Of a stretch of 64,000 bases of DNA, positions 1 through 64,000 are shown one piece after another (within the stretch, counting starts at the first letter, position 1; the number at the start of each line of letters is the position of its first letter). The notes under the pieces were generated by a model that was not told where the DNA came from, searched no databases, and saw nothing but the letters and a program-made list of their open reading frames with translations. The DNA comes from Escherichia phage Ecwhy_1, in sequence record MH791411.1. One strand, given 5' to 3'. The translations under genes and the position numbers were made by a program.

Positions 1-2741
1 CTATTACTGGTGATCTGACCGTATCTGGAACTGTTACCCCTGGTGCAATTGACCTAAGTACTACCGATATTAGTTCTAAATCCCTAAGTACTACTGAAGG
101 TGCTACAATTGGTGGTGACCTAGTTGTTAATGGTTCAATTGATTTAAGTTCTTCCAATGTTTCAGCAATTACCCTTGCTAGTTCTGGTAATACTACCGTT
201 GGTGGTAACCTAGTACTAACAACTGGTGTTGTAACTGGCAGCCCATCTGTATCTGGCAACCTTTCAGTTGCAGGTACTGCGGCAGTAACTGGTGCAACTA
301 CCCTAACTGATATCGTAAATATCGGTAAGAAAGTAACTGTAAGCACTGGTGGTATTCAAGTAGTTGCAGGTGGTATTAATACCGACGCTATATTAGTATC
401 CGGTGATACAACTTTAAACAACACTACTGTAAACACTACCTTAAATGTAACTGGTCAAAGTACAGTAGCTGCACTAAGTGCTGCATCTTTGAATGTATCT
501 GGTGATAGTACTGTTCAAAAACTAACAGTTGAAGGTGAATTGGTTCCACAAGGTGGTATCGACCTAACTGGTGCAGATATTTCTGCTAATAGTCTTGCAA
601 CTGCTTCAACAATCACTGCAACTGGACTAAGCACACTAAGTGGTGGTGTAAGTACTACTAATGTTACTGCATCTGGTACAGTGAATGCTGGTAGTTTGGA
701 TGTTACTAACAACGCAACCGTTGGTGGTAATTTGGGTGTAACTGGTTCATTAACTTCTGGTCCATTGAGTGTAACAGGTATTGCGAATATTACTGGTGTA
801 ACAACTGTTGGTTCATTGGTTTCCGGTGCAGTATCTGGTAGTACTGGTACATTTAGTTCAACATTAGGTGTAACTGGTGCAGCTACATTTGACAATGACG
901 TAACTGTTGAAGGTGTATTCACCCCAGCAGGTGGTTTAGACCTAACAACTTCTGATATTACGGCTAAGAGTTTGTCAGTATCTGAAACTATTCACTCTGA
1001 TGGTGCAGCTTCCTTTGGTGGTAACACAACAGTAGGTGGTACATTGGGTGTAACTGGTGCAGTAACTGCTCCATCGGCAACCCTAAGTGGTACTGGTACT
1101 GCACTAGCAGTAACTAATAATGCAACTATTGGTGGTACATTAGGTGTAACTGGTCAAGCATCACTTGGTTCTATAGTAACTTCTGGCGTTTCTGCAACAA
1201 GTGGCTCTTTCAGTACTACTCTTGGCGTTACTGGTGCTGCGACATTTGGTAACGATGTAACTGTAGTTGGAACACTAACTCCTGGTAGCTTAGATCTAAC
1301 TGGTGCAGATATCTCTGCTAAAACACTAACTCTATCTGAAACATTAAATGCAACAGGTAATACTACCCTTGGTGGAACATTAGGTGTAACTGGTTTAGCA
1401 ACAATTGGTGGAACACTAACGTCTGGTGCAGTAACTGCTCCATCTGCAACCTTGAATGGTTCAGGTACTGGTCTAGCAGTAACTAACAACGCAACCGTTG
1501 GTGGAACATTAGGTGTAGTTGGTCAAACAACACTAGGTTCTGTTAAAACTGGTGCAACTCTAACAGTTGGTACACCATTAGGTGAGCAGCCTGAAACTGT
1601 ACAGATTATGCCAGACACTTATATTGCTGGTAAACTACGTGTTGAAGGTGGTATTAACGCAGATATCGATGTTGGTGGACAAACACTAGAACCGTTTGCA
1701 GTAATAGCATCTGATTCTTTATCTTCTGCTGGTAATATTACTGCTGGTGCAGCAATTATTTCAAGTTCTGCAACAATTGGTGAAGTCGGTTCACAAAACA
1801 ACAACCTAATCGTTAATGGTAACGTTGTAAACAACGGTAACTTCACTGTTACTGGTGTACTAAATGCACAATTGAACCAAGCAGATTCCGATGTAGCTGT
1901 TAAGTCTTTGACTGCAACTAACAACGTATCTGCTGGAACCACATTAAGTGCAGGTACTGCAATTACTGCTGGTACTTCCATCACTGCAACTGGATTACTT
2001 AAAGGTAATACTTTAGAAGTTACTACTACTGGTTCATTTGGTGGTTTAGTAACTATGTCAAGTGGTGCAAATATCACTGGTGCAATGACCACTGCGGGTA
2101 ACATAACAGTGGGTGGCAATATCACTGCAACTGGTACTGCTGGATTCGCTGCAACAACCGTTTCTACAATTACAACAACAGGTTTGGCTACAATTGCAAG
2201 TGCATCCATTACTGGTAACGCAACAGTAGGTGGAACACTAACTGCGAATGGTAACGTAACATTAGGTGACGCAGCGGCAGACGTTCTAACCGTTAATGCA
2301 ACTTCATCATTTAAAGAAAATGCTGTGTTTGATAAGGCAGTAACAGTAACTGGTGCACTAACCACTACTAATGCTAACTTAACTACTACAACAGTAACTA
2401 CCAAAAAGTATGATGTAATCCCAACTCAAGTTACATCATCAGTAATTGCTCCAACCGGAACATGGACTCCAGATGGTACAAGTAACGTATACTTCATCAC
2501 TCTAGACCAAGATACCACGTTGGCTCCAATTACTGGCCTAATTGGTGGTGGTAAAGCTGCATCAGTATACATCTATGTTAAACAAGATACAACTGGTAAC
2601 AGAAACTTTACAACTGATGGTACTTATGCTGTTGTTGATGGTGAACTAAACAAAACTGCTGGTAGTGTGACCATTTACCAAGTAATTTATGATGGTGTAA
2701 GTCCAGTTACTGATTTGTTCATTGCACAACGTACTGCTTAA
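1..2741 (+). CDS. repeat-rich fibrous virion protein (tail-fibre-like), 5' end outside window
   Basis: Frame 3 is open from the first bases of the window to TAA at 2739-2741, so the listed ATG at 489 is internal. Gly/Thr/Val/Ser-rich protein with reiterated modules (TPxxLDLTxxDIxAKSL, GGTLGVTG, AVTAPSATL, LAVTNNATVGG). Confidence 0.7.
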   Translation, partial: ITGDLTVSGTVTPGAIDLSTTDISSKSLSTTEGATIGGDLVVNGSIDLSSSNVSAITLASSGNTTVGGNLVLTTGVVTGSPSVSGNLSVAGTAAVTGATTLTDIVNIGKKVTVSTGGIQVVAGGINTDAILVSGDTTLNNTTVNTTLNVTGQSTVAALSAASLNVSGDSTVQKLTVEGELVPQGGIDLTGADISANSLATASTITATGLSTLSGGVSTTNVTASGTVNAGSLDVTNNATVGGNLGVTGSLTSGPLSVTGIANITGVTTVGSLVSGAVSGSTGTFSSTLGVTGAATFDNDVTVEGVFTPAGGLDLTTSDITAKSLSVSETIHSDGAASFGGNTTVGGTLGVTGAVTAPSATLSGTGTALAVTNNATIGGTLGVTGQASLGSIVTSGVSATSGSFSTTLGVTGAATFGNDVTVVGTLTPGSLDLTGADISAKTLTLSETLNATGNTTLGGTLGVTGLATIGGTLTSGAVTAPSATLNGSGTGLAVTNNATVGGTLGVVGQTTLGSVKTGATLTVGTPLGEQPETVQIMPDTYIAGKLRVEGGINADIDVGGQTLEPFAVIASDSLSSAGNITAGAAIISSSATIGEVGSQNNNLIVNGNVVNNGNFTVTGVLNAQLNQADSDVAVKSLTATNNVSAGTTLSAGTAITAGTSITATGLLKGNTLEVTTTGSFGGLVTMSSGANITGAMTTAGNITVGGNITATGTAGFAATTVSTITTTGLATIASASITGNATVGGTLTANGNVTLGDAAADVLTVNATSSFKENAVFDKAVTVTGALTTTNANLTTTTVTTKKYDVIPTQVTSSVIAPTGTWTPDGTSNVYFITLDQDTTLAPITGLIGGGKAASVYIYVKQDTTGNRNFTTDGTYAVVDGELNKTAGSVTIYQVIYDGVSPVTDLFIAQRTA
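36..1560 (+). repeat. in-frame tandem repeat array (units of roughly 110-120 codons) inside the fibre gene
   Basis: Successive protein units beginning near nt 36, 546, 921 and 1275 share the same motif order (TPxGxLDLTxxDIxAKSL, GGTLGVTG, AVTAPSATL, LAVTNNATxGGTLGV). Confidence 0.7.
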
Positions 2742-2752
2742 TAATTATAATA

Positions 2753-2784
2753 AAAAAAACGGTGTCATCAATTATGGTGACACC
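2753..2784. terminator. hairpin downstream of fibre gene (possible weak or bidirectional terminator)
   Basis: Inverted repeat ggtgtca/tgacacc (2761-2784) preceded by an A-run 2753-2759; no clean T-run on the plus side. Confidence 0.4.
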
Positions 2785-2807
2785 ATCTTAACAAGTGAGG
2801 TAGATAT

Positions 2808-3587
2808 ATGTTTACATATGTAAAAGGTAGTTCTAAAGAAAATTATGAATTGGGTAACATCATCTCCAACCCAGTTGGTGTTAAGGGTTTAAAAGAACGC
2901 CCTGGGGCAACTCCAGATGATGAACAAACATATCGTTATTTGTACAGTGATATCCGTGCACTTTATGGTATTTCAAGTAAAGATGGTTCTGAAATTGAAC
3001 CTAATAACGCTGTTCGCAAAGAAGAGGGTTTCTGGTGGTTGGAATATAAGAATGTTGGTAATGTGAACGCAATTAATGAGAATTTGGAATATATTAAACT
3101 ACAAGATAGTAATCAACCAGTCATCACATTCTTAGAAGAAGCAGAAGGTGAATATAAAGAGTTAACAGTACTGAAAACTTATAATTATGTTGATATGGAC
3201 ATTGCAGCAGTTAAATCTGATCTGAAAGCACGCACAGTATCATCTCGTAGTGATCGTATTAATGCTGGTTATATGTTTAACGGTCATCGTTATAGTACTG
3301 ATCTAGCTGGTCGTCAAATGCTTCTTAATTATTATACACAAGTAACTTCCGGTTCTGATAGCGTTTCGATTTTCCTTGATGACGCAATTGTAAAACTATC
3401 TGCTGCTGAAATGACTCAACTATACACTGAAGCATTTGCTATGGTTGAATCCCTATTTGCAGAGTGTAATAAGCAATGTGCTGACATTGATGCAGTTCCT
3501 GATGCTGATGAAGATGCAATTTATAAAGCACAACAGGCGGCTGTATGGGTATATGAAGGTATTGATATTCCTGAGCGTATTCGTTAA
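2808..3587 (+). CDS. hypothetical protein, possibly a fibre accessory/assembly protein
   Basis: 259-aa ORF with gaggt RBS upstream of the ATG, sitting between two fibre genes; no motif I can name with certainty. Confidence 0.5.
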   Translation: MFTYVKGSSKENYELGNIISNPVGVKGLKERPGATPDDEQTYRYLYSDIRALYGISSKDGSEIEPNNAVRKEEGFWWLEYKNVGNVNAINENLEYIKLQDSNQPVITFLEEAEGEYKELTVLKTYNYVDMDIAAVKSDLKARTVSSRSDRINAGYMFNGHRYSTDLAGRQMLLNYYTQVTSGSDSVSIFLDDAIVKLSAAEMTQLYTEAFAMVESLFAECNKQCADIDAVPDADEDAIYKAQQAAVWVYEGIDIPERIR

Positions 3588-3593
3588 TTTATA

Positions 3594-3632
3594 TTTTTTT
3601 AAAGGTCAACTATGGTTGGCCTTTTCTTTTAT
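3594..3632 (+). terminator. rho-independent terminator
   Basis: Stem aaaggtcaac/gttggccttt (one mismatch) at 3601-3624 followed by a T-rich tract tcttttatc. Confidence 0.55.
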
Positions 3633-3678
3633 CTAAAATAAATACTTAATATATAATCTATTCTGAGGAAATATTTAA

Positions 3679-5643
3679 ATGAGTATAAATCGAATTAGAG
3701 GTGATGGTGGTGTAATTATAGATAGTCAGGCATTTCTAGAATTACCTAAAGCACCGACTAAAGAAACCGCTGATGTGGTTAGATCAGGGATGATTAGATA
3801 CAATAAAGGATGGAAAGCATTTGAAGGTGTACTAGACTTTGAAGATGGTTCAATGGCATATCGACGTTTTGCAAACCTAGATGCAAACGGTAAACTTCTT
3901 ACTTCCCAATTACCAGATTCAGTAACTAGTGGTTTACAATTTGTTGGTACATATAATCCCATCCCAGATGATATCGATCCACCTTTAGCACAAACTCCAC
4001 TACCAGCACCATCACCATCGCTTAATGGTGATTATTATGTCGTTCGTGGTATAATGGATGCCGCACAAGCACATTATGAAGCAAATAATCCACAAACAAG
4101 TCCTGTTACATTTACACCTACAAATCCAACTGGACAAGGTAATTGGATTGAAATTTTATATTATGTTGACTCTAATCCAAATATATCTGGTGCTAAACTA
4201 GTAACATACGCTTTTGCTAGAATTATTACTGCATCTATTCCCAGTACTGGACATGATGGCCTTGAAAATTTAGCAACAGATACTGACTTGACCAAACCAT
4301 TTGCATCTGGTGTTCCAATGAACCAAACTGCACTTTCAGATGGTGATTGGATTATTATAACTGAAGATAAGAATATACGTCTTCGTCAGTCAAGAACAAG
4401 CATTTCCGCTGCTTCAGTATTATATGACAATACTGTAATGATTGCAAATCATCGCCAATTTAGAACAAACGCAGGGACCGTTCAAACATCCATAGATAAC
4501 GTTGTGATTGAGTGTTTACGTAGAACTGGCGATTCCATGTATAATGATGGAACAGACGGCTCTGGGCGTTTTGGGGTGGTGTATGGCAGTGCAGCAGCAC
4601 CAGCATTGACATTTAATAATAATCCGTTTGACCCAACGAACAACCCAGGTAATGACCCAACTAAGTGGTCCGATGCTAATACTGGTATATTCCATCCAGC
4701 AGATGATGCAATTGGTTTTACAACAGCCGGAACTGAGCGTGTTAGAATTAATAATGGAACATTAACATTATTCCAAACTACCGCTACACCAGCAGCTACG
4801 CCAGTAATACGTTTTGATAATGCATCAAACACAAACGTAGGGATAAGTGCAAGTAGTAATATTATTTCTTTAAGTTCAATGAATAAAGTTCAAGTTGAAT
4901 TTAAAAATGGTGAATCACATTTTCATGGAAATATTATTGTAGATGGATCAACATCACTAACTGGTGATTTAAACGCAGGTAACATCACTGCCAGCGGGAA
5001 TTTAGTTGTTAAAGGTAATACAACACTAGGCGACACTACTGGTGACACTATTACAGTTAATGGTGTTAGTACTTATAATGCAAATACTAATTTCAATGGA
5101 ACTAATAACAAATTCAAAAACATAAACTTACTAGAGAATGGTGTATTCACATTAGAAAGTACTACAAACCAAAGTGATATAAAACTACTTGGTGCAGACT
5201 TACGTTTCACTATGGGAAGTTATGCTGATGTAAGTATATATGATAACGGTGTTATTCGTACTCGTTTCAACCGATATGGTATTCAATTACCAGTACTGGC
5301 TACAATTGATAACTCAGTTGGTGTTGATGGTATGATTGCATACTCAAATACCGAACGTACATCGATGCAGAAGGTCCAAGGACAATGGGTTCCAATTGGT
5401 TCTGGTTCTGTACGTACTGACCCGTTTACTGCGTCAGCGTGGGTTTTAAACGGCTCATATTACACATTAACAGTAACTGCTAGTAACATAGTAACTGCTG
5501 AAATTCAAGAACTCGTAAGTACTGGTGTTTACACTCGTGTTGAAGTTGATAGTGTTACATTCAATGGAACAAGCGTAGTGTTCAGTATTCCTGCAACTCC
5601 TGATGTGAGATTTGCCGGACGTACACTGGTTACATTAAGATAA
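3679..5643 (+). CDS. tail fibre protein
   Basis: 654 aa; N-terminus (GMIRYNKGWKAFEG) is the type commonly seen at tail-fibre N-termini, followed by Asn/Thr/Gly-rich beta-type sequence; GAGGAAA RBS. Confidence 0.65.
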   Translation: MSINRIRGDGGVIIDSQAFLELPKAPTKETADVVRSGMIRYNKGWKAFEGVLDFEDGSMAYRRFANLDANGKLLTSQLPDSVTSGLQFVGTYNPIPDDIDPPLAQTPLPAPSPSLNGDYYVVRGIMDAAQAHYEANNPQTSPVTFTPTNPTGQGNWIEILYYVDSNPNISGAKLVTYAFARIITASIPSTGHDGLENLATDTDLTKPFASGVPMNQTALSDGDWIIITEDKNIRLRQSRTSISAASVLYDNTVMIANHRQFRTNAGTVQTSIDNVVIECLRRTGDSMYNDGTDGSGRFGVVYGSAAAPALTFNNNPFDPTNNPGNDPTKWSDANTGIFHPADDAIGFTTAGTERVRINNGTLTLFQTTATPAATPVIRFDNASNTNVGISASSNIISLSSMNKVQVEFKNGESHFHGNIIVDGSTSLTGDLNAGNITASGNLVVKGNTTLGDTTGDTITVNGVSTYNANTNFNGTNNKFKNINLLENGVFTLESTTNQSDIKLLGADLRFTMGSYADVSIYDNGVIRTRFNRYGIQLPVLATIDNSVGVDGMIAYSNTERTSMQKVQGQWVPIGSGSVRTDPFTASAWVLNGSYYTLTVTASNIVTAEIQELVSTGVYTRVEVDSVTFNGTSVVFSIPATPDVRFAGRTLVTLR

Positions 5644-5650
5644 TAAAAAA

Positions 5651-5678
5651 GGGAGACATAAGTCTCCCTTTTCTTTTA
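5651..5678. terminator. bidirectional rho-independent terminator between convergent genes
   Basis: Perfect hairpin gggagac-ataa-gtctccc (5651-5668) flanked by aaaaaa upstream and ttttctttt downstream; lies between the plus-strand fibre gene (ends 5643) and minus-strand thyA (ends 5676). Confidence 0.7.
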
Positions 5679-6605
5679 TACAGCCATTGGTGCTTTGATT
5701 GTTGGCATTGGATCGTAATTAACTAATTTGAAAGAATCCATAGTGAAATCTTCAATATCAGTAATAGTAGGATCTAGCCATAATTCTGGTAATGTACGTG
5801 GTTCACGTTGGAGTTGCTCTTTTACTTGTTCAATATGGTTTTGATAGATATGGCAGTCGCCACCATTCCAAATAAATTCACCAACATCTAACCCTGTAAT
5901 TTGTGCAATCATATGAGTTAGTAGTGAGTAACTACTAATATTAAATGGCACACCAAGGAATAGATCAGCACTACGTTGATGAAGAATACAACTTAGTTTA
6001 CCCTGTACAACACAAAACTGCACAAAGCTATGACAGGGTGGCAAAGTCATAGCATCAAGCTCACCAACGTTCCATGCACTTAGAATGTGACGACGACCGT
6101 ATGGATCAGTATTGATACCTTCAATAACTTGTTTTAGCTGGTCAGTTACACGACGCATAATAACACCATGTGAACCAGTATAATCAATAACTTTATACCC
6201 TTTATCTTTTAGTTCTTGAATTTCTTCAGTACTGGAACTGAATTTATAATCTTCCCATTCACGCCATTGTTTACCATAAACTGGGCCAAGCTCACCATCA
6301 GAATACCCAAGGCTTACACCTTGATTAAGGTAGTTGTCTGTCCAAATTGTTTTCTTTTCTACATCACGTGTCCCGTGTAAAATTTCACACAGACGACGCT
6401 CATCGTGAGAACCTTCAATAAACCATAACAATTCTGAAGTCATTGCTTTCCAAGCCAAACGTTTAGTAGTTACTGCTGGGAAACCTTCTTTTAGGTCAAA
6501 ACGCATTTGTTGTCCGATTAGCTTGATAGTGCCAACACCAGTACGATCAACGCTTTCGACACCTTGATCCAGAATTCTTTGATATAGTTCTTGTAGTTGT
6601 TTCAT
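5676..6605 (-). CDS. thyA: thymidylate synthase (ThyA/Td)
   Basis: Canonical ThyA motifs: RTGVGT, GFPAVTTKRLAWK, GPVYGKQWR, ILSAWN, LPPCH catalytic Cys, LGVPFNISSY. Uninterrupted ORF, no intron. Confidence 0.9.
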   Translation of the reverse strand: MKQLQELYQRILDQGVESVDRTGVGTIKLIGQQMRFDLKEGFPAVTTKRLAWKAMTSELLWFIEGSHDERRLCEILHGTRDVEKKTIWTDNYLNQGVSLGYSDGELGPVYGKQWREWEDYKFSSSTEEIQELKDKGYKVIDYTGSHGVIMRRVTDQLKQVIEGINTDPYGRRHILSAWNVGELDAMTLPPCHSFVQFCVVQGKLSCILHQRSADLFLGVPFNISSYSLLTHMIAQITGLDVGEFIWNGGDCHIYQNHIEQVKEQLQREPRTLPELWLDPTITDIEDFTMDSFKLVNYDPMPTIKAPMAV

Positions 6606-7198
6606 TTTACGTCCTTGAAAAATGTAATAAAGTGTTCCATGTGTTTTTGTGTAGCATTACGTGAACCAATCCCAGTCCAATTACCGTGTGGTGCTGGTAT
6701 TGAGAATGTTTCAGTAAACTCTTTCAGTACTGTATCATAATAAAATACAGAGCGAGTGTTCATATCATAACAATATATTTCTGGATTGTCAACTGAATCC
6801 ATATACATCTGTACGGCCCATGCAGTTCCACCTGAAACTTGCGTAGGTGATGTAATATTTGCAATACAATATACTCTTTTTGTATTAAGTATCTGGTAAC
6901 TATTCCTTGCAAGTAAGTTATATACATACGAACCAGGCTTAGGAACTTTACGGCGTAAAGAGTAACATGCAATGTTTAATTGTTTTAATATTGAACTATC
7001 ACAAAGGATATTGGGTGGAATTTCTAATATAGTATTTTCATCTACGCTGCTTTGGTGACCCTTGAATGAAAAATTTATTACTTCAAATCCATTGTCTTTT
7101 GCATAGATAGAAAAAAGGCGGTCAGCACCTGCTGCCCCGCCACTGAAACATACATTAGATAAACCATTGATTGCTTCATCTAATTCTATTTTATTCAT
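6602..7198 (-). CDS. hypothetical protein with Rossmann-like glycine motif (SLOG/DprA-like?)
   Basis: 198 aa; motif FSGGAAGADRLFSIYA resembles the Gly-rich loop of SLOG/DprA-type folds; stop overlaps the thyA start (ATGA). Family assignment tentative. Confidence 0.5.
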   Translation of the reverse strand: MNKIELDEAINGLSNVCFSGGAAGADRLFSIYAKDNGFEVINFSFKGHQSSVDENTILEIPPNILCDSSILKQLNIACYSLRRKVPKPGSYVYNLLARNSYQILNTKRVYCIANITSPTQVSGGTAWAVQMYMDSVDNPEIYCYDMNTRSVFYYDTVLKEFTETFSIPAPHGNWTGIGSRNATQKHMEHFITFFKDVK

Positions 7199-7203
7199 TT
7201 ATA

Positions 7204-7857
7204 TTATTTTGCTTTACGTTCAGCAAATGCCTGTTTAACTTTCTCAATTGCTTTGGTTTGTGAAATTCCTTCTGGGATTTCAATATAGAAAGTTTTGCTA
7301 TCAGGTGCTACAGGTGTTGCTTGAACTTGTGGACGTAGAGATGGTTCTAAGTTGTAAGCACGTTCAAAGTGCTCTTTAGCCAACTGCTCATAACGTTGTG
7401 CATCTTTAAGTAGTTGCTCAACAATGGTAGCTTCTTCAACAGAAGTATCGACTTCTTGTGGCTTGAATGGGTTGTATTCTTTAACTTTACCATCTTCATG
7501 TTTTTTAGCATCATTATCATTGATTGCGTTGTTTAGAACATCAAGAGAAATCTTACTGTTTCCACCAACATGCATATCAATATCACAAGTACGTGCACGA
7601 CGCAAATGTTGTAGATTATGAAGAACATCTAGCATTTTGCGACCGTCTAGATGACCAATCTTATGCATAACTTCCCACAAATCTACATTCGATTGACCTT
7701 GATTCATTACTAAATCTGCAACAGATTGAGCATATGCTTCAGGAAGTGAGTCGCGATAAACAATGAGACAATGTTCTGGATCATCAGGGAGTGAACGCCA
7801 TACCACAAATACTCGTGAACCCGTATTACGTACTACACCAACGTGACGAATAGCCAT
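7204..7857 (-). CDS. hypothetical protein
   Basis: 217-aa ORF with ATG start, in a tight minus-strand array. Confidence 0.5.
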   Translation of the reverse strand: MAIRHVGVVRNTGSRVFVVWRSLPDDPEHCLIVYRDSLPEAYAQSVADLVMNQGQSNVDLWEVMHKIGHLDGRKMLDVLHNLQHLRRARTCDIDMHVGGNSKISLDVLNNAINDNDAKKHEDGKVKEYNPFKPQEVDTSVEEATIVEQLLKDAQRYEQLAKEHFERAYNLEPSLRPQVQATPVAPDSKTFYIEIPEGISQTKAIEKVKQAFAERKAK

Positions 7858-7859
7858 TA

Positions 7860-8090
7860 TTATTCTCCTTTATTTTGTTCAGCAGCAGCTTGTGCAGCAT
7901 CAGCTTCTTCTTGTGCTTTGATATCTTCGAGTGCAGAGTTAGCAAACTCAACAAACTTAGATACGACTGGAGCAACATCAACAAGTTCTTCGACTTTAAA
8001 TGAATTACGAGCCACAGCAGCTTCCATGATTTTAGCAGCGTTGATTAGGTCGATTAGGGTTAGTTGAATTTTTTCTGGTTCTTGTTCCAT
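7860..8090 (-). CDS. hypothetical small acidic protein
   Basis: Track ORF 7860..8189; the ATG at 8090 (MEQEPEK) has a GGAGAG RBS, the upstream starts do not. Confidence 0.45.
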   Translation of the reverse strand: MEQEPEKIQLTLIDLINAAKIMEAAVARNSFKVEELVDVAPVVSKFVEFANSALEDIKAQEEADAAQAAAEQNKGE

Positions 8091-8199
8091 TTTAATACTC
8101 TCCATGTATGTTGTTACAAATATAATTATATCACCTTTTTCCAAGCTGTCCCGCTGAAAAAAGTAGAGAACGGAATTTTCCGTTCTCATTATTTAGTAC

Positions 8200-9609
8200 T
8201 TAGCTACGTTGACGCTTTTTGTCAGCTTCATATTCGTAGTGTACAGTTTCGCCAAATGGTGCTTGTTTGTTAGGATTACTGTGGATAACAAACAGTGTCT
8301 TACAGTAATCAGGATCACCCCATGACTGCCACGGCTCACCATCTGTAAACATAATAAGCTGTTTAGGCTTATAGTTGTCATGCTTCATATGAACCCATAC
8401 TGCTTCAAAGTCAGTACCACCACCACCTTTCACTGGATATTCGAGAATCTTACTCTCTTCACCAGTTTTGTAATCTTTCACAGTATAAACTTCAGTATCG
8501 AACGTCATGATACGGATTTTAAATTGTTTAAACTGCTTAGTGATACCCAGTACTTCACTGATGAAATCACGGAGCATATCTTCAGAGATAGAACCGGATG
8601 CATCTAGTGCAATTGCAATATCAATATCATCATCTGGTTTCATACCAGGGAAGATTGGATTCCCGTAGAATGAACCAGAACTACCAAAACCAGCACCCCA
8701 TGAACGACGATTAGGATTTTGATAAGTTGCATCAGACTTCAACCAGCTACGCAGTGTGCGGTGAAGTTTGGAACGCCAGTCAATCTTAGGTTCTTTGAAG
8801 TTGTTAATCATACGTGCGATTTCAGCAGGAGTACCACCTGCACGAGCAGCATTCATCATTGCTGTTTTGAAATCATCCATATAATCACGTTTTTGTTTAT
8901 CACTTGAACCACCTTCTTGACCTTCTTGTGGAACGTCATGCTGGTCGATTGTTGTACCTTTGCCTTTACCATCTTTGATATCACCAAAAGTACCGCGTGA
9001 TTTACCTTCACCCTCACCACTACCAGCCTGTGGATTTCCTTCACCTTCTCCGTCTTGATCCTGCTTATCTTCTTCTTCGAGAATGTTATAAATCTCTTCA
9101 GCAGTCATACCATCGTACTTTTTATCGTACAGCCATTGGCTTTGGATTTTACCAATTTTATCACGAACAAGAATCTGGTTAATTGCATAGTCAGCAGCAC
9201 GGTTATAACGCTGCGGGTCACGCATACCACGACGCAAGAAGTGGTCATATGCACAGTGAAGAATCTCATGACAGATAACTGCAATCAGGTTTTCATCGGT
9301 CAAACCTTCTGTCATTTCTTTAAGTTGTTCTTCAGTTACTTCAGGATGTTTCTCACGAATTGCTTCTTCGTATGCTGACTTTTTGGATTGGTCCTGAATA
9401 CCCATGATGAATTCTACGTTGTAGAATAAATGCTTACCATCTACAGCCAAAGTACGACACCATGTGTTGTTTGCAACTGGACGCAGACGAGAAGCCAGTA
9501 CACCAAAGAATGGGAATGTTAGCATTAAAGATGTGCGAGCTAAGATCAGACGATCTTGACATTCTTTCTGGAGAGCCGGAGTAACATCACTGAAACGTTT
9601 ATCTGACAT
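8200..9609 (-). CDS. VWA-domain protein with N-terminal HExxH metallopeptidase-like motif (CobT/DUF2201-like partner of MoxR ATPases)
   Basis: 469 aa; HEILHCAYDH in the N-terminal half; VWA MIDAS-like motif DIAIALDASGSIS in the C-terminal half; Gly/Glu-rich linker; GAGGA RBS. Confidence 0.7.
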   Translation of the reverse strand: MSDKRFSDVTPALQKECQDRLILARTSLMLTFPFFGVLASRLRPVANNTWCRTLAVDGKHLFYNVEFIMGIQDQSKKSAYEEAIREKHPEVTEEQLKEMTEGLTDENLIAVICHEILHCAYDHFLRRGMRDPQRYNRAADYAINQILVRDKIGKIQSQWLYDKKYDGMTAEEIYNILEEEDKQDQDGEGEGNPQAGSGEGEGKSRGTFGDIKDGKGKGTTIDQHDVPQEGQEGGSSDKQKRDYMDDFKTAMMNAARAGGTPAEIARMINNFKEPKIDWRSKLHRTLRSWLKSDATYQNPNRRSWGAGFGSSGSFYGNPIFPGMKPDDDIDIAIALDASGSISEDMLRDFISEVLGITKQFKQFKIRIMTFDTEVYTVKDYKTGEESKILEYPVKGGGGTDFEAVWVHMKHDNYKPKQLIMFTDGEPWQSWGDPDYCKTLFVIHSNPNKQAPFGETVHYEYEADKKRQRS

Positions 9610-9629
9610 TTGTATTTCCTCGTTTAGTT

Positions 9630-9660
9630 AAGATAAAAGAAGGATACCATGTGGTATCCT
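9630..9660 (-). terminator. intergenic hairpin with U-run (partial terminator/attenuator between ATPase and VWA genes)
   Basis: Palindrome aggatacc-atgt-ggtatcct (9641-9660); on the minus strand it is followed by tcttttatct. Confidence 0.45.
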
Positions 9661-9684
9661 CCTTGTCAACACTCTTTTTAATTA

Positions 9685-11013
9685 TTAACCAAGAGAGCGT
9701 GCTTTACGTACTAGGTCAGAGTACTTCATAACGAAGTCTTTAAACGCTGGTACATCTTTAATCGTAATCGCTACTTTATGAAGCGTGATGGTACGAATCG
9801 CCAGTACTGCCAGTTCTGCTTGAGTTGCAGAGAAGTTATGGTCTAGGAAGGTGATGAAGTTGTTGCACAGCTTACCCCAATCTTCCACTGGTAGACGTTG
9901 TTCTTGCTTCTCATTGTAGAGGTCGATAATTTTGTAAACCAGATTCAGAGTGATGAAGTAGTTCGCGGAAATATCAAGCGAAGCATCAATCTCTTTAATC
10001 TCACCCTGTAGGATGGACATGGTATCTGGTAGTTTAGCTACGTTATCAACATACTCGATGTATTCAGTTGCTACGCCTTCACCAACACGACCTGCAATCA
10101 TCGCACGGAACACTTCTTTATCAATGTTCTTAACTTTCTTCAGATCTTCGTAGCGTGCTACTGCTTCCCATGAACGTGGAGAAGTACCACCACAGTGAGA
10201 AGGATCTTGTGGGCTAAGGGTGTTGAAGTGTTTAGCACCAGTGTTGTTGATGAACGCTACAGTTGCTGGGTTCAAACGCTTACCAATCGCATAATCGTTA
10301 ATCCAATCTTGATGATAAGGAATCATTTCGATGTGGGTCATACGGTCACGCAGTGGTGTAGCTAGAGAGAACGTTACACCGCCATCAGTTTCACGGTTAC
10401 CTGCTGCGAGAATCAGTGCAGTCTTAGGTAGCTTCATCTCACCAACACAACGGTCGAGGATTAGCTGATAAGACGCTGCCTGTACAATCGGCATTGCAGA
10501 GTTGATTTCGTCAAACAGAATAACACCTTTCCAATCTGGAGACAGTTTCAGTACTTTAGGTGCTGCCCACACAACTGCTGTTTCAGCGATGTAATCTTGT
10601 GCACTAGCCAGTTCAGATTCAATCAGTTGCTTACCATCCATATCAAGGAACACTTTCTCTGGAACTGGGATACCGCGAAGGTCACTTGGTTCAATCTGAG
10701 ACAAACGGAAATCGATAAAGTTAGTGTCTTGGTCGATTAGTTTGGCTTCAAACGCTGCCAGTTCACGGCGAAGTTGATCAGCATTTTCAGTATCAGCTTC
10801 GATTTGTTGTTTCATGAACTCAATTTTTGCCACGTTATCTTTACGCAGTGGGTAGTTCTCATCAGCGTATTGACGTGCGATAGCAGATTTACCGATACCA
10901 GGGCTACCCCAAATCATCAGGCTATCTTGAATCATGTCAGCCAGTGCCATTGCTTCTTTAGCTTTCTTAGGAGTCAGTTTTACGTTCAGGATATCGTTGT
11001 TTTGAGTAGACAT
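9685..11013 (-). CDS. MoxR/CobS-like AAA+ ATPase
   Basis: 442 aa; Walker A GSPGIGKS, Walker B ILFDEIN, and overall MoxR/CobS-like arrangement; AAGGAAA RBS. Confidence 0.8.
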   Translation of the reverse strand: MSTQNNDILNVKLTPKKAKEAMALADMIQDSLMIWGSPGIGKSAIARQYADENYPLRKDNVAKIEFMKQQIEADTENADQLRRELAAFEAKLIDQDTNFIDFRLSQIEPSDLRGIPVPEKVFLDMDGKQLIESELASAQDYIAETAVVWAAPKVLKLSPDWKGVILFDEINSAMPIVQAASYQLILDRCVGEMKLPKTALILAAGNRETDGGVTFSLATPLRDRMTHIEMIPYHQDWINDYAIGKRLNPATVAFINNTGAKHFNTLSPQDPSHCGGTSPRSWEAVARYEDLKKVKNIDKEVFRAMIAGRVGEGVATEYIEYVDNVAKLPDTMSILQGEIKEIDASLDISANYFITLNLVYKIIDLYNEKQEQRLPVEDWGKLCNNFITFLDHNFSATQAELAVLAIRTITLHKVAITIKDVPAFKDFVMKYSDLVRKARSLG

Positions 11014-11079
11014 GTATATTTTCCTTTTGTTGGATAAAATCGTTTAGGTTTCTATTATAGCCAATCCGTGGGCAAAAGT

Positions 11080-11122
11080 AAAGGAACTGTGTTAAAAGAA
11101 TTTTTAACTTATCAGTTCCTTT
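11080..11122 (-). promoter_or_regulatory. 10-bp-stem hairpin in the 5' leader of the ATPase gene
   Basis: Inverted repeat aaaggaactg (11080-11089) / cagttccttt (11113-11122), 23-nt loop, between the promoters and the ATG at 11013. Confidence 0.5.
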
Positions 11123-11179
11123 GTTACTTCATGAATCATCCGTGTATTTAAAAAGGCATTTCTCTTTGCCGTCTTGATG

Positions 11180-11212
11180 TGGTCATTATATCACATCGTT
11201 CAGGCTTGTCAA
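11180..11212 (-). promoter_or_regulatory. sigma70-type promoter P1 (consensus -35/-10, extended -10, A-rich UP-like tract)
   Basis: Minus strand reads TTGACA (plus 11207-11212), 16-nt spacer, TGaTATAAT (plus 11185-11193); A-rich tract upstream of -35. Confidence 0.55.
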
Positions 11213-11271
11213 CAACTTTTTTATTTCTTTTTCAATCTCACATCTTGTGATTTTGAAAACTTGCTTCGTGG

Positions 11272-11304
11272 TGGTCATTATAACACATCATTCGGCGTTG
11301 TCAA
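11272..11304 (-). promoter_or_regulatory. sigma70-type promoter P2 (tandem copy of P1)
   Basis: Minus strand reads TTGACA (plus 11299-11304), 16-nt spacer, TGtTATAAT (plus 11277-11285); part of a ~60-bp direct repeat with P1. Confidence 0.55.
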
Positions 11305-11329
11305 CATCTTTTTTTCTTTATTTTCGAAG

Positions 11330-11707
11330 CTACATGTGCATCGAAAATAACATTCTAAAATCATCACCACACAATGTTAACTCTGTAACTATCATTGCGT
11401 CCGAGAGGTATATGTACTGCCCTTCTACATAGTAGGGTGAAGTACATATCCTATCAAGCGATGTAAAGATTATAGAACTTTTGAACTCTCTTTGCAAGGG
11501 GATTTTTGTAAATTCGTAAAGAATGTTTTCTTTACAAATTGTATATCCAAACTTGCTAAGTCTTAAACCACCGCCAGTTCTGAAATTTTCAAAAATTGAC
11601 ATCAGAAGCATACGGTCTGTTAATTCAGCGTCTGATCCATGTACTTCTCTAACTTTTAAAAGTACATCGTTTTGAAATTCAGTACTGTTGTGTGGTTCAG
11701 GAATCAT
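11330..11707 (-). CDS. hypothetical protein
   Basis: 125-aa ORF ending just upstream of the tandem promoters. Confidence 0.45.
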   Translation of the reverse strand: MIPEPHNSTEFQNDVLLKVREVHGSDAELTDRMLLMSIFENFRTGGGLRLSKFGYTICKENILYEFTKIPLQREFKSSIIFTSLDRICTSPYYVEGQYIYLSDAMIVTELTLCGDDFRMLFSMHM

Positions 11708-11710
11708 AAA

Positions 11711-12103
11711 TTACATCCCCACGAAACCCTGTCTTGCTGCATATGAAGGAGCATCTTTAACTTTATAGTCTTGGACACCATCTTTACCAATTTTCGGACC
11801 CATATCTTTGGTTCCGAAGCAGCAATCAGTGGATTCATCAACTTCTTCAGTACTTTCATCATTATATCGAACATCCGATAAAATGTCACACGCTTTTTGA
11901 AGCTTTTCTACGATTTCTTTTTGATCTTCACCTGATTTAACCTTATCCACAATGTGGATAAGGCATTCGGTGATATCTTTAAGTAAATCGGTGGCAACAG
12001 CATCAGAAGGAGTCTCAACTGCAAAACTTTCTTCTTCAGTAGATTCTTCACTAGAAGTGATTTCATCTAATGCTTCAACCAATTCACGATAATTATATCC
12101 CAT
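11711..12103 (-). CDS. hypothetical acidic protein
   Basis: 130 aa, Glu/Asp-rich; ATG at 12103 abuts the stop of the upstream gene. Confidence 0.5.
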   Translation of the reverse strand: MGYNYRELVEALDEITSSEESTEEESFAVETPSDAVATDLLKDITECLIHIVDKVKSGEDQKEIVEKLQKACDILSDVRYNDESTEEVDESTDCCFGTKDMGPKIGKDGVQDYKVKDAPSYAARQGFVGM

Positions 12104-12104
12104 C

Positions 12105-13097
12105 TTATTTGTCCCCTAGAAATTGTTGATATTTCTTCTGGAGACTTTCGAAAATGTCTTCGACTTCTTCATCGCTTTCATCTTCTAGTTCTTCGTTACC
12201 TTCCACTGACTCATCACTCTCATTAACATTGAGTGGGTTGTCACCTAGAGCAGTACCTGGAAACTTAGGTTCAAATTTGTGAACACGGTTCTCGTTACCG
12301 TCATTGTCATAGTACTCTGGTTCAGGACGATTGTCAACATCTTCATCAACGACACGTCTCCAGTAGAACTTGTTACCCTTGGTAATAACAACAAAGTGGT
12401 CACCTTCTACACCATTAGTTTTAGCTTGACCGTCACGAACAGCATCAGCTTCAGTGTTGTAAGGACCAAAATCAGTACTGTCACCTTGTTCTTCATCTTC
12501 AGAGATGGTTAGGTCTGGTAGGAAAGTGTTTTCTTCAACTTTAACTTCAGTATCTGGGTTACCTTCTACTGAATATTCATCTTCTGGTTCGTCTTGAAGA
12601 CCAGCTAGAGATAGCATACGACTGAAATCGAATTCTTCTTCGATGATTTCTTCTTCTTCTTCCTCTTCTTCAACTGATTCTAGTTGAGGTTGACCGGAAA
12701 GATCTAAAGAAAACTCTTCTTCATCTGCAACACCAGGCTCTTCGAACTCTGCATCCATACTTACTTCTTCAGAATCACCACCAAAATCACCAGCTTCAGC
12801 AGATAGTGAGTCAGCAGCTACTTCCAATGGGTCTTCAACTGGTGCATCAATCGCACCATCCATTGTACCACCAACTTCTTCTTCAGCACCCGCACCAATG
12901 GAATCCATGTCGAGTGGAGCGATTGGTGGTAGAGAAGGGGTCATAGACCCCATAGAAGGAACTGGAGCAGCAACAGGAGAAGCTTGACGCTCTGCTTGAC
13001 CAGCTAATGCAAGCATACGAGATAGTGTTTCTAGATCTTCAGATTCTAGACCTGCGATATCGATTTTAACTTGTGCTTCATTAATTTTTTTAGCCAT
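12105..13097 (-). CDS. highly acidic low-complexity protein (poly-Glu tract; repeated SRML[AS]LAG motif)
   Basis: 330 aa; run EEEEEEEEIIEEE; motif LSRMLALAGQ and FSRMLSLAGLQ occur twice; AAGGA RBS and ATG. Confidence 0.6.
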   Translation of the reverse strand: MAKKINEAQVKIDIAGLESEDLETLSRMLALAGQAERQASPVAAPVPSMGSMTPSLPPIAPLDMDSIGAGAEEEVGGTMDGAIDAPVEDPLEVAADSLSAEAGDFGGDSEEVSMDAEFEEPGVADEEEFSLDLSGQPQLESVEEEEEEEEIIEEEFDFSRMLSLAGLQDEPEDEYSVEGNPDTEVKVEENTFLPDLTISEDEEQGDSTDFGPYNTEADAVRDGQAKTNGVEGDHFVVITKGNKFYWRRVVDEDVDNRPEPEYYDNDGNENRVHKFEPKFPGTALGDNPLNVNESDESVEGNEELEDESDEEVEDIFESLQKKYQQFLGDK

Positions 13098-13119
13098 TTT
13101 AAATAAATCCTTTTAGTTA

Positions 13120-14631
13120 TCAATCATTCTTATTTAATGATTTTAAAATTTGCACTGTTTCATCCTTTTTACCAGATAGTAAAATGTCAGCAGCAATTAG
13201 AGAAACCTCATCACCACGCGTTAAGAGTACTGTAATTTTCTTAGCGTAAGGTGATTCTTTAATTCGTGAAGCCAATGATTGAACTTCATCACCAGGAGCA
13301 GGAACTTCAGGTTCTGGCTCTGATACAGGTTCTGGTTCTTTAGTAGGTTCAGCTTTTGGTTCAACTACATCAGTACTTGATACTTCAGCATCTACTTTCT
13401 CTTCAGGTTCTTCTTCTTTCTTATCAGCATGTTCTGCATCATAACGAGCAAGAATGTCATCAGCAGTTGATTTTGGAATCAATTTACCTTCTGCACTGAT
13501 AAAGCGGTTACCACCGATATAAGAATACTCTGTGCCTTTCTTAGATTTTACTTTAGTTCCGATTTTCATTGCACCAGAACTGTTATGGCGAATTATATCA
13601 CGTTGAGCAGCACGTTCAACACTTTTTGCAGCACTAGAATTTAGTTGTTTTTTAGTTTCTACATCAAACCATGCATTTTTTTGTTTAATGTATGTTTTAC
13701 CTTTATTTGAAGTAATGCGGTAACCATGTGGAACCACAACAGATTCAGTTTCTTCAATCTCTTCATCTGCTTCATTAATGGATTCTTTTGTTGCGAATAC
13801 TGGCTGTTTTACTGGTTGTTTAGGTTGTTCTGGCTTTTCACCTGAACCAAAACGTTGTTCACCTGATTCATGATCACCAGTTAGTGAAGGAAAATCACCA
13901 GGGTTAGCCTTAACAAATTGCTGATATGCATTAAAGATTACATGTGCATTTTGTTCTGGAATTACAACATTACCATCATTATCACAAAATTCTTTACCAT
14001 TCCATTCTGAACGAGTATTACCTTGTACTAATGTAGATTTAATTGGAATTAGTTTGTTTTTTGGTGCTAATTGGCGAGCAATACGCATACCTTCATCGGA
14101 AAGTTTACGTGTCATTGCTGGGTCAACTGGACGTCCAGATTTTGCATCAACAAAACGGTGATTTTTAGGGATGAATTTAAATCCACTAACTTCCATACCT
14201 GCTGGAATAGAAATATCATCAGCATATGGTGGAAGGATATAGAATTTTAGGGAGTTCCATTCTTTTTGTAGAGTTTCTTTTGAAACATTATATACACGGT
14301 GGTCATCTGCCATTAGTTCAGTGATAATTTCACTTTCAGTTAGTAGAATTCCATCTTTAGAATTGAAACGATTTTCACCAAGAAATGTACACTCTTTACC
14401 TTCAAGAATATATTTTTTACCAATTTTATATTCACTAGAAGATAGATTGTGCTCAACAATCTGTTGTCGAGCACTTGCGTACATGGATGGGTATTTTTTA
14501 GGGTCTACCATTAACATATTATTGTCGTTAAACCAGAAACCTTCTAGAAATACATATTTGCCACCAGTGTGAGAAGTATATACATATCCATTAGGTACTG
14601 TGGTAGTTTCAGTACTGAAAAAATTATCCAT
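13120..14631 (-). CDS. hypothetical protein with four internal small-domain repeats
   Basis: Track ORF 13120..14673; the ATG at 14631 (MDNFFSTE) has an AAGGAG RBS. Four related segments (GGKYVFLEGFWF, KIGKKYILEGKECTFLGENRF, GKTYIKQKNAWF, KKGTEYSYIGGNRF). Confidence 0.55.
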   Translation of the reverse strand: MDNFFSTETTTVPNGYVYTSHTGGKYVFLEGFWFNDNNMLMVDPKKYPSMYASARQQIVEHNLSSSEYKIGKKYILEGKECTFLGENRFNSKDGILLTESEIITELMADDHRVYNVSKETLQKEWNSLKFYILPPYADDISIPAGMEVSGFKFIPKNHRFVDAKSGRPVDPAMTRKLSDEGMRIARQLAPKNKLIPIKSTLVQGNTRSEWNGKEFCDNDGNVVIPEQNAHVIFNAYQQFVKANPGDFPSLTGDHESGEQRFGSGEKPEQPKQPVKQPVFATKESINEADEEIEETESVVVPHGYRITSNKGKTYIKQKNAWFDVETKKQLNSSAAKSVERAAQRDIIRHNSSGAMKIGTKVKSKKGTEYSYIGGNRFISAEGKLIPKSTADDILARYDAEHADKKEEEPEEKVDAEVSSTDVVEPKAEPTKEPEPVSEPEPEVPAPGDEVQSLASRIKESPYAKKITVLLTRGDEVSLIAADILLSGKKDETVQILKSLNKND

Positions 14632-14644
14632 GTGTTGATTCTCC

Positions 14645-15190
14645 TTAAGAAAGCATACGCAAAAGTTGTTCACGCTGCTCTGGACTTAATTTTTGTAGAG
14701 CATCAGGGATACTAGAACCTTGTGCTTTTGGCTGTTCCTGTGGTGCTGGTTGTGGAGCATTGTCAGGTTGAGCTTGTGGTGCAGGACGTTGTTGTTCTTC
14801 ACCTTTATCATCATCACGATAATCATTCATCAAGTCACGTGCTGCTGCCAATAGAGCAGAACCAACATCTTTAGGAGTAAAAGTACGACGACTGTTATTT
14901 CCCAGGTGTTTTATATCAAGGTTATTTCCTTTGAAGAATTGTGCAACATCAGCATATGGTACTGATGGCTGTGCTTTACCGTATTTGCGACCAACATAGC
15001 GTTTAAATTCAGCCCAAAGACGGTTTGCTTCTGCACCAACTTCTTGTGCACCTTGTTCTACTTGACCACTACCGAAAAAGCCTTTTACTTTTCCTTTTGC
15101 ACTATCTACTGCACTTTGTGAACGACTATATGGACGAGCTTCATTTAGCTCTTCATCATTATAGTCTAACATTTCATTAAGTATACTCAT
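14645..15190 (-). CDS. hypothetical protein (Gln/Pro-rich, C-terminal LLRMLS motif)
   Basis: 181-aa ORF; C-terminus EQREQLLRMLS resembles the SRMLxLAG motif of the neighbouring acidic protein. Confidence 0.5.
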   Translation of the reverse strand: MSILNEMLDYNDEELNEARPYSRSQSAVDSAKGKVKGFFGSGQVEQGAQEVGAEANRLWAEFKRYVGRKYGKAQPSVPYADVAQFFKGNNLDIKHLGNNSRRTFTPKDVGSALLAAARDLMNDYRDDDKGEEQQRPAPQAQPDNAPQPAPQEQPKAQGSSIPDALQKLSPEQREQLLRMLS

Positions 15191-15193
15191 GTC

Positions 15194-15727
15194 TCAATCC
15201 TTTTTACCAAAACCAGCACTCATATATTGAGAGTATTTATTGTCACTTTTAACTGCTTCAATCGCATCTTTAACTGCGGTTACAGCACGTTCTTCACCAG
15301 CTAAATCATGGCTGTCTTCTGGTTTGCCAAAATCAACACCAATTACTGGTTCGTAATCGTCAAAGTCAATATCATCTTCGAGTTCGGTCATTTCTTGTTG
15401 ACGTGGTTCATCTTTACTACGTACACGGATTAGAGCTTCAGTCATACTTAGTAGGTTGCCAATTTCATACATTAGTACGTTTGATTGAACACCACGGTGG
15501 CATTTGAAATCAAACATCCAAATTTCACCACAATCTAATTCATAAAAATCTAGTGGTCTTTCCATGAAAATAGTTTTCTTTAGTGCACCAATATCAAATG
15601 CATCATAACGATCCATTAGGCGTTGTGATACTTTACTTAGTTGCTCATTGGTAGGTTCAACTGCAAACTTGACTCGGTATTCAAAAACTGGTTTTTTATC
15701 CGTTAGGATTTGTTGTAATCTATTCAT
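15194..15727 (-). CDS. hypothetical protein
   Basis: 177-aa ORF, acidic C-terminal half. Confidence 0.5.
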   Translation of the reverse strand: MNRLQQILTDKKPVFEYRVKFAVEPTNEQLSKVSQRLMDRYDAFDIGALKKTIFMERPLDFYELDCGEIWMFDFKCHRGVQSNVLMYEIGNLLSMTEALIRVRSKDEPRQQEMTELEDDIDFDDYEPVIGVDFGKPEDSHDLAGEERAVTAVKDAIEAVKSDNKYSQYMSAGFGKKD

Positions 15728-15754
15728 TTTAATAACTCCATAAGGTCGTTTAAG

Positions 15755-16771
<1,017 letters not shown>

Positions 16772-17866
16772 TTAAAAATCTCCTAATATGTTACCTAATC
16801 CGAATTTTGAGCTTGCAGAAGAAACGATGCTTCCTAAACCAATAGCATTTGCACCTCTTGTCACTGCGGAACCTATGTTTCGGATGGTATCAGGAGTAAT
16901 GTCACCACGAAGGATATCACCAGCACTACTGATTATATCACTAACTGATGTTCCTGCTCGGATAATTTTACCAACTGTCGAAATTCCTTTAGTTTTGTCA
17001 TCAAGTTCACCAAAGTACTTAAAGAATCCACTCACACCAAGACCTTCAGTATCGGTGATGAGTTGTGCAATTTCCATTGTAGGGACACCAATACTCAAGT
17101 ACCCTTCAGGACCAAAGTTGTTACACGCTTCATAACGCATAGTCAAAGATAATAGTGCTGGGTCACCTTCACTTTCCATAGATTTAGTTTCTAATTGTAT
17201 ATCTTCGATGAATACATTTATCATGTTATGAACTGTATAGGTTTCATTATCAATTTCATAGATATTAATTGATTTGAAAAAGTACTGGTTGTCGTAGTTA
17301 CCATTGTTCATTACAGAACGACCCCAGTTTCCACCTAAACCATTGAAATTTTCGGGTGTACTGAGTACGTCATTTCGGTAAGATTGTGGGTTCTTGTCAA
17401 AGAAGTCACCATAGTAGAACTTACGATATGCGTCCATTAGGAGATATCCAGCACCATCAACAGTATCGTAGAAGACAACATTACTTGGTTTATAAACAAT
17501 ATCACCAGTAACTAAACGTTTTTTGTTGTATTGGTTTACGGTTTCAACACTAAAAGAAAAACTAGGAAGTGTTACATCTTTTACAAAGCACGATACATTA
17601 TTAACATCAAAATCAGTATGTGTATCTGGGAGTTGGGTTTTAATAAAGTTCTTTGCGAACGGGGTTAGTACAAATTCGATAATAAAACTGTTCTTAAATT
17701 TTGGTAAATTATAGAATGAAAAACCCATTTCACCTGCTGTACCAAACACACGTTGTGCAGCGTTATAATTCTCAAAAGCTGGTTCTCTAATGATGTTGAT
17801 ATTGTCAATAACACCATTAACTATACTAGTTCCAGTACTGACAAATGAATCAAAAAAATCACTCAT
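16772..17866 (-). CDS. tail-tube-fold protein with C-terminal extension (possible tube initiator/baseplate-proximal)
   Basis: 364 aa; segments PKFKNSFIIEFVL and VKDVTLPSFSFSVETVNQYNKKRLVTGDIVYKPSNVVFYD parallel the PKAKYKFRV and RDSVGNASAKAL regions of the two upstream tube genes. Confidence 0.5.
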   Translation of the reverse strand: MSDFFDSFVSTGTSIVNGVIDNINIIREPAFENYNAAQRVFGTAGEMGFSFYNLPKFKNSFIIEFVLTPFAKNFIKTQLPDTHTDFDVNNVSCFVKDVTLPSFSFSVETVNQYNKKRLVTGDIVYKPSNVVFYDTVDGAGYLLMDAYRKFYYGDFFDKNPQSYRNDVLSTPENFNGLGGNWGRSVMNNGNYDNQYFFKSINIYEIDNETYTVHNMINVFIEDIQLETKSMESEGDPALLSLTMRYEACNNFGPEGYLSIGVPTMEIAQLITDTEGLGVSGFFKYFGELDDKTKGISTVGKIIRAGTSVSDIISSAGDILRGDITPDTIRNIGSAVTRGANAIGLGSIVSSASSKFGLGNILGDF

Positions 17867-17877
17867 GGGTTATCTCC

Positions 17878-18654
17878 TTATAATCCAATGCTACCGAAAA
17901 CACGGTCAATGATATCTAATCCTTGGTTTACGTTTTCAGGTAAAAGTGAATTTATTCTAGTACTGTACATTTCTTCGATATTATCGAATTGGATACAATT
18001 ATCAGGTTTTATTGTAATAACCATTTCAACAGGAGAACTTGAACTATAGTCAAGTGAATCATATGATATATTTTGTATAACACATCCTGTTAGTACAAAG
18101 TACTCCATAACGCCAGCACTATTGTATGATGAACCACCAATGAACTGATCAACAGCGTTGACTAATCCAGTATTGTTGGTAGCGGCAGTTGTTGCATTAA
18201 CTAATGTGTTTCTTCCCAAGTCTTCTAGTGTATCATCAGAGTTGCGACCATTCAACATCTGAATGACAATTCCGAACTTATATGAACCATAATCATGGTC
18301 AGTTCTGGAAGTAATTCTTCGTTGAAAATCTAATTGTTTCTGTAATTGTCTTGACAAGGCTTTTGCTGATGCATTACCAACTGAATCACGGATAGTTAAA
18401 GTAATTGGGTCCCAATCGTGACTACCAATGTAAGATGTATTTGTTGTAAATTGATATAGTTTATGAGTACTGAAAGTAACAGTAGGTCTATCAACTTTAT
18501 CAACATCTAATGCAATGTGATCACGCTCATCTATATCAGTACCGAAATTATATACAATAACACGAAATTTGTATTTTGCTTTCGGTTGTAACATTGAACG
18601 GTTACGTCCTGATGGTAGAGGAACGCCATATTTATTAATCATGTTATTTGCCAT
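17878..18654 (-). CDS. tail tube protein, paralogue B
   Basis: 258 aa; shares YGVPL, QPKAKYKFRV and RDSVGNASAKAL with the adjacent tube gene; AAGAGG RBS. Confidence 0.7.
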   Translation of the reverse strand: MANNMINKYGVPLPSGRNRSMLQPKAKYKFRVIVYNFGTDIDERDHIALDVDKVDRPTVTFSTHKLYQFTTNTSYIGSHDWDPITLTIRDSVGNASAKALSRQLQKQLDFQRRITSRTDHDYGSYKFGIVIQMLNGRNSDDTLEDLGRNTLVNATTAATNNTGLVNAVDQFIGGSSYNSAGVMEYFVLTGCVIQNISYDSLDYSSSSPVEMVITIKPDNCIQFDNIEEMYSTRINSLLPENVNQGLDIIDRVFGSIGL

Positions 18655-18697
18655 AGCAACCTCTTTTATTTTATAAGGTATTATACTTTATTTAGCA

Positions 18698-18725
18698 TAA
18701 AAAAAGCCCCGAACTAGTTCGAGGC
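18698..18725 (-). terminator. rho-independent terminator between the two tube genes
   Basis: Stem gccccgaact/agttcgaggc (18706-18725, one mismatch); on the minus strand followed by a run of 7-8 U. Confidence 0.7.
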
Positions 18726-18743
18726 TTACGTTTAAAAGAAAAA

Positions 18744-19430
18744 TTAATTTTCGTAGAAGTTACTATCTGGTAGAGTAGTACTACTAATGTTGGTTTGTGC
18801 ACCACTAATAGAGGTAGCAGTGGATGGGTTACCGAAACCAGTAATTTCATCACCGAACGCTTCACCATTAGGACCGAGTTTTGCACAGCCGTCTGGTTGA
18901 ATTGTCATAGAAATAACTTGTGCTTCACTTGAGGAATAATCCCAGTCACCAAAGTTACTAGATTCGATAAAGCAGCCTTGACATACCCAAGTACTCAAAG
19001 TACCTTCAAAAAGGTTAGAAGTGTTTTCACTATTGGAGCCATCTAGCTCTTGAATCCACATTTCAAATTTGAACTGGGAATCAGTCATACGAGATTCTTG
19101 ACTGTAATAGTTAAATTCTTTACGCATTTGGTTATAAAGAGCTTTAGCAGAAGCATTACCAACTGAATCACGGAAAGCCACATCAATAGTATCCCAAGTA
19201 TACTTACCTTTATAGTGAGCAGAACTGTTATAACTATGCACAGTGACGTTTTCATGTGATACAGATACAGCACCAACGGTGTTGGTATCTAGGGTAATCA
19301 TATTGCCATCGTCGTTAGCACCGAAGCCAAAGAAAACAACACGGAATTTATATTTTGCTTTAGGTTGTTTCATAGAGATACGACCACCGCCAGCGAGCGG
19401 AACGCCATATCGATCAAGCATTGTAGCCAT
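18744..19430 (-). CDS. tail tube protein, paralogue A (probable major tube protein)
   Basis: 228 aa; AGGAG RBS; first gene after the sheath and followed by a strong terminator, as expected for an abundant structural protein. Confidence 0.75.
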   Translation of the reverse strand: MATMLDRYGVPLAGGGRISMKQPKAKYKFRVVFFGFGANDDGNMITLDTNTVGAVSVSHENVTVHSYNSSAHYKGKYTWDTIDVAFRDSVGNASAKALYNQMRKEFNYYSQESRMTDSQFKFEMWIQELDGSNSENTSNLFEGTLSTWVCQGCFIESSNFGDWDYSSSEAQVISMTIQPDGCAKLGPNGEAFGDEITGFGNPSTATSISGAQTNISSTTLPDSNFYEN

Positions 19431-19486
19431 TTATATTCTCCTGTTATGGAATGACATCTTTATATTATTTATCTATTACTTACACT

Positions 19487-19733
19487 TTTATTGAAGTATC
19501 TCATCAACAGGAAACCAATCTATATTCACACAATACAAGTACTTTTTTTCTTGTTTATGATCTGTATAGTTTACACCAACCGACCATTTACCATTTGTGT
19601 AAACATTGTATTCTCGAATTATACCGACAATGTTCCAAATTTTGTATAAAAGCTTTAAGGATTTTTACGGCATCGTCCTGTGTTGCTACAGTTTTACTTA
19701 CATCTTGTAATGTTTTTTTAAGTATTTCTTCCA
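19487..19733 (-). pseudogene. small ORF with apparent frame break between sheath and tube genes
   Basis: ATG at 19733 with AGGA RBS; this frame stops at 19587-19589, and a second frame stays open to 19487 with protein-like sequence (YNVYTNGKWSVGVNYTDHK). Could be a frameshifted gene, a programmed shift or a sequence error. Confidence 0.3.
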
Positions 19734-19781
19734 TATTATTCCTGATCGTTGAATTAATAACATAACGTATTTAATTTTAAA

Positions 19782-19810
19782 CAATAAAAAAGGGAACCAA
19801 AAGGTTCCCT
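19782..19810 (-). terminator. rho-independent terminator after the sheath gene
   Basis: Hairpin agggaacc-aaaa-ggttccct (19791-19810); on the minus strand followed by ttttttatt. Confidence 0.7.
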
Positions 19811-19817
19811 TAGTGTT

Positions 19818-22481
19818 TTATTGAGTCTTTTCAATACGAATAGGTACGTAAATGAAGTTGATAGACTTAGTAGGTTGGATTGCAATATCCATCCAAAGTT
19901 CGTTACGGTCAATACGTTCAGAAGTGTTGTTACTTTCGTCACAAACTACTGCGAAGTTATATAGACCTTGTTGTTGAACGATTTCAGCTAGGAAGCTATT
20001 CACTACACCACTGAATTCCTGACGAGTACTTGGAGTATTCAAACGGAATAGGAATGGTTCAGAGATGATTTCTAGTTGACGACGAATGTAAACAACCAAA
20101 CGAGCAACGTTAACACGGCTTAGTGCAGAGGTTTGGTTAGCAGATAGTGTTTTATCACCATATACTAGCAAGCCACGGTTAGGACGCATTGCAATTGGGT
20201 TAATGTTGTTGGTATACATCACGTCACGTTGACCTTGGTTGTATACTACTGGTTGATATTCACCTTCACTGTTAATGAAACCAGTACTTGCAGCGTTGGT
20301 TACAACACCACGAGTAGTACCAGCAGGTGGATACCACACATAACTAACACTATCACTGTACGCATAGGTACGCATTGCAACAGTACTGCCTGGAACTGCA
20401 ACTTCTTCACCATCAACGTTAGTACTTAAACACCAGCCCATGTACTGAGCAGCATAATCATATGCAGAAGTACGGCCTACTGAACCATTACTTGGTGCGT
20501 TGTTTGCGTTGGTAGCCCATTCTTGAACTGCACTACCGTTTCCGGTTGGGTTCAAACGAGCAGGTACATCAGTTACGATAAACGCTGTTTCTTTACGATC
20601 AGTGTTTAGGGTAATACATTCATCTAGAGTTTCTACATAACCAGGAACACAGATTAGGTTAAAGTTGATGAATTCAGAACGGATATCATCATTACCGATG
20701 ATTACAGCAGCTAGTGCTTCAACGATTAGTTTGCGTTGTGCTGCACGACCGAATAGACCTGCACCATCAAGACTAACACCACTAACAACTTGCCATTGAC
20801 CATTAACCATTTTCTTAACAACACCTTCGGTATTACCGAGGTCAATTGCAAGCATACCATTCTGATAAAGAGCAGCAGAAGCAACTTGTTCAGGGAAGTT
20901 AAAGTCAGCGAAAATCATACCGTTTAGAGTACTTTGGTCAGTATTGTCTAGTTTAACCCACTCACCATCAACGTTACGATAGAAATCATAACCATCAATT
21001 CCTTGAGATAGAGGGCGTACCCAAATTAGACGGTCTGCCGAAGGTTCATCAACTTGAACATATTTGTTATCTTCTTGTACTAGATCCCATTCGTCATTTG
21101 CAACATCTGCAATGTACATGGTAACAGTTAGGTTATCGGAATTACCGAAATCATACCAAATAGTACCGTCTTTAGCAATACTACGTGGAACAGAAGAGCT
21201 AACACGTAAGTTATTAACGTTAACTAGAGAATAGTTGTTACTATCTACAGTTAGTTTAGCTAGTTCATTCGCTGCAAAAATATCATCACCGCTTTGGGTA
21301 ACTTTAAAGCTATAACCTTTGGTGTTTGTAACTACCAAACCGCCATTAGATTCACGTTTGAATTTGAATCCATCATTGATAAGATCAGCACTAACATTTA
21401 GATTATCGATGATAGTTTGAGTATTAATTACGCCACCTTGTGGTACTGCAAGTACTTTAACAGATTTGTTTAGGTAAGCGAAAGTCAAATAACTATTTTC
21501 ACCAGCTTGCTCAATAACAGTTTCACCTAGTGGTACTGCTGGAGCACTAATTGCTGATAGTTTTGCACTTTGAATATAGAAAGAGAAACTCTTACTATCG
21601 TCATCAAAACGGCAAGCAATATAACTGTTGTTTAGTACACCACTCTTAGCTTCAACTTCTTGGAAAGAATTACCAGTATATGCTGGAACGATATTCCAAA
21701 CTTGAGTTAGAGATGCATAACGTTTTAGAACAAAGCGAGTGCCAAAATAGTTTGAACCATTTTGAGTATAACCATCACGAATCCATACGTTACCTTGTTC
21801 AACAGTTGAACCAACTGGAACTTTGTTGATTGGTGATAGATAAGTTTCAACCTGTACTAGACCAGATGCTGCACGTTTGTACATAAGCATTTGACCATTA
21901 CTTGGCTTATAACGTAGAACTAGATCATCAACGTTTAGACCAACTAGGCTAACATCGTCAACTTCTTCAGAACTTACGATGGTAACAGGCTTCAATTGCC
22001 AGTCATAGAAGCTGCTTGGGCTGTCTTTCTTAGCAACATAAGCTTCAATTTGTGATTGAGCAGCATCAAACCATAGAGTACCATTTGGTACTGGACCAGT
22101 TGGTGCAGTTGCACTTGGTGATAGTTGAGCTAAATCGATATCAGCACGAATAACATATGCACGGTTGGTGATGCCTAGATAAGAATACACAGCATGTAGA
22201 CCATATTCGTTTAGTTCGTCACCTTGAACAACTGAACCATTGTTCATTTGGAAAATTGGTGAGCCAAATGTATCTAGTGAGCTTTTCTGTGATGTTAGTA
22301 GCTGTAGTTTACCAGCGTTTGCTTTAGTGGTTCCCGCAGCGATTGCACTGCTACCAGGAACAAGTTTGTCTTCAGCAGTAGCGATTACAAATAGTGGTAC
22401 TGTGCCAGGAGCAGCAGCAGTACTCATACTTTCATCAGTTACTGAAATGGAAACGCCAGGTGAGAGTAGATCTCCTGCCAT
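19818..22481 (-). CDS. contractile tail sheath protein
   Basis: 887 aa; N-terminus MAGDLLSPGVSISV; C-terminal region (RVNVARLVVYIRRQ, VVCDESNNTSERIDRNEL, IQPTKSINFIYV) matches the conserved sheath C-terminal domain as I recall it from T4 gp18; GGAGGA RBS. Confidence 0.85.
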   Translation of the reverse strand: MAGDLLSPGVSISVTDESMSTAAAPGTVPLFVIATAEDKLVPGSSAIAAGTTKANAGKLQLLTSQKSSLDTFGSPIFQMNNGSVVQGDELNEYGLHAVYSYLGITNRAYVIRADIDLAQLSPSATAPTGPVPNGTLWFDAAQSQIEAYVAKKDSPSSFYDWQLKPVTIVSSEEVDDVSLVGLNVDDLVLRYKPSNGQMLMYKRAASGLVQVETYLSPINKVPVGSTVEQGNVWIRDGYTQNGSNYFGTRFVLKRYASLTQVWNIVPAYTGNSFQEVEAKSGVLNNSYIACRFDDDSKSFSFYIQSAKLSAISAPAVPLGETVIEQAGENSYLTFAYLNKSVKVLAVPQGGVINTQTIIDNLNVSADLINDGFKFKRESNGGLVVTNTKGYSFKVTQSGDDIFAANELAKLTVDSNNYSLVNVNNLRVSSSVPRSIAKDGTIWYDFGNSDNLTVTMYIADVANDEWDLVQEDNKYVQVDEPSADRLIWVRPLSQGIDGYDFYRNVDGEWVKLDNTDQSTLNGMIFADFNFPEQVASAALYQNGMLAIDLGNTEGVVKKMVNGQWQVVSGVSLDGAGLFGRAAQRKLIVEALAAVIIGNDDIRSEFINFNLICVPGYVETLDECITLNTDRKETAFIVTDVPARLNPTGNGSAVQEWATNANNAPSNGSVGRTSAYDYAAQYMGWCLSTNVDGEEVAVPGSTVAMRTYAYSDSVSYVWYPPAGTTRGVVTNAASTGFINSEGEYQPVVYNQGQRDVMYTNNINPIAMRPNRGLLVYGDKTLSANQTSALSRVNVARLVVYIRRQLEIISEPFLFRLNTPSTRQEFSGVVNSFLAEIVQQQGLYNFAVVCDESNNTSERIDRNELWMDIAIQPTKSINFIYVPIRIEKTQ

Positions 22482-22575
22482 ATTAAATCCTCCAAAAATA
22501 ATTGGTTATTCGAATTATATTCGTATAGTCTTATTTATTGAAGGATTTGAATGTCAAGTCCTAATTGTTTTAATT

Positions 22576-23202
22576 TCACTTATTGGCATAAATAACGCTC
22601 AATGCTTGTTGGTGCAACGCTTCAATTGTGCTATTATTTTGTACAATGATATCAGGATTATTGATACCAATCCACGCCCATTCAGATTCATGAACTGATT
22701 CTAACTCAATTGGTTTCATGCTAATATCACCTTTATTAAAAGATGCTGCTAAACCATACCAGTGTGGGAGGGTACGCTGAACTTCAATCACAATACCATT
22801 TAATGAACGAATCATTTTTAGTTCATTTGGAAATCGGCAGTCAGTAATGATAATATTCCCTTCAACAGATTGCATTGACTTCTCTAAGCTATGGACCCAA
22901 ATATCATTATGAAAGTACTTACGCAAAATATTAGTACCGTAATTCTGTAATACCCAACGAGGGGAAACATCATCACGCCCCAACTTCTCACACCAGTACT
23001 GGTCTGGCTCTTCACGGAGTTTACGACTTTCCTTAGTCGAACCCTCAAGCATTTCACGATCCCATCCAAAGATAGCAGCAACTGAATCTTTAAGATTAGT
23101 TGCAAATGACATTCTTGTGTAACCATTATTGATAAAAGTTTCACCAAAAGTATCTTTGCCACTACCGATAGTACCGTTAATTGCAATTATTTGTCTTTCC
23201 AT
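22576..23202 (-). CDS. deoxynucleoside monophosphate kinase (T4 gene 1-like)
   Basis: 208 aa; P-loop GTIGSGKDT, plus WVLQNYGTNILRKYF and IITDCRFPNE segments paralleling T4 dNMP kinase. Confidence 0.65.
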   Translation of the reverse strand: MERQIIAINGTIGSGKDTFGETFINNGYTRMSFATNLKDSVAAIFGWDREMLEGSTKESRKLREEPDQYWCEKLGRDDVSPRWVLQNYGTNILRKYFHNDIWVHSLEKSMQSVEGNIIITDCRFPNELKMIRSLNGIVIEVQRTLPHWYGLAASFNKGDISMKPIELESVHESEWAWIGINNPDIIVQNNSTIEALHQQALSVIYANK

Positions 23203-23220
23203 AATACTTCTCCATGTATA

Positions 23221-23499
23221 TTATATAAGTACTACTAAATCCTTTCCTACTAAACATTCAAGTAATCCAACTATAAACTCACTCCCATAATATATAGTAA
23301 CATAAGTGATGTAGAATGTTTCTCCATTATCATCACGACATATACTCGCCCACGCGTTTATTCGATCTCTACCGAAAACATCTACGATTGATTCTTTTAT
23401 AAATTTCCAGTTCTTTTCGGTTGATTCATAATCCAATGTAGGTGCTCCACAAGTATATTTGTTATACATTGCATACACTGCATCTATGTTGTTATTCAT
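23221..23499 (-). CDS. hypothetical protein
   Basis: 92-aa ORF with ATG start. Confidence 0.45.
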   Translation of the reverse strand: MNNNIDAVYAMYNKYTCGAPTLDYESTEKNWKFIKESIVDVFGRDRINAWASICRDDNGETFYITYVTIYYGSEFIVGLLECLVGKDLVVLI

Positions 23500-23543
23500 G
23501 TCAGGTTCCTTTAGATTAATATTATCATTATATCACAACATAT

Positions 23544-23576
23544 AAAAAAAGACCCCATATAGGAGTCTTTTTTTTG
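23544..23576. terminator. imperfect hairpin flanked by A-run and T-run (bidirectional terminator-like)
   Basis: aagac-ccc-atat-agga-gtctt (23549-23569) with aaaaaaa upstream and tttttttt downstream. Confidence 0.45.
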
Positions 23577-23578
23577 TT

Positions 23579-24370
23579 TTATCCGATAATCATTCCAAGT
23601 GGGTCACCACCATCTTTGTATCTCTTCAACTGTTCTTTAAGCTGTTCTTGAAGTTGTGCACCTTCATTACGTAATGTATCACCATCCATAGAGAATGTAC
23701 CCTGTGGTCCAGGCAATGTAGCAAATTTAGCACGGTTGCGACCCAACATAATCATAGCTTCAGACAATGCCCAGTCACGTAGCCAAGGATAGCTTTGTTG
23801 ACGTTGGAATAGCAATGGTTCAGGTATATTATGATATACATGTAATAGCACTTCTTCAGTACCGCGAATATCACGATCAATTATTAGTTTTTTGGTCATT
23901 GGGTTGAACTGGAAGATGATTTCTCTACCAAACATACGCCCAACTAATTCTTGGAATTGAAAACTAAAATCATAAGTAGTTAAGTCATAACCACCAGCGT
24001 TACGTGCAGACGTTAAAAGGTAAGTGTTGGTAAATGCGAGTGAAAAAGGGTCTACTGAGTTACCACTACCAGAACTTAGATAACCGTTACCATAACGATA
24101 AATCTGTTTGACAATTTCAACTTCAGTAGGAAGCATGTATACAGATTGTGAATCATAGAATTTCATGTTCAAGAATGCTTCTTCTTTTGAAGCAGAACTC
24201 CATGCTCGGTAGTTTGATACCGCATTATCAATTGCAATTTCCAATTGACCATCAGTAATTTCAACTTCAACTGCACCAGCACCTAACATTTGAGTGATAA
24301 CATCTTTCAGTTTTTCACGATGATCAAAGTTTGGAGCATCTGGGTTTCCACCCATATAATCGTAAGACAT
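23579..24370 (-). CDS. hypothetical protein (possibly virion/tail-associated by position)
   Basis: Track ORF 23579..24385; the ATG at 24370 has a GAGGTG RBS. No confident motif. Confidence 0.5.
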   Translation of the reverse strand: MSYDYMGGNPDAPNFDHREKLKDVITQMLGAGAVEVEITDGQLEIAIDNAVSNYRAWSSASKEEAFLNMKFYDSQSVYMLPTEVEIVKQIYRYGNGYLSSGSGNSVDPFSLAFTNTYLLTSARNAGGYDLTTYDFSFQFQELVGRMFGREIIFQFNPMTKKLIIDRDIRGTEEVLLHVYHNIPEPLLFQRQQSYPWLRDWALSEAMIMLGRNRAKFATLPGPQGTFSMDGDTLRNEGAQLQEQLKEQLKRYKDGGDPLGMIIG

Positions 24371-24420
24371 AAAAAAGCACCTCATTAATGTTTATATACA
24401 TTATTTAGAGGTGCTAATAG

Positions 24421-24639
24421 TTATTTGGAATTATACAAGCAATACAAGTATACCATAGGAGCAAAATGTTCGGTATCAACTAAGTATATTAACTGGGTGT
24501 CATATATACCGTACAAATCTCGAAATTTATCTCTGTACAGCAACAATGACTTATTGTTGTGTGGGTCAACCCAGTACTTTAAGTCATTGTAGTGCAACGT
24601 GTTATTACGGTAACCTGATAATATTTGTTTTTTAGCCAA
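24421..24639 (-). CDS. hypothetical small protein (non-ATG start?)
   Basis: 72-aa ORF whose first codon appears to be TTG with no clear RBS. Confidence 0.3.
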   Translation of the reverse strand: MAKKQILSGYRNNTLHYNDLKYWVDPHNNKSLLLYRDKFRDLYGIYDTQLIYLVDTEHFAPMVYLYCLYNSK

Positions 24640-25009
24640 CTTTTTTACAATTACTTAGTAAATGCATGATGGCATCAGCGGTAAATGGTCCCAGTACTAA
24701 AACTTCTTCTCCATTACCGAAGATACTCAATGGTACAGATTGTTGTCCTGCTAGATATTCGATTTGTTCTAATTCGAAAATGTCATCAGCAGCATAAACA
24801 ACCTGTTCCATTTCATTATCTTTAATCCATGACTGCCAATGTTCTTTAAACTGCTTCGCTTCGTATTCCAGTACATAGTTAGGTGATTCTGGATTGTACT
24901 GATGTAGCATTGTCATACCAGCCATAACCAGTTCTTTTGGTGATGGAGTAGAATCTTTCAGTACTACGATAGCTTGGATAGTTTTAACTTTAACGTTTTG
25001 AGCAGCCAT
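24632..25009 (-). CDS. hypothetical protein
   Basis: 125-aa ORF. Confidence 0.45.
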   Translation of the reverse strand: MAAQNVKVKTIQAIVVLKDSTPSPKELVMAGMTMLHQYNPESPNYVLEYEAKQFKEHWQSWIKDNEMEQVVYAADDIFELEQIEYLAGQQSVPLSIFGNGEEVLVLGPFTADAIMHLLSNCKKVG

Positions 25010-25021
25010 TAGATACCTCTA

Positions 25022-25330
25022 TTATAGAATGATTTTGTTATCAGGAACAATCAGTGCTGGTTTTTCTTCGATAGCCTTGATTGCTTCAACATAAGCTTCA
25101 ACTAGTGCAGGGTTTGCATCGCTGATGCTAATGATGTTGGATTTATAAAAAATAACGCCTTTTTCAGAACTAATGAATTCTAGATAATCACGTAGAATGA
25201 TTTCACCTTGTTCGTCAGTACCTAGCTGTGCTGGGTAGTTAACTACTACTGCTTCTGGTGCATCATTTTGTAGAATTGCTAGTACTGGGCCAACGCTGTT
25301 GATGTTTAGTAGTTTAACGGTCATAGTCAT
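25022..25330 (-). CDS. hypothetical protein
   Basis: Track start 25339 is TTG; the ATG at 25330 has an AAGGA RBS. Confidence 0.45.
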   Translation of the reverse strand: MTMTVKLLNINSVGPVLAILQNDAPEAVVVNYPAQLGTDEQGEIILRDYLEFISSEKGVIFYKSNIISISDANPALVEAYVEAIKAIEEKPALIVPDNKIIL

Positions 25331-25349
25331 TTTTGTCAAGTCCTTTTGT

Positions 25350-25829
25350 TTATTTTAGAATGTATAAGTGTTTTTCTGCATTAACCAGTCTGTGGTCAAT
25401 GATTTCTTTGATAACGTTCCAGTTACCACCGCCTAAATCGGCTCCAATTTTCGGGAAGTGTACATGGATCTCTTGTGGTTCATTTTTAATGAATTCATTC
25501 ATCGAGTTAAATGCAAGGTCAATCGCATCATAACTTACATACTTCTTACCATCATTACCATAATACTCTTGTGTAATGCAGTTTGCAATAATTAAGTTAT
25601 TATTTGGTGCTGCATAGACAACTTCACCCAATTTCAAACCATTCTGATTGGTATAACGTGTATGATACACATCATATGCCAATTGGTGACGCTTTCTTAA
25701 TTCTTTTGCAAAACCAGAACCCATCTTACCCTGAGCGTTACAACCATGAGCGATAATATGTAATGCAGTTTGATCAGTAGTAACAGTACTGAATAAATCA
25801 AACAGATTACCACAATGTTCATGTATCAT
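25350..25829 (-). CDS. macro-domain protein (ADP-ribose binding/processing)
   Basis: 159 aa; IIAHGCNAQGKMGSGFAKEL and HVHFPKIGADLGGGNW match the macro-domain Gly-rich ADP-ribose-binding loops; GGAGAA RBS. Confidence 0.7.
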   Translation of the reverse strand: MIHEHCGNLFDLFSTVTTDQTALHIIAHGCNAQGKMGSGFAKELRKRHQLAYDVYHTRYTNQNGLKLGEVVYAAPNNNLIIANCITQEYYGNDGKKYVSYDAIDLAFNSMNEFIKNEPQEIHVHFPKIGADLGGGNWNVIKEIIDHRLVNAEKHLYILK

Positions 25830-25839
25830 TATATTCTCC

Positions 25840-25869
25840 GAAAAGAAAGGACTCTGTAATCAGAGTCCT
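25840..25869 (-). terminator. rho-independent terminator
   Basis: Hairpin aggactctg-taat-cagagtcct (25848-25869); on the minus strand followed by a U-rich tract. Confidence 0.65.
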
Positions 25870-25880
25870 TAATTTATATT

Positions 25881-26138
25881 TTATTCTTCTTCACCGAATC
25901 GAATTTTTTTCAATTCTTTTCGTTGTTTGCGAGCAATGGTACTTTTGTGAAGTCTATTACCACGTTTTGTGTCTTTCGTAATGTACCATGAATCTTCTGG
26001 TGCATTATAATCACAATAACCATCTTCTGTAATCGTCCCTAAGAAAGCAGACTTTTTAGGAATGGATGTTTGAGCTTTAGCAGCGAATTGGCCTTTTGCT
26101 AATTGTTCACGAAAACTGAGCATAATAGTATCTCCCAA
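25881..26138 (-). CDS. hypothetical small basic protein
   Basis: 85-aa ORF, Lys/Arg-rich C-terminus. Confidence 0.45.
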   Translation of the reverse strand: MGDTIMLSFREQLAKGQFAAKAQTSIPKKSAFLGTITEDGYCDYNAPEDSWYITKDTKRGNRLHKSTIARKQRKELKKIRFGEEE

Positions 26139-26168
26139 ATTGTTACGAAGAACTTGTGTTCTTCATTA

Positions 26169-26411
26169 TTATTTAGGGTTGCTCGAAACCTCTACTGAAG
26201 CGATGAATGCCAAAATATCATCTTTACTGAAAGCTTCAATAATATAAGCAACCGCTTTATCGTACTGTTCTTTCTTAGTAGTGTATTCTTTCATTTTGTG
26301 AATTTTACGTTGTGCTTTAACTTTTGCAGCTTCCATATCAGGCATTTTAAATTCAACACCCAATGTGTCAGCTAAATGTTTTGCACGAGATGATACTTTA
26401 TCAATATTCAT
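26169..26411 (-). CDS. hypothetical small protein
   Basis: 80-aa ORF. Confidence 0.45.
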   Translation of the reverse strand: MNIDKVSSRAKHLADTLGVEFKMPDMEAAKVKAQRKIHKMKEYTTKKEQYDKAVAYIIEAFSKDDILAFIASVEVSSNPK

Positions 26412-26659
26412 TAATTCCAGCGACCTTCTTTAAGACCTTCAACGAAACCAGTACAGCCACCTGGAACGTAAACATCGTTTACGAAAATTTGTGGAACCTG
26501 TCGTACTGGCTCACCACATAGTTCAGATAGTTTAGCACCATCAATACCAGCGGTAACAATATCGATAAACTCCATATCAAATTTGTTATTTTCACATACT
26601 GCTTTAGCAGTGTCGCAGAATTTACAACCAGTAGTGCGACCATAAATTTTAACTTTCAT
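26411..26659 (-). CDS. glutaredoxin/thioredoxin-like protein (NrdC-like)
   Basis: 82 aa; CxxC active site (GCKFC) near the N-terminus and a C-terminal GG motif, typical small glutaredoxin layout. Confidence 0.7.
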   Translation of the reverse strand: MKVKIYGRTTGCKFCDTAKAVCENNKFDMEFIDIVTAGIDGAKLSELCGEPVRQVPQIFVNDVYVPGGCTGFVEGLKEGRWN

Positions 26660-27059
26660 TTCTTTTCCCTTTATTTCGTTGAAACATTGTAACAGCCTTT
26701 ATTATACTGTTACACATTCGTTCAGTCAAATACTTTTGACAATCTAGTACATCAATGTACATGAACTTATCCAATTCTGGGTGACTTCTACCATATCTGT
26801 TTGTGTAAGTACTTTTACACTCCAACTCTTCTGGTATAGGCTTATCTTTGGCTGTATAGAAAAATAAAACTAAACGTTTCCCCTTTCTATACGATACATC
26901 ACCAAGAAACAGAAGATCATCTTCATCGATTTCATATCCTGTCTCTTCGTAGCATTCACGTACAGCAGCCTCTTTAAATGTTTCTGTACCTTCAGTTTTA
27001 CCTTTAGGTAAGTCCCAGTGATTCTGTCCGTGTTGTATGCCCGATAAGTATCTGACCAT
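26649..27059 (-). CDS. Nudix hydrolase
   Basis: Complete Nudix box GKTEGTETFKEAAVRECYEETGY (Gx5Ex7REUxEExGU); track start 27062 is GTG, ATG at 27059. Confidence 0.75.
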   Translation of the reverse strand: MVRYLSGIQHGQNHWDLPKGKTEGTETFKEAAVRECYEETGYEIDEDDLLFLGDVSYRKGKRLVLFFYTAKDKPIPEELECKSTYTNRYGRSHPELDKFMYIDVLDCQKYLTERMCNSIIKAVTMFQRNKGKRNES

Positions 27060-27168
27060 CACGATAAAATATTATACCACAGCTATAACGCATAATCTTA
27101 TCTCTTTATCATCAAGTGATGTTCAGATACTAGTAATTATATCAGAAGATGTTAACTTGTCCCAGCTT

Positions 27169-28284
27169 TTAGAACATTTGCTTGATTGCTTCAATACGCA
27201 ATTCAGCAACAAAATCACGAATCTCCGATGTTTGGAGTTCACCATCTTTCACTAACTGCTGAATATCAGGTAATTCAACATCAGTATAACGATCATAAAC
27301 TTTAATAATCAAATCTTCAAGTTCAGAATCAATTTCTTTGTTCAAAATGAAGTTTTCCAGTACTTTGTAAAGGAAATCTTCACCACCATTGTTTTTGATA
27401 TTCATATCCAGTAAGATTTGTCCCATTTCAACTGGGGTCTTCTTACGGAAGGTTTTAATATCTTCACGGAAACGCTTGATGTAATTACTAAACTTAACGT
27501 ACTTAACTGGAACCTTAATGGAACCGTTAAGTACTGAATCATTATTTACTTCTTCATTTTCAAGAAGTACTGTCCATAAGAAATATGGTTTATATTCTTC
27601 TGTACAATTTGCAGCGATAGAATCAATTAATTCCAGACGTTTCTTGGTAACTGGAACTGTAGTAAATGCCTTTTCGTAATAACCAAATTGTACCAGAGTT
27701 TTGATAAACTTGGAAGGGTTTTCTTCAGAAAGTGCTTTTTCGAATTCAACAAAAACACGATCTGGAACTAGATGGTCTAGTTCACCAGTACTAACCATAT
27801 CTTTACACATTGTCATAGTATCATCATGGATTGTAAAGTCGGAGTAACGCGTAGCGAAACGGGCCAAACGTAGAACACGCAATGGATCTTCTTTAAAGTG
27901 TTCTGATACATGACGAAGTACTTTGTTCTTGATATCAGCTTTCCCGCCATAAGGGTCGATGTGAATCTGGAGTACTGGATCATATGCAATACTATTGATT
28001 GTGAGATCACGACGATATAGATCTTGTTCTAGTGTCACACCTTTTGTATTCACTTCGAAGCCACCATATCCAGTACCAGTTTTACGCTCAGTACGGGCTA
28101 ATGCGTGTTCATTACCTTCTGGACTTAGATATACAGGGAAATCCTTACCTACTTGCTTGTATCCAATACTTTGCAAGTATTTAATATCGGATTCGGTAGC
28201 ACCGACAATAACATAATCTTTGTCTTTTGCACGGATACCCATTAAACGGTCACGAACGTAGCCACCAACCAAATACTTTTTCAT
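27169..28284 (-). CDS. tRNA nucleotidyltransferase (CCA-adding enzyme / poly(A) polymerase family)
   Basis: 371 aa; N-terminal GGYVRDRLMG and DKDYVIVGAT match the class II CCA-adding/PAP head domain. Confidence 0.7.
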   Translation of the reverse strand: MKKYLVGGYVRDRLMGIRAKDKDYVIVGATESDIKYLQSIGYKQVGKDFPVYLSPEGNEHALARTERKTGTGYGGFEVNTKGVTLEQDLYRRDLTINSIAYDPVLQIHIDPYGGKADIKNKVLRHVSEHFKEDPLRVLRLARFATRYSDFTIHDDTMTMCKDMVSTGELDHLVPDRVFVEFEKALSEENPSKFIKTLVQFGYYEKAFTTVPVTKKRLELIDSIAANCTEEYKPYFLWTVLLENEEVNNDSVLNGSIKVPVKYVKFSNYIKRFREDIKTFRKKTPVEMGQILLDMNIKNNGGEDFLYKVLENFILNKEIDSELEDLIIKVYDRYTDVELPDIQQLVKDGELQTSEIRDFVAELRIEAIKQMF

Positions 28285-28285
28285 A

Positions 28286-28408
28286 TCATTCCCCCATCAA
28301 CCAATCACGTAGACGTTCCCAGAAGCCTTTTGGCTGATATTCTGGATATTCATATTCATCTGTTCCTTGCTCGGAAACACCCCAATCTTCTTCTAATACT
28401 GTAATCAC
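28286..28408 (-). CDS. conserved micro-ORF, copy A (about 40 aa, ends DWLMGE)
   Basis: GTG start with GGAGG RBS; stop TGA one nt before the CCA-enzyme ATG; paralogue of copy B at both nucleotide and protein level. Confidence 0.4.
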   Translation of the reverse strand: MITVLEEDWGVSEQGTDEYEYPEYQPKGFWERLRDWLMGE

Positions 28409-28419
28409 AATGCCTCCAA

Positions 28420-28857
28420 TTAAATTAATCTATCACGTAGACGGTCGTAATATTTTGCATGTATATCTAGTATACACTGAAATGATGGATAGTCAATACT
28501 AAATGTATCATCAATGAACATGTACTGAAGAAGTGTTTCTGGTCCATTATCAACAACTGGTAATGTCCCTTCTTTTTTTGATAGGGTGTGCCACATCAAC
28601 TCACTTTCAATATGGTGAGTTGCGTATGTCAATTCAATCTTACTTTTTCGTAGTAAAATTAACAATTCATCATTGTCATCGAGTGCATTACGAAATTTAA
28701 TACGAACTGTACCCTGGAAATTATTAGTGTACATAACACGATGATGATTGTATGAAATTAAACCACGTCTTTCAGTACTGATTTCATGTTCAGCAAAGTA
28801 CTTTAACGTTTCATTAAATTTTGGAATTTTACTTGCGTCCACCAATGTAATCCTCAT
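28420..28857 (-). CDS. hypothetical protein, member of a tandem paralogue pair
   Basis: C-terminal LLQYMFIDDTFSIDY parallels YLQYQFIDDTFGFDF in the neighbouring gene; start 28857 or 28863 uncertain. Confidence 0.5.
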   Translation of the reverse strand: MRITLVDASKIPKFNETLKYFAEHEISTERRGLISYNHHRVMYTNNFQGTVRIKFRNALDDNDELLILLRKSKIELTYATHHIESELMWHTLSKKEGTLPVVDNGPETLLQYMFIDDTFSIDYPSFQCILDIHAKYYDRLRDRLI

Positions 28858-29236
28858 ATACATGATATACGTTCATTATACTATTATATAGTTCAAAGTC
28901 AAATCCAAATGTGTCATCAATGAACTGGTATTGCAGATATTCTTCATATGAAGCATCAATTGGTAATGATCCAGCACGAATATCATCTGATTTAAAATCG
29001 TCAATGTATCTTAATGTTATGTCTTCATCAACAGTAATATCTATCATCAACGTATCGTCACTGTACCAAAGGTTATGTATACGGATGTAAAGTTTCTTAG
29101 CACGATTAAAACTAGATACATTGGTATTGCGATGGAGTTTATCTAAGTTGAAGTAAAAACCAGGCTCGTTTTTACTTATGTTTTTCATATGTTCTGCAAT
29201 CGAATCAATTATATAATCAATGTTGAATGTTCTCAT
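28829..29236 (-). CDS. hypothetical protein, member of a tandem paralogue pair
   Basis: Paralogue of 28420..28857; the ATG at 29236 overlaps the upstream stop (ATGA); track start 29242 is TTG. Confidence 0.5.
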   Translation of the reverse strand: MRTFNIDYIIDSIAEHMKNISKNEPGFYFNLDKLHRNTNVSSFNRAKKLYIRIHNLWYSDDTLMIDITVDEDITLRYIDDFKSDDIRAGSLPIDASYEEYLQYQFIDDTFGFDFELYNSIMNVYHVYEDYIGGRK

Positions 29237-29418
29237 AAACAAATCTCATAGCGGTTTGTGTTTGGATTGTAGCAATAGGTATCATTAATTTTAACACCAG
29301 GTTTAAGTGTTATTGTTGTTCCTACTTCAGTACTGGGTTCTGCATCACAATAAATCATCACACCAACGCCACAGATTAAAGCTAAGATACAAATAATAGC
29401 ACATATTGTATATTCCAT
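29233..29418 (-). CDS. small membrane protein
   Basis: 61 aa from the ATG at 29418; N-terminal hydrophobic helix ICAIICILALICGVGVMIY; start overlaps the stop of micro-ORF B (TGATG). Confidence 0.45.
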   Translation of the reverse strand: MEYTICAIICILALICGVGVMIYCDAEPSTEVGTTITLKPGVKINDTYCYNPNTNRYEICL

Positions 29419-29543
29419 CACTCCCCCATCAGCCAATCAAAGAGACGTTCCAAGAAGCCATTAGGCTTGTATTCTGGTTCTTTGTTCACGTCGGTTTCTT
29501 GTTCATAAACACCCAAATCTTCTTCAAGTATAATTGTATTCAT
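29418..29543 (-). CDS. conserved micro-ORF, copy B (41 aa, ends DWLMGE)
   Basis: ATG start; protein MNTIILEEDLGVYEQETDVNKEPEYKPNGFLERLFDWLMGE parallels copy A; stop overlaps the next start. Confidence 0.45.
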   Translation of the reverse strand: MNTIILEEDLGVYEQETDVNKEPEYKPNGFLERLFDWLMGE

Positions 29544-29926
29544 TATATATTATACTCTATTATACCATCATCACTTTCACCAGACAACCACTTAATGTAA
29601 TTTACTTTGTAGAAATTAATCAATGCATAAGTGCTGTACTCAATCAACAAGTGATCTCTCAAGAATTCGTCTTGAGCATATCCATCTTCATCCAAATCTG
29701 TTGGAATATCAGTTTCTTTGTCTTGAATGTGTAAAGTTATTGTGTCTTTTGTTATACAAATTGTTATATGATTACAAATAGTAATGATGATTATGCTATA
29801 TGTTCTATTGAAATATATTGTGAAATCTTCATTAATATTATATCTTCGACTTTCTTCATATTTCTGATATGGGTCGAAATGTGATAAATTAACTTTAATT
29901 AATGTATTTCTCAACTTACACCTCAA
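29543..29926 (-). CDS. hypothetical protein
   Basis: 127-aa ORF; start codon uncertain. Confidence 0.35.
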   Translation of the reverse strand: MRCKLRNTLIKVNLSHFDPYQKYEESRRYNINEDFTIYFNRTYSIIIITICNHITICITKDTITLHIQDKETDIPTDLDEDGYAQDEFLRDHLLIEYSTYALINFYKVNYIKWLSGESDDGIIEYNI

Positions 29927-30307
29927 TCATATAAAGTAATTATACATTTTATTGTACAATATAAAAAGGTCTTTAACATTATCATAAGTAATATCAGATA
30001 CATCATGAATTAATGATAACTGGAAAAATGATGCTTCGTCTATCTCTACTGGGATTATAACATCATAGTCTTCGTCAATTTTATGGGTGTAGTATTTTAT
30101 GTGATCAGCATTCAACACAAGGTTGTATTTTGTATCATCTTCAATTAATCCGACAAATTGAGATTTTTGATTAATAAAAAATCCAATCCCAACACAACGG
30201 TTATCTGGATATGGATAGTACCATCTATTAATAACTAGGTGTTCAGGTAAGTCCATATCATGTGTTGATATTAAAGATTTTACAATTCCCATCCAGGAAT
30301 AATTCAT
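29927..30307 (-). CDS. hypothetical protein
   Basis: 126-aa ORF with ATG start. Confidence 0.45.
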   Translation of the reverse strand: MNYSWMGIVKSLISTHDMDLPEHLVINRWYYPYPDNRCVGIGFFINQKSQFVGLIEDDTKYNLVLNADHIKYYTHKIDEDYDVIIPVEIDEASFFQLSLIHDVSDITYDNVKDLFILYNKMYNYFI

Positions 30308-30321
30308 AATTAAAACTCCAT

Positions 30322-30350
30322 AAGAAAAGGGACAGAATAATCTCTGTCCC
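30322..30350 (-). terminator. rho-independent terminator downstream of the hpf-like gene
   Basis: Hairpin gggacag-aataatct-ctgtccc (30329-30350); on the minus strand followed by ttttctt. Confidence 0.65.
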
Positions 30351-30361
30351 TTTATTATATC

Positions 30362-30694
30362 TTACTCTTCGTCTTCAGTCAAGTCTTCTTGAACTGGATG
30401 TTCGGGGTGGTTACGGCGATGCAATTTGATGCTTTTGTCTTTACCTAAGACAGTTTCCATTTTTTCAAATGAATCACCAATTGCTTTGTATAAATCTGCA
30501 TCATCGGCGGTGACAATCTTACCACCTGATGTTAAAGTTACGGAATATTGATTCTTATGCTCTTTCTTCACATGAACACCGATATAAAGTACTGAAGAAT
30601 CACTAAACTTCGTTAGTGCATTTGCTTCTGCATGAATCGCGTCATTGATTGCTGGAGTAATATCAACATTACCTTGGATAACTAAATCTAGCAT
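30362..30694 (-). CDS. hpf: ribosome hibernation promoting factor / RaiA-family protein
   Basis: 110 aa; aligns along its length with E. coli HPF as I recall it (ITG-N-V-ITxA near the N-terminus, a G-x-I-xA-x-DxYxAIDxxxxKL core, Lys-rich tail). Confidence 0.7.
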   Translation of the reverse strand: MLDLVIQGNVDITPAINDAIHAEANALTKFSDSSVLYIGVHVKKEHKNQYSVTLTSGGKIVTADDADLYKAIGDSFEKMETVLGKDKSIKLHRRNHPEHPVQEDLTEDEE

Positions 30695-30719
30695 AATTTA
30701 CCTACCTTTTTTTTTAGTT

Positions 30720-31646
30720 TTAAAGATTACTAACTAACAATTCTGCACGGTTTCCTACTTGACGATACCATAGAGAATTCTTAATTTCTTTTTTGAACTT
30801 GTTATTATTTTGATTATCAACGCTTTTCCATAATTTATTGAAAGTATTTAACTTATCAACTCCTAATGTAAATGCCATCTCAAATAAAATTCGTTGTTGT
30901 TCAGCCGTAAGGTTTGTTGCATTTCTTTTCTTCAATAATAAAACTAAATCATTATTAGTTCGTTCCATGTCAGACAATAAAAGTTTATGTGCTTGTGACT
31001 TCGTAATACCATTACGATACTTACTTGCATCTGATTCTTTCTTTCCAAGATAATGTCCGTACCCAATAGTGAAGTTACCTTTTATATCACGATACGGATA
31101 AAATTTAGAATTTCGATATGGAACTCCAACTTTCCCACCAAGTAAACGTCGTTTGTTCTTGGACTGAAATTCAATAGAACCTTCAGCTTCTTTGATGTGA
31201 TTGACAATTTCTGGATCTTTATAATCAAACAGTACAGTCACATCTGGTAACAATACGTGCTTCAAATCCTCTTTTGTTGGGATAAAGATACCCTGAGAAG
31301 TATGAAGAGTTGCATTTAAGTTGATGTTCTTCAACAAAATGACATAATCTTCAATCTGTACATTTTTAGGTTTAAATTTCTGTGCAATAGAATAATAACT
31401 ATCACCAGGTTGAACCGTATAATGTTTCTCGCTGCTTGGAACTGCTTTTGGTACTGACACCTGTGGTAGTTCCTGCTTTTGAATTTGCGTAACTTGTGGT
31501 TTTAAATTATGCACCTGACTTTCGTCTAATGATGATGCACGATCACTTTGAGAAAAACCATAAAATCCAATCGCAGCGAATAGGGCTGATGAAACTAATA
31601 CGCCTACGGCAATTTTAGTTTTCAGTTCTTTTTTCGCTTTTTTCAA
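30720..31646 (-). CDS. endolysin: N-terminal TM/signal-anchor + LysM + T4-lysozyme-like (GH24) domain
   Basis: Hydrophobic segment KIAVGVLVSSALFAAIGFYGF; LysM (YTVQPGDSYYSIAQKF); lysozyme motifs GNFTIGYGH, RILFEMAFTLG, SLWYRQVGNRAELL. No in-frame ATG near the 5' end; probable TTG start at 31646 preceded by AAAGGAGG. Confidence 0.8.
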   Translation of the reverse strand: MKKAKKELKTKIAVGVLVSSALFAAIGFYGFSQSDRASSLDESQVHNLKPQVTQIQKQELPQVSVPKAVPSSEKHYTVQPGDSYYSIAQKFKPKNVQIEDYVILLKNINLNATLHTSQGIFIPTKEDLKHVLLPDVTVLFDYKDPEIVNHIKEAEGSIEFQSKNKRRLLGGKVGVPYRNSKFYPYRDIKGNFTIGYGHYLGKKESDASKYRNGITKSQAHKLLLSDMERTNNDLVLLLKKRNATNLTAEQQRILFEMAFTLGVDKLNTFNKLWKSVDNQNNNKFKKEIKNSLWYRQVGNRAELLVSNL

Positions 31647-31813
31647 AACGCCTCCTTTGTTGGTTGTTAACAATGAGCAATCACAAAGAGGGCAAAGAGG
31701 CCATTTGCAAAAGCCTCATTGGACTTTCTACAGTACTCAGTTGTTCTTTGGAACATTTAAGTAGTATAGCATACTTTTTAGTTATATCAAGACCTATTTA
31801 CCAAATAACCACA

Positions 31814-32224
31814 TTAATCGTAGTATGTTCTACCAATGGTGATGTGATATTTGAAATATTTAGATGCCAAACCCAGTTCATTACGAATATGTGCAATGAA
31901 ATCATCTTCAAACTCTATGATAAAGAATGACCCAGGTTTCTTATTGTCTTTTACTTCTTCGATGAAAGGATCGAACTTAATCTTAACTTTCATACCATCG
32001 TACTTTTTCCAGTACTCTGGATTTGGTGGCACTTCACCACGAACGATACTGACATGTGCTCCCCATTGTGGGTCTTTAATATCAATATGTAAGTCAGTTC
32101 TGATGAAGTACTGGTAGTATCGAACCAACTGTAATGGAAGTTGCAGTACTAACCAGAAGTCCTTCTTCTTTTTCATAGTGCCACGATCTGGATCATACAC
32201 CAGAGTTCCTTCCATTTCAATCAT
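31814..32224 (-). CDS. 2H-phosphoesterase-like protein (LigT/cyclic-phosphodiesterase fold)
   Basis: 136 aa with two H-x-[ST]-x motifs (AHVSIVRG and YHITIGRT) at the spacing expected for the 2H superfamily. Confidence 0.5.
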   Translation of the reverse strand: MIEMEGTLVYDPDRGTMKKKKDFWLVLQLPLQLVRYYQYFIRTDLHIDIKDPQWGAHVSIVRGEVPPNPEYWKKYDGMKVKIKFDPFIEEVKDNKKPGSFFIIEFEDDFIAHIRNELGLASKYFKYHITIGRTYYD

Positions 32225-32231
32225 ATTTTAC

Positions 32232-32435
32232 CTATAAATTTACATATATATTTTTATTTTCAATACGAACATAAGTTTCTAAAACATCTTTCGGAATTTT
32301 ATTACTTGTTTTGTACCATGTAGTATTATCTACTAAAACAAAAGTTTCACCTTCAGTTTCACCAAATGTACTTAGTGCATAAATGAAGTAGTTTGGTGAT
32401 GCACTACAATAAACATCAGCATTAATTTCAATCAT
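32232..32435 (-). CDS. hypothetical small protein
   Basis: 67-aa ORF. Confidence 0.4.
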   Translation of the reverse strand: MIEINADVYCSASPNYFIYALSTFGETEGETFVLVDNTTWYKTSNKIPKDVLETYVRIENKNIYVNL

Positions 32436-32581
32436 ATTTTACACCACAATAAAGCTTAATACAACGAGTGTAATAAACACACCCACAATGGCGGTCATTT
32501 CAGGGTTAGCATCGTATGTATAACGGATGCACTTTAGAAAATCTTTACCAAACTTTTTTAGTCCATTCATATATTTTCCTT

Positions 32582-32938
32582 TCATTTCTTGTGTAAAGGG
32601 TCGGCACTTTCATAATAGATTGTATCATTGTTTCGCTCAATAGTAAAACTCTTTTGACACAACTCTTCAGCTAAACCCTTAGCATAGTTTAATACATCTC
32701 GGTTGAGATATACTTCTTCTTTTGGGAAGCGTGGGTACTGAATAATACGAGCACACATTCCACTTTCAAGACCACCCGTGTAGATGTATTCACACGGAAT
32801 CAATTGTACACAAAATCCAAGCTTGAATGCAAACTTTCGTGTGTACTCTCTTGCTGTTTGGATATCACCAGCAATATGAATATTCCAGTACTGTGTTTCA
32901 ACTGTACCTTTGTCGATGTATTTCATACTCATCTCCAA
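32582..32938 (-). CDS. hypothetical protein
   Basis: 118-aa ORF. Confidence 0.45.
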   Translation of the reverse strand: MEMSMKYIDKGTVETQYWNIHIAGDIQTAREYTRKFAFKLGFCVQLIPCEYIYTGGLESGMCARIIQYPRFPKEEVYLNRDVLNYAKGLAEELCQKSFTIERNNDTIYYESADPLHKK

Positions 32939-32955
32939 TTATAGCATAAAAAATC

Positions 32956-33351
32956 CTACTTGCCCAAATCTTCTATAATTCTTTTTATGATATCATTGTT
33001 TTCCAGACATAAAGTACTGAAATTTCTACCTGTTTTTTCATTGAGTTCATTAATCTCAAGCATAAGATAACCATAAGTGATATCTTGGACCCTACTTCGT
33101 TTTACCCTTGAGTACAGTCTGATGGGTACAGATACACGAGTATTCAAAAAGAATTCTGATAAATCATAACGATATACCAGGTATTCATTCTTGTAACGTT
33201 TACGACTGTACGATTCTAAACACTGTGGGAAACGTCTATCAAACATACTACTTCTTAGTTGAAGTGTGATTGGATCTAACTTATGCGAGAAATACTTTTT
33301 GATTATTTTATTAAATCTTGTTACATGTCGTTTACGCCATCTCATAATCAA
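32956..33351 (-). CDS. hypothetical basic protein
   Basis: 131-aa ORF, Arg/Lys-rich. Confidence 0.45.
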   Translation of the reverse strand: MIMRWRKRHVTRFNKIIKKYFSHKLDPITLQLRSSMFDRRFPQCLESYSRKRYKNEYLVYRYDLSEFFLNTRVSVPIRLYSRVKRSRVQDITYGYLMLEINELNEKTGRNFSTLCLENNDIIKRIIEDLGK

Positions 33352-33791
33352 ACCTTAAAAAATATAATAGGAAAGTATTTTGTTTCCGAATCTGAAATAC
33401 TGTTACAGTAATCTTTCAATTCATCATGGATAACATTCAAATGAATAGTAGGATAGTTCATAGGTTTCTGTACTGGGCCAGTGGCATATACGCAATCTGT
33501 TCTATCCCAACTTACATATTGGGTTGGGTAATTATCTTTAGTACGTTCTTCAATAATAATATTATATTCTGGTGTATTGAATATATACATATCACATTGT
33601 GAAATGTACTGAACATTAAAATCACCGTCAGTGAGATGGATCATGTTCCCATCGCAATATAAGCATGATGGTTCAGTGTATCCTAAAATTGAAGATAAAG
33701 TTCTGAAGTTTGCTCCTGGACCCAAATATACCAAATTCGTGTGTAAACAAATATCAATGAAACGTTTGAAGACTTCAGTTTCGTTATGCAT
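33348..33791 (-). CDS. hypothetical protein
   Basis: 147-aa ORF; start overlaps the downstream stop. Confidence 0.45.
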   Translation of the reverse strand: MHNETEVFKRFIDICLHTNLVYLGPGANFRTLSSILGYTEPSCLYCDGNMIHLTDGDFNVQYISQCDMYIFNTPEYNIIIEERTKDNYPTQYVSWDRTDCVYATGPVQKPMNYPTIHLNVIHDELKDYCNSISDSETKYFPIIFFKV

Positions 33792-33834
33792 ATAGATACC
33801 TTAAAAAGACCCCACATAGTGAGGTCAAACACTT

Positions 33835-34059
33835 TTAAACGTTATCATCATCCAAAGCTTCACGGTAAACATAATAAACATGCGTACCTAGAAGAACAAT
33901 GAGTACAATGAATACTAACCAGAATGGTACAAAATGCAGTACAAGTGCAAATGCCATTACGGTAATAACCATCACTACTGAACTAAAAATAAGACTAGTC
34001 GCTTTTTTAAATCCAGATAGTACATCATTCAAAACGCGTTTCATAAATGAATCAACCAT
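33835..34059 (-). CDS. small membrane protein
   Basis: 74 aa; hydrophobic segment VVMVITVMAFALVLHFVPFWLVFIVLIVLLG. Confidence 0.45.
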   Translation of the reverse strand: MVDSFMKRVLNDVLSGFKKATSLIFSSVVMVITVMAFALVLHFVPFWLVFIVLIVLLGTHVYYVYREALDDDNV

Positions 34060-34636
34060 TTTTATTCCTCATATAATCCATATAGCAAGTTCTGCATAGA
34101 CTCTTGTATGATTCATCACCACCAATAAAGACTTTATCAGTACTTTCAACTATACGGGCATTCATAGTGGCTTCTTTGCCACACTTCTGATTCTCACACA
34201 CGTTCTTAAGTTCATGTATGTCATCAGCTATTTCGAACAGTCTTTGTGAACCTTCAAAAAGATTGGATTCAAAATCTGTTCGTATTCCATAACAGGAAAC
34301 ATCAACACCATAATTATCTGCTATATCAGCTAAATGGTCAATTTGTTCTCTGTTTAAAAATTGACATTCATCAACATAGATACTGTTAATGTCAACGTCA
34401 TTTTTGAGTGTTTCTTTAACTTTAAGAAGAACACTAATGTCATTTTTTGGAATTACTTCAGCCACAGCTTCGATGCCAATTCTTGAAGTAATCTTTCCTG
34501 TTCCATAACGATCATCAAGTGCACTGGTTAAGTAAATTACCTTCATTCCATTTTTCTTATGGTTATATGCTTTTTGTAAAAGATGAGTACTTTTACCACT
34601 AGACATACTACCATAGTAATATACTAATTTACCCAT
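34052..34636 (-). CDS. tdk: thymidine kinase
   Basis: 194 aa; P-loop GSMSSGKST, VDECQFL, and a C-terminal zinc-ribbon-like cysteine cluster (CxxxxC ... CxxC), the type II thymidine kinase layout. Confidence 0.85.
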   Translation of the reverse strand: MGKLVYYYGSMSSGKSTHLLQKAYNHKKNGMKVIYLTSALDDRYGTGKITSRIGIEAVAEVIPKNDISVLLKVKETLKNDVDINSIYVDECQFLNREQIDHLADIADNYGVDVSCYGIRTDFESNLFEGSQRLFEIADDIHELKNVCENQKCGKEATMNARIVESTDKVFIGGDESYKSLCRTCYMDYMRNKNG

Positions 34637-34967
34637 TTTTAATCCTTAAGTACGTGTGCTTACATTTTAATCTATTACCATAGGATGAAATTGGGATATT
34701 GAACATTTCTATTTTACCCTCTTTTAAAAGACGTAAAATATCTGGATCGTTTTTGGTTTGTACACAATGAAGACCATTGACTTGAATTTCTAAACCATTC
34801 TTCAGAAATTCATAAATCTTCTGTCTACGCTTCCCACCGAAACTTTCATTTCGGATAACATCTCTTAGGTCTTTATATTCTTGTTTTAATTTCCTGTCAA
34901 AAAGTGTTCCATCTTTCTTTCTGATTTCTTCAATACACTTATATTGAGTTTGTCCTCTAAGAGCCAT
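34629..34967 (-). CDS. hypothetical basic protein
   Basis: 112-aa ORF. Confidence 0.45.
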   Translation of the reverse strand: MALRGQTQYKCIEEIRKKDGTLFDRKLKQEYKDLRDVIRNESFGGKRRQKIYEFLKNGLEIQVNGLHCVQTKNDPDILRLLKEGKIEMFNIPISSYGNRLKCKHTYLRIKNG

Positions 34968-35436
34968 ATTTGACCTCGTTGGGATATTTCTTCATTAACT
35001 CATGTAAACGTTGAATTTCCTGATTTTTCTTATGTTCTTCATCATACTTCTTAGAAAGATTCTTTCTTGTATTTGTTTCTAATAATCTAAAATTAGTACA
35101 GAATCTATCATTTTTAGCAACGTTCTTACGTAACGCATCAAAAACAGTACTGAAATAGTTATCCAATGGAAAAGAAGTATCAGTGTAATTATAAAAATCC
35201 ATTACATTTGTCATGTTCACATGTTCAATTACCGCACCATTGTGCGTTACAATAAACATTATATCACCATAATTACAATTTGCATCAGTACGGTACAGAT
35301 ATAAATGATCACGTAAATAATCTTTTAATTTATGTTCAATACCACTTTGTTCAGTACTTTGAAATACCAAAACTTCACCATAGATTGTATTACCTTCATA
35401 ATCATTTGGTTCGCGGATAATTGTAAGGTTATACAT
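34957..35436 (-). CDS. hypothetical protein
   Basis: 159-aa ORF. Confidence 0.45.
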   Translation of the reverse strand: MYNLTIIREPNDYEGNTIYGEVLVFQSTEQSGIEHKLKDYLRDHLYLYRTDANCNYGDIMFIVTHNGAVIEHVNMTNVMDFYNYTDTSFPLDNYFSTVFDALRKNVAKNDRFCTNFRLLETNTRKNLSKKYDEEHKKNQEIQRLHELMKKYPNEVKYGS

Positions 35437-35444
35437 ATAACTCC

Positions 35445-35735
35445 TTATACCGGAGATACGGTACTCAGCATTAGTAGAGCAGTGTTTTCATCAATTTCAT
35501 GTTGATTGTCGCACACTAGTGTTTCCAATAGGTCTGGATTGTAATAATAATGTTCATAATCTGTATCATTTGGAATATGGTGATAGGTGAATACAATGTC
35601 AAATACATCATCATCATTTTCACTTTTGAAACGCTTTAATTCTTCTACACTTTCAACAAAACCATACTCTTCAAAAGCAGTAGTACCATCAGTAAGTTTC
35701 ATCCATGCACTTGCGACAATTTTCATAAATTTCAA
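35445..35735 (-). CDS. hypothetical acidic protein
   Basis: 96-aa ORF. Confidence 0.45.
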   Translation of the reverse strand: MKFMKIVASAWMKLTDGTTAFEEYGFVESVEELKRFKSENDDDVFDIVFTYHHIPNDTDYEHYYYNPDLLETLVCDNQHEIDENTALLMLSTVSPV

Positions 35736-35739
35736 ATCC

Positions 35740-36327
35740 TTATTCTTTTGTAATGTTTAGTTTAGAAACGAAATGGTTTTTTGCTTCTTCAAATGTCATT
35801 GAAGTATATACTGGGTTCCAATTATCGTCAAGATCTGTAAGTACTTTAACTTCCATTACATCTTCAGGTGTGTAGAATTGCCATGTGTTATGATCTGGTT
35901 CATAATTAGGGTCTAGTGTGAAAACTGTTCCATTCTGACCATAAACTTGTCCATCCTCTAATAGCTCACGAAATAAGTCTTCCCCAGTTGTTGGGTCTTC
36001 GTATGCATTATAAAAAGGAAAAACAACATTCTCAACATCAGTTCGGGTAGTACCATCGTCTTCATCATATTCAACCAAACGGTCCTGATGAAATACTAGG
36101 TCAATAGCACCAATGCGAGGTTTATTATGTGGAGTTTTGATTTCTTGCTGGGAATTGTAATCCATACGTTCAGTACTGATGAATACACCACTTGGTGTGA
36201 TTTCAATACCAGATACATTTTCTGGTGAATAATAAGAGTCACACATATCATCAATATGCATGTGCTCATGATACACTTCCATTTCAGGGTTCTGCATCAA
36301 CAGTGCTGCTAGGTCTTTTGCTTTCAA
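35740..36327 (-). CDS. hypothetical acidic protein
   Basis: 195-aa ORF. Confidence 0.45.
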   Translation of the reverse strand: MKAKDLAALLMQNPEMEVYHEHMHIDDMCDSYYSPENVSGIEITPSGVFISTERMDYNSQQEIKTPHNKPRIGAIDLVFHQDRLVEYDEDDGTTRTDVENVVFPFYNAYEDPTTGEDLFRELLEDGQVYGQNGTVFTLDPNYEPDHNTWQFYTPEDVMEVKVLTDLDDNWNPVYTSMTFEEAKNHFVSKLNITKE

Positions 36328-36716
36328 TCTTCAATCTCCATAGAGTCATCACTTTCGTAATCATCACTAGTGTACTTAGTTTTTACCTCAATACCATTCT
36401 CATGAAGGTATGTGATAAAGCCATTACCATGAACGAATTGATTATAATATGTATTTTCTTCTACATGTGAGTCATAATCATCTTCGTAATATGTGGGCAT
36501 TGTAACATCATGACCAGCACTTTGCAAGTACTGGAACAATTCTTTCAGAACTACTTCGATATCACCTTCTTCTGTGCCATAACAATATGCAGGTTCACCG
36601 TGAGTGAATTTGAATCCTTTACAGGAAACTGTATAAATGTCACTCATGTTCATACCACAATCATCACATTCATGTATAGAACAATGCTGGTGGAATTTAA
36701 TCTTTTTGATTTGCAT
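36324..36716 (-). CDS. hypothetical Cys-containing acidic protein
   Basis: 130 aa; N-terminal HxHCxxHxCxxC cluster, acidic C-terminus. Confidence 0.45.
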   Translation of the reverse strand: MQIKKIKFHQHCSIHECDDCGMNMSDIYTVSCKGFKFTHGEPAYCYGTEEGDIEVVLKELFQYLQSAGHDVTMPTYYEDDYDSHVEENTYYNQFVHGNGFITYLHENGIEVKTKYTSDDYESDDSMEIED

Positions 36717-37050
36717 TTAGAAAATCCTGTAAAGATGTAGTAGACATTGGACTATCAGCACCATCATACCACAGTGATGTATATGGCTGAACTGAACTAA
36801 TATCAATACAGAATCCTTCACGCTCACATTTTCGAGCGAATTCTTCAGTAGTTAGTTTGTTACCAAAAGAAATCTCAAATTCATAACTAGACATATCAAT
36901 ATCAGTACTGTAAATCAATGTACCATCATATGTAATATGGAGTTTAGAATCTGCGTCAAAAAGACGATCTGAAATAGCTTCATAATCATCTTCAGGAACT
37001 GCTTCAATAAGACGGGCCATTAGTCCAGATGTTACGCGGTAATCACTCAT
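36697..37050 (-). CDS. hypothetical protein
   Basis: 117-aa ORF. Confidence 0.45.
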   Translation of the reverse strand: MSDYRVTSGLMARLIEAVPEDDYEAISDRLFDADSKLHITYDGTLIYSTDIDMSSYEFEISFGNKLTTEEFARKCEREGFCIDISSVQPYTSLWYDGADSPMSTTSLQDFLNANQKD

Positions 37051-37066
37051 TTTTTAATCCTTTTTT

Positions 37067-37684
37067 TTATTTTTCAAGTTTATCAATAATAGAAGGTGAT
37101 ACTTTTACATTGAATTCAGAATCAGGAAAATCTTTAGAAAATGAATCAATTTGTTCTTGTGAAAGTTCTTCTTTTTGTGGAAATAACATTTTAACTAAAT
37201 TTTTACCACATTCAATTGCTTCATCATACGACATAGTTTCCCATGTTCCATGCCAAGTACTAGGTTCATATTCTGTCAGTACAGAAATGAAATCAATATC
37301 ATCGGGTGTATACCAAACAGCATTTTGATTCCCTGATGGTGCTGATTGATTTTTACCTAATAAAACAATTGGCTTTTCATAAGGAATGTTAAATATCAAC
37401 CCAGATTCTAAGTTAAGAACAGTTTGAATAGATGAACCCTCCAATTTTGGAGTAATAGTACCATCCTTAAAGAAAATTTGTACATGACCCAAGAGTGGGG
37501 TTTCATATGGTGTAAGTACATTTTCAGAAACTGATGTGGGTTTTGCCGTTGTGAAAATACCAGATGGGGTGACCATTAATTTATTATCAAAATTCTGATA
37601 ATGCAATTCACTATCCACATCATAATGATAAATGTCTAGATTTGGTTGAGATAGTAGTAATTTTGCTAAATCATGAGATTTCAT
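37067..37684 (-). CDS. hypothetical protein
   Basis: Track ORF starts with GTG at 37714 inside the terminator hairpin; the ATG at 37684 (MKSHDLAKLL) has a GGAGAAA RBS. Confidence 0.5.
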   Translation of the reverse strand: MKSHDLAKLLLSQPNLDIYHYDVDSELHYQNFDNKLMVTPSGIFTTAKPTSVSENVLTPYETPLLGHVQIFFKDGTITPKLEGSSIQTVLNLESGLIFNIPYEKPIVLLGKNQSAPSGNQNAVWYTPDDIDFISVLTEYEPSTWHGTWETMSYDEAIECGKNLVKMLFPQKEELSQEQIDSFSKDFPDSEFNVKVSPSIIDKLEK

Positions 37685-37695
37685 TTTATTTCTCC

Positions 37696-37725
37696 AAAAG
37701 AAAAGGAGAGTCACAATGACTCTCC
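37696..37725 (-). terminator. rho-independent terminator
   Basis: Hairpin ggagagtca-caa-tgactctcc (37705-37725); on the minus strand followed by ttttctttt. Confidence 0.65.
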
Positions 37726-37732
37726 ATATATT

Positions 37733-38173
37733 TTATTGTAAAACTTTGAGTTTGTAAAGCATTCCTTCACAAAAACTCATAATGTCTTCTAGCGTGTTAG
37801 TACTACCATAGTCTTCAGCCTCTTCTAGCATAGCATGAATGGCTTTACATTGACTAACATATTCTTCAAGAATTGGTACACAATCCTCGATAGGGGTAAA
37901 ACGATAACTGTTACCAGTACCTACCTGCAATGCCCCGCGAGTGTTCATAATACCCTCTACAAATGCATCAACGTACTCAGGTAACTCTTTGTATAGTTCA
38001 TCCAATTGTAGGTGCTTCGTGTAGAAATGGCTCTGTAAATGCCAGTTGTGAGCAGCAGCACTTAAAAATAAACTATTCTCAATAAATGTAAGTAGTACTT
38101 CATCATAAGAACTATCTTCTTCAGTATCTCCGATAAAGTCCATTACATGTCGTAAATCATTAATATTTTCCAT
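37733..38173 (-). CDS. hypothetical protein, possibly ferritin/Dps-like four-helix bundle
   Basis: 146 aa; AAAHNWHLQSHFYTKHLQLDELYKELPEYVDAF loosely resembles the Dps/ferritin-like His/Glu/Asp motif region. Weak assignment. Confidence 0.45.
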   Translation of the reverse strand: MENINDLRHVMDFIGDTEEDSSYDEVLLTFIENSLFLSAAAHNWHLQSHFYTKHLQLDELYKELPEYVDAFVEGIMNTRGALQVGTGNSYRFTPIEDCVPILEEYVSQCKAIHAMLEEAEDYGSTNTLEDIMSFCEGMLYKLKVLQ

Positions 38174-38203
38174 AAATCTCTCCTTAGAGTTATTCTATGG
38201 TAT

Positions 38204-38632
38204 TTAGTTAATAATAAAGGTAACTTCAGGATTCATTTCTGAAACTGCATTTCTCTTACTTCTATTCCATAGTACTCTATTGTTATATAATGAAGAATCA
38301 CAAATTATAAGTAAGCAATTCCTTAATCTACTTACAGTACTTTGATTACTTAAATCAGTTTCTGTAACAAAAAATACATTATCAGGAACTTCTACAGGAA
38401 TTGATTTATCAAAGAAGAAAACTACAATAGGTCTGTTTGTATGAACTAAATTAATAAAGTCTAAAATACTGTTATAAAATTCAGTTCCTTTGTTTAAACT
38501 TAATGGATCTTTGATTCTCTTCAAATAGGTCTGAACCAAATTATGATCGCTTTTGATTTGATACTCAAAATATTCTTTGAATAACATTTGTGTTAATTCA
38601 GATGTATTGGATATTTTCGTTGTGTTACTCAT
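38204..38632 (-). CDS. hypothetical protein
   Basis: 142-aa ORF with ATG start. Confidence 0.45.
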   Translation of the reverse strand: MSNTTKISNTSELTQMLFKEYFEYQIKSDHNLVQTYLKRIKDPLSLNKGTEFYNSILDFINLVHTNRPIVVFFFDKSIPVEVPDNVFFVTETDLSNQSTVSRLRNCLLIICDSSLYNNRVLWNRSKRNAVSEMNPEVTFIIN

Positions 38633-38769
38633 TCACTTCGTTCTCTCGTAACTCAAGAAGTCACTACGTTTACTTCGTAAACTAGTTCCTTCTGAAAATG
38701 ATAATGTACTTTAAAAGCTTGACGGGATTTGTTGAGGACTATTTCATCCCCCCGCAGGGGAATGAAGGT

Positions 38770-38796
38770 AATAAAAAAGAGACAATTAAGTCTCTC
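38770..38796 (-). terminator. rho-independent terminator ending the long non-coding region
   Basis: Hairpin agagac-aattaa-gtctct (38779-38796); on the minus strand followed by tttttta. Confidence 0.6.
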
Positions 38797-39322
38797 TTGA
38801 CGATGATGGCATCGGATATTATCGAATTGCGAATTTCTCAAATTTTGGACGGATCTTTCCTGTACCAAAATTTAGAGAGCGAAAGCGGGTTGCTCGGTTT
38901 CTCTCTATCGCAGTCATATGCAACGGTCGCTGGTCTTTTCATCAACAGCACTCAGTACTAAACTCTATTCGATCAAAGTAGTACCTGTTCTCAAATTTTG
39001 GACGCAACTTTCTTGTAAAATCGCGTCCACAATCCTTGAACTCCCTTAGCAAATTCGTAAGGTGCGAACCTTATACATCTATCTAGGAACTCTCTGTGTG
39101 CTTATTGGAGTTCTTTATACAGCCGTGTCGCCGTGATTCGTGGTCTTATCTCGTGTTTGTTTGATTGCCAGTACTCTAACAGGTTTCTTTTGCTGTTCGC
39201 TACAACGGTAAAGCTCATCTATCCTTTACATTTTCAAGAGAAGTAGGTTCTCATTATCCATTTTTCAATGTCCGTTGTCATTTTACAATATACATTATAT
39301 CACTAGGATGTATTATGTCCCG
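38797..39322 (-). other. structured non-coding region (candidate ncRNA or regulatory region)
   Basis: About 0.5 kb with no convincing ORF on either strand, visibly more G+C-rich than its flanks, with two related stem-loops (aaattttgg..ccaaaattt at 38840-38873; ttttggacgc..gcgtccacaa near 38993-39032), a long hairpin at 38873-38907, and a possible extended -10 (TGATATAAT on minus, plus 39294-39302). Confidence 0.3.
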
Positions 39323-39736
39323 TTACATGTATACCTTTTTCAAATCCTTGGAACAACGGTCAAAAATTGTGTTGATGAATTCGACATCCTCTTTGATATT
39401 GGAGTCTATAGCATCATTCTCGTTTCTTGTTGTGTTCCTGTATTTGTGTTCAGGGTGATTGTATACCACCTTGACTACATTATTTAGGTCTACAAAAAAT
39501 GACGATTTTTGCGTATAGGAAGCCTGAAGCTTGATGAGTTTACCATCGTTTTGTAGATTAGTCTTGTGAATTAGTTCTTCAATACCATCTAAATGGCTAT
39601 AGCTATCCTGTTCTTTGACGAATGTAACAGTTACCAGTACTGACTTCTCATCTCCAAAGTCAGAGATATTTTTAACAGCACTGATGATTTCTAAGTTTGA
39701 AAAATCTAATTCTTTTAGCATTACAAATATTTCCAC
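39323..39736 (-). CDS. hypothetical protein
   Basis: 137-aa ORF. Confidence 0.45.
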   Translation of the reverse strand: MEIFVMLKELDFSNLEIISAVKNISDFGDEKSVLVTVTFVKEQDSYSHLDGIEELIHKTNLQNDGKLIKLQASYTQKSSFFVDLNNVVKVVYNHPEHKYRNTTRNENDAIDSNIKEDVEFINTIFDRCSKDLKKVYM

Positions 39737-40077
39737 AAAGTTCGATAAGTGATAATTTCTTCTCTGGTAACAGAAACTTCATAGCACTTAACACCATCAG
39801 TTTCATTTCTGAATGGTTCTGCTGGTCTATCTTCTGTTAAACCTCGTTCATACGTACAATGATAATATTTGTTCGTGTTCATGTCAAGAAAAACTAGATC
39901 AAATTCTTCTGTCCATCGTCTATGCCCTTTACTTTCATTACTAATGATTTTGTACTTAACATCGGGATTGAATGATTCAGTACTGTCATCCCATGTACCA
40001 TAGTCAGTATATTCATCATCTTCATCTAACTCTGCCAGATGCCACATTAACTGCGGTAAAAAGATTTTAGATTTCAT
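39721..40077 (-). CDS. hypothetical protein
   Basis: 118-aa ORF; ATG at 40077 with GGAGAA RBS. Confidence 0.5.
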   Translation of the reverse strand: MKSKIFLPQLMWHLAELDEDDEYTDYGTWDDSTESFNPDVKYKIISNESKGHRRWTEEFDLVFLDMNTNKYYHCTYERGLTEDRPAEPFRNETDGVKCYEVSVTREEIITYRTLWKYL

Positions 40078-40088
40078 TTATTTTCTCC

Positions 40089-40120
40089 AAAAAAATAGGG
40101 ACTCGATTTCTCAAGTCCCT
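40089..40120 (-). terminator. rho-independent terminator after the HNH gene
   Basis: Hairpin agggact-(10 nt)-agtccct (40097-40120); on the minus strand followed by attttttt. Confidence 0.55.
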
Positions 40121-40131
40121 ATCATAACATA

Positions 40132-40743
40132 TTAATTGTGATTATTCAATTTCTTTTGTTCTTTTTTTAGAGCTTTCATATGTCGTCCAAAATCACGAAC
40201 ATGCCATATATGGTCGGTTTCCCATAGTTCTGTACGTAAACGGCGTTCTTCCAATTCTTCTGGCGTAGGAATTTTAGATTTCTTCTTATCTTTATTGAAA
40301 AAATCATTCATATGTTCTTCCAGTAGATTTCTACCCTTAACTTTTTCCAGGAATTCATCTACTGATTCAGTTTTATTAGAACGAAGACTGTTACAACGTG
40401 AACACATGGTGTTGTAATTTGACTCTAAATCAGGTCCACCCTTAGATGCTAGTTGGTTATGATCTACTGTCATCAGTACTTCATATAGACCACAAACTGC
40501 ATAGACATTTAAGTGAGGTTTACCATATACCGGATCAGTGCTATGTGAACGCTCAATGCGAACTTCAGTGGCTTCAATACCACACGCAACGCATTTACGA
40601 TTCTTAACGAATGTAAGTACTTTTTGTGGGAAGTATCGGAAAGTAACACCGTTATATGTATAGCGTTTCATCTGTGTACTTCTTTGATTTAACTCATCAA
40701 GAAGTGATAGTTTGGCAACATAGTAGACCTGATATTTTGACAT
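40132..40743 (-). CDS. HNH-family endonuclease (free-standing, possible homing endonuclease)
   Basis: 203 aa; CVACG ... VDHNQLASKGG ... NYNTMCSRCN gives the HNH motif with zinc-binding cysteines. Confidence 0.65.
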   Translation of the reverse strand: MSKYQVYYVAKLSLLDELNQRSTQMKRYTYNGVTFRYFPQKVLTFVKNRKCVACGIEATEVRIERSHSTDPVYGKPHLNVYAVCGLYEVLMTVDHNQLASKGGPDLESNYNTMCSRCNSLRSNKTESVDEFLEKVKGRNLLEEHMNDFFNKDKKKSKIPTPEELEERRLRTELWETDHIWHVRDFGRHMKALKKEQKKLNNHN

Positions 40744-40745
40744 TT

Positions 40746-41060
40746 TTAATCCTCGGATTTAATTTTAACCTTAACATCTTGATTTTGTAAATCACGAATA
40801 GTTTTAATTAATGCATCATGTTTTAGTGCACAGTCATTGTACATTGCATCCCATTTTACGAGTACTGCAAGAATTTCAGCACCATCATATCCTCTGAACC
40901 CGTTTTTATCGACCATGATTTTACTTGGTAGTGGTGTATTTTCGTCACAACGTTCAAGTAAGATTTCTTGTTCTACAATTGGCTTAGGTTGATACTTAAT
41001 TTCTTCAGCACAACCACTAATTAATAGAAAAGAAATTGCAAATACTAAAGCGTATTTCAT
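40746..41060 (-). CDS. outer-membrane spanin (o-spanin lipoprotein)
   Basis: 104 aa; signal peptide with lipobox LLISGC; directly downstream of and overlapping a TM plus coiled-coil protein. Confidence 0.55.
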   Translation of the reverse strand: MKYALVFAISFLLISGCAEEIKYQPKPIVEQEILLERCDENTPLPSKIMVDKNGFRGYDGAEILAVLVKWDAMYNDCALKHDALIKTIRDLQNQDVKVKIKSED

Positions 41061-41431
41061 TTGAATTTATTCCTCGCTGCAAGGGAATTCTGTTTAAGTT
41101 CATTCAGAAGTTTAACGCCATCTTCATCTAGACATACGTTTTTGTAAACTTCTCTTTCTACTATAATAGGCACTTGTGTCTCAATAACTTTAGCATTATC
41201 TTGCATTATCTTTTTGGTTTCTATATAGTTTTTTGCATTTTCTTGCTGCATCTTAGCGAGTGCAGAATCAACTTTCTTTTCTATTTTTTGGTCAATACTT
41301 TCTTTATAACCAGTATAATAAGTATTTGCTGACCATCCACCGTAAACACAACCTGCCATTACTCCTACTACCAAAATTGGTTTCCAATATGGTATTAAAA
41401 CTTTTGAAACAATAATTTCTAGTACACTCAT
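41057..41431 (-). CDS. inner-membrane spanin (i-spanin)
   Basis: 124 aa; N-terminal TM helix (ILVVGVMAGCVYGGW) followed by a charged coiled-coil-like periplasmic domain; stop overlaps the o-spanin start. Confidence 0.5.
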   Translation of the reverse strand: MSVLEIIVSKVLIPYWKPILVVGVMAGCVYGGWSANTYYTGYKESIDQKIEKKVDSALAKMQQENAKNYIETKKIMQDNAKVIETQVPIIVEREVYKNVCLDEDGVKLLNELKQNSLAARNKFK

Positions 41432-41484
41432 AATAACATCTCCTATAGTTGGTAATATTATTTAGAGTGTACTATATTATATGT

Positions 41485-41901
41485 TTACAACATTTTTTGA
41501 ATATGATCTACGAGTTTATACAGTTTAGTGTTTTCATTCTCGTATTCCAAATCAACTTCAACTTTGAATTCTTCTTCAAGTTCCATGATCATTTCAATCC
41601 AGTCAAGCCAATCGAATTTAAATTTTTCCACGACTTCACATTTAGTAAGATGGAAGTTCATTGATACATCTTTTTCGGATGCATTTTTGTCGCGACTTGT
41701 AATGAATTTGACAATTGCTTTTTCAACGTCAGTTAATTCACGAGTGCGATATTCTGGTTCAAGATACCATTCGCCATTATTGATAGCTTCCAACGAAAGT
41801 CTAAGTTCATGCATTAGTTTATAACGATCAGTACTTTTATGGATGCGGTTAACTTCGCGATTCAGTACACGTAGTGCGTCTTTGATTTGTTCGTTTAGCA
41901 T
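41485..41901 (-). CDS. hypothetical protein
   Basis: Track start 41940 overlaps the upstream gene; the ATG at 41901 has an AAGAGGA RBS. Confidence 0.45.
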   Translation of the reverse strand: MLNEQIKDALRVLNREVNRIHKSTDRYKLMHELRLSLEAINNGEWYLEPEYRTRELTDVEKAIVKFITSRDKNASEKDVSMNFHLTKCEVVEKFKFDWLDWIEMIMELEEEFKVEVDLEYENENTKLYKLVDHIQKML

Positions 41902-41911
41902 AACAATCCTC

Positions 41912-43150
41912 TTATTTTTTACTGTACCATTGCATTTCACGGATATCTAATAGTACCTTCGTAGCCAACTTTATGTTTGGTCGCTTCGGTAGATGGGTCT
42001 TATGATACGCCACATTTCGGATGTAGTCAACCTTTTCGTTGAAATAATCCATAACTTCTTGATACAACCACTTCCCGTTACGAATGTCCATCAACATAGC
42101 AGCATCCGGTCGGTGAACTTGGATGATACCAGTTTCAAGTGCTTCCTGTGCTGTATTCAGCAGCCTGACTGTATGCATTGCGTGTTTACAATCATAACCG
42201 TGGTGTGATTCAAGAATAGCACGTTTGGCATTACGATTCTGCTTCCATTTGTGATAACTCTTACGGTTCTCACTATTTTCTTTGTATTCTTTTTCATTGA
42301 ATTTTACAATGAGTTCAGGACGAACTTTCAATTCTTCTGTAGTACGTTCTTTGTTGAAGTAACGTAGTGAACCATCAGCATTCACTGTACTTTCATTCGG
42401 GTTGATAATTACCCCAAAGATGTTTTCACCGTAATGGATTAGTTCATATCCAGAATTGTAATTCAATAAATTGAAATCACGATCTAATACTTTATCAGTA
42501 CTATAATTATGTACTAAACGTACAAAATGATATTGTTTCAATGCTTGTGTTGAAACTAATTGTAATGAAGTATCACGCATGTATTTTTCAAAATCAATTT
42601 TTGTAGCATTGAATGGGTGAAGATTGGATTTATTCAAACGGTCAACCAAATACTGCGGAAATGTATCATACATCCATGAAAGTACTTCGTCAACTGGATG
42701 TTCTTCTAAAATTTCATTTAGTTTACGTTCAGCAATTCGTTCCTTATCGAGCCAGCCGTGGTGATTAGACATACGCTTAACCTGATTGTATGCATATCCA
42801 CTGTATGAGTGTGCAATCTTTGAACTCAATAATTGCTGATTGAATGAGCGTAGATAGTCATAGATTTCAGTACTTTCTACGATGTGTTCCGGTTTAACCC
42901 ATAGTGATTCAAGAATGTTTGGGTTAGCTTCAGTATACAGACTTAAGTACTGATTGATTTCATAAAATTTAGTATCTTCTTCAGAAGTATCTGAAACTTC
43001 CTTAACATTAAAAAAAGGAGTTAGGATATATTCTTTGTTTGCAAGGAAGATACCACGATAATCTGTATCACTTTCTGGTGTGCTTGTGCCATACGCCTGT
43101 GAACCAGCTAAGTGTTTCACAATAGTTTGTTCTAGAAAATTGTTTTTCAT
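41912..43150 (-). CDS. Pol-beta-superfamily nucleotidyltransferase
   Basis: 412 aa; N-terminal GSQAYGTSTPESDTDYRGIF fits the GS-x(9-13)-DxD nucleotidyltransferase signature. Substrate unknown. Confidence 0.6.
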   Translation of the reverse strand: MKNNFLEQTIVKHLAGSQAYGTSTPESDTDYRGIFLANKEYILTPFFNVKEVSDTSEEDTKFYEINQYLSLYTEANPNILESLWVKPEHIVESTEIYDYLRSFNQQLLSSKIAHSYSGYAYNQVKRMSNHHGWLDKERIAERKLNEILEEHPVDEVLSWMYDTFPQYLVDRLNKSNLHPFNATKIDFEKYMRDTSLQLVSTQALKQYHFVRLVHNYSTDKVLDRDFNLLNYNSGYELIHYGENIFGVIINPNESTVNADGSLRYFNKERTTEELKVRPELIVKFNEKEYKENSENRKSYHKWKQNRNAKRAILESHHGYDCKHAMHTVRLLNTAQEALETGIIQVHRPDAAMLMDIRNGKWLYQEVMDYFNEKVDYIRNVAYHKTHLPKRPNIKLATKVLLDIREMQWYSKK

Positions 43151-43548
43151 AAGTAAATCGTTAACTCCTTTAGAAAACCATTATAGTATCGTTTAAAATC
43201 ATGATCCAGTACTTGATAGTCATTGTAACTAAATCCAAGATTGATGATGGTATCTTCTTGGAAGAATTTCTCTTCATTCATTACTTCGATGGGTTCGTAT
43301 TCTTTCCCACCTTTACATACTTTAGTAAAGAACATACCATCATTGTTAATTTCAACGTACATGAAATTATTTTCTGGATCTCGTGGACACACAATGTTTA
43401 GTGAACTTGTCCCATTGTTATTATATTCGTATGAAATAATATCAAAAGAATCGATGCCATAACATTTGGACTTTTCTTTGTCACCAAAGACTTTTCTATC
43501 TGTACTCATATTGCGTATAGTACTGTAGATATCATCGATTGTAGTCAT
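43147..43548 (-). CDS. hypothetical protein
   Basis: 133-aa ORF. Confidence 0.45.
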   Translation of the reverse strand: MTTIDDIYSTIRNMSTDRKVFGDKEKSKCYGIDSFDIISYEYNNNGTSSLNIVCPRDPENNFMYVEINNDGMFFTKVCKGGKEYEPIEVMNEEKFFQEDTIINLGFSYNDYQVLDHDFKRYYNGFLKELTIYL

Positions 43549-43550
43549 AA

Positions 43551-44060
43551 TTAACCACCGTACTTTGACTTATATGTTTCTAAAGATAAAGAAATGCGAT
43601 TTTGCTTTTTAATTCTTTCATCAATATCCTTTGAATTCTTAACACTTCTGTATACATCAGCTAATAAATTATAATCTTCTTTATTTGAGCTATGTAATGC
43701 CCAACCTATATCTGTTTTGATTCGAACATATGCTTTATTTGATGTGAAATAAAAATTGAATCCGTTAGACCCATCAAAAATATCATAAGTATTTACCCAA
43801 TCTCCATAAGGAAAACTCATTGGTACTGACTCATAATCAATGGTGATATCCGATAAATTTTTAGAACAGTACTTTACAAAGTGGTAAACAATCGGATCAC
43901 ATTTTGATAATTCGTATTTGTATTCAATGATAGTTTTTCTATTAGTATCATTGATGGCATATTCTTTTATCAATGGACTTTTTTTGATGATAAGAGTCCA
44001 TAGAAACGATTCTAATCCAGTTTCATCAACTTTTTCTTTCTTTTTGAAAAATGAAATCAT
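43551..44060 (-). CDS. hypothetical protein, tandem paralogue 3 of 3
   Basis: 169 aa; shares the N-terminal pattern T-x2-(D)R-x3-I/L-E-x-KY-x-LSK with the two upstream genes. Confidence 0.5.
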   Translation of the reverse strand: MISFFKKKEKVDETGLESFLWTLIIKKSPLIKEYAINDTNRKTIIEYKYELSKCDPIVYHFVKYCSKNLSDITIDYESVPMSFPYGDWVNTYDIFDGSNGFNFYFTSNKAYVRIKTDIGWALHSSNKEDYNLLADVYRSVKNSKDIDERIKKQNRISLSLETYKSKYGG

Positions 44061-44578
44061 TTATATAAACCCTTAATTTTCTGTCTATTATGTATATCAT
44101 TTTGCTGAATTTTCAAATTAGTAAGATTGTGTCTTACACCTTCAACGCCACGCATTATTTGTAACATAATTAGTGATTCGTCATATGTTAGAACATTGCT
44201 ATTATTATCGATATATACTTTCACTCCACTTTCAAGATAATCATTTTCTTTGGAGTTAAAGTTTCTAATAGCAAACTTAACGCCATTTGTTGCATCACTG
44301 AATACATATCGTTCCGCACCGTAGAATGTTTTTCCACGAAATAAACCGCCTTCTTCAAACTTCCAACGACTGGATTCATAATCATTAACGTAATCAATGA
44401 TTAATGGTAGCAAAGGGTGTTTGCTCAATTTATATTTTGCTTCTAACAGAACACGACGATCTTGATCTGTATTGATGATATCTTTAAGTGTGAAACTTTT
44501 TGATATAATTTTAAAGATAATTTCATGCCAAATTAAAGTACTGTTTTGTTTTCCAACTGGGCCAAAAAACATATTCAT
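44057..44578 (-). CDS. hypothetical protein, tandem paralogue 2 of 3
   Basis: 173 aa; TDQDRRVLLEAKYKLSK motif. Confidence 0.5.
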   Translation of the reverse strand: MNMFFGPVGKQNSTLIWHEIIFKIISKSFTLKDIINTDQDRRVLLEAKYKLSKHPLLPLIIDYVNDYESSRWKFEEGGLFRGKTFYGAERYVFSDATNGVKFAIRNFNSKENDYLESGVKVYIDNNSNVLTYDESLIMLQIMRGVEGVRHNLTNLKIQQNDIHNRQKIKGLYK

Positions 44579-44584
44579 TCCTCA

Positions 44585-45151
44585 TTAGTATAAATCAGTA
44601 ATGTCTTTGTATGCATTAATCTGTTTTTGTTGTAATGAAAGTTCATTGAGTTTAGTTACCATTTTATCTACACCAACACGTATATAGAAAATAATAAATG
44701 AATCTAACTTGCCTAGAGTAATTCTTGAACTGTAAGTTGAAAGTTTTCTTGCATAAACATAAATTTCTTCTTCACTTGGTAAACGTTTCTCAATCAGCAA
44801 GTTTTCCACACCATTCGGCTCATAATCAATCTCGAACTCTACGCCTATCACAGTATCTTGAATGATATCAGTATATGAACCACCGAAAAAAAACTCTCTT
44901 GGTTTGGTTCTCCAACGAGGACTAAATGGGTCAGATGCGTATTCTTTTACAAATTTGTAAAAGGACATTTTACTGAGCATATACTTCATCTCAATTAGTG
45001 CTTTGCGGTCATCATCAGTTTTAAACTCTGCTTTGAGCGATGGACTTTTACACAGTAACTTAACTAAATTGTTGTACATCTTTAATGTACGTTGGTCTTT
45101 CATTTCTTGGATTTTGTGACGCTTTGGTGGTGGTAGTAAAGATTTGACCAT
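44585..45151 (-). CDS. hypothetical protein, tandem paralogue 1 of 3
   Basis: 188 aa; TDDDRKALIEMKYMLSK motif. Confidence 0.5.
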   Translation of the reverse strand: MVKSLLPPPKRHKIQEMKDQRTLKMYNNLVKLLCKSPSLKAEFKTDDDRKALIEMKYMLSKMSFYKFVKEYASDPFSPRWRTKPREFFFGGSYTDIIQDTVIGVEFEIDYEPNGVENLLIEKRLPSEEEIYVYARKLSTYSSRITLGKLDSFIIFYIRVGVDKMVTKLNELSLQQKQINAYKDITDLY

Positions 45152-45184
45152 AATTTCCTCCTGTATTTTCTAGCATTATACACA

Positions 45185-45214
45185 TAAAAGAAAAGCCCGT
45201 CAATAGACGAGCTT
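45185..45214 (-). terminator. rho-independent terminator after a fibre gene
   Basis: Hairpin aagcccgtc-aata-gacgagctt (45193-45214, one mismatch); on the minus strand followed by ttttctttt. Confidence 0.6.
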
Positions 45215-45221
45215 AAAATTT

Positions 45222-47951
45222 TTAATGCCAACGTGTACCAGAGCTTGAAGGAACACCAGTACTTGCGGGGATAGCAGAACCACGCTTGGTCGTACTAGGT
45301 CTGTATGTCAAGAATCGGGTTACCTTTTCAGTATCAATTGACGTAATACTCGTACTTCCAGTAACAATATCACCAACATATACGTTTGTCAATGTCTCAT
45401 CAAGAAGAGTTGTACTGATAACGTATGCCGCTTTTCTTGTGTTACGGTTCATTTGAATGTAAAGATAAAAAGTACTGTTAGCTGGGTTAGTTTTAATAGT
45501 ACTTAATTCTATGGTTTGAATCGCCAATCTATCAAACATACCACCAAGGAATACCGGAACTTCACGGGTGAAGTACACAGTGAAACCTTCAGCAACATCT
45601 TGTGAAACTACTACGATTTTATCTTGTACAGTTCCTGAACCATCAATCAACCCATCCATCTGTGCTGATGTTGTCCCAAAGAGACTAAACACTGCTTTAG
45701 TTTGATAATCTGAATCTTGAAGATGATAGTATCCAAATCCAACACCTGGTATAACTCCGTGCTGGAATGCATTGCCATTATCTATGTAGCTGGATGACAT
45801 AAATCGGTTAGATGTAATCAAACCATTCACTGTTTTAGCAATCATCAATTTGAATTGAGCATTACCAGGTTGTGAAAACTGATGAACTGCATCAACACCA
45901 ATATAACCAAAACCAGAATACTTAGCAACAGTTAGACCAGTACAGCGTTTCATATAGGCTTCGGTTACAATACCTGTTACAGAATTAAGTGTTTCGTATC
46001 TAGAACTCACCATAGACGCAGAACTAATATTGGTTCCTGAAACCGTGACATCAACTTCAGAATATATTGCATAACCTTGGTTATTTCCTAAGTTATATGC
46101 AGAAACCACCGCAATAGATTTTGAGAAAGAACTATCTGGTACATAATATAAAGCAATTTTACCAGAAAATGCTCCTACTATTCCAATATTAGCAAGTATT
46201 TCTTGTTTTAATGTTTCCAGAACATTATCACCAATTGTATAAGAACCATCAAATTCTAAAGTATCTGGGTTAAACAAACCACCACTTGTTTTGTATACAC
46301 CTTCAATGAATGATGTCCCATAACATTTAACTGAACCGTCAGTATCAATTAGTGAAATCATACCTGTATATTTGAAATCATCACCAAGACGAGTTCGGTT
46401 AGCTTGTGGTGCAAAACCATTAAGTGTTGTATTGTTTTGTACTGAATTGAACTGGAAGGTTGGATCAGTACCAATTTCAGAAAATACTGTATTGTTATAA
46501 CCATATGACTCATCTTCATATGTTCCAGAACATGCTAACAGTACTTTACGTTTATCAATAAAACGTGTTCCTAAAAGGTTTTCACCTACTGCACTACCAT
46601 ATGTTGGGGCAACGTTTACAAATTTAGAATTGTTCGCTTTGCGAGTACTGGCAACCCAACTATCATATGGTGTTCCTGTTACGTTATAAACCTGAATACC
46701 ATAGGTTTCAGAAGAACTCCAACGAGCACGTGTGCTGAATACTAAACCGTCATAGGTTTGGCATATAGAACCAACGTTACCTAATTGTGGAACACCTAAC
46801 TGTGTACCCATGAAGTTATTCATCTCAATGGCAAATGGGTTTGTTAGTGTGAATCCATCAACATCATTATATTCCGCTGCTATTGGTGCTCTACTACTTC
46901 CATCAATTGATAATGATTTAGAGTTGATAGTATAAACAAAACTAAAACCACTAGCATAAACAGTACTAATATATAGATTTGATACTAAACGGTTAGTTGG
47001 GAATAATGTAATTCTAATCTTTGATAAATCTGGACTTACGTTTGCTTGTATATTATAATCTGTATAATCTGAATATTCAACTCGTGTAACTGGTGAAGTG
47101 CATTCAAATAATGAATCACTACTAGTTCCAACTGAATATAATCTTTCATAAATTTTCAAATTATTAGCACTTGTGTAGTTAACACTTCTTAAGGTTTGAC
47201 CAGAAAAACCAGTAACCTTAGCAAAAGTACTCATAGTACCATCTTTAATACTACTTGTATTAACAGTATATAATGTTAAAGCCAAACCATAGTTTGCTAT
47301 AGTAGTGTCTTTGCACCACACAAATACTTTATCATTAACGATATGTGCATACAATGGTTTATCTGTACCAAATGATGTAGCAGCGATAGAAGCGTGAATA
47401 TGTGCAACTTCGTTAAATGTACCATTTGTTAAAGTGAAAATATAATTACTTGCACTAGATAGGCTAACTAGTAATTCATAACCATTCGTTCCGATGAACT
47501 GTTTAACATTTTCAGTACTTGGAAGAATTCTAGGATGATATTTTGATGTAGTACTGATAACACTACTTTGTGTTAGTGCATCAATATTACGCAAATCACG
47601 AATGAATGCATAGTAATATCCTTCAGTACTACCATTTGTACCAGCACGTAATACCACACCAGTACCATCATCTTCGACTATTGTTGGTTGCATACGGTAT
47701 ACATCTGAAAGCGACGTTGCCCCTTCGTATGAACCATTAACGTTTAATGGTAGATAATCCATTTCCCCTATACGGGAGATTGGTAACATATCAAGTATTT
47801 TTTGAACTTCTGATCTTTTATAAATTGGATAGTCAACAATACCTGTATTTGCGTCTGGTGCTGTACCATTAAAAGTACGCATAGCGTACTTTCCACCAAT
47901 TGCCAAATTTCCAAGTATAGCAGCACTACCAATGATGCGTTTGGATGACAT
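45222..47951 (-). CDS. tail fibre / receptor-binding protein, paralogue 1
   Basis: 909 aa; conserved N-terminal (LPISRIGEMDYLP) and C-terminal (TYRPSTTKRGSAIPASTG ... GTRWH) modules shared with 47968..48555 and 48568..51264; Asn/Ser/Thr/Gly-rich centre. Confidence 0.7.
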   Translation of the reverse strand: MSSKRIIGSAAILGNLAIGGKYAMRTFNGTAPDANTGIVDYPIYKRSEVQKILDMLPISRIGEMDYLPLNVNGSYEGATSLSDVYRMQPTIVEDDGTGVVLRAGTNGSTEGYYYAFIRDLRNIDALTQSSVISTTSKYHPRILPSTENVKQFIGTNGYELLVSLSSASNYIFTLTNGTFNEVAHIHASIAATSFGTDKPLYAHIVNDKVFVWCKDTTIANYGLALTLYTVNTSSIKDGTMSTFAKVTGFSGQTLRSVNYTSANNLKIYERLYSVGTSSDSLFECTSPVTRVEYSDYTDYNIQANVSPDLSKIRITLFPTNRLVSNLYISTVYASGFSFVYTINSKSLSIDGSSRAPIAAEYNDVDGFTLTNPFAIEMNNFMGTQLGVPQLGNVGSICQTYDGLVFSTRARWSSSETYGIQVYNVTGTPYDSWVASTRKANNSKFVNVAPTYGSAVGENLLGTRFIDKRKVLLACSGTYEDESYGYNNTVFSEIGTDPTFQFNSVQNNTTLNGFAPQANRTRLGDDFKYTGMISLIDTDGSVKCYGTSFIEGVYKTSGGLFNPDTLEFDGSYTIGDNVLETLKQEILANIGIVGAFSGKIALYYVPDSSFSKSIAVVSAYNLGNNQGYAIYSEVDVTVSGTNISSASMVSSRYETLNSVTGIVTEAYMKRCTGLTVAKYSGFGYIGVDAVHQFSQPGNAQFKLMIAKTVNGLITSNRFMSSSYIDNGNAFQHGVIPGVGFGYYHLQDSDYQTKAVFSLFGTTSAQMDGLIDGSGTVQDKIVVVSQDVAEGFTVYFTREVPVFLGGMFDRLAIQTIELSTIKTNPANSTFYLYIQMNRNTRKAAYVISTTLLDETLTNVYVGDIVTGSTSITSIDTEKVTRFLTYRPSTTKRGSAIPASTGVPSSSGTRWH

Positions 47952-47967
47952 ATTCTTTTTCCTTTAA

Positions 47968-48555
47968 TTACCAGCCTAATGTACCAGTTTGTGTTGGATT
48001 TCCAGTACTGACTGGGAAAGATGAACCTTTTTGTGTTGTACTTGGTCTGTATGTATTGAATCGTGATACGCGTTCAATGTTGATAGCAGTAATACCAGAA
48101 GTTCCAACGGTAATAGTCCCGATGAACATTATAATCTGTGATTCTTGTAATTGTGAAGTTGAGATTCTATAAATTGGCTCTCCCAGTACTAAAGTAGCGT
48201 ATACATATTGTGTTTGTGTGCCTGATGCCACTGTTGGTGCTGTCACTGCAACAACAGGGTAATTATAAAGATAGCCACCGATGAATGCAGGTATCTCTCG
48301 GTTAAAACGTAATGAATAACCGCTTGATGTAATTGACAAACTAGATACATCATAAAGTTCACCATATTGTGATAATGGTAAACCGTTAACAATAGAATCA
48401 ACTTCATCTTTTGTTAAGAGGGGGAATGTACATTCCCCATTTGCGTCTGTTCGATACGATACGTCATTAATATCACTAATAGATAGTCCAGTGTTTTTAT
48501 TCTGGACTACGATTTGTGACATAGCTTCGATATCGGATCTTATAATATATGCCAT
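47968..48555 (-). CDS. short fibre-family protein (N- and C-terminal modules only)
   Basis: 195 aa; LPLSQYGELY at the N-terminus and FNTYRPSTTQKGSSFPVSTGNPTQTGTLGW at the C-terminus match the two long fibre genes; no central domain. Confidence 0.6.
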   Translation of the reverse strand: MAYIIRSDIEAMSQIVVQNKNTGLSISDINDVSYRTDANGECTFPLLTKDEVDSIVNGLPLSQYGELYDVSSLSITSSGYSLRFNREIPAFIGGYLYNYPVVAVTAPTVASGTQTQYVYATLVLGEPIYRISTSQLQESQIIMFIGTITVGTSGITAINIERVSRFNTYRPSTTQKGSSFPVSTGNPTQTGTLGW

Positions 48556-48567
48556 AAGATTAATCCT

Positions 48568-51264
48568 TTACCAATTGATTGTTCCTGTTTGTGACGGTAG
48601 ACCATAACTAACTGGGAATGAAGAACCAGCAGCTTCAAGAGACGCACCGAAAATATCCAATCTTGAACGTTTTTGTATGTTAACATTTGATATTTGTAGT
48701 GAGTTTGTTTGTATAGTACCTATCCAGAAAATATTATATGCTGTAGAACCAGTTTCTGAAATAACATCAGTTGTTATTACATATTTTGCATTACCTTGTT
48801 CCATTTTAACATATACATGAAATAATGTGTTTGCTGGATTAGCCTTAACTGTAGTTAAGTTTATACTAGTAATCGGTAATGTAAATGCTTTACCAGAAAG
48901 AATTACTGGAGTTTCTTCTGTGAAGTACACAATAAAACCTTGAGCAACGTCTTGTGAAACTACGTTAATCGGTGCACCTTGAGCAGTCCAGTTATTATAA
49001 TCAGCAATTGTAGTACCACATTTTTGGAAAGTCATTTTGTTTACATAGTCTATTGCTTGGAAATAACCAAAACCAATACCAGGTAAAGCTGCTGGTTGAA
49101 TACCTTGCTCATAACTTGCATGTGAACCACTGATAATAAAACTATCAAATTGTGCAGTTGCTTTTGTTACATATGCTCTGAATTGGTGTGTGTTTGTATT
49201 ACCAATAGTTGGGTGAGATAATGGGTCAGAACCACCTATGAAGTAGAAAGAACCACCATCATATATTGTTAAACCAACAGAAGACGAAGCAAAACTACCA
49301 TTACCATTTGGTGTAAAGTTACTTCCGTAAACGTTTTCTAGTACTAAACGCTTGAAGGTAATTGTAGTGATATTACCTGAACGTGTATTCACATTCACTT
49401 CAGCAATTCTAATATAGTTCTGATATGTATTTGTAACTGTACTTAGCATTACGAATGCAGGTATATCAGTTTGTTGTGGAACAAACAATGTCATATCTTT
49501 ATAAGCAGCGGAAGATAAGTTCCAGTCGCTTAGTACTTTGGCGTATTCAGCATTTCTGAAATTATCAAGTACAGATTGAGTAACACTAATGATACCAGTT
49601 CCGTTCATATTTTTATCATATGATAGTGATTGGGAATATCTCTGACCTACCATGAATATCCCACCATTTGTAGTAACATTATTACCACTAATGGAACTAA
49701 TAAAAACTCTGTTGTTCGTGTTATCTGTCACATTAGCACGTTCTGTTGTTGGCTCATAACCTTGTATGGTTCCACGTGATAAAGAATTAAACGTAAAGTT
49801 AGGAGTACTTTTATGAACTGCATAAGATGGACGGAATGCACCAGAACCAGTTGAACGAGAATACTGTTTAGTACTGTTCCCTGGAAGCAATTCTACGCCG
49901 TTAATAAAAGAACCAACTGCTGAACCAAATGAAGGACGAACTATGCCATTTCTGAAATCAGTTGAAATGTTCGCACGTACATTAATCATGCTATATATTG
50001 ATTGTGCAGTAAATTTAGCTTTCTGCATAAGCAATGGTTCTGCTAAGTTTGGACATGCAGTACAGAATACTTCACCTGTATTCAGATAATAATATGAACT
50101 GTAAATGTTTCTTGCACCGCTATGGTCATATAAAGGATCTTTGTTGAGAACGTTACCAGTAGCAACCAATGCCGAACCTGTGTTTGTAACAACAAATGGT
50201 GCAGCAAATGTACCAATATCGTTCCCATTATCCAAGTTACATTGTTTAGTACTCATGTTAAAATTGAAACTATAACTATGCTGTGGTCGGGTATTGTAGT
50301 TTGCCATAGTGAACCATGCGTCACCATTCATTCTGAATCGGAAGTTCTGCGTTCCTGGCTCCTGAGCAACATATAAATCGATAGATGTCATATAAATCCC
50401 CATACCAGCCAAATTTTGTGGTACATAGACATATGGCTTATCAGCAATATTAGTTGAGTTAACATGGTCAGTAATGATTATATTATTCTGAGCAGTATAT
50501 GTAGTATTGTAAAAAGTTTTTGTTGTCCATCCCGTGATTCGGGTAGCAGTATAAGTACCGTTTGCAATATTCAATACAACACGAACAACAACAATCTGTA
50601 GTTTGTTATTTTCATTAAGGACGTTGAATACATAAACTGAACCGTCTTCTGCCATCATAGCATACTCAATCCCACCTTCAGGTGAAATATCAGCTTGGTT
50701 CACAAAAAGACCACTATGTTGTGTATCATCCAATGTACCATTCGTTACTGATATAAACAACCCATTAGTATTGGTAGATGTGTCATTGTAACGACCTAAT
50801 AGTATTTTTGAATCAGTATTGTATAAACCAATAGCAACACGGTTTGCCCCAAAATAGCCAGGCTTATACTGACGGCTTGTATTAACAGTACGGCTCATAT
50901 CGGTAACGGATAATGCGTTCGCTAGGTAAGAATAAAATAAACCTTCAACACTACCGTTTGTACCACTACGTAATAGTACTAATGTGCCATCGTTTTCTAA
51001 AAGTATTTTGTTTCTACGTTGGGATTGGTTTTCTGATGCACCATTAAAATCACCAGATACCCCAGCAGGTAGATAGTTATGTGTACCATAATGCGAGATT
51101 GGAAGTAAACTAATTACATCAAGTAATTCTTCTTTGGAATATGTATCAATTTCCATATTACCATTAGCATCAAATACTTGATCATTGATGCCCTGTACTG
51201 TTCTTTTCCCTTTAACTGTCACATTATGAGTGACGTCTAAGCCACCATATATTTTCTTTGACAT
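48568..51264 (-). CDS. tail fibre / receptor-binding protein, paralogue 2
   Basis: 898 aa; N-terminal LLPISHYGTHNYLP, C-terminal module ending GTINW; AAGGA RBS. Confidence 0.7.
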   Translation of the reverse strand: MSKKIYGGLDVTHNVTVKGKRTVQGINDQVFDANGNMEIDTYSKEELLDVISLLPISHYGTHNYLPAGVSGDFNGASENQSQRRNKILLENDGTLVLLRSGTNGSVEGLFYSYLANALSVTDMSRTVNTSRQYKPGYFGANRVAIGLYNTDSKILLGRYNDTSTNTNGLFISVTNGTLDDTQHSGLFVNQADISPEGGIEYAMMAEDGSVYVFNVLNENNKLQIVVVRVVLNIANGTYTATRITGWTTKTFYNTTYTAQNNIIITDHVNSTNIADKPYVYVPQNLAGMGIYMTSIDLYVAQEPGTQNFRFRMNGDAWFTMANYNTRPQHSYSFNFNMSTKQCNLDNGNDIGTFAAPFVVTNTGSALVATGNVLNKDPLYDHSGARNIYSSYYYLNTGEVFCTACPNLAEPLLMQKAKFTAQSIYSMINVRANISTDFRNGIVRPSFGSAVGSFINGVELLPGNSTKQYSRSTGSGAFRPSYAVHKSTPNFTFNSLSRGTIQGYEPTTERANVTDNTNNRVFISSISGNNVTTNGGIFMVGQRYSQSLSYDKNMNGTGIISVTQSVLDNFRNAEYAKVLSDWNLSSAAYKDMTLFVPQQTDIPAFVMLSTVTNTYQNYIRIAEVNVNTRSGNITTITFKRLVLENVYGSNFTPNGNGSFASSSVGLTIYDGGSFYFIGGSDPLSHPTIGNTNTHQFRAYVTKATAQFDSFIISGSHASYEQGIQPAALPGIGFGYFQAIDYVNKMTFQKCGTTIADYNNWTAQGAPINVVSQDVAQGFIVYFTEETPVILSGKAFTLPITSINLTTVKANPANTLFHVYVKMEQGNAKYVITTDVISETGSTAYNIFWIGTIQTNSLQISNVNIQKRSRLDIFGASLEAAGSSFPVSYGLPSQTGTINW

Positions 51265-51309
51265 ACATATCCTTGTAATTTAGATATTAGTTACTGTATT
51301 TATGAATGT

Positions 51310-51334
51310 AATAAAAAAGCACCCATTGGGTGCT
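51310..51334 (-). terminator. rho-independent terminator after nrdG
   Basis: Hairpin agcaccc-att-gggtgct (51318-51334); on the minus strand followed by ttttttatt. Confidence 0.65.
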
Positions 51335-51339
51335 TGTGT

Positions 51340-51810
51340 TTAAAAGTCTTTATTTTTATATAAAATTCGTTGGTTATTTGAACCACGAAATGGTAATGTT
51401 AAATTCTTTTCTTCTGAAACAAATTTACCATCAACTAATACATCTAAGTACTGAAGAATGTCTTTAGCATGATTATTCATAATCTCTTCTAAAGTATATC
51501 CACTCCAGCACCAAATAGTTTTATTGGGATAAGTCTCTTTTACAATCTTACATAGTTCTAAAATTGTTTCTATGTTCTTTTTCATTAGAGGATCTCCACC
51601 AAGGAGGGATAATCCACTAACGTAAGGCTTACTGAGTTCAGCTAAAATTATATCAATTGTATCAGTACTGAACTCTTGTCCACTTCTATAATCCCATGCT
51701 TCTTCATTGAAGCATCCGTCACACCCATGACTGCACCCACTAACAAAAAGGGAGCATCTTACTCCCTCCCCATTAATAAGGTCGTCTTTAATTATCGTCT
51801 GGTAATTCAT
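51340..51810 (-). CDS. nrdG: anaerobic ribonucleotide reductase activating protein (radical SAM)
   Basis: 156 aa; Cx3Cx2C radical-SAM motif in SGCSHGCDGC near the N-terminus; downstream of nrdD. Confidence 0.85.
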   Translation of the reverse strand: MNYQTIIKDDLINGEGVRCSLFVSGCSHGCDGCFNEEAWDYRSGQEFSTDTIDIILAELSKPYVSGLSLLGGDPLMKKNIETILELCKIVKETYPNKTIWCWSGYTLEEIMNNHAKDILQYLDVLVDGKFVSEEKNLTLPFRGSNNQRILYKNKDF

Positions 51811-52114
51811 CTAATATTGCACTCACTATCTCAACGAGAACATCACCATGACATGATTTCGGTTTACAGAAACAGCCAAGACGTTTCCCTGCTAACTCAA
51901 GTAAATCATCAATCTGAACTTCACCGTTAGAAATACGCTCAATAATGTATTCTCTGAACTTTTCGATTGATTCTTCCCTTGTAGCAACAATGAACTCGGC
52001 TTTGGTCTGTTTATCACTGATATGGGTAAATGGGTTGCCCCATTTAGACCCACGACCGATATACACATCATACGGTTCTTTATATTTGTTAACCACAATT
52101 GGCTTTAAATCCAT
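51788..52114 (-). CDS. small conserved protein (DUF4326-like?) between nrdD and nrdG
   Basis: 108 aa; GRGSKWGNPF and a C-terminal CFCKPKSCHGD cluster; my recollection is that this matches the DUF4326 family. Confidence 0.45.
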   Translation of the reverse strand: MDLKPIVVNKYKEPYDVYIGRGSKWGNPFTHISDKQTKAEFIVATREESIEKFREYIIERISNGEVQIDDLLELAGKRLGCFCKPKSCHGDVLVEIVSAILDELPDDN

Positions 52115-52122
52115 AATGTACC

Positions 52123-53928
52123 TTATTTGTGTTGTATACGCTCACAACATTCTTGTTGTTTGCCTTTGTTGAATCCACGAGACGATGGGTTCCCCAAATA
52201 TCCAGAAACACGACGAATCACTGAGATTGTCTTCTCATTGCGATTATCACATACTGGACAATGAAAACCGTGTTTATCTACACTGAACTCACCTTTATAC
52301 CCACACTCGTAACACTGGTCAATTGGCTGGTTGATGCCAAAATATGGAATCTTTGTGTAAGCGTAATTGACTAAAGTCTCAAGTGCTTGAATATTGTTAC
52401 TTAGGTTGGGTGATTCCACATAACTGATGTTTCCTCCATTACTGAGGTAAGCAAAGCCCTCTTCGTAGCTCCACTTATCAAATGCAGAACTTTCTACCCA
52501 TACTGGTTGATGGAAGGAATTTGTGATGTAATCACGTTTTAGTACTGAAGGGTATTTAGATTCGATGCAACGTGCAAATTTGTAGCAAAGTGACTCTGCT
52601 GGGGTTCCATATAGACTAAAAGCTATATTACTCTCTTTTTTGAACTCATCGCATTTTACTTTCATATAATTCAGTACTGACATACAGAACTCCTTACTGA
52701 TAGAACCAGTCAGAATTTCTGAACATTCAACTAAACCAACGTAACCAATACTAATACTAGCATATCCGTTATAAAATAGCTTGTCAATCGTTTCTTCTGC
52801 CCCTAAACGTGAAAGTGCACCTTCCATGAACAAAATCGGATTCTGCTTCGCTTTTGTGCCTTTTAAACGCTCTACGCGGTTCATCTGAGCACGATATGCA
52901 ATATTCATATGCTCGTCTATTTTATCAAAAAACTCTCCATCTGAGGCACTTTCAAGAGCAATTAGAGGTAAATTGATAGAAACCACGCCTAAGTTGAAAC
53001 GACCGTTATATTGCTCATTTCCATTGGAATCTTCCCATTTTCCTAAAAATGAACGACAACCCATAGGAGTTACTGCTGTACTGCTACTTCCTGTAACTTT
53101 GTGATTTAACGGCACAGAAACGAAGTCTGGGTAGATTCTCTTCGATGCACAACGCATTGCCAACTGTTTCATGTCATAGTTGCAATCATCGCTATTCATG
53201 TTGATTCCGTCCTGTAAAAAGAAAATTACTTTAGGAAACACAGGAGTGATCTTATCTTTACCTAAACCATTCTCATGTACTTTTAAGTACTGTTCAGTGA
53301 TTAATTTACCAAATTTTGAAGTATTCAGTCCTAAACTAAGAGAAATGAATGCTGCTTGACCATTTGTACTAATCATTGAATTTGTCTGGTAAAGTAAGGT
53401 TTGACACCCATCATAGACTTCTTTTCGTAATTCTTCCTCAATGTATTCAGTACTGAGATTATATGCCTTTTGCTTCGCTAATAGCTTATCCCACGACTTT
53501 TGGACGTAAGGTTCAAGACCAACGTCGATATGAGCCAACGATTGACCACCGTACTGGGAACTAGCAACAGCTTGTACAATTTGTGTCAGTACTGTACATG
53601 CTACACTAAAACTCTTTGGTTCTTCAATTTTGGCACAACCAATGGTAAATCCATTTTTTAGCATATCTGGGTAGTTAACTAAGCAACAGTTAGTTAATGG
53701 GCTGATATAGTAGTCTAAATCATGAATATGACCATAACCATCATTATGCCACTGCATTAGCTCCTTTGGAATAACATCTTGTGAATAATGCTTAGATAGG
53801 ATACCAGCAAGTAAATCCCTGTGTGTATTGACGCATTTCGCATCTTTGTTTGCATTTTCATTTGTAAGATCAGTATTGCTCTGATTTAGGAAATTTGTTA
53901 CGTCAGTATATAATTTATCTAATTGCAT
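52123..53928 (-). CDS. nrdD: anaerobic ribonucleoside-triphosphate reductase (class III RNR)
   Basis: NENANKD ... RDLLAGILSKH near the N-terminus; C-terminal zinc ribbon (CYECG ... CPVCDN) and glycyl-radical loop RRVSGYLGNP. Track start 53955 has no RBS; the ATG at 53928 has AAGGAAAG and gives a T4-like N-terminal length. No intron. Confidence 0.9.
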   Translation of the reverse strand: MQLDKLYTDVTNFLNQSNTDLTNENANKDAKCVNTHRDLLAGILSKHYSQDVIPKELMQWHNDGYGHIHDLDYYISPLTNCCLVNYPDMLKNGFTIGCAKIEEPKSFSVACTVLTQIVQAVASSQYGGQSLAHIDVGLEPYVQKSWDKLLAKQKAYNLSTEYIEEELRKEVYDGCQTLLYQTNSMISTNGQAAFISLSLGLNTSKFGKLITEQYLKVHENGLGKDKITPVFPKVIFFLQDGINMNSDDCNYDMKQLAMRCASKRIYPDFVSVPLNHKVTGSSSTAVTPMGCRSFLGKWEDSNGNEQYNGRFNLGVVSINLPLIALESASDGEFFDKIDEHMNIAYRAQMNRVERLKGTKAKQNPILFMEGALSRLGAEETIDKLFYNGYASISIGYVGLVECSEILTGSISKEFCMSVLNYMKVKCDEFKKESNIAFSLYGTPAESLCYKFARCIESKYPSVLKRDYITNSFHQPVWVESSAFDKWSYEEGFAYLSNGGNISYVESPNLSNNIQALETLVNYAYTKIPYFGINQPIDQCYECGYKGEFSVDKHGFHCPVCDNRNEKTISVIRRVSGYLGNPSSRGFNKGKQQECCERIQHK

Positions 53929-54063
53929 TTTACTTTCCTTGTATTTTGAAATCATCTGGGGGTGAAGTTATTTAACATCACCAGACACCATTATAGCGTC
54001 AGAACAGGGTATTTCTCTTGACCTATATCAAGGAAAGGTCACATTGCTTTATATTTGTACAAA

Positions 54064-54087
54064 TAGAAAAAGCACCACTAGGGTGCT
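54064..54087 (-). terminator. hairpin with short U-run (weak terminator) upstream of nrdD
   Basis: Hairpin agcacc-actag-ggtgct (54071-54087); on the minus strand followed by tttttct. Confidence 0.45.
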
Positions 54088-54204
54088 TTAAAGTACTGCT
54101 AATATAAAAACTGCCCAAATTAGCAGTACTACATTGGTTGGAGCGGCAAAAAACATATATGCAGCAATTGCACTGCATCCGATTACAAGTTTAGCTAGTC
54201 TCAT
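54088..54204 (-). CDS. 38-aa hydrophobic micro-protein (single TM helix)
   Basis: Not in the ORF track (under 60 aa). ATG at 54204 with GGAG RBS; translation MRLAKLVIGCSAIAAYMFFAAPTNVVLLIWAVFILAVL; stop abuts the hairpin. Confidence 0.35.
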   Translation of the reverse strand: MRLAKLVIGCSAIAAYMFFAAPTNVVLLIWAVFILAVL

Positions 54205-54376
54205 CTGGACTCCATGTAATAGTCACAGTAAATGTGCCTTCTTGGAAACCAAACTCATCTTGTGGGATTTGTCCAGCTAATGGGTTAAATCTTGAATCGA
54301 ATGCTTCATGTACGTCTCGCTGAATATCATAGAGACTTTCACCATCGTATTCTTTTTTAAAGATTTCATTCTGCAT
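54191..54376 (-). CDS. hypothetical small protein
   Basis: 61-aa ORF. Confidence 0.4.
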   Translation of the reverse strand: MQNEIFKKEYDGESLYDIQRDVHEAFDSRFNPLAGQIPQDEFGFQEGTFTVTITWSPDETS

Positions 54377-54776
54377 TTATACGTAACGACCCTCGTATTC
54401 TGTCTGGATATCCATCAAATAGATCAATGAATTGGTTTAACGCATAAGTACTGATGAATGGATTATTCTTTGCAAGTTCTATGCGTTTTTCAAAATCCAT
54501 TAATATAATCTCTGGTCTACTGAAATTTCCTTTACGTCTATATGTTAGTAAACGCTCGGTATGACCACTGAACTGAAATTCAAAATATGTTGATGCTGCA
54601 TAATCACTTCCATCAGGAACCGGAATTGAAAAATCAACATTGAACTTATTACCAAATGCGAAAAAATATCCACCATCTTCGTGTGGTATAGTTTTATCAT
54701 TTAGATGGAAATCTATTTCATCACCTAATATATCAAATATCTTGATACTTAGAGACATAAAATCATCGGCTAACAT
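54366..54776 (-). CDS. hypothetical protein
   Basis: 136-aa ORF. Confidence 0.45.
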   Translation of the reverse strand: MLADDFMSLSIKIFDILGDEIDFHLNDKTIPHEDGGYFFAFGNKFNVDFSIPVPDGSDYAASTYFEFQFSGHTERLLTYRRKGNFSRPEIILMDFEKRIELAKNNPFISTYALNQFIDLFDGYPDRIRGSLRINAE

Positions 54777-54787
54777 TTCTTTTTACC

Positions 54788-55006
54788 TTATTTTATAACT
54801 CTACAATAGAAATGAATAATATACGGAAATATAGGATTATCTACGTATGTTGCAAAATTAGCTATGGTAATTTTTTTATAGTACGAGTTATGTATGGATA
54901 TAATGGTTTGTGGGTCGATTGCTTCTCTATTTGATAGTTCAACAAAACGACCACACTTCATATAAGCCTTACCATAATAATCGTAAGTTATCTCATATTG
55001 TTCCAT
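54788..55006 (-). CDS. hypothetical small protein
   Basis: 72-aa ORF. Confidence 0.4.
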   Translation of the reverse strand: MEQYEITYDYYGKAYMKCGRFVELSNREAIDPQTIISIHNSYYKKITIANFATYVDNPIFPYIIHFYCRVIK

Positions 55007-55408
55007 TTATTCTGGATCTTTGTTTTTATCCACTGTATTGTTTTTGTTTAGATCAATACCGAGTGCCACTGCTGCTGCCAGGTTTTCAATACCATCACCA
55101 TTCAAACGAAAACCTTGCTTGAGTAGGTTTTGTGTGTAGTATTTGTTGTAGAAAAATGCCCATACAAACATGGCGATGAAACCTAATGTACCAAAACTAA
55201 TAACGTTCAGGATTACAAAGATGACAAACGCACCGATGAATGTTAGAAAATCAGAACGGAATAGTGCAGGGATTGGACCAAAAAAGAATGTAGTCCATGA
55301 AAAACCATAGAAACCGTCTTTCTTGATTCCAGTACTTTCATTTTTTAAAGAAATAGTTTTAGCCATTGTTGACTCCTTACATGTTATGATTTGGTATACA
55401 GTACACAA
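55007..55408 (-). CDS. membrane protein (two predicted TM helices)
   Basis: 133 aa; hydrophobic stretches TTFFFGPIPALF and FIGAFVIFVILNVISFGTLGFIAMFVWAFF. Confidence 0.45.
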   Translation of the reverse strand: MCTVYQIITCKESTMAKTISLKNESTGIKKDGFYGFSWTTFFFGPIPALFRSDFLTFIGAFVIFVILNVISFGTLGFIAMFVWAFFYNKYYTQNLLKQGFRLNGDGIENLAAAVALGIDLNKNNTVDKNKDPE

Positions 55409-55646
55409 ATACTAAATTGGAAAAGTGTTCAGTACTGGAATATTTTGCTAAATCTGTTATATGGAAGTAGACATCTTTGAAATTATCATTCTCAAATGTC
55501 GTTATTTGTAAACAGTGTGTGGGTCTGAAAATATAATAATAAAATATATCATCTTCAGCCACAACTGTATGGTTTTTGTAGCGTTCAATTTTTTTCATGT
55601 GTGAATAATTTCTTTTACCCCATATTCCATAATTGCCAACGTACAA
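55377..55646 (-). CDS. hypothetical small protein
   Basis: 89-aa ORF overlapping both neighbours; uncertain. Confidence 0.3.
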   Translation of the reverse strand: MYVGNYGIWGKRNYSHMKKIERYKNHTVVAEDDIFYYYIFRPTHCLQITTFENDNFKDVYFHITDLAKYSSTEHFSNLVFVYCIPNHNM

Positions 55647-55963
55647 ATCTCACAAGGCTTGGCAGGGACTGGAATACCATCTTTACTTACCCGTGCAATC
55701 AACAAAGTATGAACTTCAGCACGAGAAGCCAGCAAACATGAGATTTCAGCATGAAGAAATTCACCTTGTGGACGACCAGCACGGATTGCAAAACCTTTCT
55801 GTACTGGGTGAGTATGTGTGTAAGAATTAGTACGTGTTGCCAATACACGACCTTTCTTATCAAGTGCACGAGCAATCACACGATAACGTTTGTAGCTCCC
55901 CACTTGCTCGATTGGTGGCATCCGTCGCAATTCTTCAATTAGTTTCTCAAGTTTACGATTCAT
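55595..55963 (-). CDS. zinc-dependent cytidine/deoxycytidylate-type deaminase domain protein
   Basis: 122 aa; the deaminase zinc-ligand pair HAE (FLHAEISCLL) and PCxxC (AKPCEICTL) at typical spacing; shorter than classical dCMP deaminases. Confidence 0.5.
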   Translation of the reverse strand: MNRKLEKLIEELRRMPPIEQVGSYKRYRVIARALDKKGRVLATRTNSYTHTHPVQKGFAIRAGRPQGEFLHAEISCLLASRAEVHTLLIARVSKDGIPVPAKPCEICTLAIMEYGVKEIIHT

Positions 55964-56586
55964 AAGTCTAAGTCTATACCCTTTTCAAATGATTTCTCTA
56001 GAACCCAAAGTTTACATTCTTCACTCTCCAAATGCATCTTTGCCTCTTTCTGTTGTTCTATTGTACAAGACTTTATAAATTCACGCAAGGCTTCTATTGT
56101 ACTTTTTATATTTTTTATGTCTTCCAGAATTGTTTCTTTGGCTTCAGCATCAATTACAGATGAACTCCACCCGTGACGTTCTTCCCAAATTGTTTTTGTT
56201 GAATTGTAAATTGATGATGTAGAAATGACTGCATGGACCTTATTAAACGTATCGTCTGCTTCTTGTTGGGTGTAATCACCATAAGTGTTTAGCACATTTT
56301 TGTATAGTTCATCAATTGCCTCATCATAAGTATCACCACCGCAATCTAACTCATAATCATGTGCTTGTACCCATTCATCATCTTGCTCAACGTACATAGG
56401 TGAGATGAATTCTACCCAAAATTGTGTCTTTGTATTCAGAGCTTTAAATGATTCAATGCGGTTTGTGATTGGACACACATCATGTGGTTCGATATCAATC
56501 CTTGGGGGAACCATATCTCCGTTGATGAATTTAGGATGGCCCATAATCCACCAGTACTTTTCAGATGTAGTCATTGTAATCTCCAA
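55960..56586 (-). CDS. hypothetical acidic protein
   Basis: 208-aa ORF. Confidence 0.45.
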   Translation of the reverse strand: MEITMTTSEKYWWIMGHPKFINGDMVPPRIDIEPHDVCPITNRIESFKALNTKTQFWVEFISPMYVEQDDEWVQAHDYELDCGGDTYDEAIDELYKNVLNTYGDYTQQEADDTFNKVHAVISTSSIYNSTKTIWEERHGWSSSVIDAEAKETILEDIKNIKSTIEALREFIKSCTIEQQKEAKMHLESEECKLWVLEKSFEKGIDLDL

Positions 56587-56619
56587 ATAAAAAGTACTGC
56601 CACTATAACAGTACTGATA

Positions 56620-56979
56620 TTAAATGTAACGTTTCTTTTTATAATCATACCCTACTTCTTTGTAAAAGTCAAACAAAGAAGCATGGGTAAACGTAGGTAA
56701 CAGATCATATGGGTGCTGATAGTTCGCAATACCAACAACTGCCAGCATTGATTCAGCCGTTCTGGAATTTTCACTATCCCATTCATCTAAACGCCACAGT
56801 GAACAAAGAACTTCACGTTCGTGTTGCTTACCAAGAAAGAATTCAGCTTCACGGTCACGAAATGCACCTACGCTGATAGTACTTTTGTACCAGTCTTTCT
56901 CACCATAAGCTGGCATACGGATAATGTGTTTTTCTTGAGCTTCACCAAAGCGATGAAGAAATGCCACATAATCACTCAT
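56620..56979 (-). CDS. hypothetical protein
   Basis: 119-aa ORF; ATG overlaps the stop of the upstream micro-ORF. Confidence 0.45.
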   Translation of the reverse strand: MSDYVAFLHRFGEAQEKHIIRMPAYGEKDWYKSTISVGAFRDREAEFFLGKQHEREVLCSLWRLDEWDSENSRTAESMLAVVGIANYQHPYDLLPTFTHASLFDFYKEVGYDYKKKRYI

Positions 56980-57146
56980 AACTTATAACCCATTACTGGT
57001 TTTGAATAATCAGGTTCATAAAACTTTTCAGTACTGAACCCTCTGAAATTACCACGACCTGGCTTCGGACAAGCCATCCCTTCTACACCGTGCTTACCCT
57101 GAACCTTTCCGCAGTTTTTGCATTTGTATCCAATAACTTCTTTCAT
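56976..57146 (-). CDS. 56-aa zinc-ribbon-like micro-protein
   Basis: Not in the ORF track. ATG at 57146 overlaps the upstream stop (ATGA), and its TGA overlaps the downstream ATG; translation MKEVIGYKCKNCGKVQGKHGVEGMACPKPGRG... contains CxxC plus a further Cys. Confidence 0.45.
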   Translation of the reverse strand: MKEVIGYKCKNCGKVQGKHGVEGMACPKPGRGNFRGFSTEKFYEPDYSKPVMGYKL

Positions 57147-57391
57147 TGTGCATCCTTTGGAATAGTGTTAAGGCGTGTACGGTTTACAATCTTCCTGCAC
57201 ATGAGATTAAGATCTTGCCCATGACGCATCTCATGGCAAGCATACAATGTACCATCATAGTTAAGTTTAGTCAAATTCTGGCGAATGAACTCTGCATCAG
57301 CCTCCTGAACTTTAGGTGCACAGCCACAGAGAGTAATGGACACAAATATTGTTAATGTAATGAATATATTTTTCATGATATTTTTTCTCAT
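57143..57391 (-). CDS. putative small lipoprotein
   Basis: 82 aa; N-terminal hydrophobic signal ending ITLCGC (lipobox-like). Confidence 0.4.
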   Translation of the reverse strand: MRKNIMKNIFITLTIFVSITLCGCAPKVQEADAEFIRQNLTKLNYDGTLYACHEMRHGQDLNLMCRKIVNRTRLNTIPKDAQ

Positions 57392-58359
57392 TTTGGGCTA
57401 TAACCACTTTTAATTTTAGAAATTACTTTCTTCTCGAAGAACTTACGTGCTTCTTCAATAGTTTTGAATTCTTCACCATCTGTAGTACTGGTTTTACCAA
57501 TAGCACCATACTCAATAATTACTTCACACACTGGAGCATTCAATTCAATATTATAGAATTTGTTCGAAGAACCGTGAACATATTCCAAATGTACATTATC
57601 AGGAATGTTCTGCACATAATCATAGTTCTTGAAGATAATATCAATCATATTTTCTTCACCGCGATCAGGAAATAGTTCAGTATTATTCAGTACTAAACGC
57701 TGTGCAGCACGGAACATATCAAAATATTGTTCACCTTTTTTCAGTTCTTTTGTATCAGAACAGAAATGACCATAGTATTCTACATAATCATTCCAAGGAT
57801 AAATTCCTTCATCAGCAGTTTCAAAAGCGTAAGTTTCATCTTGTGGAACTTTAAAACCACGAGTTTTTGGATGAGAAATTAAGCACAGTGAAATATTATG
57901 ACCGATATCTGAATCATCAGTAATACTACCACCAACCATATGAACAACATTTTTAATACGTTCAAAATCTACATCTTCAATTTCATGATACATTAAATGT
58001 TCTTCAATATTACTTACTAGTAATGAATTACCATTTCCTGCATCGAATTCAAAAATGAAAAGTTCTACACAATCTTCTTCTTTCATTTCAATAGTATCAC
58101 TGAGTTTAATATACTCATTTTTTACTTGTTCAATATTTTCATGAGAACCAAAACTATAACGAGAACTGATATAACTACTACCATCCAACCATCCCATATC
58201 CCAAGGTTCTTCTGACATGTATTCGGTGCTATAGAAATCAGTCAAATCATCTCTCTGAGTACAAACCGTAAGAGAACGAACATTATTAAGACCTTGAACT
58301 TCAAGATTCAGTACTGTAGTGTTGCCGATTTTTTGTTCAGAAATAATTTTAGTTTTCAT
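57388..58359 (-). CDS. hypothetical protein with C-terminal WGR-like domain
   Basis: 323 aa; C-terminal ~80 aa (SSNKFYNIELNAPVCEVIIEYGAIGKTSTTDGEEFKTIEEARKFFEKKVISKIKSGY) follows the WGR pattern, with YGAIG in place of WGRIG. Confidence 0.45.
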   Translation of the reverse strand: MKTKIISEQKIGNTTVLNLEVQGLNNVRSLTVCTQRDDLTDFYSTEYMSEEPWDMGWLDGSSYISSRYSFGSHENIEQVKNEYIKLSDTIEMKEEDCVELFIFEFDAGNGNSLLVSNIEEHLMYHEIEDVDFERIKNVVHMVGGSITDDSDIGHNISLCLISHPKTRGFKVPQDETYAFETADEGIYPWNDYVEYYGHFCSDTKELKKGEQYFDMFRAAQRLVLNNTELFPDRGEENMIDIIFKNYDYVQNIPDNVHLEYVHGSSNKFYNIELNAPVCEVIIEYGAIGKTSTTDGEEFKTIEEARKFFEKKVISKIKSGYSPK

Positions 58360-58368
58360 TTAAAATAC

Positions 58369-58473
58369 CTATTGAAATGATTTACGCCATTTGACTAGTT
58401 TAACATTCATGTAAGTAAGGAACTCACGTTCCATCTCTTCTGGACTCATATTATCGCATTGCAAAGCGAACAT
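58369..58473 (-). pseudogene. truncated duplicate of the 3' end of gene 58491..59138
   Basis: Nucleotides 58381-58480 are recognisably similar to 58505-58600; the 34-codon ORF (MFALQCDNMSPEEMEREFLTYMNVKLVKWRKSFQ) parallels the C-terminus of the upstream gene (...NSDEVEREFITRVQIALHKSKK). Confidence 0.4.
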
Positions 58474-58490
58474 GTCAAGTGCACATCATC

Positions 58491-59138
58491 CTACTTTTTT
58501 GATTTATGTAATGCAATTTGTACTCGCGTAATGAACTCACGCTCTACTTCATCTGAATTAACACCATCATATTGTGTTTTGAATAGTTCCATAGCTTTGA
58601 TAGCCATCTGAACTGAAAGATCAGCAATACTTTCAGTACTGGTACTTTCAAATACATTTTTGAGGCTTAGTTCACCATCATCAATACATTCTTTTGGTTT
58701 GTTGATTTCTGGTACTTGGATGTATCGCAATGCTTTGTATTCTGCTTTGGTCAGATTCCCAGTCCATCTTGGTTCATTGAACAAGTCATGCATTGTAATG
58801 CCAGCTTCACCCATTAGGTGTACTAACTCTTCATTTCGGCGAATATGCTTTTCTTCATCTTTGAAATTTTTGTAAGTGTAAGCACAACGCATGATAGCCA
58901 AACGTACTTCACCACTTTTAGTAATTGTATACGTATGAATTGCATTATCGTAGTCACTTTCCCATTGTTGACCCGCATATTCGTACCAAAGGTCATTTGT
59001 CTCCCAACGGAGCATTTTACCTTCTAGTAGCTCGTCAATCATTTTAGCCATGTTACCATGATATTCACAACTGGTAATATTAAATCCACCATTGTACTTT
59101 GCAAGGTACAGAATCTTTTCTTGTGATACATTTTTCAT
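58491..59138 (-). CDS. hypothetical protein
   Basis: 215-aa ORF with ATG start. Confidence 0.5.
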   Translation of the reverse strand: MKNVSQEKILYLAKYNGGFNITSCEYHGNMAKMIDELLEGKMLRWETNDLWYEYAGQQWESDYDNAIHTYTITKSGEVRLAIMRCAYTYKNFKDEEKHIRRNEELVHLMGEAGITMHDLFNEPRWTGNLTKAEYKALRYIQVPEINKPKECIDDGELSLKNVFESTSTESIADLSVQMAIKAMELFKTQYDGVNSDEVEREFITRVQIALHKSKK

Positions 59139-59476
59139 TACATGTAATCCTTGATGTATTTTAGCAGTTTAGATTTCTCTTCGGTACTTAATGATTTCTT
59201 GTTCATCAAGTGTTTCATTTCTTGACGTTCAATTTCTTCACATCTTTTAGATTCAGCTTCAATTCGTGTATGGTATTCTTCGTCAGTTTCTTCTCTGGTC
59301 CAAATTACATTGTATCCATCGAAACCACCGTAACCACCGTCTGGTGAAAGACTAATGTATCCCTTGTACTCTGAACGGTACTTATTAAGAGTGTCAATAA
59401 AGGTATCAATGCCACACTGTTCAATTTCAATATAACCAATCACGACAGCAACTTCAATTTTGTTCATAAAGTTCAC
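59138..59476 (-). CDS. hypothetical protein
   Basis: 112-aa ORF. Confidence 0.45.
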   Translation of the reverse strand: MNFMNKIEVAVVIGYIEIEQCGIDTFIDTLNKYRSEYKGYISLSPDGGYGGFDGYNVIWTREETDEEYHTRIEAESKRCEEIERQEMKHLMNKKSLSTEEKSKLLKYIKDYM

Positions 59477-59494
59477 CTATAAAAATAGGGAGCA

Positions 59495-60052
59495 TTAGCT
59501 CCCTTTGTATTGATGTTTACGTTTAGTACTGTATTTCCAGCCAGTACTGTGTCTTGTTCTGATATCATCCCAATACGATGGTAGTGAACGCATCTTACGT
59601 CTTCCACGTATATCCGGTTCCCCCTCATCCTTCAGTACTGCACAAGCCATACGACGCTCTTGTTGGGTCTTAGGACGTTTGTATCTGGAGTGGTTATGTT
59701 TGTACATATACGAACGCTTGTGTCGCCATTCAGTGTCACGAGCATTTCGTTTATGATCCCAGTACTCATTATAGAGTATCATGTATTCACCCATAAGTAA
59801 ATCAGGAGATACAAGTAATCCTTTTTCAGTACAAAGATAATAACCTACGAACTTTTCTGGATACATTTCGTAATAGAAACGGTTCTTCCAAAATGTTTCA
59901 CGATTCTTTTTGTTGAATTCAGCTAAATCGAATTTCATCTTACTGTGGAAACGGTCTATACCGTCATGTTCCGCAATGTACTCTAACAGATTATCAATAA
60001 TCTCAACTTTACCTGAATCATGGTACAACGTAAATGTTTGGTCAAAAAACAT
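59495..60052 (-). CDS. hypothetical protein with basic C-terminal tail
   Basis: 185-aa ORF; Arg/Lys/His-rich C-terminal third. Confidence 0.45.
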   Translation of the reverse strand: MFFDQTFTLYHDSGKVEIIDNLLEYIAEHDGIDRFHSKMKFDLAEFNKKNRETFWKNRFYYEMYPEKFVGYYLCTEKGLLVSPDLLMGEYMILYNEYWDHKRNARDTEWRHKRSYMYKHNHSRYKRPKTQQERRMACAVLKDEGEPDIRGRRKMRSLPSYWDDIRTRHSTGWKYSTKRKHQYKGS

Positions 60053-60140
60053 ATATTTCTCCTTTAAGTTAAACTAACCTAATGGAATGTCATTCTTCCT
60101 TTACTACATGTTCTCATGGTTTAATCCTTTTGTCAATATC

Positions 60141-60173
60141 TAGAAAGAAAAAATCCCTGCCAAAAGACAGGGA
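60141..60173 (-). terminator. rho-independent terminator
   Basis: Hairpin atccctg-ccaaaaga-cagggat (60152-60173); on the minus strand followed by ttttttctttct. Confidence 0.6.
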
Positions 60174-60268
60174 TGAAAAACTGAAATAACACATGGAGTT
60201 CTTTTTAAATTAATAAAAAGTATTATTATTCTTATGAAAGTATTTATCATGAACTCCAGTTTATTGCT

Positions 60269-60466
60269 TCAAATGCCCCAATAACCTTTTTGTGCTACTA
60301 TCTCACGGTATTGAGCACGAGTTAGAACACCTTGTTTACGTAGAGCTTGAAGACCTGATAGGGTTTCTGCTTTACGTAGTTCGTAATTGCGTTGTTCTTT
60401 AGATTGAATAACTTTAACTTTCTTAACTTTTGCTACTGGTTCTTTTTTCTTAGGTTGCTTTGCCAT
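60269..60466 (-). CDS. small basic protein (possible nucleic-acid-binding)
   Basis: 65 aa; Lys-rich N-terminus; AAGGAG RBS. Confidence 0.5.
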   Translation of the reverse strand: MAKQPKKKEPVAKVKKVKVIQSKEQRNYELRKAETLSGLQALRKQGVLTRAQYREIVAQKGYWGI

Positions 60467-60532
60467 GAGTATTTCTCCTTTGTTGTTAACAATATTATTA
60501 TATCATGTATGGGACGAATGTCCCATACATTA

Positions 60533-61972
60533 TTACATATTTTCTTCAGCAAATTCTGCCAGTGGTGAACGAACGACACCTTCTAGTTCGATTACACGAC
60601 AACCGTCCCAGTTCTTGAACTTCTCGGTAACATAAGTTAGACCGCTGTTAACTGGACTAATGAATTTAGAGTCAATCTGGCTCAAGTTGCCCATAATAAC
60701 CACTTTACAGTTCATTCCTGCACGAGTCAGGATTGTTTTAGCCTGAGCAGGAGTAATGTTCTGGAATTCATCCACTACTAGGATAGTGTTTGTGAAAGAA
60801 CGCCCACGAACGAAGTTTAGTGCTTTGAACTGGATAACATTACGTTTCATGATTTCTTCGATACTGCCTTGTGGGTTAGCATCATCTTTGTGTAGGAATT
60901 CCAACGCATCAATGGCAGCTCCACAGAATGGAATCACCTTCTCTGCCTCAGAACCTGGCAAGAAACCAATGTCTTCGAATTGGGAATCTTGTGTTTTGGA
61001 GAAGATGATACGGTCGTATTTTTTCTTCTCTAGTACTAGCTCCAGTGCAGTAGCAATGGTGATCAATGTTTTACCAGTACCTGCGGAACCCAACAGTACT
61101 GTTAGATGAACATCAGGATCTAGGATACTGTTGATTGCTAGTGCTTGTTGAATATTCTTAGCCTTAATATCCCACACTTTAGCACGTAGAGCAACAGATT
61201 GTCCAATATCTTGGAATACAAGAATATCTTCTGGTGTTAAAGTACCATCATCTTCTTCAATTGCAGATTGGCCTTCGTACACAAATAGAACATCAGCATT
61301 ATCATATAGGTAATCACCGATGCAAATATTTTGTGGCATGATATGTTCAATCAAGCTTTTTGGAATGTAGTGATACAAACGGCGACCAACTTGTTCAGAT
61401 TGGATAGACACATCAGTTAGATTGCTATACACATCCCAAAAATCTAGGTCGAGGTGATGTTGACCAATGTGAATCAAATCACTATCACCAATCACGATAT
61501 CATGACGATAATCTTGAACTTCCACCCCGTAGCTTAGAGCCTTGATACGCATATTGATATCACGGGTAACCAGTACTGAATCAGTTGCTAATGCTACTAA
61601 AATGATTTTATCATCTGGTACTGTGCTTTTTAGAAGAGTTTGAACTTTCTCTTCGTTACCAGAAGTACGAATTAGTGCTTCAGCTTCTTCGCTTGTAATA
61701 ACAAACAATTTGCTTTCAGGACTCATATTAGTATGAACATCAGCAATATTAACACCAGTACTACTAATTTCTTCATGTGATGCATCAGAAAGGATAGCTT
61801 CAATGTTACGGATTGCAACACGAGCATCACGGGAAACATCCACATTACGACTTTTGATTGAATCCAATTCTTCAAGTACTGTGAACGGTAGAATGATAGC
61901 TGCTCCATCAAAAGCAATGGTAGCATTTGGATCAGATAGTAGTACGTTTGTGTCAATTGTATATTTTTTCAT
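60533..61972 (-). CDS. phoH: PhoH-like ATPase with N-terminal PIN-like domain
   Basis: 479 aa; N-terminal DTNVLL PIN-like start; C-terminal Walker A GSAGTGKT and Walker B VVDEFQN. Confidence 0.85.
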   Translation of the reverse strand: MKKYTIDTNVLLSDPNATIAFDGAAIILPFTVLEELDSIKSRNVDVSRDARVAIRNIEAILSDASHEEISSTGVNIADVHTNMSPESKLFVITSEEAEALIRTSGNEEKVQTLLKSTVPDDKIILVALATDSVLVTRDINMRIKALSYGVEVQDYRHDIVIGDSDLIHIGQHHLDLDFWDVYSNLTDVSIQSEQVGRRLYHYIPKSLIEHIMPQNICIGDYLYDNADVLFVYEGQSAIEEDDGTLTPEDILVFQDIGQSVALRAKVWDIKAKNIQQALAINSILDPDVHLTVLLGSAGTGKTLITIATALELVLEKKKYDRIIFSKTQDSQFEDIGFLPGSEAEKVIPFCGAAIDALEFLHKDDANPQGSIEEIMKRNVIQFKALNFVRGRSFTNTILVVDEFQNITPAQAKTILTRAGMNCKVVIMGNLSQIDSKFISPVNSGLTYVTEKFKNWDGCRVIELEGVVRSPLAEFAEENM

Positions 61973-62033
61973 AAAACATCCTTGAGTTATGAGTACATCC
62001 TTGTACTCGACTAATGGTTAGTGACTCGGAATA

Positions 62034-62336
62034 TTACATGCTCGGTTCGTATTCAACATAACATCTTGAACCACGAGCCTTTTCCTCCCAGCATTCCTGG
62101 TAAACTAGTTGACCAATTGATACTGGATCTCTTGATAACCCATTACGAACTTCACCAGTACTGGTTTTATAAGTAAATGAGCATTTATTTTCATTACATT
62201 GACCTAATCCTGTTACAGTCGCTGTATTGTAATGAATATTATAACGTTTAGTGTTCTCATGATATGAACTGAACCACAGAACACCTATACCTAATAGCGT
62301 TGTGCAAATAAGACTCTTGATATGTGTTGAAATCAT
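62034..62336 (-). CDS. hypothetical secreted/membrane-anchored small protein
   Basis: 100 aa; N-terminal hydrophobic segment LICTTLLGIGVLWF; several Cys. Confidence 0.45.
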   Translation of the reverse strand: MISTHIKSLICTTLLGIGVLWFSSYHENTKRYNIHYNTATVTGLGQCNENKCSFTYKTSTGEVRNGLSRDPVSIGQLVYQECWEEKARGSRCYVEYEPSM

Positions 62337-62653
62337 AGTGCATTAAATCCATTAGTTAAGTAAGTTTCAATATTAACTTTCCCTACTGGATTACTACTAT
62401 GTACATAGTATTTAAATGGTTCTTTAATATTATGCTCAAACATATAATCAATTAGAAATTTGGCAAAAGTGTATCCAGTTTTCTCATCTGTACTCAAGTC
62501 ACCCAAGTCATGGTCAAATGAGACAAATGCTGGAATTCCATTTTTGATTACGTATTCACATGCACTTTCGTAGTCACGACACAATACCATCTCTTGGTCA
62601 GGATAATATTTTTGATAATCACGAATATCATCCAAGAACATTGAGTACGACAT
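62333..62653 (-). CDS. hypothetical protein (receiver-like fold?)
   Basis: 106 aa; conserved-looking FLDDIR, FDHDLG and HSSNPVG motifs; family not confidently recognised. Confidence 0.45.
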   Translation of the reverse strand: MSYSMFLDDIRDYQKYYPDQEMVLCRDYESACEYVIKNGIPAFVSFDHDLGDLSTDEKTGYTFAKFLIDYMFEHNIKEPFKYYVHSSNPVGKVNIETYLTNGFNAL

Positions 62654-62662
62654 TTTAAACTC

Positions 62663-63214
62663 CTATAGATAGCTGATTAGTAAGTTTTCTTTTTGTACAA
62701 GATACTCTAATTCTTGTTTCGCAGTTCCGATGAAGTTCTGTGTCATAAGATTATTATATCCTGCTTCTCGATTTTGTCCCTTCGAATAACGAGAGATGTG
62801 ACATAAATTTACACCAGCCACCTCTGCACTAGCATGTTTGCCATATGCATAATTATCACGAAGTTTTTTAAGTTCAGCATAAGTCATTTCATAACTATAG
62901 CTATGTGAGTGACCCTCTGGAAACAATTCAAGTGATTTTAATGGAGACAGGCGACTTTTGTCAATGATATAGTTCATTTCTTCTTGTACTTCACGTTGTA
63001 ACGCATCTTCTAATGACTTATCAGTACTTTCAACTGTTCCACCACATGCACCCAACAATCCATCCCAACGCACTTGTAGGAGTACTAAGTTAACCACTGG
63101 AATATCATTTAGTTCATAACCAGAGTATGGGGTACATTCTTTTGCATAAAAGAAACAGAATACAAAATTTGCACGTTTCCCCAGTTGTCCCAGTGGTACT
63201 TCAGCTTTACTCAT
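62663..63214 (-). CDS. Nudix-like hydrolase (divergent Nudix box)
   Basis: 183 aa; GGTVESTDKSLEDALQREVQEEMNY approximates the Nudix box (REVQEE core) with altered spacing; ATG overlaps the Sir2-like stop (ATGA). Confidence 0.5.
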   Translation of the reverse strand: MSKAEVPLGQLGKRANFVFCFFYAKECTPYSGYELNDIPVVNLVLLQVRWDGLLGACGGTVESTDKSLEDALQREVQEEMNYIIDKSRLSPLKSLELFPEGHSHSYSYEMTYAELKKLRDNYAYGKHASAEVAGVNLCHISRYSKGQNREAGYNNLMTQNFIGTAKQELEYLVQKENLLISYL

Positions 63215-63963
63215 CGCATTCGTTCCTTAATTATAGTTTCAACCTGTGGAATTGCTTTCGTCGCAGGTTTGATGACCTTCTCATTAAAAAGAAAATCATT
63301 ATCATTTTTTCGGATGTTAACATTTACACTATAGCATGGAAGTGCACCAGCTAGTCTGGACCATACCAGTACTGTATCACTACTTCCAATAACTACAACT
63401 GTATCATTTTCTGTGAGACTTTTCAACACTTCATTTCGTTCTTCATAAATGGGGAGACGTACCCCATCAACGTAGCGATGATACTCACCAATCATCACTA
63501 CATTTGGTTTTGCAAAAACATCAGCTTTAGGGATATATGGTTCATAACCACAATTAATGACATTGTAATCATCAGTATTAATAGAAAAGTTCTCAATTAC
63601 TTCACATAAATTGCCGTGTAGTTTGAGTTCGGTTCCACCAATTCTAGTATATAGATCATCCATATTAGAAGTCATGTGTAAAAAACAATCACCATACAAA
63701 TCTTCTAATGATTTAATAAAGTAATGCATTTCATTAGGATGACATTCACCTAATTTTACACGCAATGTATTATAAAATGAATGAACTATATGATACTTAG
63801 AACTAAGTCGTGCAATGTTACAAACATCATTAATTTTGAAATTGTCCCACAACCCATCATCAAAGCGGAATGGTTCCATCCCGCTCTCAACTGAAAGACC
63901 TGCCCCTGAAATTATAAGTAATCTTTTGTTCCCAGCATTTTGTATAAATTTATCTGATATCAC
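63211..63963 (-). CDS. Sir2-family (sirtuin-like) NAD+-dependent protein
   Basis: 250 aa; ISGAGLSVESGMEPFR, TSNMDDLY, LHG and VVVIGSSDTV match sirtuin NAD-binding motifs; no CxxC zinc ribbon seen; GTG start at 63963 preceded by AAGGAG. Confidence 0.65.
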   Translation of the reverse strand: MISDKFIQNAGNKRLLIISGAGLSVESGMEPFRFDDGLWDNFKINDVCNIARLSSKYHIVHSFYNTLRVKLGECHPNEMHYFIKSLEDLYGDCFLHMTSNMDDLYTRIGGTELKLHGNLCEVIENFSINTDDYNVINCGYEPYIPKADVFAKPNVVMIGEYHRYVDGVRLPIYEERNEVLKSLTENDTVVVIGSSDTVLVWSRLAGALPCYSVNVNIRKNDNDFLFNEKVIKPATKAIPQVETIIKERMR

Positions 63964-64000
63964 ATTTACTCCTTATATAAAAAGTATCAAGTTTAATACT

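Follow-up and report, generated by a model that had tools for sequence, protein, structure and literature searches.

A macrodomain protein with a probable anti-DarT2 role and a conserved +1 frameshift in a Nudix gene of Asteriusvirus-type jumbo coliphages

Gene organization of the locus

The window analyzed in this study is a 64,000-nt stretch of the genome of Escherichia phage Ecwhy_1 (MH791411.1), an Asteriusvirus (121Q/PBECO4-type jumbo coliphage) whose window was 99.8% identical to phage Turkey3. An earlier interpretation made from the letters alone (referred to as the sequence-only reading) had proposed a cluster of macrodomain, glutaredoxin (Grx), and Nudix genes on the minus strand. The corresponding ORFs were found at 25350..25829 (159 aa), 26411..26659 (82 aa), and 26649..27062, all three being already annotated in the RefSeq record of 121Q, and the domain assignments were borne out by Pfam, PDB, and AF2 evidence. 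The features of the locus are as follows.

24632..25009: Pth2-like ORF (annotated in fENko-Kae01; HHpred 97.8%)
25350..25829, minus strand: stand-alone macrodomain protein, 159 aa (PDB phmmer, AF2, Foldseek, BLASTP)
25847..25870, minus strand: terminator-like hairpin, AAGGACUCUG-AUUA-CAGAGUCCUU followed by UCUUUUC (terminator scan)
25881..26123, minus strand: small ORF, phrog_15319 (PHROG 1.6e-47; annotated in Turkey3, 121Q, and relatives)
26169..26411, minus strand: small ORF, phrog_34640 (PHROG 7.2e-37)
26411..26659, minus strand: GrxA-type glutaredoxin, 82 aa, C-K-F-C (Pfam Glutaredoxin)
26649..27029, minus strand: downstream part of the NudE-type Nudix gene, 126 codons and stop (GQNHWDLPKGK...; Pfam, tblastn frames)
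27030, minus strand: extra C causing the frameshift (alignment; site table of 16 genomes)
27031..27093, minus strand: first 21 codons of the NudE-type Nudix gene (MRYSCGIIFYRDGQILIGHTT), frame 0 from ATG 27093
27169..28284: CCA-adding enzyme, neighbour of the cluster
41912..43150: protein of the RlaP RNA-repair family

The gene order CCA-Nudix-Grx-x-x-macro was kept across Asteriusvirus, Eneladusvirus, Alcyoneusvirus, and relatives, the two unnamed positions being the small conserved ORFs between Grx and macro (26169..26411 and 25881..26123). Neither of these had a Pfam, PADLOC, or NCBIfam match, and a PADLOC and NCBIfam scan of four small neighbouring ORFs returned nothing. The Nudix, macro, and Sir2 genes go undiscussed in the genome papers of fEgEco12 and fENko-Kae01.

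The macrodomain protein

Searches of the 159-aa protein against family models, which had been suggested as a check, gave a divided outcome: the Pfam Macro model (PF01661) scored 17.9 bits, under the gathering cutoff of 22, while a PDB sequence search (phmmer) retrieved 2fg1 (1.3e-15) and 5e3b (2.3e-10). A PDB profile search returned the same set (BT1257, 1e-25; SCO6735, 1.6e-18; Poa1p, 1e-13), and many homologues with 45-65% identity carried a precomputed PF01661 match. The AF2 model (pLDDT 94.4, pTM 0.90) was most similar in Foldseek to BT1257 (2fg1; E 1.7e-12, TM 0.84, the top TM among 124 PDB macrodomain chains at E<=1e-3), other matches being Poa1p, SCO6735 (5e3b), DarG (5m3e/5m3i), and TARG1 (4j5r). 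Despite the sub-cutoff Pfam score, the protein is assigned as a macrodomain on the basis of the predicted structure and the PDB matches, which outweigh it. The macrodomain proposed for this ORF in the sequence-only reading was upheld in both fold and motifs, since the Gly-rich loops were also present: G34-K-M-G-S-G39 and P126-K-I-G129-A-D-L-G-G-G135-N-W. Among 60 homologues, G34, M36, G39, P126, and G129 were invariant, while G134, G135, and W137 were conserved in >=90%. N31 and Q87 were invariant in the same 60 homologues and in T4 Tk.4; in alignments with 5e3b and 2fg1, Q87 corresponded to the Gln of IGQ and N31 to the Asn of H-x-C-N.

Three known systems were compared with this protein. T4 Tk.4 (AdfM), with which BLASTP gave 32% identity over 122 aa (E 1e-13), is likewise a phage macrodomain that stands alone (about 155-160 aa) and has a DarG-like fold, and shared the H-G-C-N, T-Q, and P-x-I-G...G-x-W positions; in the 159-aa protein, Pfam, PADLOC, and NCBIfam scans showed no further domain. 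On the other hand, identity was just 32%, and the genomic neighbourhood differs, T4 tk.4 being located between vs and tk.3. The RaK2 orthologue of the macro gene carries a Tk.4-like annotation. SCO6735 and BT1257 were the best matches in both sequence and structure, and shared the Gln that replaces Lys84 of TARG1 and Lys80 of DarG as well as the positioning Asn (Asn27 in SCO6735). Unlike the phage protein, they are cellular proteins; the "mobile loop" after the Gln was two residues shorter here than in BT1257 in the PDB sequence-search alignment, and Gly87 of SCO6735 had no counterpart in the aligned phage protein. The only defence-library or NCBIfam match was to the macro part of DarG and took in no more than positions 19-136 of a 329-position profile: PADLOC DarG gave 3.4e-9, and NCBIfam antitoxin_DarG 26.6 bits (cutoff 250). 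The fold was also that of DarG (5m3e; E 1.5e-9, TM 0.75), but the phage protein, only 159 aa long where the profiles have ~330 positions, lacked the DarT-binding domain at the C terminus, and had Gln in place of the catalytic Lys80. These alignments place the protein in the Gln-type branch of ALC1-like macrodomains, together with Tk.4/AdfM, SCO6735, and BT1257.

PHROG 335, which is labelled "phosphatase", matched the ORF at 1.3e-44; this label stems from an old A1pp motif annotation. The macro gene of the window and Turkey3 was a chimeric allele: the swap was limited to the macro ORF, the backbone was otherwise 99-100% identical, and omega was raised. This pattern fits an arms-race gene.

The hairpin upstream of the macro gene

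A terminator belonging to the macro gene had been placed at 25840..25869. The hairpin itself was real (25847..25870; dG -15.1 kcal/mol, z -3.26), but its position was upstream of the macro start rather than after the gene: just past the stop codon of ORF 25881..26123, 17 nt ahead of the macro ATG, and before the RBS. It was found in 16/16 genomes examined, and nothing alike occurred elsewhere in the window. In 12 distinct genomes, seven pairs were invariant and two were compensatory, and 99% of alignment cells were paired, versus <=67% in slid controls. The hairpin is real and conserved, and divides macro from Nudix-Grx. It may act as a leaky terminator, with the Nudix-Grx pair upstream and macro downstream. 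A T4-type late promoter candidate (TATAAATT) upstream of the hairpin was dropped because it was not conserved in relatives.

The Nudix-glutaredoxin pair

The CxxC glutaredoxin predicted at 26411..26659 was recovered with the active site C12-K-F-C15 and a Pfam Glutaredoxin score of 35.7 bits (cutoff 22.9). The best NCBIfam family was GrxA (64.8 bits), below the equivalog cutoff of 84; since only the Pfam score exceeded its cutoff, the protein is a glutaredoxin and at most a putative GrxA orthologue. It aligned over the full length of E. coli glutaredoxin 1 (1ego, 8.9e-10), sharing the CxxC, TVPQIF, and GG motifs, and differed in having C-K-F-C where the E. coli enzyme has C-P-Y-C. The start of the Grx gene overlapped the Nudix stop by 11 nt, and the two genes were fused as single ORFs in Hallingskeid and EJP2 (227 and 225 aa, respectively). 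From this arrangement, the NudE-type Nudix and the GrxA-type glutaredoxin are taken to be a translationally coupled pair.

The Nudix ORF matched Pfam NUDIX at 45.8 bits, and contained a complete Nudix box (GKTEGTETFKEAAVRECYEETGY) fitting GX5EX7REUXEEXGU. These features agree with the "canonical Nudix" described at 26649..27059, while its description as one intact ORF does not hold: only model positions 25-99 were matched, and the N-terminal strands were missing with a start at 27059. The true start was ATG 27093, preceded by the purine-rich, RBS-like AAAGAGA, and a 1-nt insertion at 27030 put the first 21 codons in a different frame. The coding-strand context was CAT ACA ACA C GGA CAG, giving CGG as the frame-0 codon. 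The downstream part (26649..27029) was in the +1 frame relative to ATG 27093, while the unshifted frame 0 continued to TAA 27004..27006. The N-terminal part aligned from residue 3 with the N-terminal strands of Ap4A hydrolase 3i7u, and the frame-repaired protein aligned end to end with intact orthologues. The protein as currently annotated (132–137 aa) is truncated at its N terminus. The closest known system was T4 NudE (gene e.1), which aligned over residues 4-113 of the frame-repaired protein with 38% identity and also has a complete Nudix box; in contrast to T4 NudE, the gene of Ecwhy_1 is split after its 21st codon by a +1 frameshift that is conserved, and is translationally coupled to a glutaredoxin, with which it is fused in two relatives. 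T4 NudE hydrolyses ADP-ribose, ApnA, FAD, and NADH (the activity with ADP-ribose is given in a RefSeq note). The RaK2 orthologue is annotated as nudE.

The insertion at 27030 was present in 8/8 core Asteriusviruses fetched, and in 0/8 outgroups. A sequencing error or transcriptional slippage was rejected, since there was no homopolymer and the same insertion occurred in eight independent assemblies. Omega was 0.067 in the frameshifted clade versus 0.069 in the intact outgroups; within the clade, dN/dS of the downstream part was 0.05-0.085, and its 126 codons had no stops or indels at dS up to about 2. The N-terminal part showed seven synonymous changes against one conservative non-synonymous change (binomial P = 1.3e-4). 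These substitution patterns indicate that both halves of the gene stay under strong purifying selection. A decaying pseudogene was likewise rejected, since ω equalled that of intact outgroups and the 126 codons were free of stops and indels.

Decoding of the frameshifted Nudix gene

Tentatively, and at somewhat less than even chances, the Nudix protein may be decoded by efficient +1 frameshifting at ACA-CGG-A, or the enzyme may be built from two separately translated pieces. In the former case, the ribosome, pausing at CGG (the least used sense codon of the phage, 4/14,927), would read GGA without P-site slippage, making this a Ty3-like site in an E. coli phage; such a site could set or regulate Nudix levels. 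In the latter, a 29-aa strand-donor peptide would complement the catalytic body. As in known +1 programmed frameshifting (prfB; Ty3-type), two overlapping frames are selected and their fusion restores the ancestral protein, and, as in the Ty3 type, the rarest codon (CGG) occupies the 0-frame A site. The site differs from known cases in that P-site re-pairing is impossible (ACA to CAC) and no stop codon is involved in the shift. No conserved Shine-Dalgarno-like stimulator was found upstream of the shift site in 16 genomes (GGG/GGA/GGT varied), and the sole features that fitted a shift signal were CGG, the rare codon in frame 0, and a block of 12 nt without variation.

Efficient internal initiation at ATG 27059 is disfavoured: no Shine-Dalgarno sequence was present there or had been gained relative to the outgroups, and the +1-frame residues ahead of the shift were unconserved. 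The predicted tryptic peptide across the +1 shift (ACA|C|GGA) is DGQILIGHTTGQNHWDLPK, and the predicted N-terminal peptide for internal initiation is MVRYLSGIQHGQNHWDLPK. The near-identical phage fEgEco12 carries two tRNA-Thr(UGU) genes. Both have normal 7-nt anticodon loops, for which reason a phage suppressor tRNA that reads a quadruplet was rejected.

A literature search on the Nudix frameshift found nothing, and a pattern scan of IMG/VR for more frameshifted Nudix relatives returned only 121Q itself and chance matches. The frameshift is a new, unreported feature of otherwise already annotated macro, Grx, and Nudix genes. In bacteria and phages, sites of +1 recoding are uncommon, and mostly chance discoveries. 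With a frameshift kept over roughly 12–17% nucleotide divergence of this region and undiminished purifying selection, this gene would provide a clean natural system and, if the decoding model is true, one for hungry-codon frameshifting without P-site slippage.

Possible function of the macrodomain protein

SCO6735 strips DarT-made thymidine-ADP-ribose from DNA, which requires Gln85 and Asn27, and distinguishes dT-ADPr from dG-ADPr by means of Gln and Asn (PMC9411070). A tk.4 knockout makes T4 sensitive to DarTG2, for which the gene was named adfM; the evidence in that preprint is genetic only, and the enzymology is inferred there too (bioRxiv 10.1101/2025.11.20.689424). By comparison with these relatives, the phage macrodomain most likely removes host-defence ADP-ribose from phage DNA (anti-DarT2); since identity with Tk.4 is just 32%, transfer of its function is something that we infer. 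The orphan DarG-like macrodomain of Ecwhy_1 would bind ADP-ribosylated thymidine in phage ssDNA modified by a host DarT2 toxin, an active site positioned by Asn31 and Gln87 would hydrolyse the bond between ADP-ribose and the base, and, with free ADP-ribose released, phage replication could proceed. Once released, the ADP-ribose might be cleared by the Nudix-Grx pair, a coupling to macro that is only putative. A functional module of all three genes (macro, Nudix, and Grx) is unlikely, and gains little from the data because T4 tk.4 and nudE are 5.6 kb apart and, in Ecwhy_1, the hairpin parts macro from Nudix-Grx. No PADLOC DarT match was found in five scanned ORFs neighbouring the macro gene, and no homologue of AdfN (T4 30.3, NADAR) from the Asteriusvirus-type group was among the 40 of 1,511 matches listed.

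The sequence-only reading had treated the cluster as a second locus of a sirtuin pathway, in which O-acetyl-ADP-ribose/ADP-ribose from the phage's Sir2-like deacylase is processed by the macrodomain, the ADP-ribose afterwards being degraded by the Nudix. A Sir2 gene was confirmed (63211..63963; Pfam SIR2, 71 bits), at a distance from macro of 37.4 kb rather than 35 kb. Such a partnership would be in line with the conservation of a Sir2-family gene alongside macro in the jumbo-phage group, with the deposition of the structural relative TARG1 as "O-acetyl-ADP-ribose deacetylase 1", and with ADP-ribose being a substrate of T4 NudE. Co-occurrence inside the RaK2-like group (the Yen9-03 Sir2 copy was 46% identical) is, however, uninformative because both genes belong to the syntenic backbone. 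Dozens of genes lie in the intervening 37.4 kb, Sir2 already has its own Nudt16-like Nudix (62663..63214), which it overlaps by 4 nt, and the closest characterized relatives of macro act on DNA-linked ADP-ribose. A check of co-occurrence across phages also went against the proposal, the distributions being strongly different: about 2,470 phage records had a macro homologue and about 990 a Sir2 homologue, the matches listed being for the most part from Tevenvirinae and phages of Pseudomonas, Rheinheimera, and Acinetobacter in the first case, and from T5-like, rV5-like, and Vibrio phages in the second. The partnership, tempting yet unsupported, has a very low probability and is removed from the interpretation of this gene.

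A Poa1p-like phosphatase, which would clear the ADP-ribose-1''-phosphate formed as a by-product of Tpt1/KptA (2'-phosphotransferase) in tRNA repair, is scarcely more probable. The PHROG 335 label, the presence of Poa1p among the top structure and profile matches, the tRNA-related neighbours (CCA-adding enzyme and Pth2-like ORF), and the RlaP family protein at 41912..43150 would all suit this function; but the label derives from the old A1pp annotation, the sequence is nearer BT1257 and SCO6735 (1e-25 and 1.6e-18) than Poa1p (1e-13), neither Tpt1/KptA nor a 2'-phosphate-forming ligase was seen within the 64-kb window, and sensitivity to DarTG2 is the sole phenotype so far for the T4 homologue. 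Somewhat better placed, and still improbable, is an enzyme that generally erases ADP-ribose from proteins or RNA instead of DNA, reversing the work of the phage's own Alt/Mod-type transferases or of host defence transferases directed at proteins or mRNA. Several ADP-ribose linkages are open to TARG1- and DarG-class macrodomains, T4 has Alt as well as Tk.4, and defences that ADP-ribosylate RNA are known (PMC11825919). Against this, neither the surroundings of the macro gene nor the scanned ORFs of the window yielded an ADP-ribosyltransferase, the Gln and Asn by which SCO6735 discriminates dT-ADPr from dG-ADPr are conserved here, and T4 genetics indicate DarTG2. The reading that we favour, with a probability moderately above even, is that the cluster is no Sir2-linked module and consists of conserved accessory genes of RaK2/121Q-type jumbo phages, with macro acting against DarT2.

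On the anti-DarT2 assignment, a "phosphatase / hypothetical" gene that hundreds of phages carry, jumbo coliphages considered for therapy among them, becomes a probable counter-defence enzyme. The allele swap confined to macro suggests an ongoing target of host-phage conflict, and bears on host-range prediction. Against the anti-DarT2 assignment stands the promiscuity of this macrodomain class: protein-Glu-ADPr and O-acetyl-ADP-ribose are both substrates of TARG1, and ADP-ribose-1''-phosphate is a substrate of Poa1p.

Gene organization of the locus

In a 4-kb region around the locus, Escherichia phage Turkey3 was 99.8% identical to the window, and ~35 other coliphages of 350–386 kb in the genus Asteriusvirus (121Q, PBECO4, and others) were 84–97% identical. 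Almost all genes of the window are carried on the minus strand, and three ORFs, encoding a macro domain (25350..25829), glutaredoxin (26411..26659), and Nudix protein (26649..27062), were confirmed. Their orthologues are labeled in RefSeq 121Q as "macro domain-containing protein (Appr-1-p processing)", "glutaredoxin", and "nudix hydrolase (NudE)", and likewise in the PBECO4 record; the cluster described in the sequence-only reading is largely ordinary and annotated already. The unexpected result, which deserves follow-up, was a conserved frameshift in the Nudix gene. Translation- and RNA-related genes surround the locus:

24632..25009, minus strand, Pth2-like ORF (labeled peptidyl-tRNA hydrolase in Turkey3; HHpred note in fENko-Kae01)
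27169..28284, minus strand, CCA-adding enzyme
30362..30694, minus strand, HPF/RaiA
41912..43150, minus strand, RlaP RNA-repair-family nucleotidyltransferase
60533..61972, minus strand, PIN-PhoH fusion

A 323-aa protein (57388..58359, minus strand) has a WGR domain, best known from PARPs, at its C-terminus (Pfam, 41.6 bits); its N-terminal 255 residues gave no family match.

The CxxC glutaredoxin was borne out: it scored 35.7 bits in Pfam, carries C-K-F-C at the active site, and matched E. coli Grx1 over its full length. Its ORF overlaps that of the Cys-rich Nudix protein by 11 nt. Since the two genes are fused into a single ORF in Erwinia phage Hallingskeid (227 aa; L013 1778..2461) and Escherichia phage EJP2 (225 aa; L014 1784..2461), a functional link between Nudix and glutaredoxin is pointed to; the glutaredoxin may act for the Nudix protein or for ribonucleotide reduction.

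Conserved frameshift in the Nudix gene

Although the canonical Nudix domain read at 26649..27059 is solid (Pfam, 45.8 bits; full Nudix box), the gene is frameshifted, and its N-terminal strands lie in the other frame. The Pfam NUDIX match to the called ORF begins only at model position 25. An ATG at 27093, located 34 nt upstream of the called ATG and preceded by a purine-rich RBS, opens a different frame encoding MRYSCGIIFYRDGQILIGHTT. Joining this segment to GQNHWDLPKGK… yields a protein that could be aligned over its whole length to T4-type NudE and to the uninterrupted genes of Yersinia phage fHe-Yen9-04 and Klebsiella phages; from residue 3 on, it also matched the N-terminal strands of Aquifex Ap4A hydrolase. 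DNA alignment located a single extra C at 27030 (minus strand; ACA ACA C GGA), after codon 21 of the gene (26649..27093), and the upstream frame ends at TAA 27004..27006, eight codons past the extra base. This C is carried by each of the eight core Asteriusviruses retrieved (window, Turkey3, 121Q, PBECO4, JNE01, Turkey5, A4, and UE-S1) and by none of eight outgroups (fENko-Kae01, Munch, Hallingskeid, EJP2, Serratia BF, Yen9-04, RaK2, and phiKp_21). Existing annotations (132-137 aa) use an internal ATG as the start and miss the N-terminal strands, and a literature search found no report of the Asteriusvirus Nudix frameshift.

Read in the +1 frame, the downstream part gave dN/dS of 0.05–0.085 among members of the frameshifted clade (at dS of 0.3–2), with ω ≥ 1 in wrong-frame controls. 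The 21 upstream codons in frame 0 contained seven synonymous changes and one conservative non-synonymous change (binomial P = 1.3e-4), and the same changes read in the +1 frame were mostly non-synonymous. The mean ω of the repaired gene was 0.067 in the frameshifted clade versus 0.069 in intact outgroups; selective constraint is unrelaxed.

The gene might be decoded by a putative Ty3-like +1 ribosomal frameshift, the likeness being a hungry codon (CGG) without P-site re-pairing; alternatively, the two frames might yield a putative two-chain Nudix enzyme. In frame 0 the site reads CGG, which is used less than any other sense codon (4 of 14,927 in 58 window ORFs), but this is weak evidence alone because any base inserted ahead of GG yields NGG. 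A 12-nt block at the frameshift shows no variation within the clade, whereas its third positions differ among outgroups (p≈0.04, given that ~1/3 of the four-fold sites in the rest of the gene do not vary). A homopolymer, a P-site re-pairing option, and a conserved SD-like stimulator were looked for at the site and none was found. Non-programmed frameshift suppression at levels of ~1–5% has been documented in E. coli, with rare Arg codons implicated (PMC10861913). An unusual phage tRNA-Thr as the decoder was rejected: phage fEgEco12, which shares 97% identity with the 4-kb query (window 24500..28500), carries two tandem, non-identical tRNA-Thr(UGU) genes (L024 1988..2141) with normal anticodon loops. 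Genes for tRNA-Met and tRNA-Asn lie nearby. ACA is commonly used in this phage (22 per 1000).

Family and likely role of the macro domain protein

The score against Pfam Macro (17.9 bits) was under the cutoff of 22, but solved macrodomains were matched by sequence (BT1257, 1e-15; SCO6735, 2e-10), and an AF2 model built from a 60-sequence alignment (pLDDT 94.4) had BT1257, Poa1p, SCO6735, DarG, and TARG1 as its best PDB matches. Since both Gly-rich loops are conserved in this alignment, the macrodomain assignment stands. In RaK2, the annotation of the orthologue notes similarity to T4-type Tk.4, and the window protein aligned with T4 Tk.4 itself (E 1e-13). According to a November 2025 preprint, tk.4 is the only T4 gene to become conditionally essential when the host carries DarTG2; its clean knockout was sensitized to DarTG2, and the gene was renamed adfM (bioRxiv 10.1101/2025.11.20.689424). 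The closest characterized relative by sequence and structure, SCO6735, strips DarT-made thymidine-linked ADP-ribose off DNA, and its activity needs Asn27 and Gln85, the latter occupying the position of the catalytic Lys in TARG1/DarG (PMC9411070). These residues correspond to N31 and Q87 of the window protein in alignments to solved macrodomains, and neither varies across the family or in T4 Tk.4. Searches of a defence-system library and of NCBIfam matched only the macro part of DarG; the DarT-binding domain is absent from the window protein.

Because of the tk.4/adfM genetics, the SCO6735 activity, the invariant Q87/N31, and the DarG-only library match, we infer that the macro gene probably encodes an orphan DarG-like DNA ADP-ribosylglycohydrolase of the AdfM kind, both in substrate and in role. 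It fits best among the AdfM/SCO6735-type anti-DarT macrodomains, as a new member. The sequence-only reading had instead made this locus a second site of a Sir2 theme, with the macrodomain as the partner of the phage Sir2. A Sir2 gene does exist (63211..63963, minus strand), at a distance of 37.4 kb rather than 35 kb, but the partnership is very improbable: macro homologues (~2,470 phage records) abound in Tevenvirinae and in phages of Pseudomonas, Rheinheimera, and Acinetobacter, whereas Sir2 homologues (~990 records) are mostly in T5-like, rV5-like, Vibrio, and jumbo phages, and Sir2 overlaps its own Nudt16-like Nudix (62663..63214, minus strand) by 4 nt. Co-presence in the RaK2-like group is uninformative because both genes sit in the syntenic backbone. 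Sir2 and the Nudt16-like gene (62663..63963, minus strand) form a tighter Sir2-Nudix pairing than that proposed earlier.

Allele replacement and upstream hairpin

The window and phage vB_Ec-M-J (L018) were 99–100% identical over 24.0–28.5 kb, except for a patch of ~400 nt (25437..25830) within the macro ORF at 67–84%; the flanks were 99-100% identical for ~1.4 kb and ~2.7 kb on either side. The protein of the window/Turkey3 allele was 71–74% identical to that of every other Asteriusvirus allele, departed from all of them in the central ~75 residues, and retained all motif residues; ω was ~0.3 for this allele versus 0.07–0.17 for the remaining alleles. The allele replacement is cassette-like, is limited to the macro gene, and reads as an arms-race signature. 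A second patch divergent from vB_Ec-M-J was located at ~28537..28936, within ORFs 28420..28863 and 28829..29242.

A terminator scan found the hairpin AAGGACUCUG-AUUA-CAGAGUCCUU with a U-run at 25847..25870 (dG −15.1 kcal/mol, z −3.3). It was present in 16/16 genomes examined from several genera, with seven invariant pairs, two pairs with compensatory changes, and 99% of cells paired (≤67% in slid controls). The hairpin previously read at 25840..25869 as the macro gene's terminator is real and conserved, but lies upstream of that gene: on the coding strand, the hairpin follows the stop of ORF 25881..26123 and is 17 nt before the macro ATG, and it parts the macro gene from the block of Nudix, glutaredoxin, and two small conserved ORFs (26169..26411 and 25881..26123). 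Since the hairpin precedes the ATG and this gap is too small for any promoter, expression of the macro gene must depend on read-through. Further downstream, a terminator-like hairpin next occurs at 23544..23574, beyond the neck gene. A second intergenic hairpin with an identical GGACU...AGUCC stem core was found at 40099..40118, between ORFs 39721..40077 and 40132..40743 (HNH endonuclease).

Follow-up and report, generated by a model that had tools for sequence, protein, structure and literature searches.

The window analysed here (the whole stretch of 64,000 nucleotides from Escherichia phage Ecwhy_1) contains an open reading frame of 371 codons that runs from ATG to stop and occupies exactly 27169..28284 on the minus strand, with the stop codon at 27169-27171. 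It is part of a long run of minus-strand genes. The stop of an upstream ORF of 40 codons overlaps the ATG of the gene (gaaTGAtATG), which is preceded by a G-rich run; DarG-like macrodomain and NUDIX genes are found at most 2 kb away. A promoter scan of positions 26300-29400 returned 16 promoter-like sites against 13.9 expected and a terminator scan of the same interval yielded none, so that a transcription unit is not definable. The features of relevance, each with the evidence on which it is based, are as follows:

27169..28284, minus strand: predicted class II CCA-adding enzyme gene (tRNA nucleotidyltransferase), 371 aa; ORF, Pfam, PHROG and NCBIfam
27913..28275, minus strand: head domain with the Pol-beta-type catalytic core, residues 4-124; Pfam, 74-sequence alignment, alignment with E. 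coli Cca and MAFFT blocks
27664..27840, minus strand: neck region, residues 149-207 (PF12627); Pfam and alignment
27172..27672, minus strand: C-terminal helical body and tail, residues 205-371; Pfam null result, composition, hhalign and AF2 model
31814..32224, minus strand: candidate 2H-SAK-like phosphoesterase, 136 aa; PF22547 at 23.4 bits (cut-off 27), HVS at residues 57-59 and HIT at 127-129
41912..43150, minus strand: RlaP-family (RNA ligase-associated Pol-beta) nucleotidyltransferase, 412 aa; PF10127 at 63 bits (cut-off 23) and PHROG 388 'nucleotidyltransferase'

The initial annotation had read the first of these as a class II tRNA nucleotidyltransferase, and this reading is borne out by the head and neck domains, the profile and CCA-model scores and the match in fold given below. 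Pfam recognizes the PolyA_pol head domain (PF01743, residues 4-124, E 5.7e-19) and the PolyA_pol_RNAbd domain (PF12627, residues 149-207, E 2.1e-9), and no further domain in the 371-aa protein. The profile of PHROG 2244 ('tRNA nucleotidyltransferase') aligns over residues 1-370, corresponding to positions 3-387 of 392, with 392 bits and an E-value of 9.1e-117. All five motifs of the class can be located. The head carries motif A (G7 G8 x V R11 D12 and D21 x D23), motif B (R91 R92 D93) and motif C (D110 P111 .. G114 .. D117); motif D (E132 D133 P134 x R136) lies just upstream of the neck and motif E (R176 V177 x x E180) within it. Between motifs A and B a flexible loop is present at residues 67-76 (RKTGTGYGGF).

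Conservation was assessed in an alignment of 74 sequences with identities down to 37%, in which 45 columns are invariant. These include G7, G8, R11, D12 and D23 of motif A, R91 R92 D93 of motif B, D110, P111, G114 and D117 of motif C, E132, D133, P134 and R136 of motif D, and R176 and E180 of motif E. D21 of motif A is conserved in at least 90% of the 74 sequences and is thus not fully invariant. The EDxxR template of motif D is common to CCA enzymes and bacterial poly(A) polymerase I (PAP I) and therefore does not discriminate between them (PMC2532741). The loop is more informative: it is needed for addition of the terminal A, is missing from CC-adding enzymes and is dispensable in PAP (PMC2532741). 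Its residues G72 and Y73 are invariant in the 74 sequences and are equivalent to G70 and Y71 of E. coli Cca, mutation of which leaves CC addition only (PMC2532741). The presence of the loop, with both residues invariant, thus favors an enzyme that makes the complete CCA end over one that stops at CC, and over a PAP.

Scores against the NCBIfam models point in the same direction. The four gammaproteobacterial CCA equivalog models match with 281, 243, 221 and 213 bits, the highest being PRK10885 (E. coli-type CCA), which covers residues 1-204 only and stays below its curated cut-off of 451. All NCBIfam matches are confined to residues 1 to approximately 210 and no curated whole-protein cut-off is reached; the shortfall relative to the CCA equivalog cut-off is attributable to the diverged C-terminus and not to the catalytic core. 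The A-adding enzyme model yields 67 bits, and the poly(A) polymerase (PcnB) models remain far under their cut-offs (TIGR01942 with 91 bits against 306, PRK11623 with 51 against 702), so the comparison with poly(A) polymerases proposed in the initial annotation comes out in favor of a CCA enzyme. Homology of the N-terminal half alone is nonetheless not proof of the product, since chimera experiments show that the C-terminal part helps to decide between CCA and poly(A) synthesis in this enzyme class (PMC2532741). By homology, we place the protein among the class II tRNA nucleotidyltransferases, with a predicted CCA-adding activity, and not among the poly(A) polymerases.

The C-terminal region (residues 205-371) differs markedly from that of the host enzyme. 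Whether an HD domain is present, a question raised by the initial annotation, can be answered in the negative: the phage C-terminus gives no match to the HD domain (PF01966) even at E<=10, whereas E. coli Cca under the same Pfam test shows a clear match (54 bits, residues 229-328). The last 167 residues contain no histidine at all, and at the positions of the HD motif the alignment shows other residues, together with a deletion of some 25-30 residues compared with HD-type Cca. Without an HD domain and without histidines in this part, the phage protein is predicted to be incapable of the HD-dependent phosphatase and 2',3'-cyclic phosphodiesterase activities. Loss of the HD domain is not unusual in itself, as bacteria also possess HD-less Cca proteins of 360-370 aa. 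When the phage C-terminus was set against HD-type C-termini in a profile-profile alignment (hhalign), the match was collinear but weak (E 6e-4, probability 28%). A degenerate HD fold was considered and, at a probability of only 28%, not adopted; we say only that the region stands where the HD domain lies in E. coli Cca. Within the phage clade it is conserved and carries a clade-specific motif, NNGGE[DE]FLYK.

An alignment-based AF2 model of the protein reaches a pLDDT of 94.1 and a pTM of 0.87, with an all-helical C-terminal region at pLDDT > 90. The best PDB matches found by Foldseek are structures of the Thermotoga maritima class II CCA-adding enzyme (3H38, and 5HC9 with tRNA; E ~1e-16 to 1e-14, TM 0.71 over ~387-404 columns). 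Further down come the A-adding enzyme of Aquifex, CCA enzymes of Bacillus and human, and PAP I (TM ~0.62); the full-length matches to CCA-adding enzymes have TM values of 0.69-0.71. In the predicted model the seahorse-like architecture of head, neck, body and tail is kept, including the helical body and tail.

A database search shows full-length relatives of ~370 aa with 40-99% identity in jumbo phages of Escherichia, Klebsiella, Cronobacter, Erwinia, Salmonella and Xanthomonas, and in many metagenomic contigs. Among these are the tRNA nucleotidyltransferases of Rak2-like jumbo phages (RaK2 gp031, 121Q gp539, GAP32, PBECO4 and Sharanji WNN14700.1), where the CCA gene has the same neighbourhood, next to NUDIX and glutaredoxin genes. 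There is no difference of substance with these enzymes and the gene described here is another allele of the same gene. The next-best relatives are bacterial Cca proteins (57-61% identity), which cover only the N-terminal ~55% of the protein. E. coli Cca (b3056, a fused nucleotidyltransferase/phosphohydrolase) shows 51% identity over residues 1-210 in BLASTP and nothing significant beyond; it shares motifs A-E and a loop (R65-F74, RKSGSGYTGF) with 7 of 10 positions identical to the phage loop, but the phage protein is 41 residues shorter and lacks the HD domain. The short HD-less bacterial Cca proteins (PRK13296 and PRK13297 with 360-364 positions; ~355-380 aa) resemble the phage enzyme in length, in the missing HD motif and in the catalytic half, where the 57-61% identity is found. 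Their C-terminal halves, however, align poorly (most cover ~55% of the query) and the NNGGE[DE]FLYK motif is missing there. The T. maritima enzyme is the best PDB match by sequence as well (E 8.5e-22), at only 22-24% identity. E. coli PcnB belongs to the same superfamily and shares the Pfam head and neck domains and EDxxR, but its models score far more weakly than those of CCA enzymes and the loop that is conserved in the phage protein is not needed by PAP.

The gene, the enzyme assignment and the idea of a repair kit are already known from GenBank, PHROG 2244, the RaK2 paper of 2013 and a survey of 2021. GenBank records carry the label 'CCA tRNA nucleotidyltransferase' in phage Turkey3 and tRNA nucleotidyltransferase in fEgEco12, PBECO4 and 121Q, among others, and the RaK2 authors proposed the same tRNA maturation rationale for gp031 (PMC3622015). 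Literature searches for an assayed CCA-adding enzyme of a phage, or for a counter-defence role, yielded genome descriptions and the 2021 survey and nothing else; no published assay of a homologue from the phage clade was among them.

To place the gene in its genomic context we turn to the nearest complete genome. Around the CCA gene, a stretch of 4 kb shows 99.5% identity to Escherichia phage Turkey3 (PQ471515.1, 361,208 bp) and 84-98% identity to about 30 other PBECO4/121Q (Asteriusvirus) jumbo coliphages. The whole window is collinear with Turkey3 at ~99% identity (reverse strand, from ~150,401 to ~87,026, apart from a single insertion of 636 bp) and makes up ~18%, roughly one sixth, of the genome of a Rak2/121Q-like jumbo coliphage. 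The earlier remark that the 64 kb contain no tRNA is literally true: ARAGORN detects no tRNA or tmRNA in the window, and an Rfam scan of its full length gives no family at the gathering threshold. The puzzle that it implied, a CCA enzyme without tRNA genes, dissolves in the whole-genome search that had been suggested. ARAGORN finds exactly seven tRNA genes in Turkey3, the same seven that are annotated in the record, in one cluster at 292,716-297,180, some 170 kb from the CCA gene. That the window has no tRNA genes thus reflects its size, in a genome of ~360 kb.

The seven Turkey3 tRNAs are Ser-UGA, Ser-GCU, Ser-ACU, Met-CAU, Asn-GUU and two copies of Thr-UGU. CCA is encoded in four of the genes (Ser-UGA, Ser-GCU, Met and Asn, with the discriminator followed by CCA) and is missing from the other three (Ser-ACU and both Thr-UGU, in which discriminator and C are followed by AAA), which thus need CCA to be added. 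Similar gaps occur in 121Q (Gly-UCC, Ser-ACU and Thr-UGU) and in Klebsiella phage KP13-7 (Leu-UAA, Arg-UCU and Ser-GCU), bringing the proportion of tRNA genes without encoded CCA to ~40-50% in the three genomes. Related phages also carry tRNAs, with six reported for fEgEco12 (PMC13070987) and seven for Sharanji (PMC11895373). In E. coli, on the other hand, CCA is encoded in all tRNA genes (PMC5372718). The combination of CCA-less phage tRNAs with host tRNA genes that all encode CCA offers a concrete rationale for a phage-borne enzyme, which is not the same as proof. The host already has a Cca protein, and according to work by Deutscher and McClain phage T4 reportedly matures its CCA-less tRNAs through the host enzyme; a phage copy is therefore not obviously required. 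A link between tRNA-Ser(ACU) and a phage 'tRNA adenosine deaminase' was considered and rejected: the deaminase that we examined scores as dCMP/ComEB type (70 bits) and not as TadA (32 bits), and the Sharanji gene published under the name of tRNA adenosine deaminase (WNN14772.1) may be a different one.

The initial annotation had further suggested that the enzyme forms a dispersed RNA repair toolkit with a 2H-phosphoesterase-like protein and a Pol-beta nucleotidyltransferase. The latter (41912..43150) is confirmed as a member of the RlaP family, well above the cut-off. For the 2H-like protein the case is mixed: its own PF22547 score falls short of the cut-off, but 23 of 25 homologues carry the domain and both HxS/T motifs are conserved in the family (H57, H127 and T129 invariant, S59 in at least 90%). 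A Foldseek search with the model of this protein puts Usb1 and LigT on top, though not significantly (E 0.04-1, TM 0.37-0.46). PDB sequence searches with the 2H-like and RlaP proteins gave nothing meaningful, and a PADLOC scan of these two and the CCA protein showed no relatives of defence systems. Turkey3 also has, beyond the part that corresponds to the window, genes for a T4-type RNA ligase 1 (Rnl1; PF09511 and PF20819) and for a polynucleotide kinase with a PNKP phosphatase domain (Pnkp), ~14-17 kb beyond the window end in Turkey3 positions. Rnl1 is located ~36 kb from the RlaP gene in the same genome, which amounts to co-occurrence and not to one operon.

Such a set has been described before: according to Iyer et al. 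(2021), the RNA-repair apparatus of jumbo phages comprises RNA ligases, PNK, 2H, RlaP, CCA-adding enzyme, Thg1 and peptidyl-tRNA hydrolase (PMC7824862). The RlaP ORF is a possible member of the same set, in the role proposed there. The toolkit idea is thus compatible with the genome, with RlaP and the candidate 2H-like protein in the window and Rnl1 and Pnkp in the nearest genome, and with the published set; that the members act together is inferred from their co-occurrence only, the genes being tens of kilobases apart. No operon link connects the CCA gene with either the tRNA cluster or the repair genes, given the distances of ~170 kb and tens of kilobases, respectively. The 'peptidyl-tRNA hydrolase' label that Turkey3 attaches to window positions 24632..25009 was not reproduced by Pfam, NCBIfam or PDB sequence searches, and this ORF was left out of the repair kit.

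Based on these observations we consider it likely that the product of the gene is a class II CCA-adding enzyme that works without a template and has no phosphohydrolase activity, and which would finish the CCA-less phage tRNAs and maintain tRNA 3' ends during infection; activity, substrates and timing are all inferred here. The steps of the mechanism are taken from homology to solved and mutated enzymes. The motif A carboxylates D21 and D23 would hold the catalytic metals and motif B (RRD) would select ribonucleotides, while the EDxxR residues of motif D are expected to pair with the base of CTP and then of ATP. The flexible loop (residues 67-76) would drive the switch from C to A, and the helical body and tail would grip the tRNA by its top half and thereby stop synthesis after C74-C75-A76. 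HD phosphohydrolase activity, as found in the host Cca, would be absent. Two tasks are the most likely for such an enzyme. It may finish the phage Ser-ACU and the two Thr-UGU tRNAs after trimming of their 3' trailers, and it may restore 3' ends of tRNAs, both of the host and of the phage, that fray or are trimmed by nucleases in the course of the long jumbo-phage cycle, presumably in concert with the end-healing genes of the phage (Rnl1, Pnkp, RlaP and 2H-like).

It might be argued that the main value of the enzyme lies in counter-defence, namely in rebuilding tRNA 3' ends hit by anti-phage nucleases or toxins of the host, with maturation of phage tRNAs as a secondary benefit. This differs from the explanation above in emphasis only. 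It would fit the co-occurrence of Rnl1, Pnkp, RlaP and the 2H-like gene with the CCA gene in one genome, the placement of CCA-adding enzymes in repair against host RNases by the jumbo-phage survey (PMC7824862) and the nearby DarG-like macrodomain and NUDIX genes, which suggest a neighbourhood rich in conflict genes. Nonetheless, no known E. coli defence that removes CCA ends was linked to the phage in this analysis, PADLOC and the gene order (no operon link) provide no connection either, and the conserved CCA-less phage tRNAs are a simpler reason for the gene. Moreover, the enzyme has no HD phosphatase to clear the 2',3'-cyclic or 3'-phosphate ends that many RNases leave. We therefore regard a primarily defensive role as rather unlikely. 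If the protein departs from the expected function, the one likely site is the C-terminus, which is diverged, free of histidine, well folded in the model and conserved within the Rak2-like jumbo phages. This domain might direct the enzyme to other targets, for example to phage tRNAs or to tRNA 3' ends damaged by anti-phage effectors of the host, which would turn the protein into a dedicated counter-defence enzyme with altered substrate choice instead of a plain copy of the host Cca; we judge this improbable.

The same divergence could also have changed the product or substrate, yielding a poly(A)-type or other RNA 3'-tailing enzyme that could, for example, target host RNAs for decay. Bacterial PAP I has motifs A-E, including EDxxR, in common with CCA enzymes, which reaction is carried out depends in part on the C-terminal portion (PMC2532741), the phage C-terminus has no significant BLASTP similarity to E. 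coli Cca and PAP I structures match the model as well. Yet the CCA model outscores the PcnB models (281 bits, as opposed to 91 and 51), the flexible loop is conserved, the best full-length structural matches are CCA-adding enzymes (one in complex with tRNA) and the C-terminus is collinear with those of Cca proteins, which makes such a change very unlikely. A partial enzyme, adding only CC or only A and leaving completion of the 3' end to the host Cca, deserves similarly little weight. Split CC- and A-adding enzymes of some bacteria do share the fold, and Aquifex A-adding structures are among the matches, but the loop that CC-adding enzymes lack is present and resembles that of E. coli, the A-adding model scores only 67 bits and the catalytic half is closest to full CCA enzymes of proteobacteria. 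Finally, the lost HD catalytic residues and the deletion relative to HD-type Cca could be taken as signs of decay, the gene being a non-functional remnant of a captured host cca. This is effectively refuted by the pattern of conservation and has a negligible probability: a full-length ORF is kept from 99% to ~40% identity across jumbo phages of six host genera, the 45 invariant columns include catalytic residues (with D21 at 90% or more), the C-terminal domain folds confidently in the AF2 model, and HD-less enzymes of this length exist in bacteria.

For the putative CCA-adding enzyme of this phage, the significance of the analysis is mostly one of correct annotation. When only 64 kb of a 360-kb genome are in view, failure to find the partner of a feature there does not show that the genome lacks it. 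As the phage enzyme lacks the HD phosphohydrolase, the label 'multifunctional CCA protein', which is overstated for Sharanji, should not be transferred to it, and any clearing of 3'-phosphates and cyclic phosphates must come from other phage genes, such as Pnkp and the 2H-like protein. With a considerable share of the tRNA genes in three phage genomes lacking an encoded CCA, and hosts that encode it in every tRNA gene, these jumbo phages have a concrete and testable reason to carry an enzyme of their own.

The region of the CCA gene (the predicted CCA-adding enzyme, a class II tRNA nucleotidyltransferase) is flanked by an S30AE-type ORF and a NUDIX ORF, and its surroundings in the window contain the following features:

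24632..25009 (-), 125-aa ORF annotated as peptidyl-tRNA hydrolase in Escherichia phage Turkey3, the nearest complete genome (PHROG 14786, no function label)
25350..25829 (-), 159-aa macrodomain protein, DarG antitoxin-like by profile matches
26649..27062 (-), NUDIX hydrolase (PF00293), labelled in Turkey3 as an mRNA-decapping-type hydrolase
28286..28408, conserved 40-aa ORF (PHROG 34272)
28420..28863 and 28829..29242 (both -), overlapping paralogous ORFs (both PHROG 20693, no function label)
30362..30694 (-), ribosome hibernation/S30AE-type protein (PF02482, E 7e-11)

An IF-3 gene is present elsewhere in the phage genome; together, the S30AE-type, NUDIX and IF-3 genes show a wider phage set of translation-related genes. 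The peptidyl-tRNA hydrolase label of 24632..25009 was found to be unsupported in Pfam, NCBIfam and PDB sequence searches. The paralogous pair, which shares the motif QY.FIDDTF, is located just upstream of the CCA gene, with the 40-aa ORF between the pair and the CCA start.

The macrodomain ORF and the CCA gene are separated by approximately 1.3 kb, a stretch that holds the NUDIX and a glutaredoxin gene. The macrodomain protein is matched by DarG in PADLOC (E 3.4e-9), by antitoxin_DarG in NCBIfam (26.6 bits) and by Macro in Pfam (E 0.003), and is assigned to PHROG 335 ('phosphatase'). The putative DarG-like protein could undo ADP-ribosylation by a DarT-type host defence.

Compared with Turkey3, the window carries a 636-bp insertion (37051-37686), the genomes being otherwise 99% identical. 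The insertion falls in one ORF, for which the Pfam search gave no match:

37067..37714 (-), 215-aa ORF (PHROG 18200, no function label)

The make-up of the tRNA cluster varies among close relatives: relative to Turkey3, the cluster of the related jumbo coliphage 121Q additionally has Gly-UCC and an annotated Leu-UAA, and lacks Ser-GCU and the second Thr. An A-rich tract is seen 3' of every Turkey3 tRNA gene. These flanks read either CCA-AA or C-AAA, so that the CCA-less ends resemble CCA ends short of one C. Two features of the cluster (L003 42716-47180, L003 being a Turkey3 segment) are of note:

L003 44999-45523, HNH homing endonuclease gene splitting the cluster
L003 45585-45676 (Turkey3 295585-295676), tRNA-Ser, anticodon ACU; in 121Q at 4526-4617 of segment L005

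This tRNA-Ser(ACU) is common to Turkey3 and 121Q, and its 3' CCA is not encoded by the gene. The wobble position is an unmodified-looking A; A34 is uncommon in bacterial-type decoding. One deaminase in the phage genome was considered as a possible TadA (tRNA adenosine deaminase), but this protein looks like a dCMP deaminase instead. If A34 of tRNA-Ser(ACU) were deaminated to inosine, the Arg codon AGA would also be decoded.

Follow-up and report, generated by a model that had tools for sequence, protein, structure and literature searches.

The two short open reading frames described here, copies A and B, are located in a 64,000-nucleotide stretch of DNA (hereinafter, the window) from a jumbo coliphage of the Asteriusvirus type that is 99.4% identical to phage Turkey3. 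Judging from profile matches and annotation, both frames are already catalogued genes of one narrow phage microprotein family, PHROG 34272. The most likely explanation of the locus as a whole, which we regard as probable, is that copy A is a functional, trans-acting member of this family, and that copy B was acquired laterally, is redundant and is drifting. The look-alike pair of mini-genes would then represent no new regulatory device, but a known small phage gene accompanied by a recombined redundant copy.

Codon-aware alignment of copies A and B (Table 1) revealed 91 identical nucleotides out of 123 (74%) and 25 identical residues out of 39. When one peptide was compared with the window by tblastn, the other copy was found with an E-value of 1.3 × 10−13 (67.6% identity over 37 aa), and no third copy was detected within the 64 kb. 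The similarity ends at the ORF borders, and the flanks are unalignable. In each phage record, copies were present in no more than two places, except for CMSTMSU, a poor assembly labelled UNVERIFIED, which had four. An earlier reading of this DNA, made from the sequence only, had described two related ORFs, each 0–1 nt from the next gene, with a pair of paralogous genes between them, and these observations were confirmed. Both ORFs are present on the minus strand (DNA identity 74%, protein identity 64–68%); in copy A, the stop codon TGA is followed by a 1-nt gap and the ATG of the CCA enzyme gene, whereas in copy B the TGA and the ATG of the membrane protein gene have one base in common (TGATG). 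The products of the two intervening genes matched each other with E-value = 1.6 × 10−8 (BLASTP) and share a PHROG group. One further junction, absent from that reading, was found at the other end of copy B, where the start ATG and the stop codon TAA of the preceding 123-aa ORF overlap (TAATG). It had also been remarked that neither ORF appeared in the ORF track, which is correct but is an artefact of the length threshold: both are listed at 25 aa, and both are annotated CDSs in Turkey3, where they are named hypothetical proteins (XMR01183.1 and XMR01179.1).

Table 1. Positions in the window of the two micro-ORFs, the associated ribosome-binding sequences and the neighboring genes.
Feature	Position	Strand	Characteristics	Basis
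Micro-ORF A	28286..28408	−	40 aa, acidic microprotein, GTG start	ORF listing, PHROG 34272, Turkey3/121Q annotation
Micro-ORF B	29418..29543	−	41 aa, second copy, ATG start	ORF listing, PHROG 34272
GGAGG Shine-Dalgarno	28413..28417	−	4 nt 5' of the GTG of micro-ORF A	Sequence reading
GGGGGA	28290..28295	−	Within the final Gly-Glu codons of micro-ORF A; likely binds ribosomes for the CCA gene	Putative role
CCA-adding tRNA nucleotidyltransferase gene	27169..28284	−	Downstream of A	Pfam PolyA_pol + PolyA_pol_RNAbd; phrog_2244
GGGGGAG	29421..29427	−	Within the final codons of micro-ORF B; likely binds ribosomes for the membrane protein gene	Putative role
Small membrane protein gene	29233..29418	−	61 aa, downstream of B	phrog_4189
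123-aa gene	29543..29914	−	TTG start, upstream of B; cassette partner of micro-ORF B	
135-aa paralog-family gene	28829..29236	−		phrog_20693
140-aa paralog-family gene	28420..28842	−	Upstream neighbor of A	phrog_20693
126-aa paralog-family gene	29927..30307	−	First gene past a terminator-like hairpin	phrog_36582

Copy A matched the PHROG 34272 profile with E-value = 3.2 × 10−31 (residues 1–40 on profile positions 1–40), and copy B with E-value = 3.5 × 10−16 (residues 5–41 on positions 4–40); the orthologs of copy A include gp538 of phage 121Q and XMR01183.1 of Turkey3. When 1.84 billion representatives were searched exhaustively with the profile, only about six true relatives were returned, all of them standalone proteins of 38–49 aa. 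The N-terminus of the family carries the motif (V/M)LEEDWGVS(D/E), followed by a variable linker with acidic and aromatic residues and by a C-terminal amphipathic helix, (F/W)x(D/E)(R/K)Lx(D/E)(W/F)L; the net charge ranges from −6.5 to −9.5, and conservation is strongest at residues 4–13. Copy A has both motifs, whereas copy B has LEEDLGVY and FLERLFDWL, each without its Trp. In the distant homologs (XaC1, the Munch group, Hallingskeid and metagenomic contigs), both motifs are kept and the linker changes length in frame. The AlphaFold2 model of the peptide alone contained only the C-terminal helix and was of low confidence (pLDDT 61), too low for a fold search. Searches with the peptides in Pfam, NCBIfam, PADLOC and PDB sequences were empty or at chance level, and matches in T5-like phages (E-value of about 9) were taken as chance. 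Among the papers searched, none on these two ORFs was found, nor any that pairs Asteriusvirus with a CCA enzyme.

In several distant jumbo phages, the family gene is located in the lysozyme/HPF...CCA–Nudix–glutaredoxin block, in which copies A and B also lie, and wherever the contig was long enough to show it, the gene preceded the CCA gene by at most ~1.3 kb. SD-15_S21 has kept it, although the two genes upstream of it are deleted there. A derivation of the micro-ORF from the flanking paralog family (motif EEEFFQxSxLxD), as a fragment or as its C-terminal module, was rejected (hhalign probability 0.3%). For a candidate distant homology of the microprotein family with GAP32 gp185, GAP32 gp184 and fHe-Yen9-04 g182, hhalign gave an E-value of 0.056 (probability 1%), and the shuffle p-values were 0.011, 0.54 and 0.065, respectively. 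The product of the 126-aa gene was modelled by AlphaFold2 with pLDDT 85.

The orthologs of copy A are under strong purifying selection (omega 0.03–0.2) that covers the whole peptide; three independent pairs contained 12 nonsynonymous and 22 synonymous substitutions (p = 4 × 10−9 vs neutrality). Compared with the B type of the single-copy phages, copy A had a dS of 1.3–1.8 but a dN of 0.09. The Shine-Dalgarno sequence of copy A is kept in every Asteriusvirus copy listed. As a part of the overall explanation considered probable above, copy A would be the functional ortholog, and the selected product would be the peptide and not the act of translation.

Copy B is nearer to the single copy of Turkey5 and JNE01 (89–90% identity) than to copy A (74%); these two phages carry the B-type copy only, with the Trp residues intact. 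Relative to the same phages, the 123-aa gene is 94% identical and the flanking genes are 73–80% identical. The 123-aa gene is missing from phages 121Q, JP4, G17, SP27, UE-S1, A4 and TH47, and the genes upstream of A and of B are not close paralogs. The identity values, higher than those of the flanking genes, mark B and the 123-aa gene as a cassette of ~0.5 kb, acquired laterally from a Turkey5-like lineage; a recent tandem duplication in situ was ruled out by the closer relationship of B to the Turkey5/JNE01 copy than to copy A, by the dS between the two types and by flanks that were not co-duplicated.

The sequence-only reading held that the peptide is under selection, which is true of the family and of copy A, with its retained motifs, but does not extend to copy B: its derived changes were 12 nonsynonymous and 3 synonymous, a ratio that, with few substitutions, is compatible with neutrality (p = 0.75) and distinct from that of copy A (Fisher p = 0.005). 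These changes include W9L and W30L, at two otherwise conserved Trp positions, of which the first is Trp in every other member and the second varies elsewhere only by aromatic or hydrophobic exchanges. The GGAG that precedes the gene in Turkey5 is gone in the window. In phage ph0011, copy B contains two stop codons, one of them at the same Trp codon, and is a pseudogene, with the downstream membrane protein ORF intact. In the other five of the six double-copy phages (Turkey3, fEgEco12, EC.P1, WPEC5 and that of the window), copy B is intact and encodes an identical protein, with only 1–2 synonymous changes among the copies. This identity, in a peptide that is still acidic and has most of its C-terminal helix, could point to a diverged paralog that is not decaying and is kept as useful, with a new function and a new partner. 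We consider this unlikely: the five genomes are very closely related, so their identity weighs little, and the neutral substitution ratio, the loss of both conserved Trp residues, the missing GGAG and the nonsense codons of ph0011 all argue against it. The substitutions and the stop codons of ph0011 show copy B as apparently decaying under relaxed or neutral evolution, and it is probably redundant. The preferred course of events is that recombination brought a Turkey5/JNE01-type gene together with the 123-aa gene into this lineage, where the copy would have been redundant and would have drifted, with loss of two Trp residues as well as of the ribosome-binding site in front of it. The pair of micro-ORFs would be a clean small example of mosaic exchange that mimics duplication and of the fast drift of a redundant 40-codon gene.

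The organization of the locus had been read as a duplicated leader-peptide cassette for unrelated genes, that is, a cis-acting leader peptide or upstream ORF whose translation would bring ribosomes to the next start codon or free them there, setting the expression of that gene, and which would have been duplicated to serve two genes. The 1-nt gap of copy A and the 1-nt overlap of copy B agree with this, as does the likely G-rich ribosome-binding site of the next gene, GGGGGA(G), which lies 5–6 nt ahead of both downstream starts (5 nt before the ATG of the CCA gene) within the last codons (MGE), whose nucleotides hardly vary across Asteriusvirus. Given the tight junctions and the binding site in the last codons, some passive coupling is likely from the arrangement of the sequence. 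Nevertheless, a regulatory leader is quite unlikely. The conservation is highest at residues 4–13, with LEEDWGVS best conserved, and not at the 3' end, and the MGE tail of DWLMGE, which had been taken as a sign of selection on the peptide, was not found in members outside Asteriusvirus. The distance from the N-terminal motif to the stop codon varies (members of 38–49 aa), which is unfit for a ribosome-arrest peptide, and the junction with the next gene is variable, the extremes being a 4-nt overlap and an 11-nt gap, the latter in Munch and accompanied by a separate GGAG. Neither is the gene behind the micro-ORF fixed, since five kinds were found in related phages (CCA enzyme, membrane protein, 355-aa zinc-finger gene, paralog-family gene and another). 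The membrane protein gene stands without a micro-ORF in 121Q, directly after the 126-aa gene and with its own GGAG, and remains intact behind the broken copy B of ph0011. Within 2.5 kb of the CCA orthologs of RaK2, GAP32 and fHe-Yen9-04 (58–67% identity, same block), the family is not represented. Of the 74 junctions in the surrounding 50 kb, 22 (30%) measure 1 nt or less, and no structure that is alternative or sequesters the ribosome-binding site was found, the folding energy showing no difference from shuffles (z = −1.29 and −0.05). The cassette interpretation was not borne out; within the preferred explanation, considered probable above, the spacing of 0–1 nt and the G-rich ends of the micro-ORFs, doubling as ribosome-binding sites, would reflect ordinary packing of this genome. 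A fusion of micro-ORF and CCA enzyme through programmed frameshifting was also rejected, as the frame offset is +1 in the window but +2 in XaC1, Munch and L007.

Two observations could suggest that conservation acts on a nucleic-acid element (a structured RNA, or a linker for recombination and gene shuffling) and that the frame is incidental: the cassette ends where the micro-ORF has its 3' end, and the 140-aa gene and ORF A share 19 of 23 nucleotides in a stretch at their 3' ends, the matching peptide stretch scoring above 997 of 1000 shuffles. This alternative is nevertheless highly improbable. Between copy A and the single-copy B type, synonymous sites are saturated while the protein is kept; the distant homologs share protein motifs and not DNA, with indels in frame, and there are only two copies per genome. 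Frame-breaking versions were found only in CMSTMSU, whose UNVERIFIED record has fragmented neighboring genes as well. No Rfam match with an E-value of 1 or less was obtained for positions 27000–31000. Sigma-70 promoter-like matches were at chance level (28 vs 28.3 expected), and a role of the micro-ORFs as a sigma-70 promoter or terminator was rejected.

According to the preferred explanation of a trans-acting peptide, the product of copy A would be expressed from an operon with a phage ribosome-hibernation factor and the CCA-adding (tRNA-repair) enzyme; it may bind a partner and, as its predicted disorder suggests, fold on it. Since RaK2, GAP32 and fHe-Yen9-04 are without the gene, whatever it does would be dispensable in relatives. 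The proposal that the microprotein serves the CCA enzyme as a dedicated partner (a small subunit, a chaperone or a tRNA-mimicking regulator) draws on the position of its gene, which immediately precedes the CCA gene in Asteriusvirus, XaC1, three metagenomic lineages and the Munch group and lies within 1–3 genes of it in other lineages, as well as on its strong acidity, as expected of an occupant of an RNA-binding surface. Moreover, the CCA enzymes of jumbo phages are regarded as a tRNA-repair counter-defence (PMC7824862). A dedicated partnership is nonetheless rather doubtful, given the CCA orthologs of the three phages without the gene and the interruption of the adjacency by membrane, zinc-finger or paralog-family genes in several lineages. 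Equally tentative, and with a low probability, is the suggestion that the microprotein is part of a jumbo-phage module of tRNA repair and translation maintenance, for example as an RNA-mimicking peptide whose C-terminal helix docks on the CCA enzyme, on a tRNA-targeting host nuclease or on a ribosome factor; if true, the C-terminal tails of the 140-aa gene, GAP32 gp185 and fHe-Yen9-04 g182 would be variants of the same docking helix. The family may be considered a reasonable, low-priority candidate for a microprotein modulating tRNA repair or translation during infection.

Compared with PHROG 34272, copy A is alike in length, motifs and genomic block, and no difference was found, whereas copy B is without two Trp residues (in LEEDWGVS and in the helix) and precedes the membrane protein gene and not the CCA gene. 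Known leader peptides include the trpL-type attenuators and the arrest peptides TnaC, SecM and ErmCL; the micro-ORFs resemble them in being short and ending at the start of the following gene, but differ in N-terminal and whole-peptide conservation, a linker of varying length, a downstream gene that is not fixed and has a likely ribosome-binding site of its own, and the lack of alternative RNA structures. T4 Stp and MgtS, AcrZ and SgrT of E. coli are small regulators that bind a larger protein, and the microprotein is similar to such proteins of up to 50 aa in being standalone, in size, in having its own ribosome-binding site, in whole-length conservation and in having little structure alone. 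There is no sequence relationship with them, however, and the microprotein is soluble and very acidic, whereas the characterised small regulatory proteins are mostly membrane-associated or basic. Dense Asp and Glu mixed with aromatic residues are shared with Ocr and Arn, acidic phage proteins that mimic nucleic acids; these are folded proteins of 90–120 aa with defined mimic surfaces, while the microprotein has 40 residues, is mostly disordered by prediction and is not homologous to them.

The two micro-ORFs lie in a part of the window in which every gene is carried by the minus strand. In the direction of transcription, the block comprises HPF, a terminator-like hairpin, the genes for proteins of 126 and 123 aa, micro-ORF B, a membrane protein gene, the genes for proteins of 135 and 140 aa, micro-ORF A, the CCA-adding tRNA nucleotidyltransferase (CCA) gene, Nudix and glutaredoxin. 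The pair noticed in the sequence-only reading (about 70% nucleotide identity) was found where that reading had placed it, with 91/123 nt (74%) and 25/39 residues identical; in a six-frame translation search of the window, the peptides matched each other reciprocally at E = 1.3 × 10−13, and neither detected a third copy. The DNA similarity stopped at the ORF borders. The proposed spacing of 0–1 nt to the next gene was also borne out: the stop codon of ORF A, which has GGAGG 4 nt ahead of its start, is followed after 1 nt by the ATG of the CCA enzyme, and the TGA of ORF B overlaps the ATG of the membrane gene, as the ATG of B overlaps the TAA of the 123-aa ORF.

Features of the micro-ORF block
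Feature	Coordinates	Strand	Remarks
ORF A	28286..28408	-	GTG start, 40 aa, MITVLEEDWGVSEQGTDEYEYPEYQPKGFWERLRDWLMGE
ORF B	29418..29543	-	ATG start, 41 aa, MNTIILEEDLGVYEQETDVNKEPEYKPNGFLERLFDWLMGE
CCA-adding enzyme gene	27169..28284	-	downstream of A
61-aa membrane protein gene	29233..29418	-	downstream of B
123-aa ORF	29543..29914	-	upstream of B
HPF gene	30362..30694	-	upstream of the hairpin
Palindromic hairpin	30326-30353		11 bp, GC-rich, between HPF and 126-aa genes
Promoter-like sequence	30382..30354	-	near-consensus TTGACT-17-TATAAT
Inverted repeat	27047-27062 / 27116-27131		16 nt, 94% complementary, 53 nt between arms

The pair is real, previously annotated and previously assigned to a family. 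The region was 99.4% identical to Escherichia phage Turkey3, where both ORFs are annotated as "hypothetical protein", and 83–97% identical to other Asteriusvirus-type jumbo coliphages, e.g., 121Q and PBECO4; copy A is 121Q gp538. PHROG 34272, a 40-position family, was matched by A (E = 3.2 × 10−31) and B (E = 3.5 × 10−16), and searches of Pfam, NCBIfam, PADLOC and PDB sequences with the peptides revealed no relative. Copy A was detected by tblastn against 50,697 phage records in ~35 Asteriusvirus-type genomes (82–98% identity). More distant versions comprised 46 aa in Xanthomonas phage XaC1, 39 aa in Erwinia phage Hallingskeid, 47 aa in the Munch/7t3/SE_PL/PHA46/fENko-Kae01 group and 49 aa on one IMG/VR contig. 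A profile search of 1.84 billion representative proteins, all of them read, gave eight matches, two being repetitive false positives and one a frameshifted record; the remainder were all standalone proteins of 38–49 aa. The alignment revealed an N-terminal motif M-I-x-(V/M)-L-E-E-(D/N)-W-G-V-(S/T/N)-(D/E), a linker varying in length and sequence with its acidic and aromatic character kept, and a C-terminal amphipathic helix (F/W/Y)-x-(D/E)-(R/K)-(L/I)-x-(D/E/K)-(W/F/L)-(L/I). The net charge was −6.5 to −9.5, and AlphaFold2 predicted for the peptide alone only the C-terminal helix, at low confidence (pLDDT 61).

Among the Asteriusvirus A orthologs, omega was 0.03–0.24 (Nei–Gojobori), and three independent pairs together had 12 nonsynonymous and 22 synonymous changes (p = 4 × 10−9 versus neutrality). 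Compared with the single-copy B type, the lone micro-ORF of Turkey5 and JNE01, A showed saturated synonymous sites (dS 1.3–1.8) and a dN of 0.09. Indels in distant homologs were in-frame only, and in Salmonella phage SD-15_S21 copy A was intact though the two upstream paralog genes were mostly deleted. Frame-breaking versions were found only in Escherichia phage CMSTMSU (MH494197, an UNVERIFIED record) and are sequencing errors; the CCA gene itself is split there into three CDSs. Rfam gave no match for the micro-ORF region, and RNA folding energies were the same as those of shuffled sequences (z = −1.29 and −0.05). Thus, given the low omega, the in-frame indels, the CMSTMSU errors and the absent RNA signal, no genuine case of a broken frame within conserved DNA, the pattern that would have counted against the sequence-only reading, was found for copy A, and its peptide, like that of the family, is under selection. 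The CMSTMSU record is full of frameshifts (e.g., a G lost from a GGGGG run), by which each micro-ORF became fused to the next gene; one such artefact fusion (65 aa) is a cluster representative in a large protein database.

At least four layouts of the block were distinguished in Asteriusvirus genomes (neighbours are named by protein length): 126–membrane–136–140–micro-ORF A–CCA in 121Q, JP4, G17, SP27 and UE-S1; 130–123–micro-ORF (B type)–membrane–CCA in Turkey5 and JNE01; both sets combined in the window, Turkey3, fEgEco12, EC.P1, WPEC5 and ph0011; and a 355-aa gene inserted between micro-ORF A and CCA in A4 and TH47. Most of the 135- and 140-aa genes is gone from Salmonella-infecting relatives (SD-15_S21, 2876-3000), where ~100 nt of the 3' end of the 140-aa gene is left and micro-ORF A and the membrane gene are both intact. 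The identity of the window to Turkey5/JNE01 was 73–80% for CCA, HPF, the membrane gene and the gene for 126 aa, 84–85% for Nudix, 98% for the JNE01 lysozyme, 94% for the 123-aa gene and 89–90% for micro-ORF B. Relative to 121Q, the window carries a precise insertion of ~0.5 kb, exactly the 123-aa gene plus micro-ORF B. Because of this jump in identity relative to the flanks and the precise two-gene insertion, B is the micro-ORF of another lineage imported as a cassette and not the product of a local duplication.

When A and the B type of single-copy phages served as outgroups to polarise the differences, B of the double-copy lineage, which has both micro-ORFs, had 12 derived nonsynonymous and 3 derived synonymous changes, a ratio consistent with neutrality (p = 0.75) and different from that of A (Fisher p = 0.005; 0.04 without the ph0011-specific changes). 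Of the nonsynonymous changes, five were shared; another three, W9L and W30L among them, occurred in the window type alone, and the other four were confined to ph0011, where two of them are nonsense codons (MNTIMLEED*GVY*QE...) and the 61-aa membrane ORF behind B is intact; the single-copy B type had the ancestral residue at all these positions. B is preceded by GGAG in Turkey5 and by AT-rich sequence instead in the window. Consequently, selection on the peptide, claimed for both copies, holds for copy A and the family but not for copy B. The genes and the family were known already; what is new is the history of copy B, which came in with a cassette and, as a redundant copy, has probably drifted neutrally since.

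The view that the micro-ORFs are leader peptides coupling translation of the downstream genes was not upheld, owing to changing neighbours, ordinary junctions, and CCA and membrane genes that occur without a micro-ORF. In 50 kb around the locus in Turkey3, 22 of 74 same-strand junctions were ≤1 nt and 29 were ≤3 nt, so the micro-ORF junctions are real but ordinary. The invariant ATGGGGGA(A/G) with which both ORFs end is best interpreted as a ribosome-binding site that serves the next gene from within the micro-ORF coding sequence; the MGE tail was not found outside Asteriusvirus, where the junction can be anything between an ATGA overlap and a spacer of 11 nt that has a separate GGAG. The next gene is CCA in most lineages, the membrane gene in the B type, the 355-aa gene in A4 and TH47, a paralog-family gene in Hallingskeid and four contigs (L024-L027), and an unrelated gene in another contig (L030). 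In 121Q the membrane gene has a GGAG to itself and lacks a micro-ORF, and RaK2, GAP32 and fHe-Yen9-04 carry CCA orthologs (58–67% identity) in the same block with no family member within 2.5 kb in a permissive six-frame profile scan. A ribosome-arrest peptide does not fit, as the most conserved part is separated from the stop by 27–36 residues, a distance that differs between members. Some passive termination–reinitiation probably takes place, as wherever genes abut in this way, and is not the selected property.

The data favour a trans-acting microprotein: the gene has a strong ribosome-binding site of its own, the peptide is under selection over its full length, a flexible acidic linker joins its two conserved motifs, and it has little structure by itself; it would bind a partner. 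Its constant place beside the HPF and CCA genes points to the sphere of translation or tRNA repair, and jumbo-phage CCA enzymes have been seen as tRNA-repair counter-defence (PMC7824862). Because the gene is absent from relatives having the same CCA enzyme, an accessory modulator is more probable than a dedicated subunit of that enzyme. The remaining interest lies in what a conserved acidic protein of 40 aa that travels with the phage CCA-adding enzyme does.

As for the surroundings, the 126-, 123-, 135- and 140-aa genes are members of a single divergent superfamily whose motif is (T/S)EEEFFQxS(L/T)xxD and which takes in Munch gp217/218 and Hallingskeid CDS0472-0478; comparison showed the micro-ORFs to be unrelated to it. 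The C-terminus of the 140-aa protein (YYDRLRDRLI) resembles the ORF A helix (WERLRDWLMGE), the peptide match exceeding 997 of 1000 shuffles, and its last eight codons (28424-28446) share 19/23 nt in the same frame with the helix codons (28296-28318), which could be a trace of recombination or a tail motif common to both. In GAP32 (1907-2498) and fHe-Yen9-04 (2124-2504), which lack the micro-ORF, the genes immediately preceding CCA encode SFW(G/Y)xLIxxDIL tails and also M(F/Y)(D/E)EY(F/M)G, loosely like both family motifs and in the same order; statistical support for the likeness is weak, with an hhalign E of 0.056 and shuffle p-values of 0.011, 0.065 and 0.54. The hairpin behind HPF, annotated as a terminator in G17 and UE-S1, is directly abutted upstream by the promoter-like sequence. 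The inverted repeat lies in the 106-nt CCA–Nudix spacer, extending to the Nudix start, and may form a structure with a regulatory or terminator role. Translation and RNA-maintenance genes are grouped in 26411-31673, namely HPF/RaiA (Pfam Ribosomal_S30AE), the CCA-adding enzyme, Nudix (annotated as mRNA decapping-type) and glutaredoxin, with a peptidyl-tRNA hydrolase gene farther downstream according to the Turkey3 annotation. The 355-aa gene sits exactly between micro-ORF A and CCA (A4, 3133-4200), and its product contains a zinc-finger domain of the treble-clef type (Pfam DUF4379, E = 2 × 10−7). The gene might be a mobile one for an endonuclease, and the C-terminal ...DFYL...IEYDGKQHF... of its product recalls restriction-endonuclease-like homing enzymes.

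Follow-up and report, generated by a model that had tools for sequence, protein, structure and literature searches.

On the evidence of profile searches and a structural model, the gene at positions 30362-30694 of the window (the whole 64,000-nucleotide stretch of Escherichia phage Ecwhy_1 DNA, MH791411.1, analysed here) encodes a genuine but divergent member of the HPF/RaiA family of ribosome-silencing proteins. An earlier note, made from the letters of the sequence, had proposed a ribosome hibernation factor in this place, and both its coordinates for the 110-aa open reading frame on the minus strand and its choice of family are borne out. The protein matches the Pfam profile Ribosomal_S30AE (PF02482), which is carried by all full-length relatives in the protein database, with 43.1 bits against a gathering cut-off of 23.7 (E = 7.4e-11). 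The match joins residues 8-87 to profile positions 5-84 (80 of the 88 positions covered); because the final ~20 residues form a tail beyond the domain, the proposed alignment with bacterial HPF along the whole length holds for the domain and fails for the tail. Among the NCBI models, TIGR00741 gave 34.7 for the window protein, below its cut-off of 40.9, and 57.2 for a Munch-type orthologue, which passes; the HPF equivalog PRK10470 gave 23.3 bits against a cut-off of 125, and the RaiA equivalog PRK10324 gave no match to the window protein. In PHROGs, the protein falls into phrog_34864 (3e-53), whose function is unknown, and matches the S30EA family more weakly.

Searches against sequences and structures of known proteins led to the same family. 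A phmmer search of PDB sequences returned hibernation factors only, down to E ~0.04, with 9t0z as the best match (1e-7) and E. coli HPF at 1.6e-3; E. coli RaiA was absent from this search at E <= 1. When a profile of the phage clade was compared with the two E. coli proteins by hhalign, it matched HPF with a probability of 98.2% (score 76.7) and RaiA with a probability of 97.0% (score 60.9). Modelled by AlphaFold2 from 13 homologues (pLDDT 74, pTM 0.61), the protein shows the b-a-b-b-b-a topology expected of the family, with strands at residues 2-8, 36-46, 49-56 and 59-65 and helices at residues 14-30 and 68-85, followed by a disordered stretch from residue 88 to 110 (pLDDT < 50). All 37 of the Foldseek matches of this model in the PDB at E <= 1e-3 are HPF, protein Y (pY), RaiA or RafH, mostly in complexes with ribosomes, with TM-scores up to 0.67/0.76; double-stranded RNA-binding domains (dsRBDs) appear among the lower-ranked matches, and structure matches in BFVD are the proteins of phages PBECO4 and GAP32. 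Profile search and modelled fold, the two checks on which the earlier note had staked its choice of family, both uphold it.

The window itself can be assigned by sequence similarity to an Asteriusvirus, a jumbo phage of ~350 kb in the Rak2/121Q/GAP32 group that resembles 121Q and PBECO4. A megablast search with positions 29900..31700 returned 35 phage records, all of them ~350-380-kb coliphages or Salmonella phages, of which TH47 is the closest (95.9% identity), followed by Turkey3 and fEgEco12 (92%) and by 121Q and PBECO4 (84%). The remark in the earlier note that this is not a standard T4-type gene therefore needs another frame of comparison, the genome being that of an Asteriusvirus jumbo phage and not of a T4-type phage. 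The novelty that the remark implied does not hold: RefSeq names gp533 of the Asteriusvirus 121Q "HPF/RaiA family ribosome-associated protein", other records use "ribosome-associated inhibitor A", "ribosome hibernation promoting factor" or "sigma 54 modulation protein/S30EA", and gp183 of phage GAP32 has been reported as a phage HPF (Mizuno et al. 2019, PMC6375957). The family assignment is correct and already known from RefSeq and the literature; the value of the present analysis lies in the RaiA-like architecture, the eroded contact surface, the clade-wide orthology and the operon structure. The features discussed below are collected in Table 1.

Table 1. Features of the HPF gene and its surroundings in the window
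Feature	Position	Strand	Remarks
HPF/RaiA-family CDS	30362..30694	minus	ORF with ATG start, 110 aa
Shine-Dalgarno AAGGTAGG	30708..30701	minus	6 nt 5' of the HPF-gene ATG; direct sequence reading
Lysozyme-like gene	30720..31646	minus	N-terminal membrane anchor, LysM and GH24; shares the HPF transcription unit
Sigma70-like promoter TTGATA-16-(TG)n-TATACT	31763..31790	minus	10/12 match, extended -10 TG
Sigma70-type promoter TTGACT-17-TATAAT	30354..30382	minus	11/12 consensus match
Intrinsic terminator	30322..30353	minus	Stem 30353..30343 / 30336..30326, loop GATTAT, run UUUUCUU
2H phosphoesterase	31814..32224	minus	Below Pfam cut-off
CCA-adding tRNA nucleotidyltransferase	27169..28284	minus	HPF-gene island
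NUDIX	26649..27062	minus	HPF-gene island
Glutaredoxin	26411..26659	minus	HPF-gene island
Macro domain (weak)	25350..25829	minus	HPF-gene island
RlaP nucleotidyltransferase	41912..43150	minus	HPF-gene island

A tblastn search with the HPF protein returned 37 records, and positional orthologues of the gene were found in these 37 Asteriusvirus records, in five of the Munch type, in Erwinia phage Hallingskeid and in 20 of the GAP32/CBB/Eneladusvirus type, the last including CBB, the Eneladusvirus phages of Yersinia, Serratia and Erwinia and the Xanthomonas phage XbC2. The order lysozyme-like gene, HPF, CCA-adding enzyme, NUDIX and glutaredoxin is found in every Rak2-like jumbo-phage lineage examined, namely in 121Q, EJP2, Hallingskeid, Munch, GAP32 and the window. 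Given this conserved locus and the orthologues across lineages, the HPF gene can be regarded as an old and fixed component of the clade. The gene is under purifying selection, with a dN/dS of 0.15-0.3 over the whole gene in pairwise comparisons with unsaturated dS. In the relatives, a purine-rich GGAG or GAGG is found at the position that matches the Shine-Dalgarno sequence of the window gene.

GAP32 gp183 and the other jumbo-phage "sigma 54 modulation / S30EA" proteins resemble the window protein in length (~105-111 aa) and in their acidic tail. The gene order of GAP32 (lysozyme, HPF, CCA-adding enzyme, NUDIX, glutaredoxin, macro, neck, sheath) is likewise the same, as is the presence of a promoter and a terminator 3' of the HPF gene. 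However, the sequences have diverged so far that tblastn links no protein of the GAP32 type to the Asteriusvirus type, the promoter of GAP32 is found beyond the stop codon, and upstream there are inserted HNH genes. These two HNH endonuclease ORFs (GAP32 positions 4752..5365) lie between the lysozyme and HPF genes, and Munch has a 205-aa ORF in the same place; on account of these insertions the junction is a recurrent insertion point at which the two genes nevertheless remain neighbours.

A word-indexed protein search returned 12 clusters only, all of them from phages and on contigs the size of jumbo phages, and an exhaustive profile search of 1.84 billion representatives returned 58 proteins at E <= 1e-3, among which there was no clear bacterial donor. 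The nearest profile matches, P0014 to P0017, are proteins of ~105 aa with a basic-then-acidic tail on contigs of up to 351 kb. P0014 is 73% identical to the HPF protein of Salmonella phage Munch and its relatives, and its locus reads RNA ligase, DUF2828, 2H-SAK, lysozyme, HPF, CCA-adding enzyme, NUDIX, glutaredoxin and gp13. A scan of IMG/VR with the alignment of the clade returned 121Q itself only. The second-best profile match, P0013, a metagenome protein of 1605 aa, was rejected: it consists of ~29 near-identical tandem repeats of 53 aa, its 131 bits add up from 29 weak matches, all to the beta4-alpha2 region, and an artefact of assembly or concatenation is the probable explanation.

In its architecture the phage protein is RaiA-like: it is short and single-domained, with a folded domain of approximately residues 1-87, a basic segment from K85 to R94 and a disordered tail of ~22 residues that ends in EDLTEDEE. 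Its 110 aa compare with 113 for RaiA and 95 for E. coli HPF. In MAFFT and hhalign alignments the tail motif LHRR, which is conserved as L-x-(K/R)-R in the phage clade, stands opposite the EARR of RaiA, and the tail can be aligned as far as phage residue 98 and RaiA residue 100. The acidic C-terminus, for which RaiA has VEEVEEE, is kept in all lineages, including GAP32 (STEDNEE), where no promoter overlaps it; of the 44 short members of the HPF family that lie closest to the phage profile, 22 have acidic ends as well. The tail of RaiA heads toward the site of RMF on the ribosome (bioRxiv 10.1101/2025.10.07.680626). The RaiA subtype has the 22-residue tail, the RR motif and the acidic end in its favour and the silent RaiA equivalog against it, and the short HPF (YhbH) subtype agrees neither with the length and tail of the protein nor with its score on the HPF equivalog. 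Of the C-terminal dimerisation domain of long HPFs (~60 aa after a linker) there is no trace, nothing being folded past residue 87 in the AlphaFold2 model. E. coli RaiA reportedly opposes the formation of 100S dimers driven by RMF and HPF. The absence of the long-HPF domain and the resemblance of the tail to that of RaiA, which acts against RMF-dependent 100S formation in E. coli, make dimerisation by the phage protein alone unlikely.

The whole is best explained, and here our confidence stands about midway between doubt and acceptance, by a phage protein that caps idle 70S ribosomes in the manner of RaiA, so that the ribosome pool is preserved and not dimerised. Like E. coli RaiA (pY), the protein would enter the decoding centre of the 30S subunit (A and P sites and mRNA channel) in vacant host ribosomes, binding through the basic face of helix alpha2 (K78, K85, K87, K90, R93 and R94) and through the beta-sheet. 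Ribosomes bound in this way would be held as translationally silent, nuclease-protected 70S monomers, and the tail, running toward the RMF site, would work against 100S dimers of the RMF-dependent kind. What the phage gains is speculation: it might keep the finite host ribosome pool intact and readily reusable when infection lasts long or when cells grow slowly or are prone to dormancy. General shut-off of the host, which the earlier note had offered beside preservation, is less likely as the purpose: with genes for RNA repair and tRNA maintenance close by, and with the long infection cycle that jumbo phages have, preserving ribosomes or countering dormancy is a more attractive purpose than global shut-off. 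RaiA-like capping is favoured, besides the fold and the tail, by the retained contact residues described below, by purifying selection and the orthologues across lineages, and by the conserved neighbourhood of genes for RNA repair and translation maintenance. Counted against it are the lost basic positions described below, the NCBI scores below cut-off, the slightly closer relation of the core to HPF, the share of DNA-level constraint in the conservation of the tail and the negative result with the HPF of phage rV5, which is of a different lineage. In the literature we found no transcriptome or ribosome-binding study of any Asteriusvirus.

With E. coli RaiA (YfiA, protein Y) the phage protein shares the domain, the fold, a similar length, a disordered Arg-Arg extension and an acidic end, and by extension it may share the formation of silent 70S monomers and the interference with RMF. 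It differs in its low identity (23-25%), in the missing equivalog match and in the loss of several basic residues of helix alpha1. The settings differ as well, for the phage gene has a sigma70-type promoter of its own genome, whereas RaiA belongs to a stationary-phase or cold-shock regulon.

The contact surface was compared in an alignment of 15 proteins of the phage clade, 50 other representatives and E. coli HPF and RaiA. In structures of enterobacterial HPF on the 70S ribosome, contacts are made by positions 80, 83, 87, 89, 91 and 93, Tyr30 and Lys26 (bioRxiv 10.1101/2025.10.07.680626). In E. coli HPF numbering, the window protein keeps an aromatic residue at 30, lysines at 80, 87 and 89 and basic residues at 29 and 95 but in place of R17, K23, K26, R83 and K91 it has N, E, A, T and I, respectively; these five lost basic positions are K or R in 58-82% of the other aligned proteins. 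About half of the conserved basic ribosome-contact residues of the family are thereby lost and helix alpha1, deprived of its basic positions, is acidic or neutral, so the binding surface is only partly preserved. The protein as a whole has a net charge of -8 and a pI of 5.1.

These losses lend weight to a second reading, less probable than capping yet with a real claim to consideration, in which an exapted or eroded homologue has kept the fold but leaves the decoding centre unoccupied, serving another RNA or phage partner or acting as a weak competitor of the host factors. The five missing contacts with the acidic helix alpha1, the overall charge and the sub-threshold TIGR00741 score are all in keeping with it, and so is the relation of the fold to dsRBDs, which also surface in the Foldseek search. 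A further point in its favour comes from phage rV5, whose HPF, the only phage HPF assayed, was not found in high-salt-washed ribosomes and left 100S levels unchanged (PMC6375957). That result and the five lost positions together make ribosome binding by the window protein uncertain. The reading has to contend, however, with the retention across the phage clade of K80, K87, K89, the aromatic residue 30 and the DxY...I motif of helix alpha2, and with purifying selection throughout a deep clade. The acidity is also less telling than it seems, for over the 90-residue core it does not exceed that of E. coli HPF, where this core has a net charge of -3. Munch-type orthologues, moreover, keep R17 and K26, and it is they that pass TIGR00741.

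The comparison with rV5 is one between phage-borne short HPF-family proteins of E. coli phages. The rV5-like (Vequintavirinae) HPF of 105 aa belongs, however, to a separate lineage: it is ~44% identical to E. coli HPF and is encoded in a ~137-kb genome in another context.

The HPF gene stands in a conserved island of genes related to RNA repair, translation maintenance and ADP-ribose (23579..28284, 31814..32224 and 41912..43150, minus strand), which is followed by a gp13-like neck gene and a tail sheath gene. In relatives, an additional RNA ligase and a DUF2828 RNA-binding protein are encoded upstream in the island. Carried further, RaiA-like capping could form part of an anti-dormancy maintenance of ribosomes, a proposal that we hold only tentatively and consider rather doubtful as a whole. 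The protein would occupy the HPF/RaiA site with its acidic tail toward the RMF site, would keep ribosomes from being locked into 100S dimers by the host or by RMF-inducing defences such as DRT2, and would shield idle 70S ribosomes from RNases, in a joint module with RNA ligase, the Ro-like DUF2828 protein, 2H phosphoesterase, CCA-adding enzyme and RlaP. An anti-RMF role is testable because the DRT2 defence raises RMF levels (2026 review, PMC13434031). More generally, phage-borne hibernation factors suggest that the state of the host ribosome pool matters in infection beyond the supply of mRNA and tRNA. With its fixed locus, deep clade and RNA-repair neighbours, the present gene offers a good handle on how phages promote, prevent or exploit hibernation.

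A canonical short HPF, which with host RMF would turn 70S ribosomes into 100S dimers and so hibernate or shut off host translation, is an unlikely alternative even though the core of the phage protein points in its direction. E. coli HPF (YhbH) is the closest E. coli homologue, sharing the aromatic residue 30, K80, K87 and K89; in BLASTP and hhalign alignments the core is 29% identical to HPF and 23-25% identical to RaiA, and by sequence comparison it thus appears slightly nearer HPF. The higher hhalign score, the presence of E. coli HPF and not RaiA among the PDB sequence matches and the weak match to the HPF equivalog, where the RaiA equivalog gave none, agree with this, and the RaiA-like tail may accordingly be convergent. 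Nevertheless, the protein falls far short of the HPF equivalog cut-off, lacks R83, K91, K23 and K26, has no dimerisation domain of the long-HPF kind and carries 15-20 additional C-terminal residues, a tail that is foreign to short HPFs and whose counterpart in RaiA runs in the direction of the RMF site. Dimerisation on a global scale would, besides, silence the very ribosomes on which the phage depends. Long HPFs (~180-200 aa; Firmicutes, Thermus and cyanobacteria), which share the fold of the N-terminal domain and provide the top Foldseek and PDB matches, differ in possessing the C-terminal domain that makes 100S particles without RMF.

The HPF gene begins 25 nt 3' of the stop codon of a lysozyme-like gene. 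It was previously placed upstream of an endolysin gene, but in the direction of transcription it lies downstream. The name endolysin, too, finds no support. The neighbouring protein (Pfam Phage_lysozyme 1.4e-9, LysM 2.5e-4) has a basic N-terminus and one hydrophobic anchor, followed by LysM and GH24; its annotations vary between lysozyme, tail lysozyme and LysM protein, and its orthologue in 121Q has 308 aa. The likely start codon of the gene is a TTG at 31646 preceded by AAAGGAGG; the ORF as called mechanically starts at 31673. The characterised muralytic enzyme of the genus, LysUE1 of phage UE-S1, is a different protein of 162 aa that is encoded elsewhere (PMC12805682), and identity of the lysozyme-like neighbour with the UE-S1 endolysin was rejected accordingly.

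Both genes probably depend on the sigma70-like site 5' of the lysozyme-like gene, and a promoter-like site is kept at the matching position in 121Q, EJP2 and Hallingskeid. On the strength of this conserved 5' site, the 25-nt gap and the terminator after the HPF gene, we read lysozyme and HPF as a two-gene unit, in which HPF would be the last gene between a sigma70-type promoter and an intrinsic terminator. The leader of the lysozyme gene shows no unusual folding (z = -1.3), and Rfam returned nothing at 27000..34000. Sites of the form TTGACA-N16-18-TATAAT with at most one mismatch are found 13 times on the minus (coding) strand and not once on the plus strand. In the related phage PA5oct, RNA-seq supports transcription by the host RNA polymerase from promoters of the form TTGAC/TATAATA (PMC7318152). 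A promoter of the sigma70 type suggests that HPF may be expressed from early on.

The dedicated terminator that the earlier note placed at 30322..30350 is correctly located. Its stem AAAGGGACAGA / TCTGTCCCTTT extends over 30353..30326 with a GC core at 30350..30343 / 30336..30329, and is followed by TCTT, the U-rich run ending at 30322. In a 56-nt context the hairpin folds with -19.7 kcal/mol (z = -3.8 against dinucleotide shuffles). A consensus scan, which extended the stem into the T-run, for that reason gave this terminator on the plus strand only. Hairpins of -13 to -18 kcal/mol with a T-run are found at the matching position in 10 loci; their inner stem sequences differ by compensatory changes, the pairing being kept while the sequences vary among lineages. 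Since a MAFFT alignment did not bring terminators from different lineages into structural register, they were folded one by one, and the comparison consists of these individual folds in place of a formal covariation count.

A second sigma70-type promoter overlaps the end of the HPF gene. Its -35 hexamer lies within the codons for Leu105 and Thr106 and its -10 hexamer between the TAA stop codon and the hairpin, which starts 0-4 nt past the -10 hexamer. The resulting promoter-terminator module (30322..30382, minus strand) is conserved: TTGAC(A/T) and the -10 hexamer recur in nine loci, the encoded proteins of which share as little as ~30% identity, and GAP32 has the promoter shifted to a place immediately past the HPF stop codon. 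The promoter would drive the next gene (ATG at 30307). If transcription starts 7 nt past the -10 hexamer, most of the 5' arm of the hairpin is missing from the new RNA, which leaves the hairpin with -4 to -6 kcal/mol in place of -13 to -18 kcal/mol and no longer adjacent to the U-run. With the hairpin weakened and away from the U-run, RNA begun at this promoter would escape termination and enter the next gene, while read-through transcripts from upstream would stop at the hairpin.

Because the -35 hexamer coincides with the Leu-Thr codons, the conservation of these residues in the tail is partly a constraint on DNA: Leu105 is encoded by TTG in all nine loci, while the invariant Leu27 uses four different codons. 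The acidic residues of the tail look selected at the protein level, since their codons vary and they persist in GAP32. That the ORF is mainly a carrier of promoter and terminator DNA with a dispensable protein, as the frozen synonymous positions of its last codons might suggest, is barely credible and effectively refuted by the dN/dS over the whole gene, the intact fold with its conserved core residues and the retention of the protein in GAP32, where the promoter lies outside the ORF.

The octamer of T4 late promoters, TATAAATA, occurs on neither strand of the 64-kb window, against 8.0 +/- 2.8 expected from shuffles, so that late promoters either look different in this phage or the motif is avoided. 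Another element, GGGACA-N13-(T/G)GATATAAT, is found in five copies on the minus strand (62780, 60524, 39321, 27163 and 8152, given as the first base of GGGACA) and in none on the plus strand, and downstream of several copies come ...TTGTAACAACA... and a ribosome-binding site. GGGACA by itself occurs 15 times on the minus strand and twice on the plus strand of the window, and the longer motif may represent a phage-specific class of promoters with an upstream element that is not of the sigma70 type.
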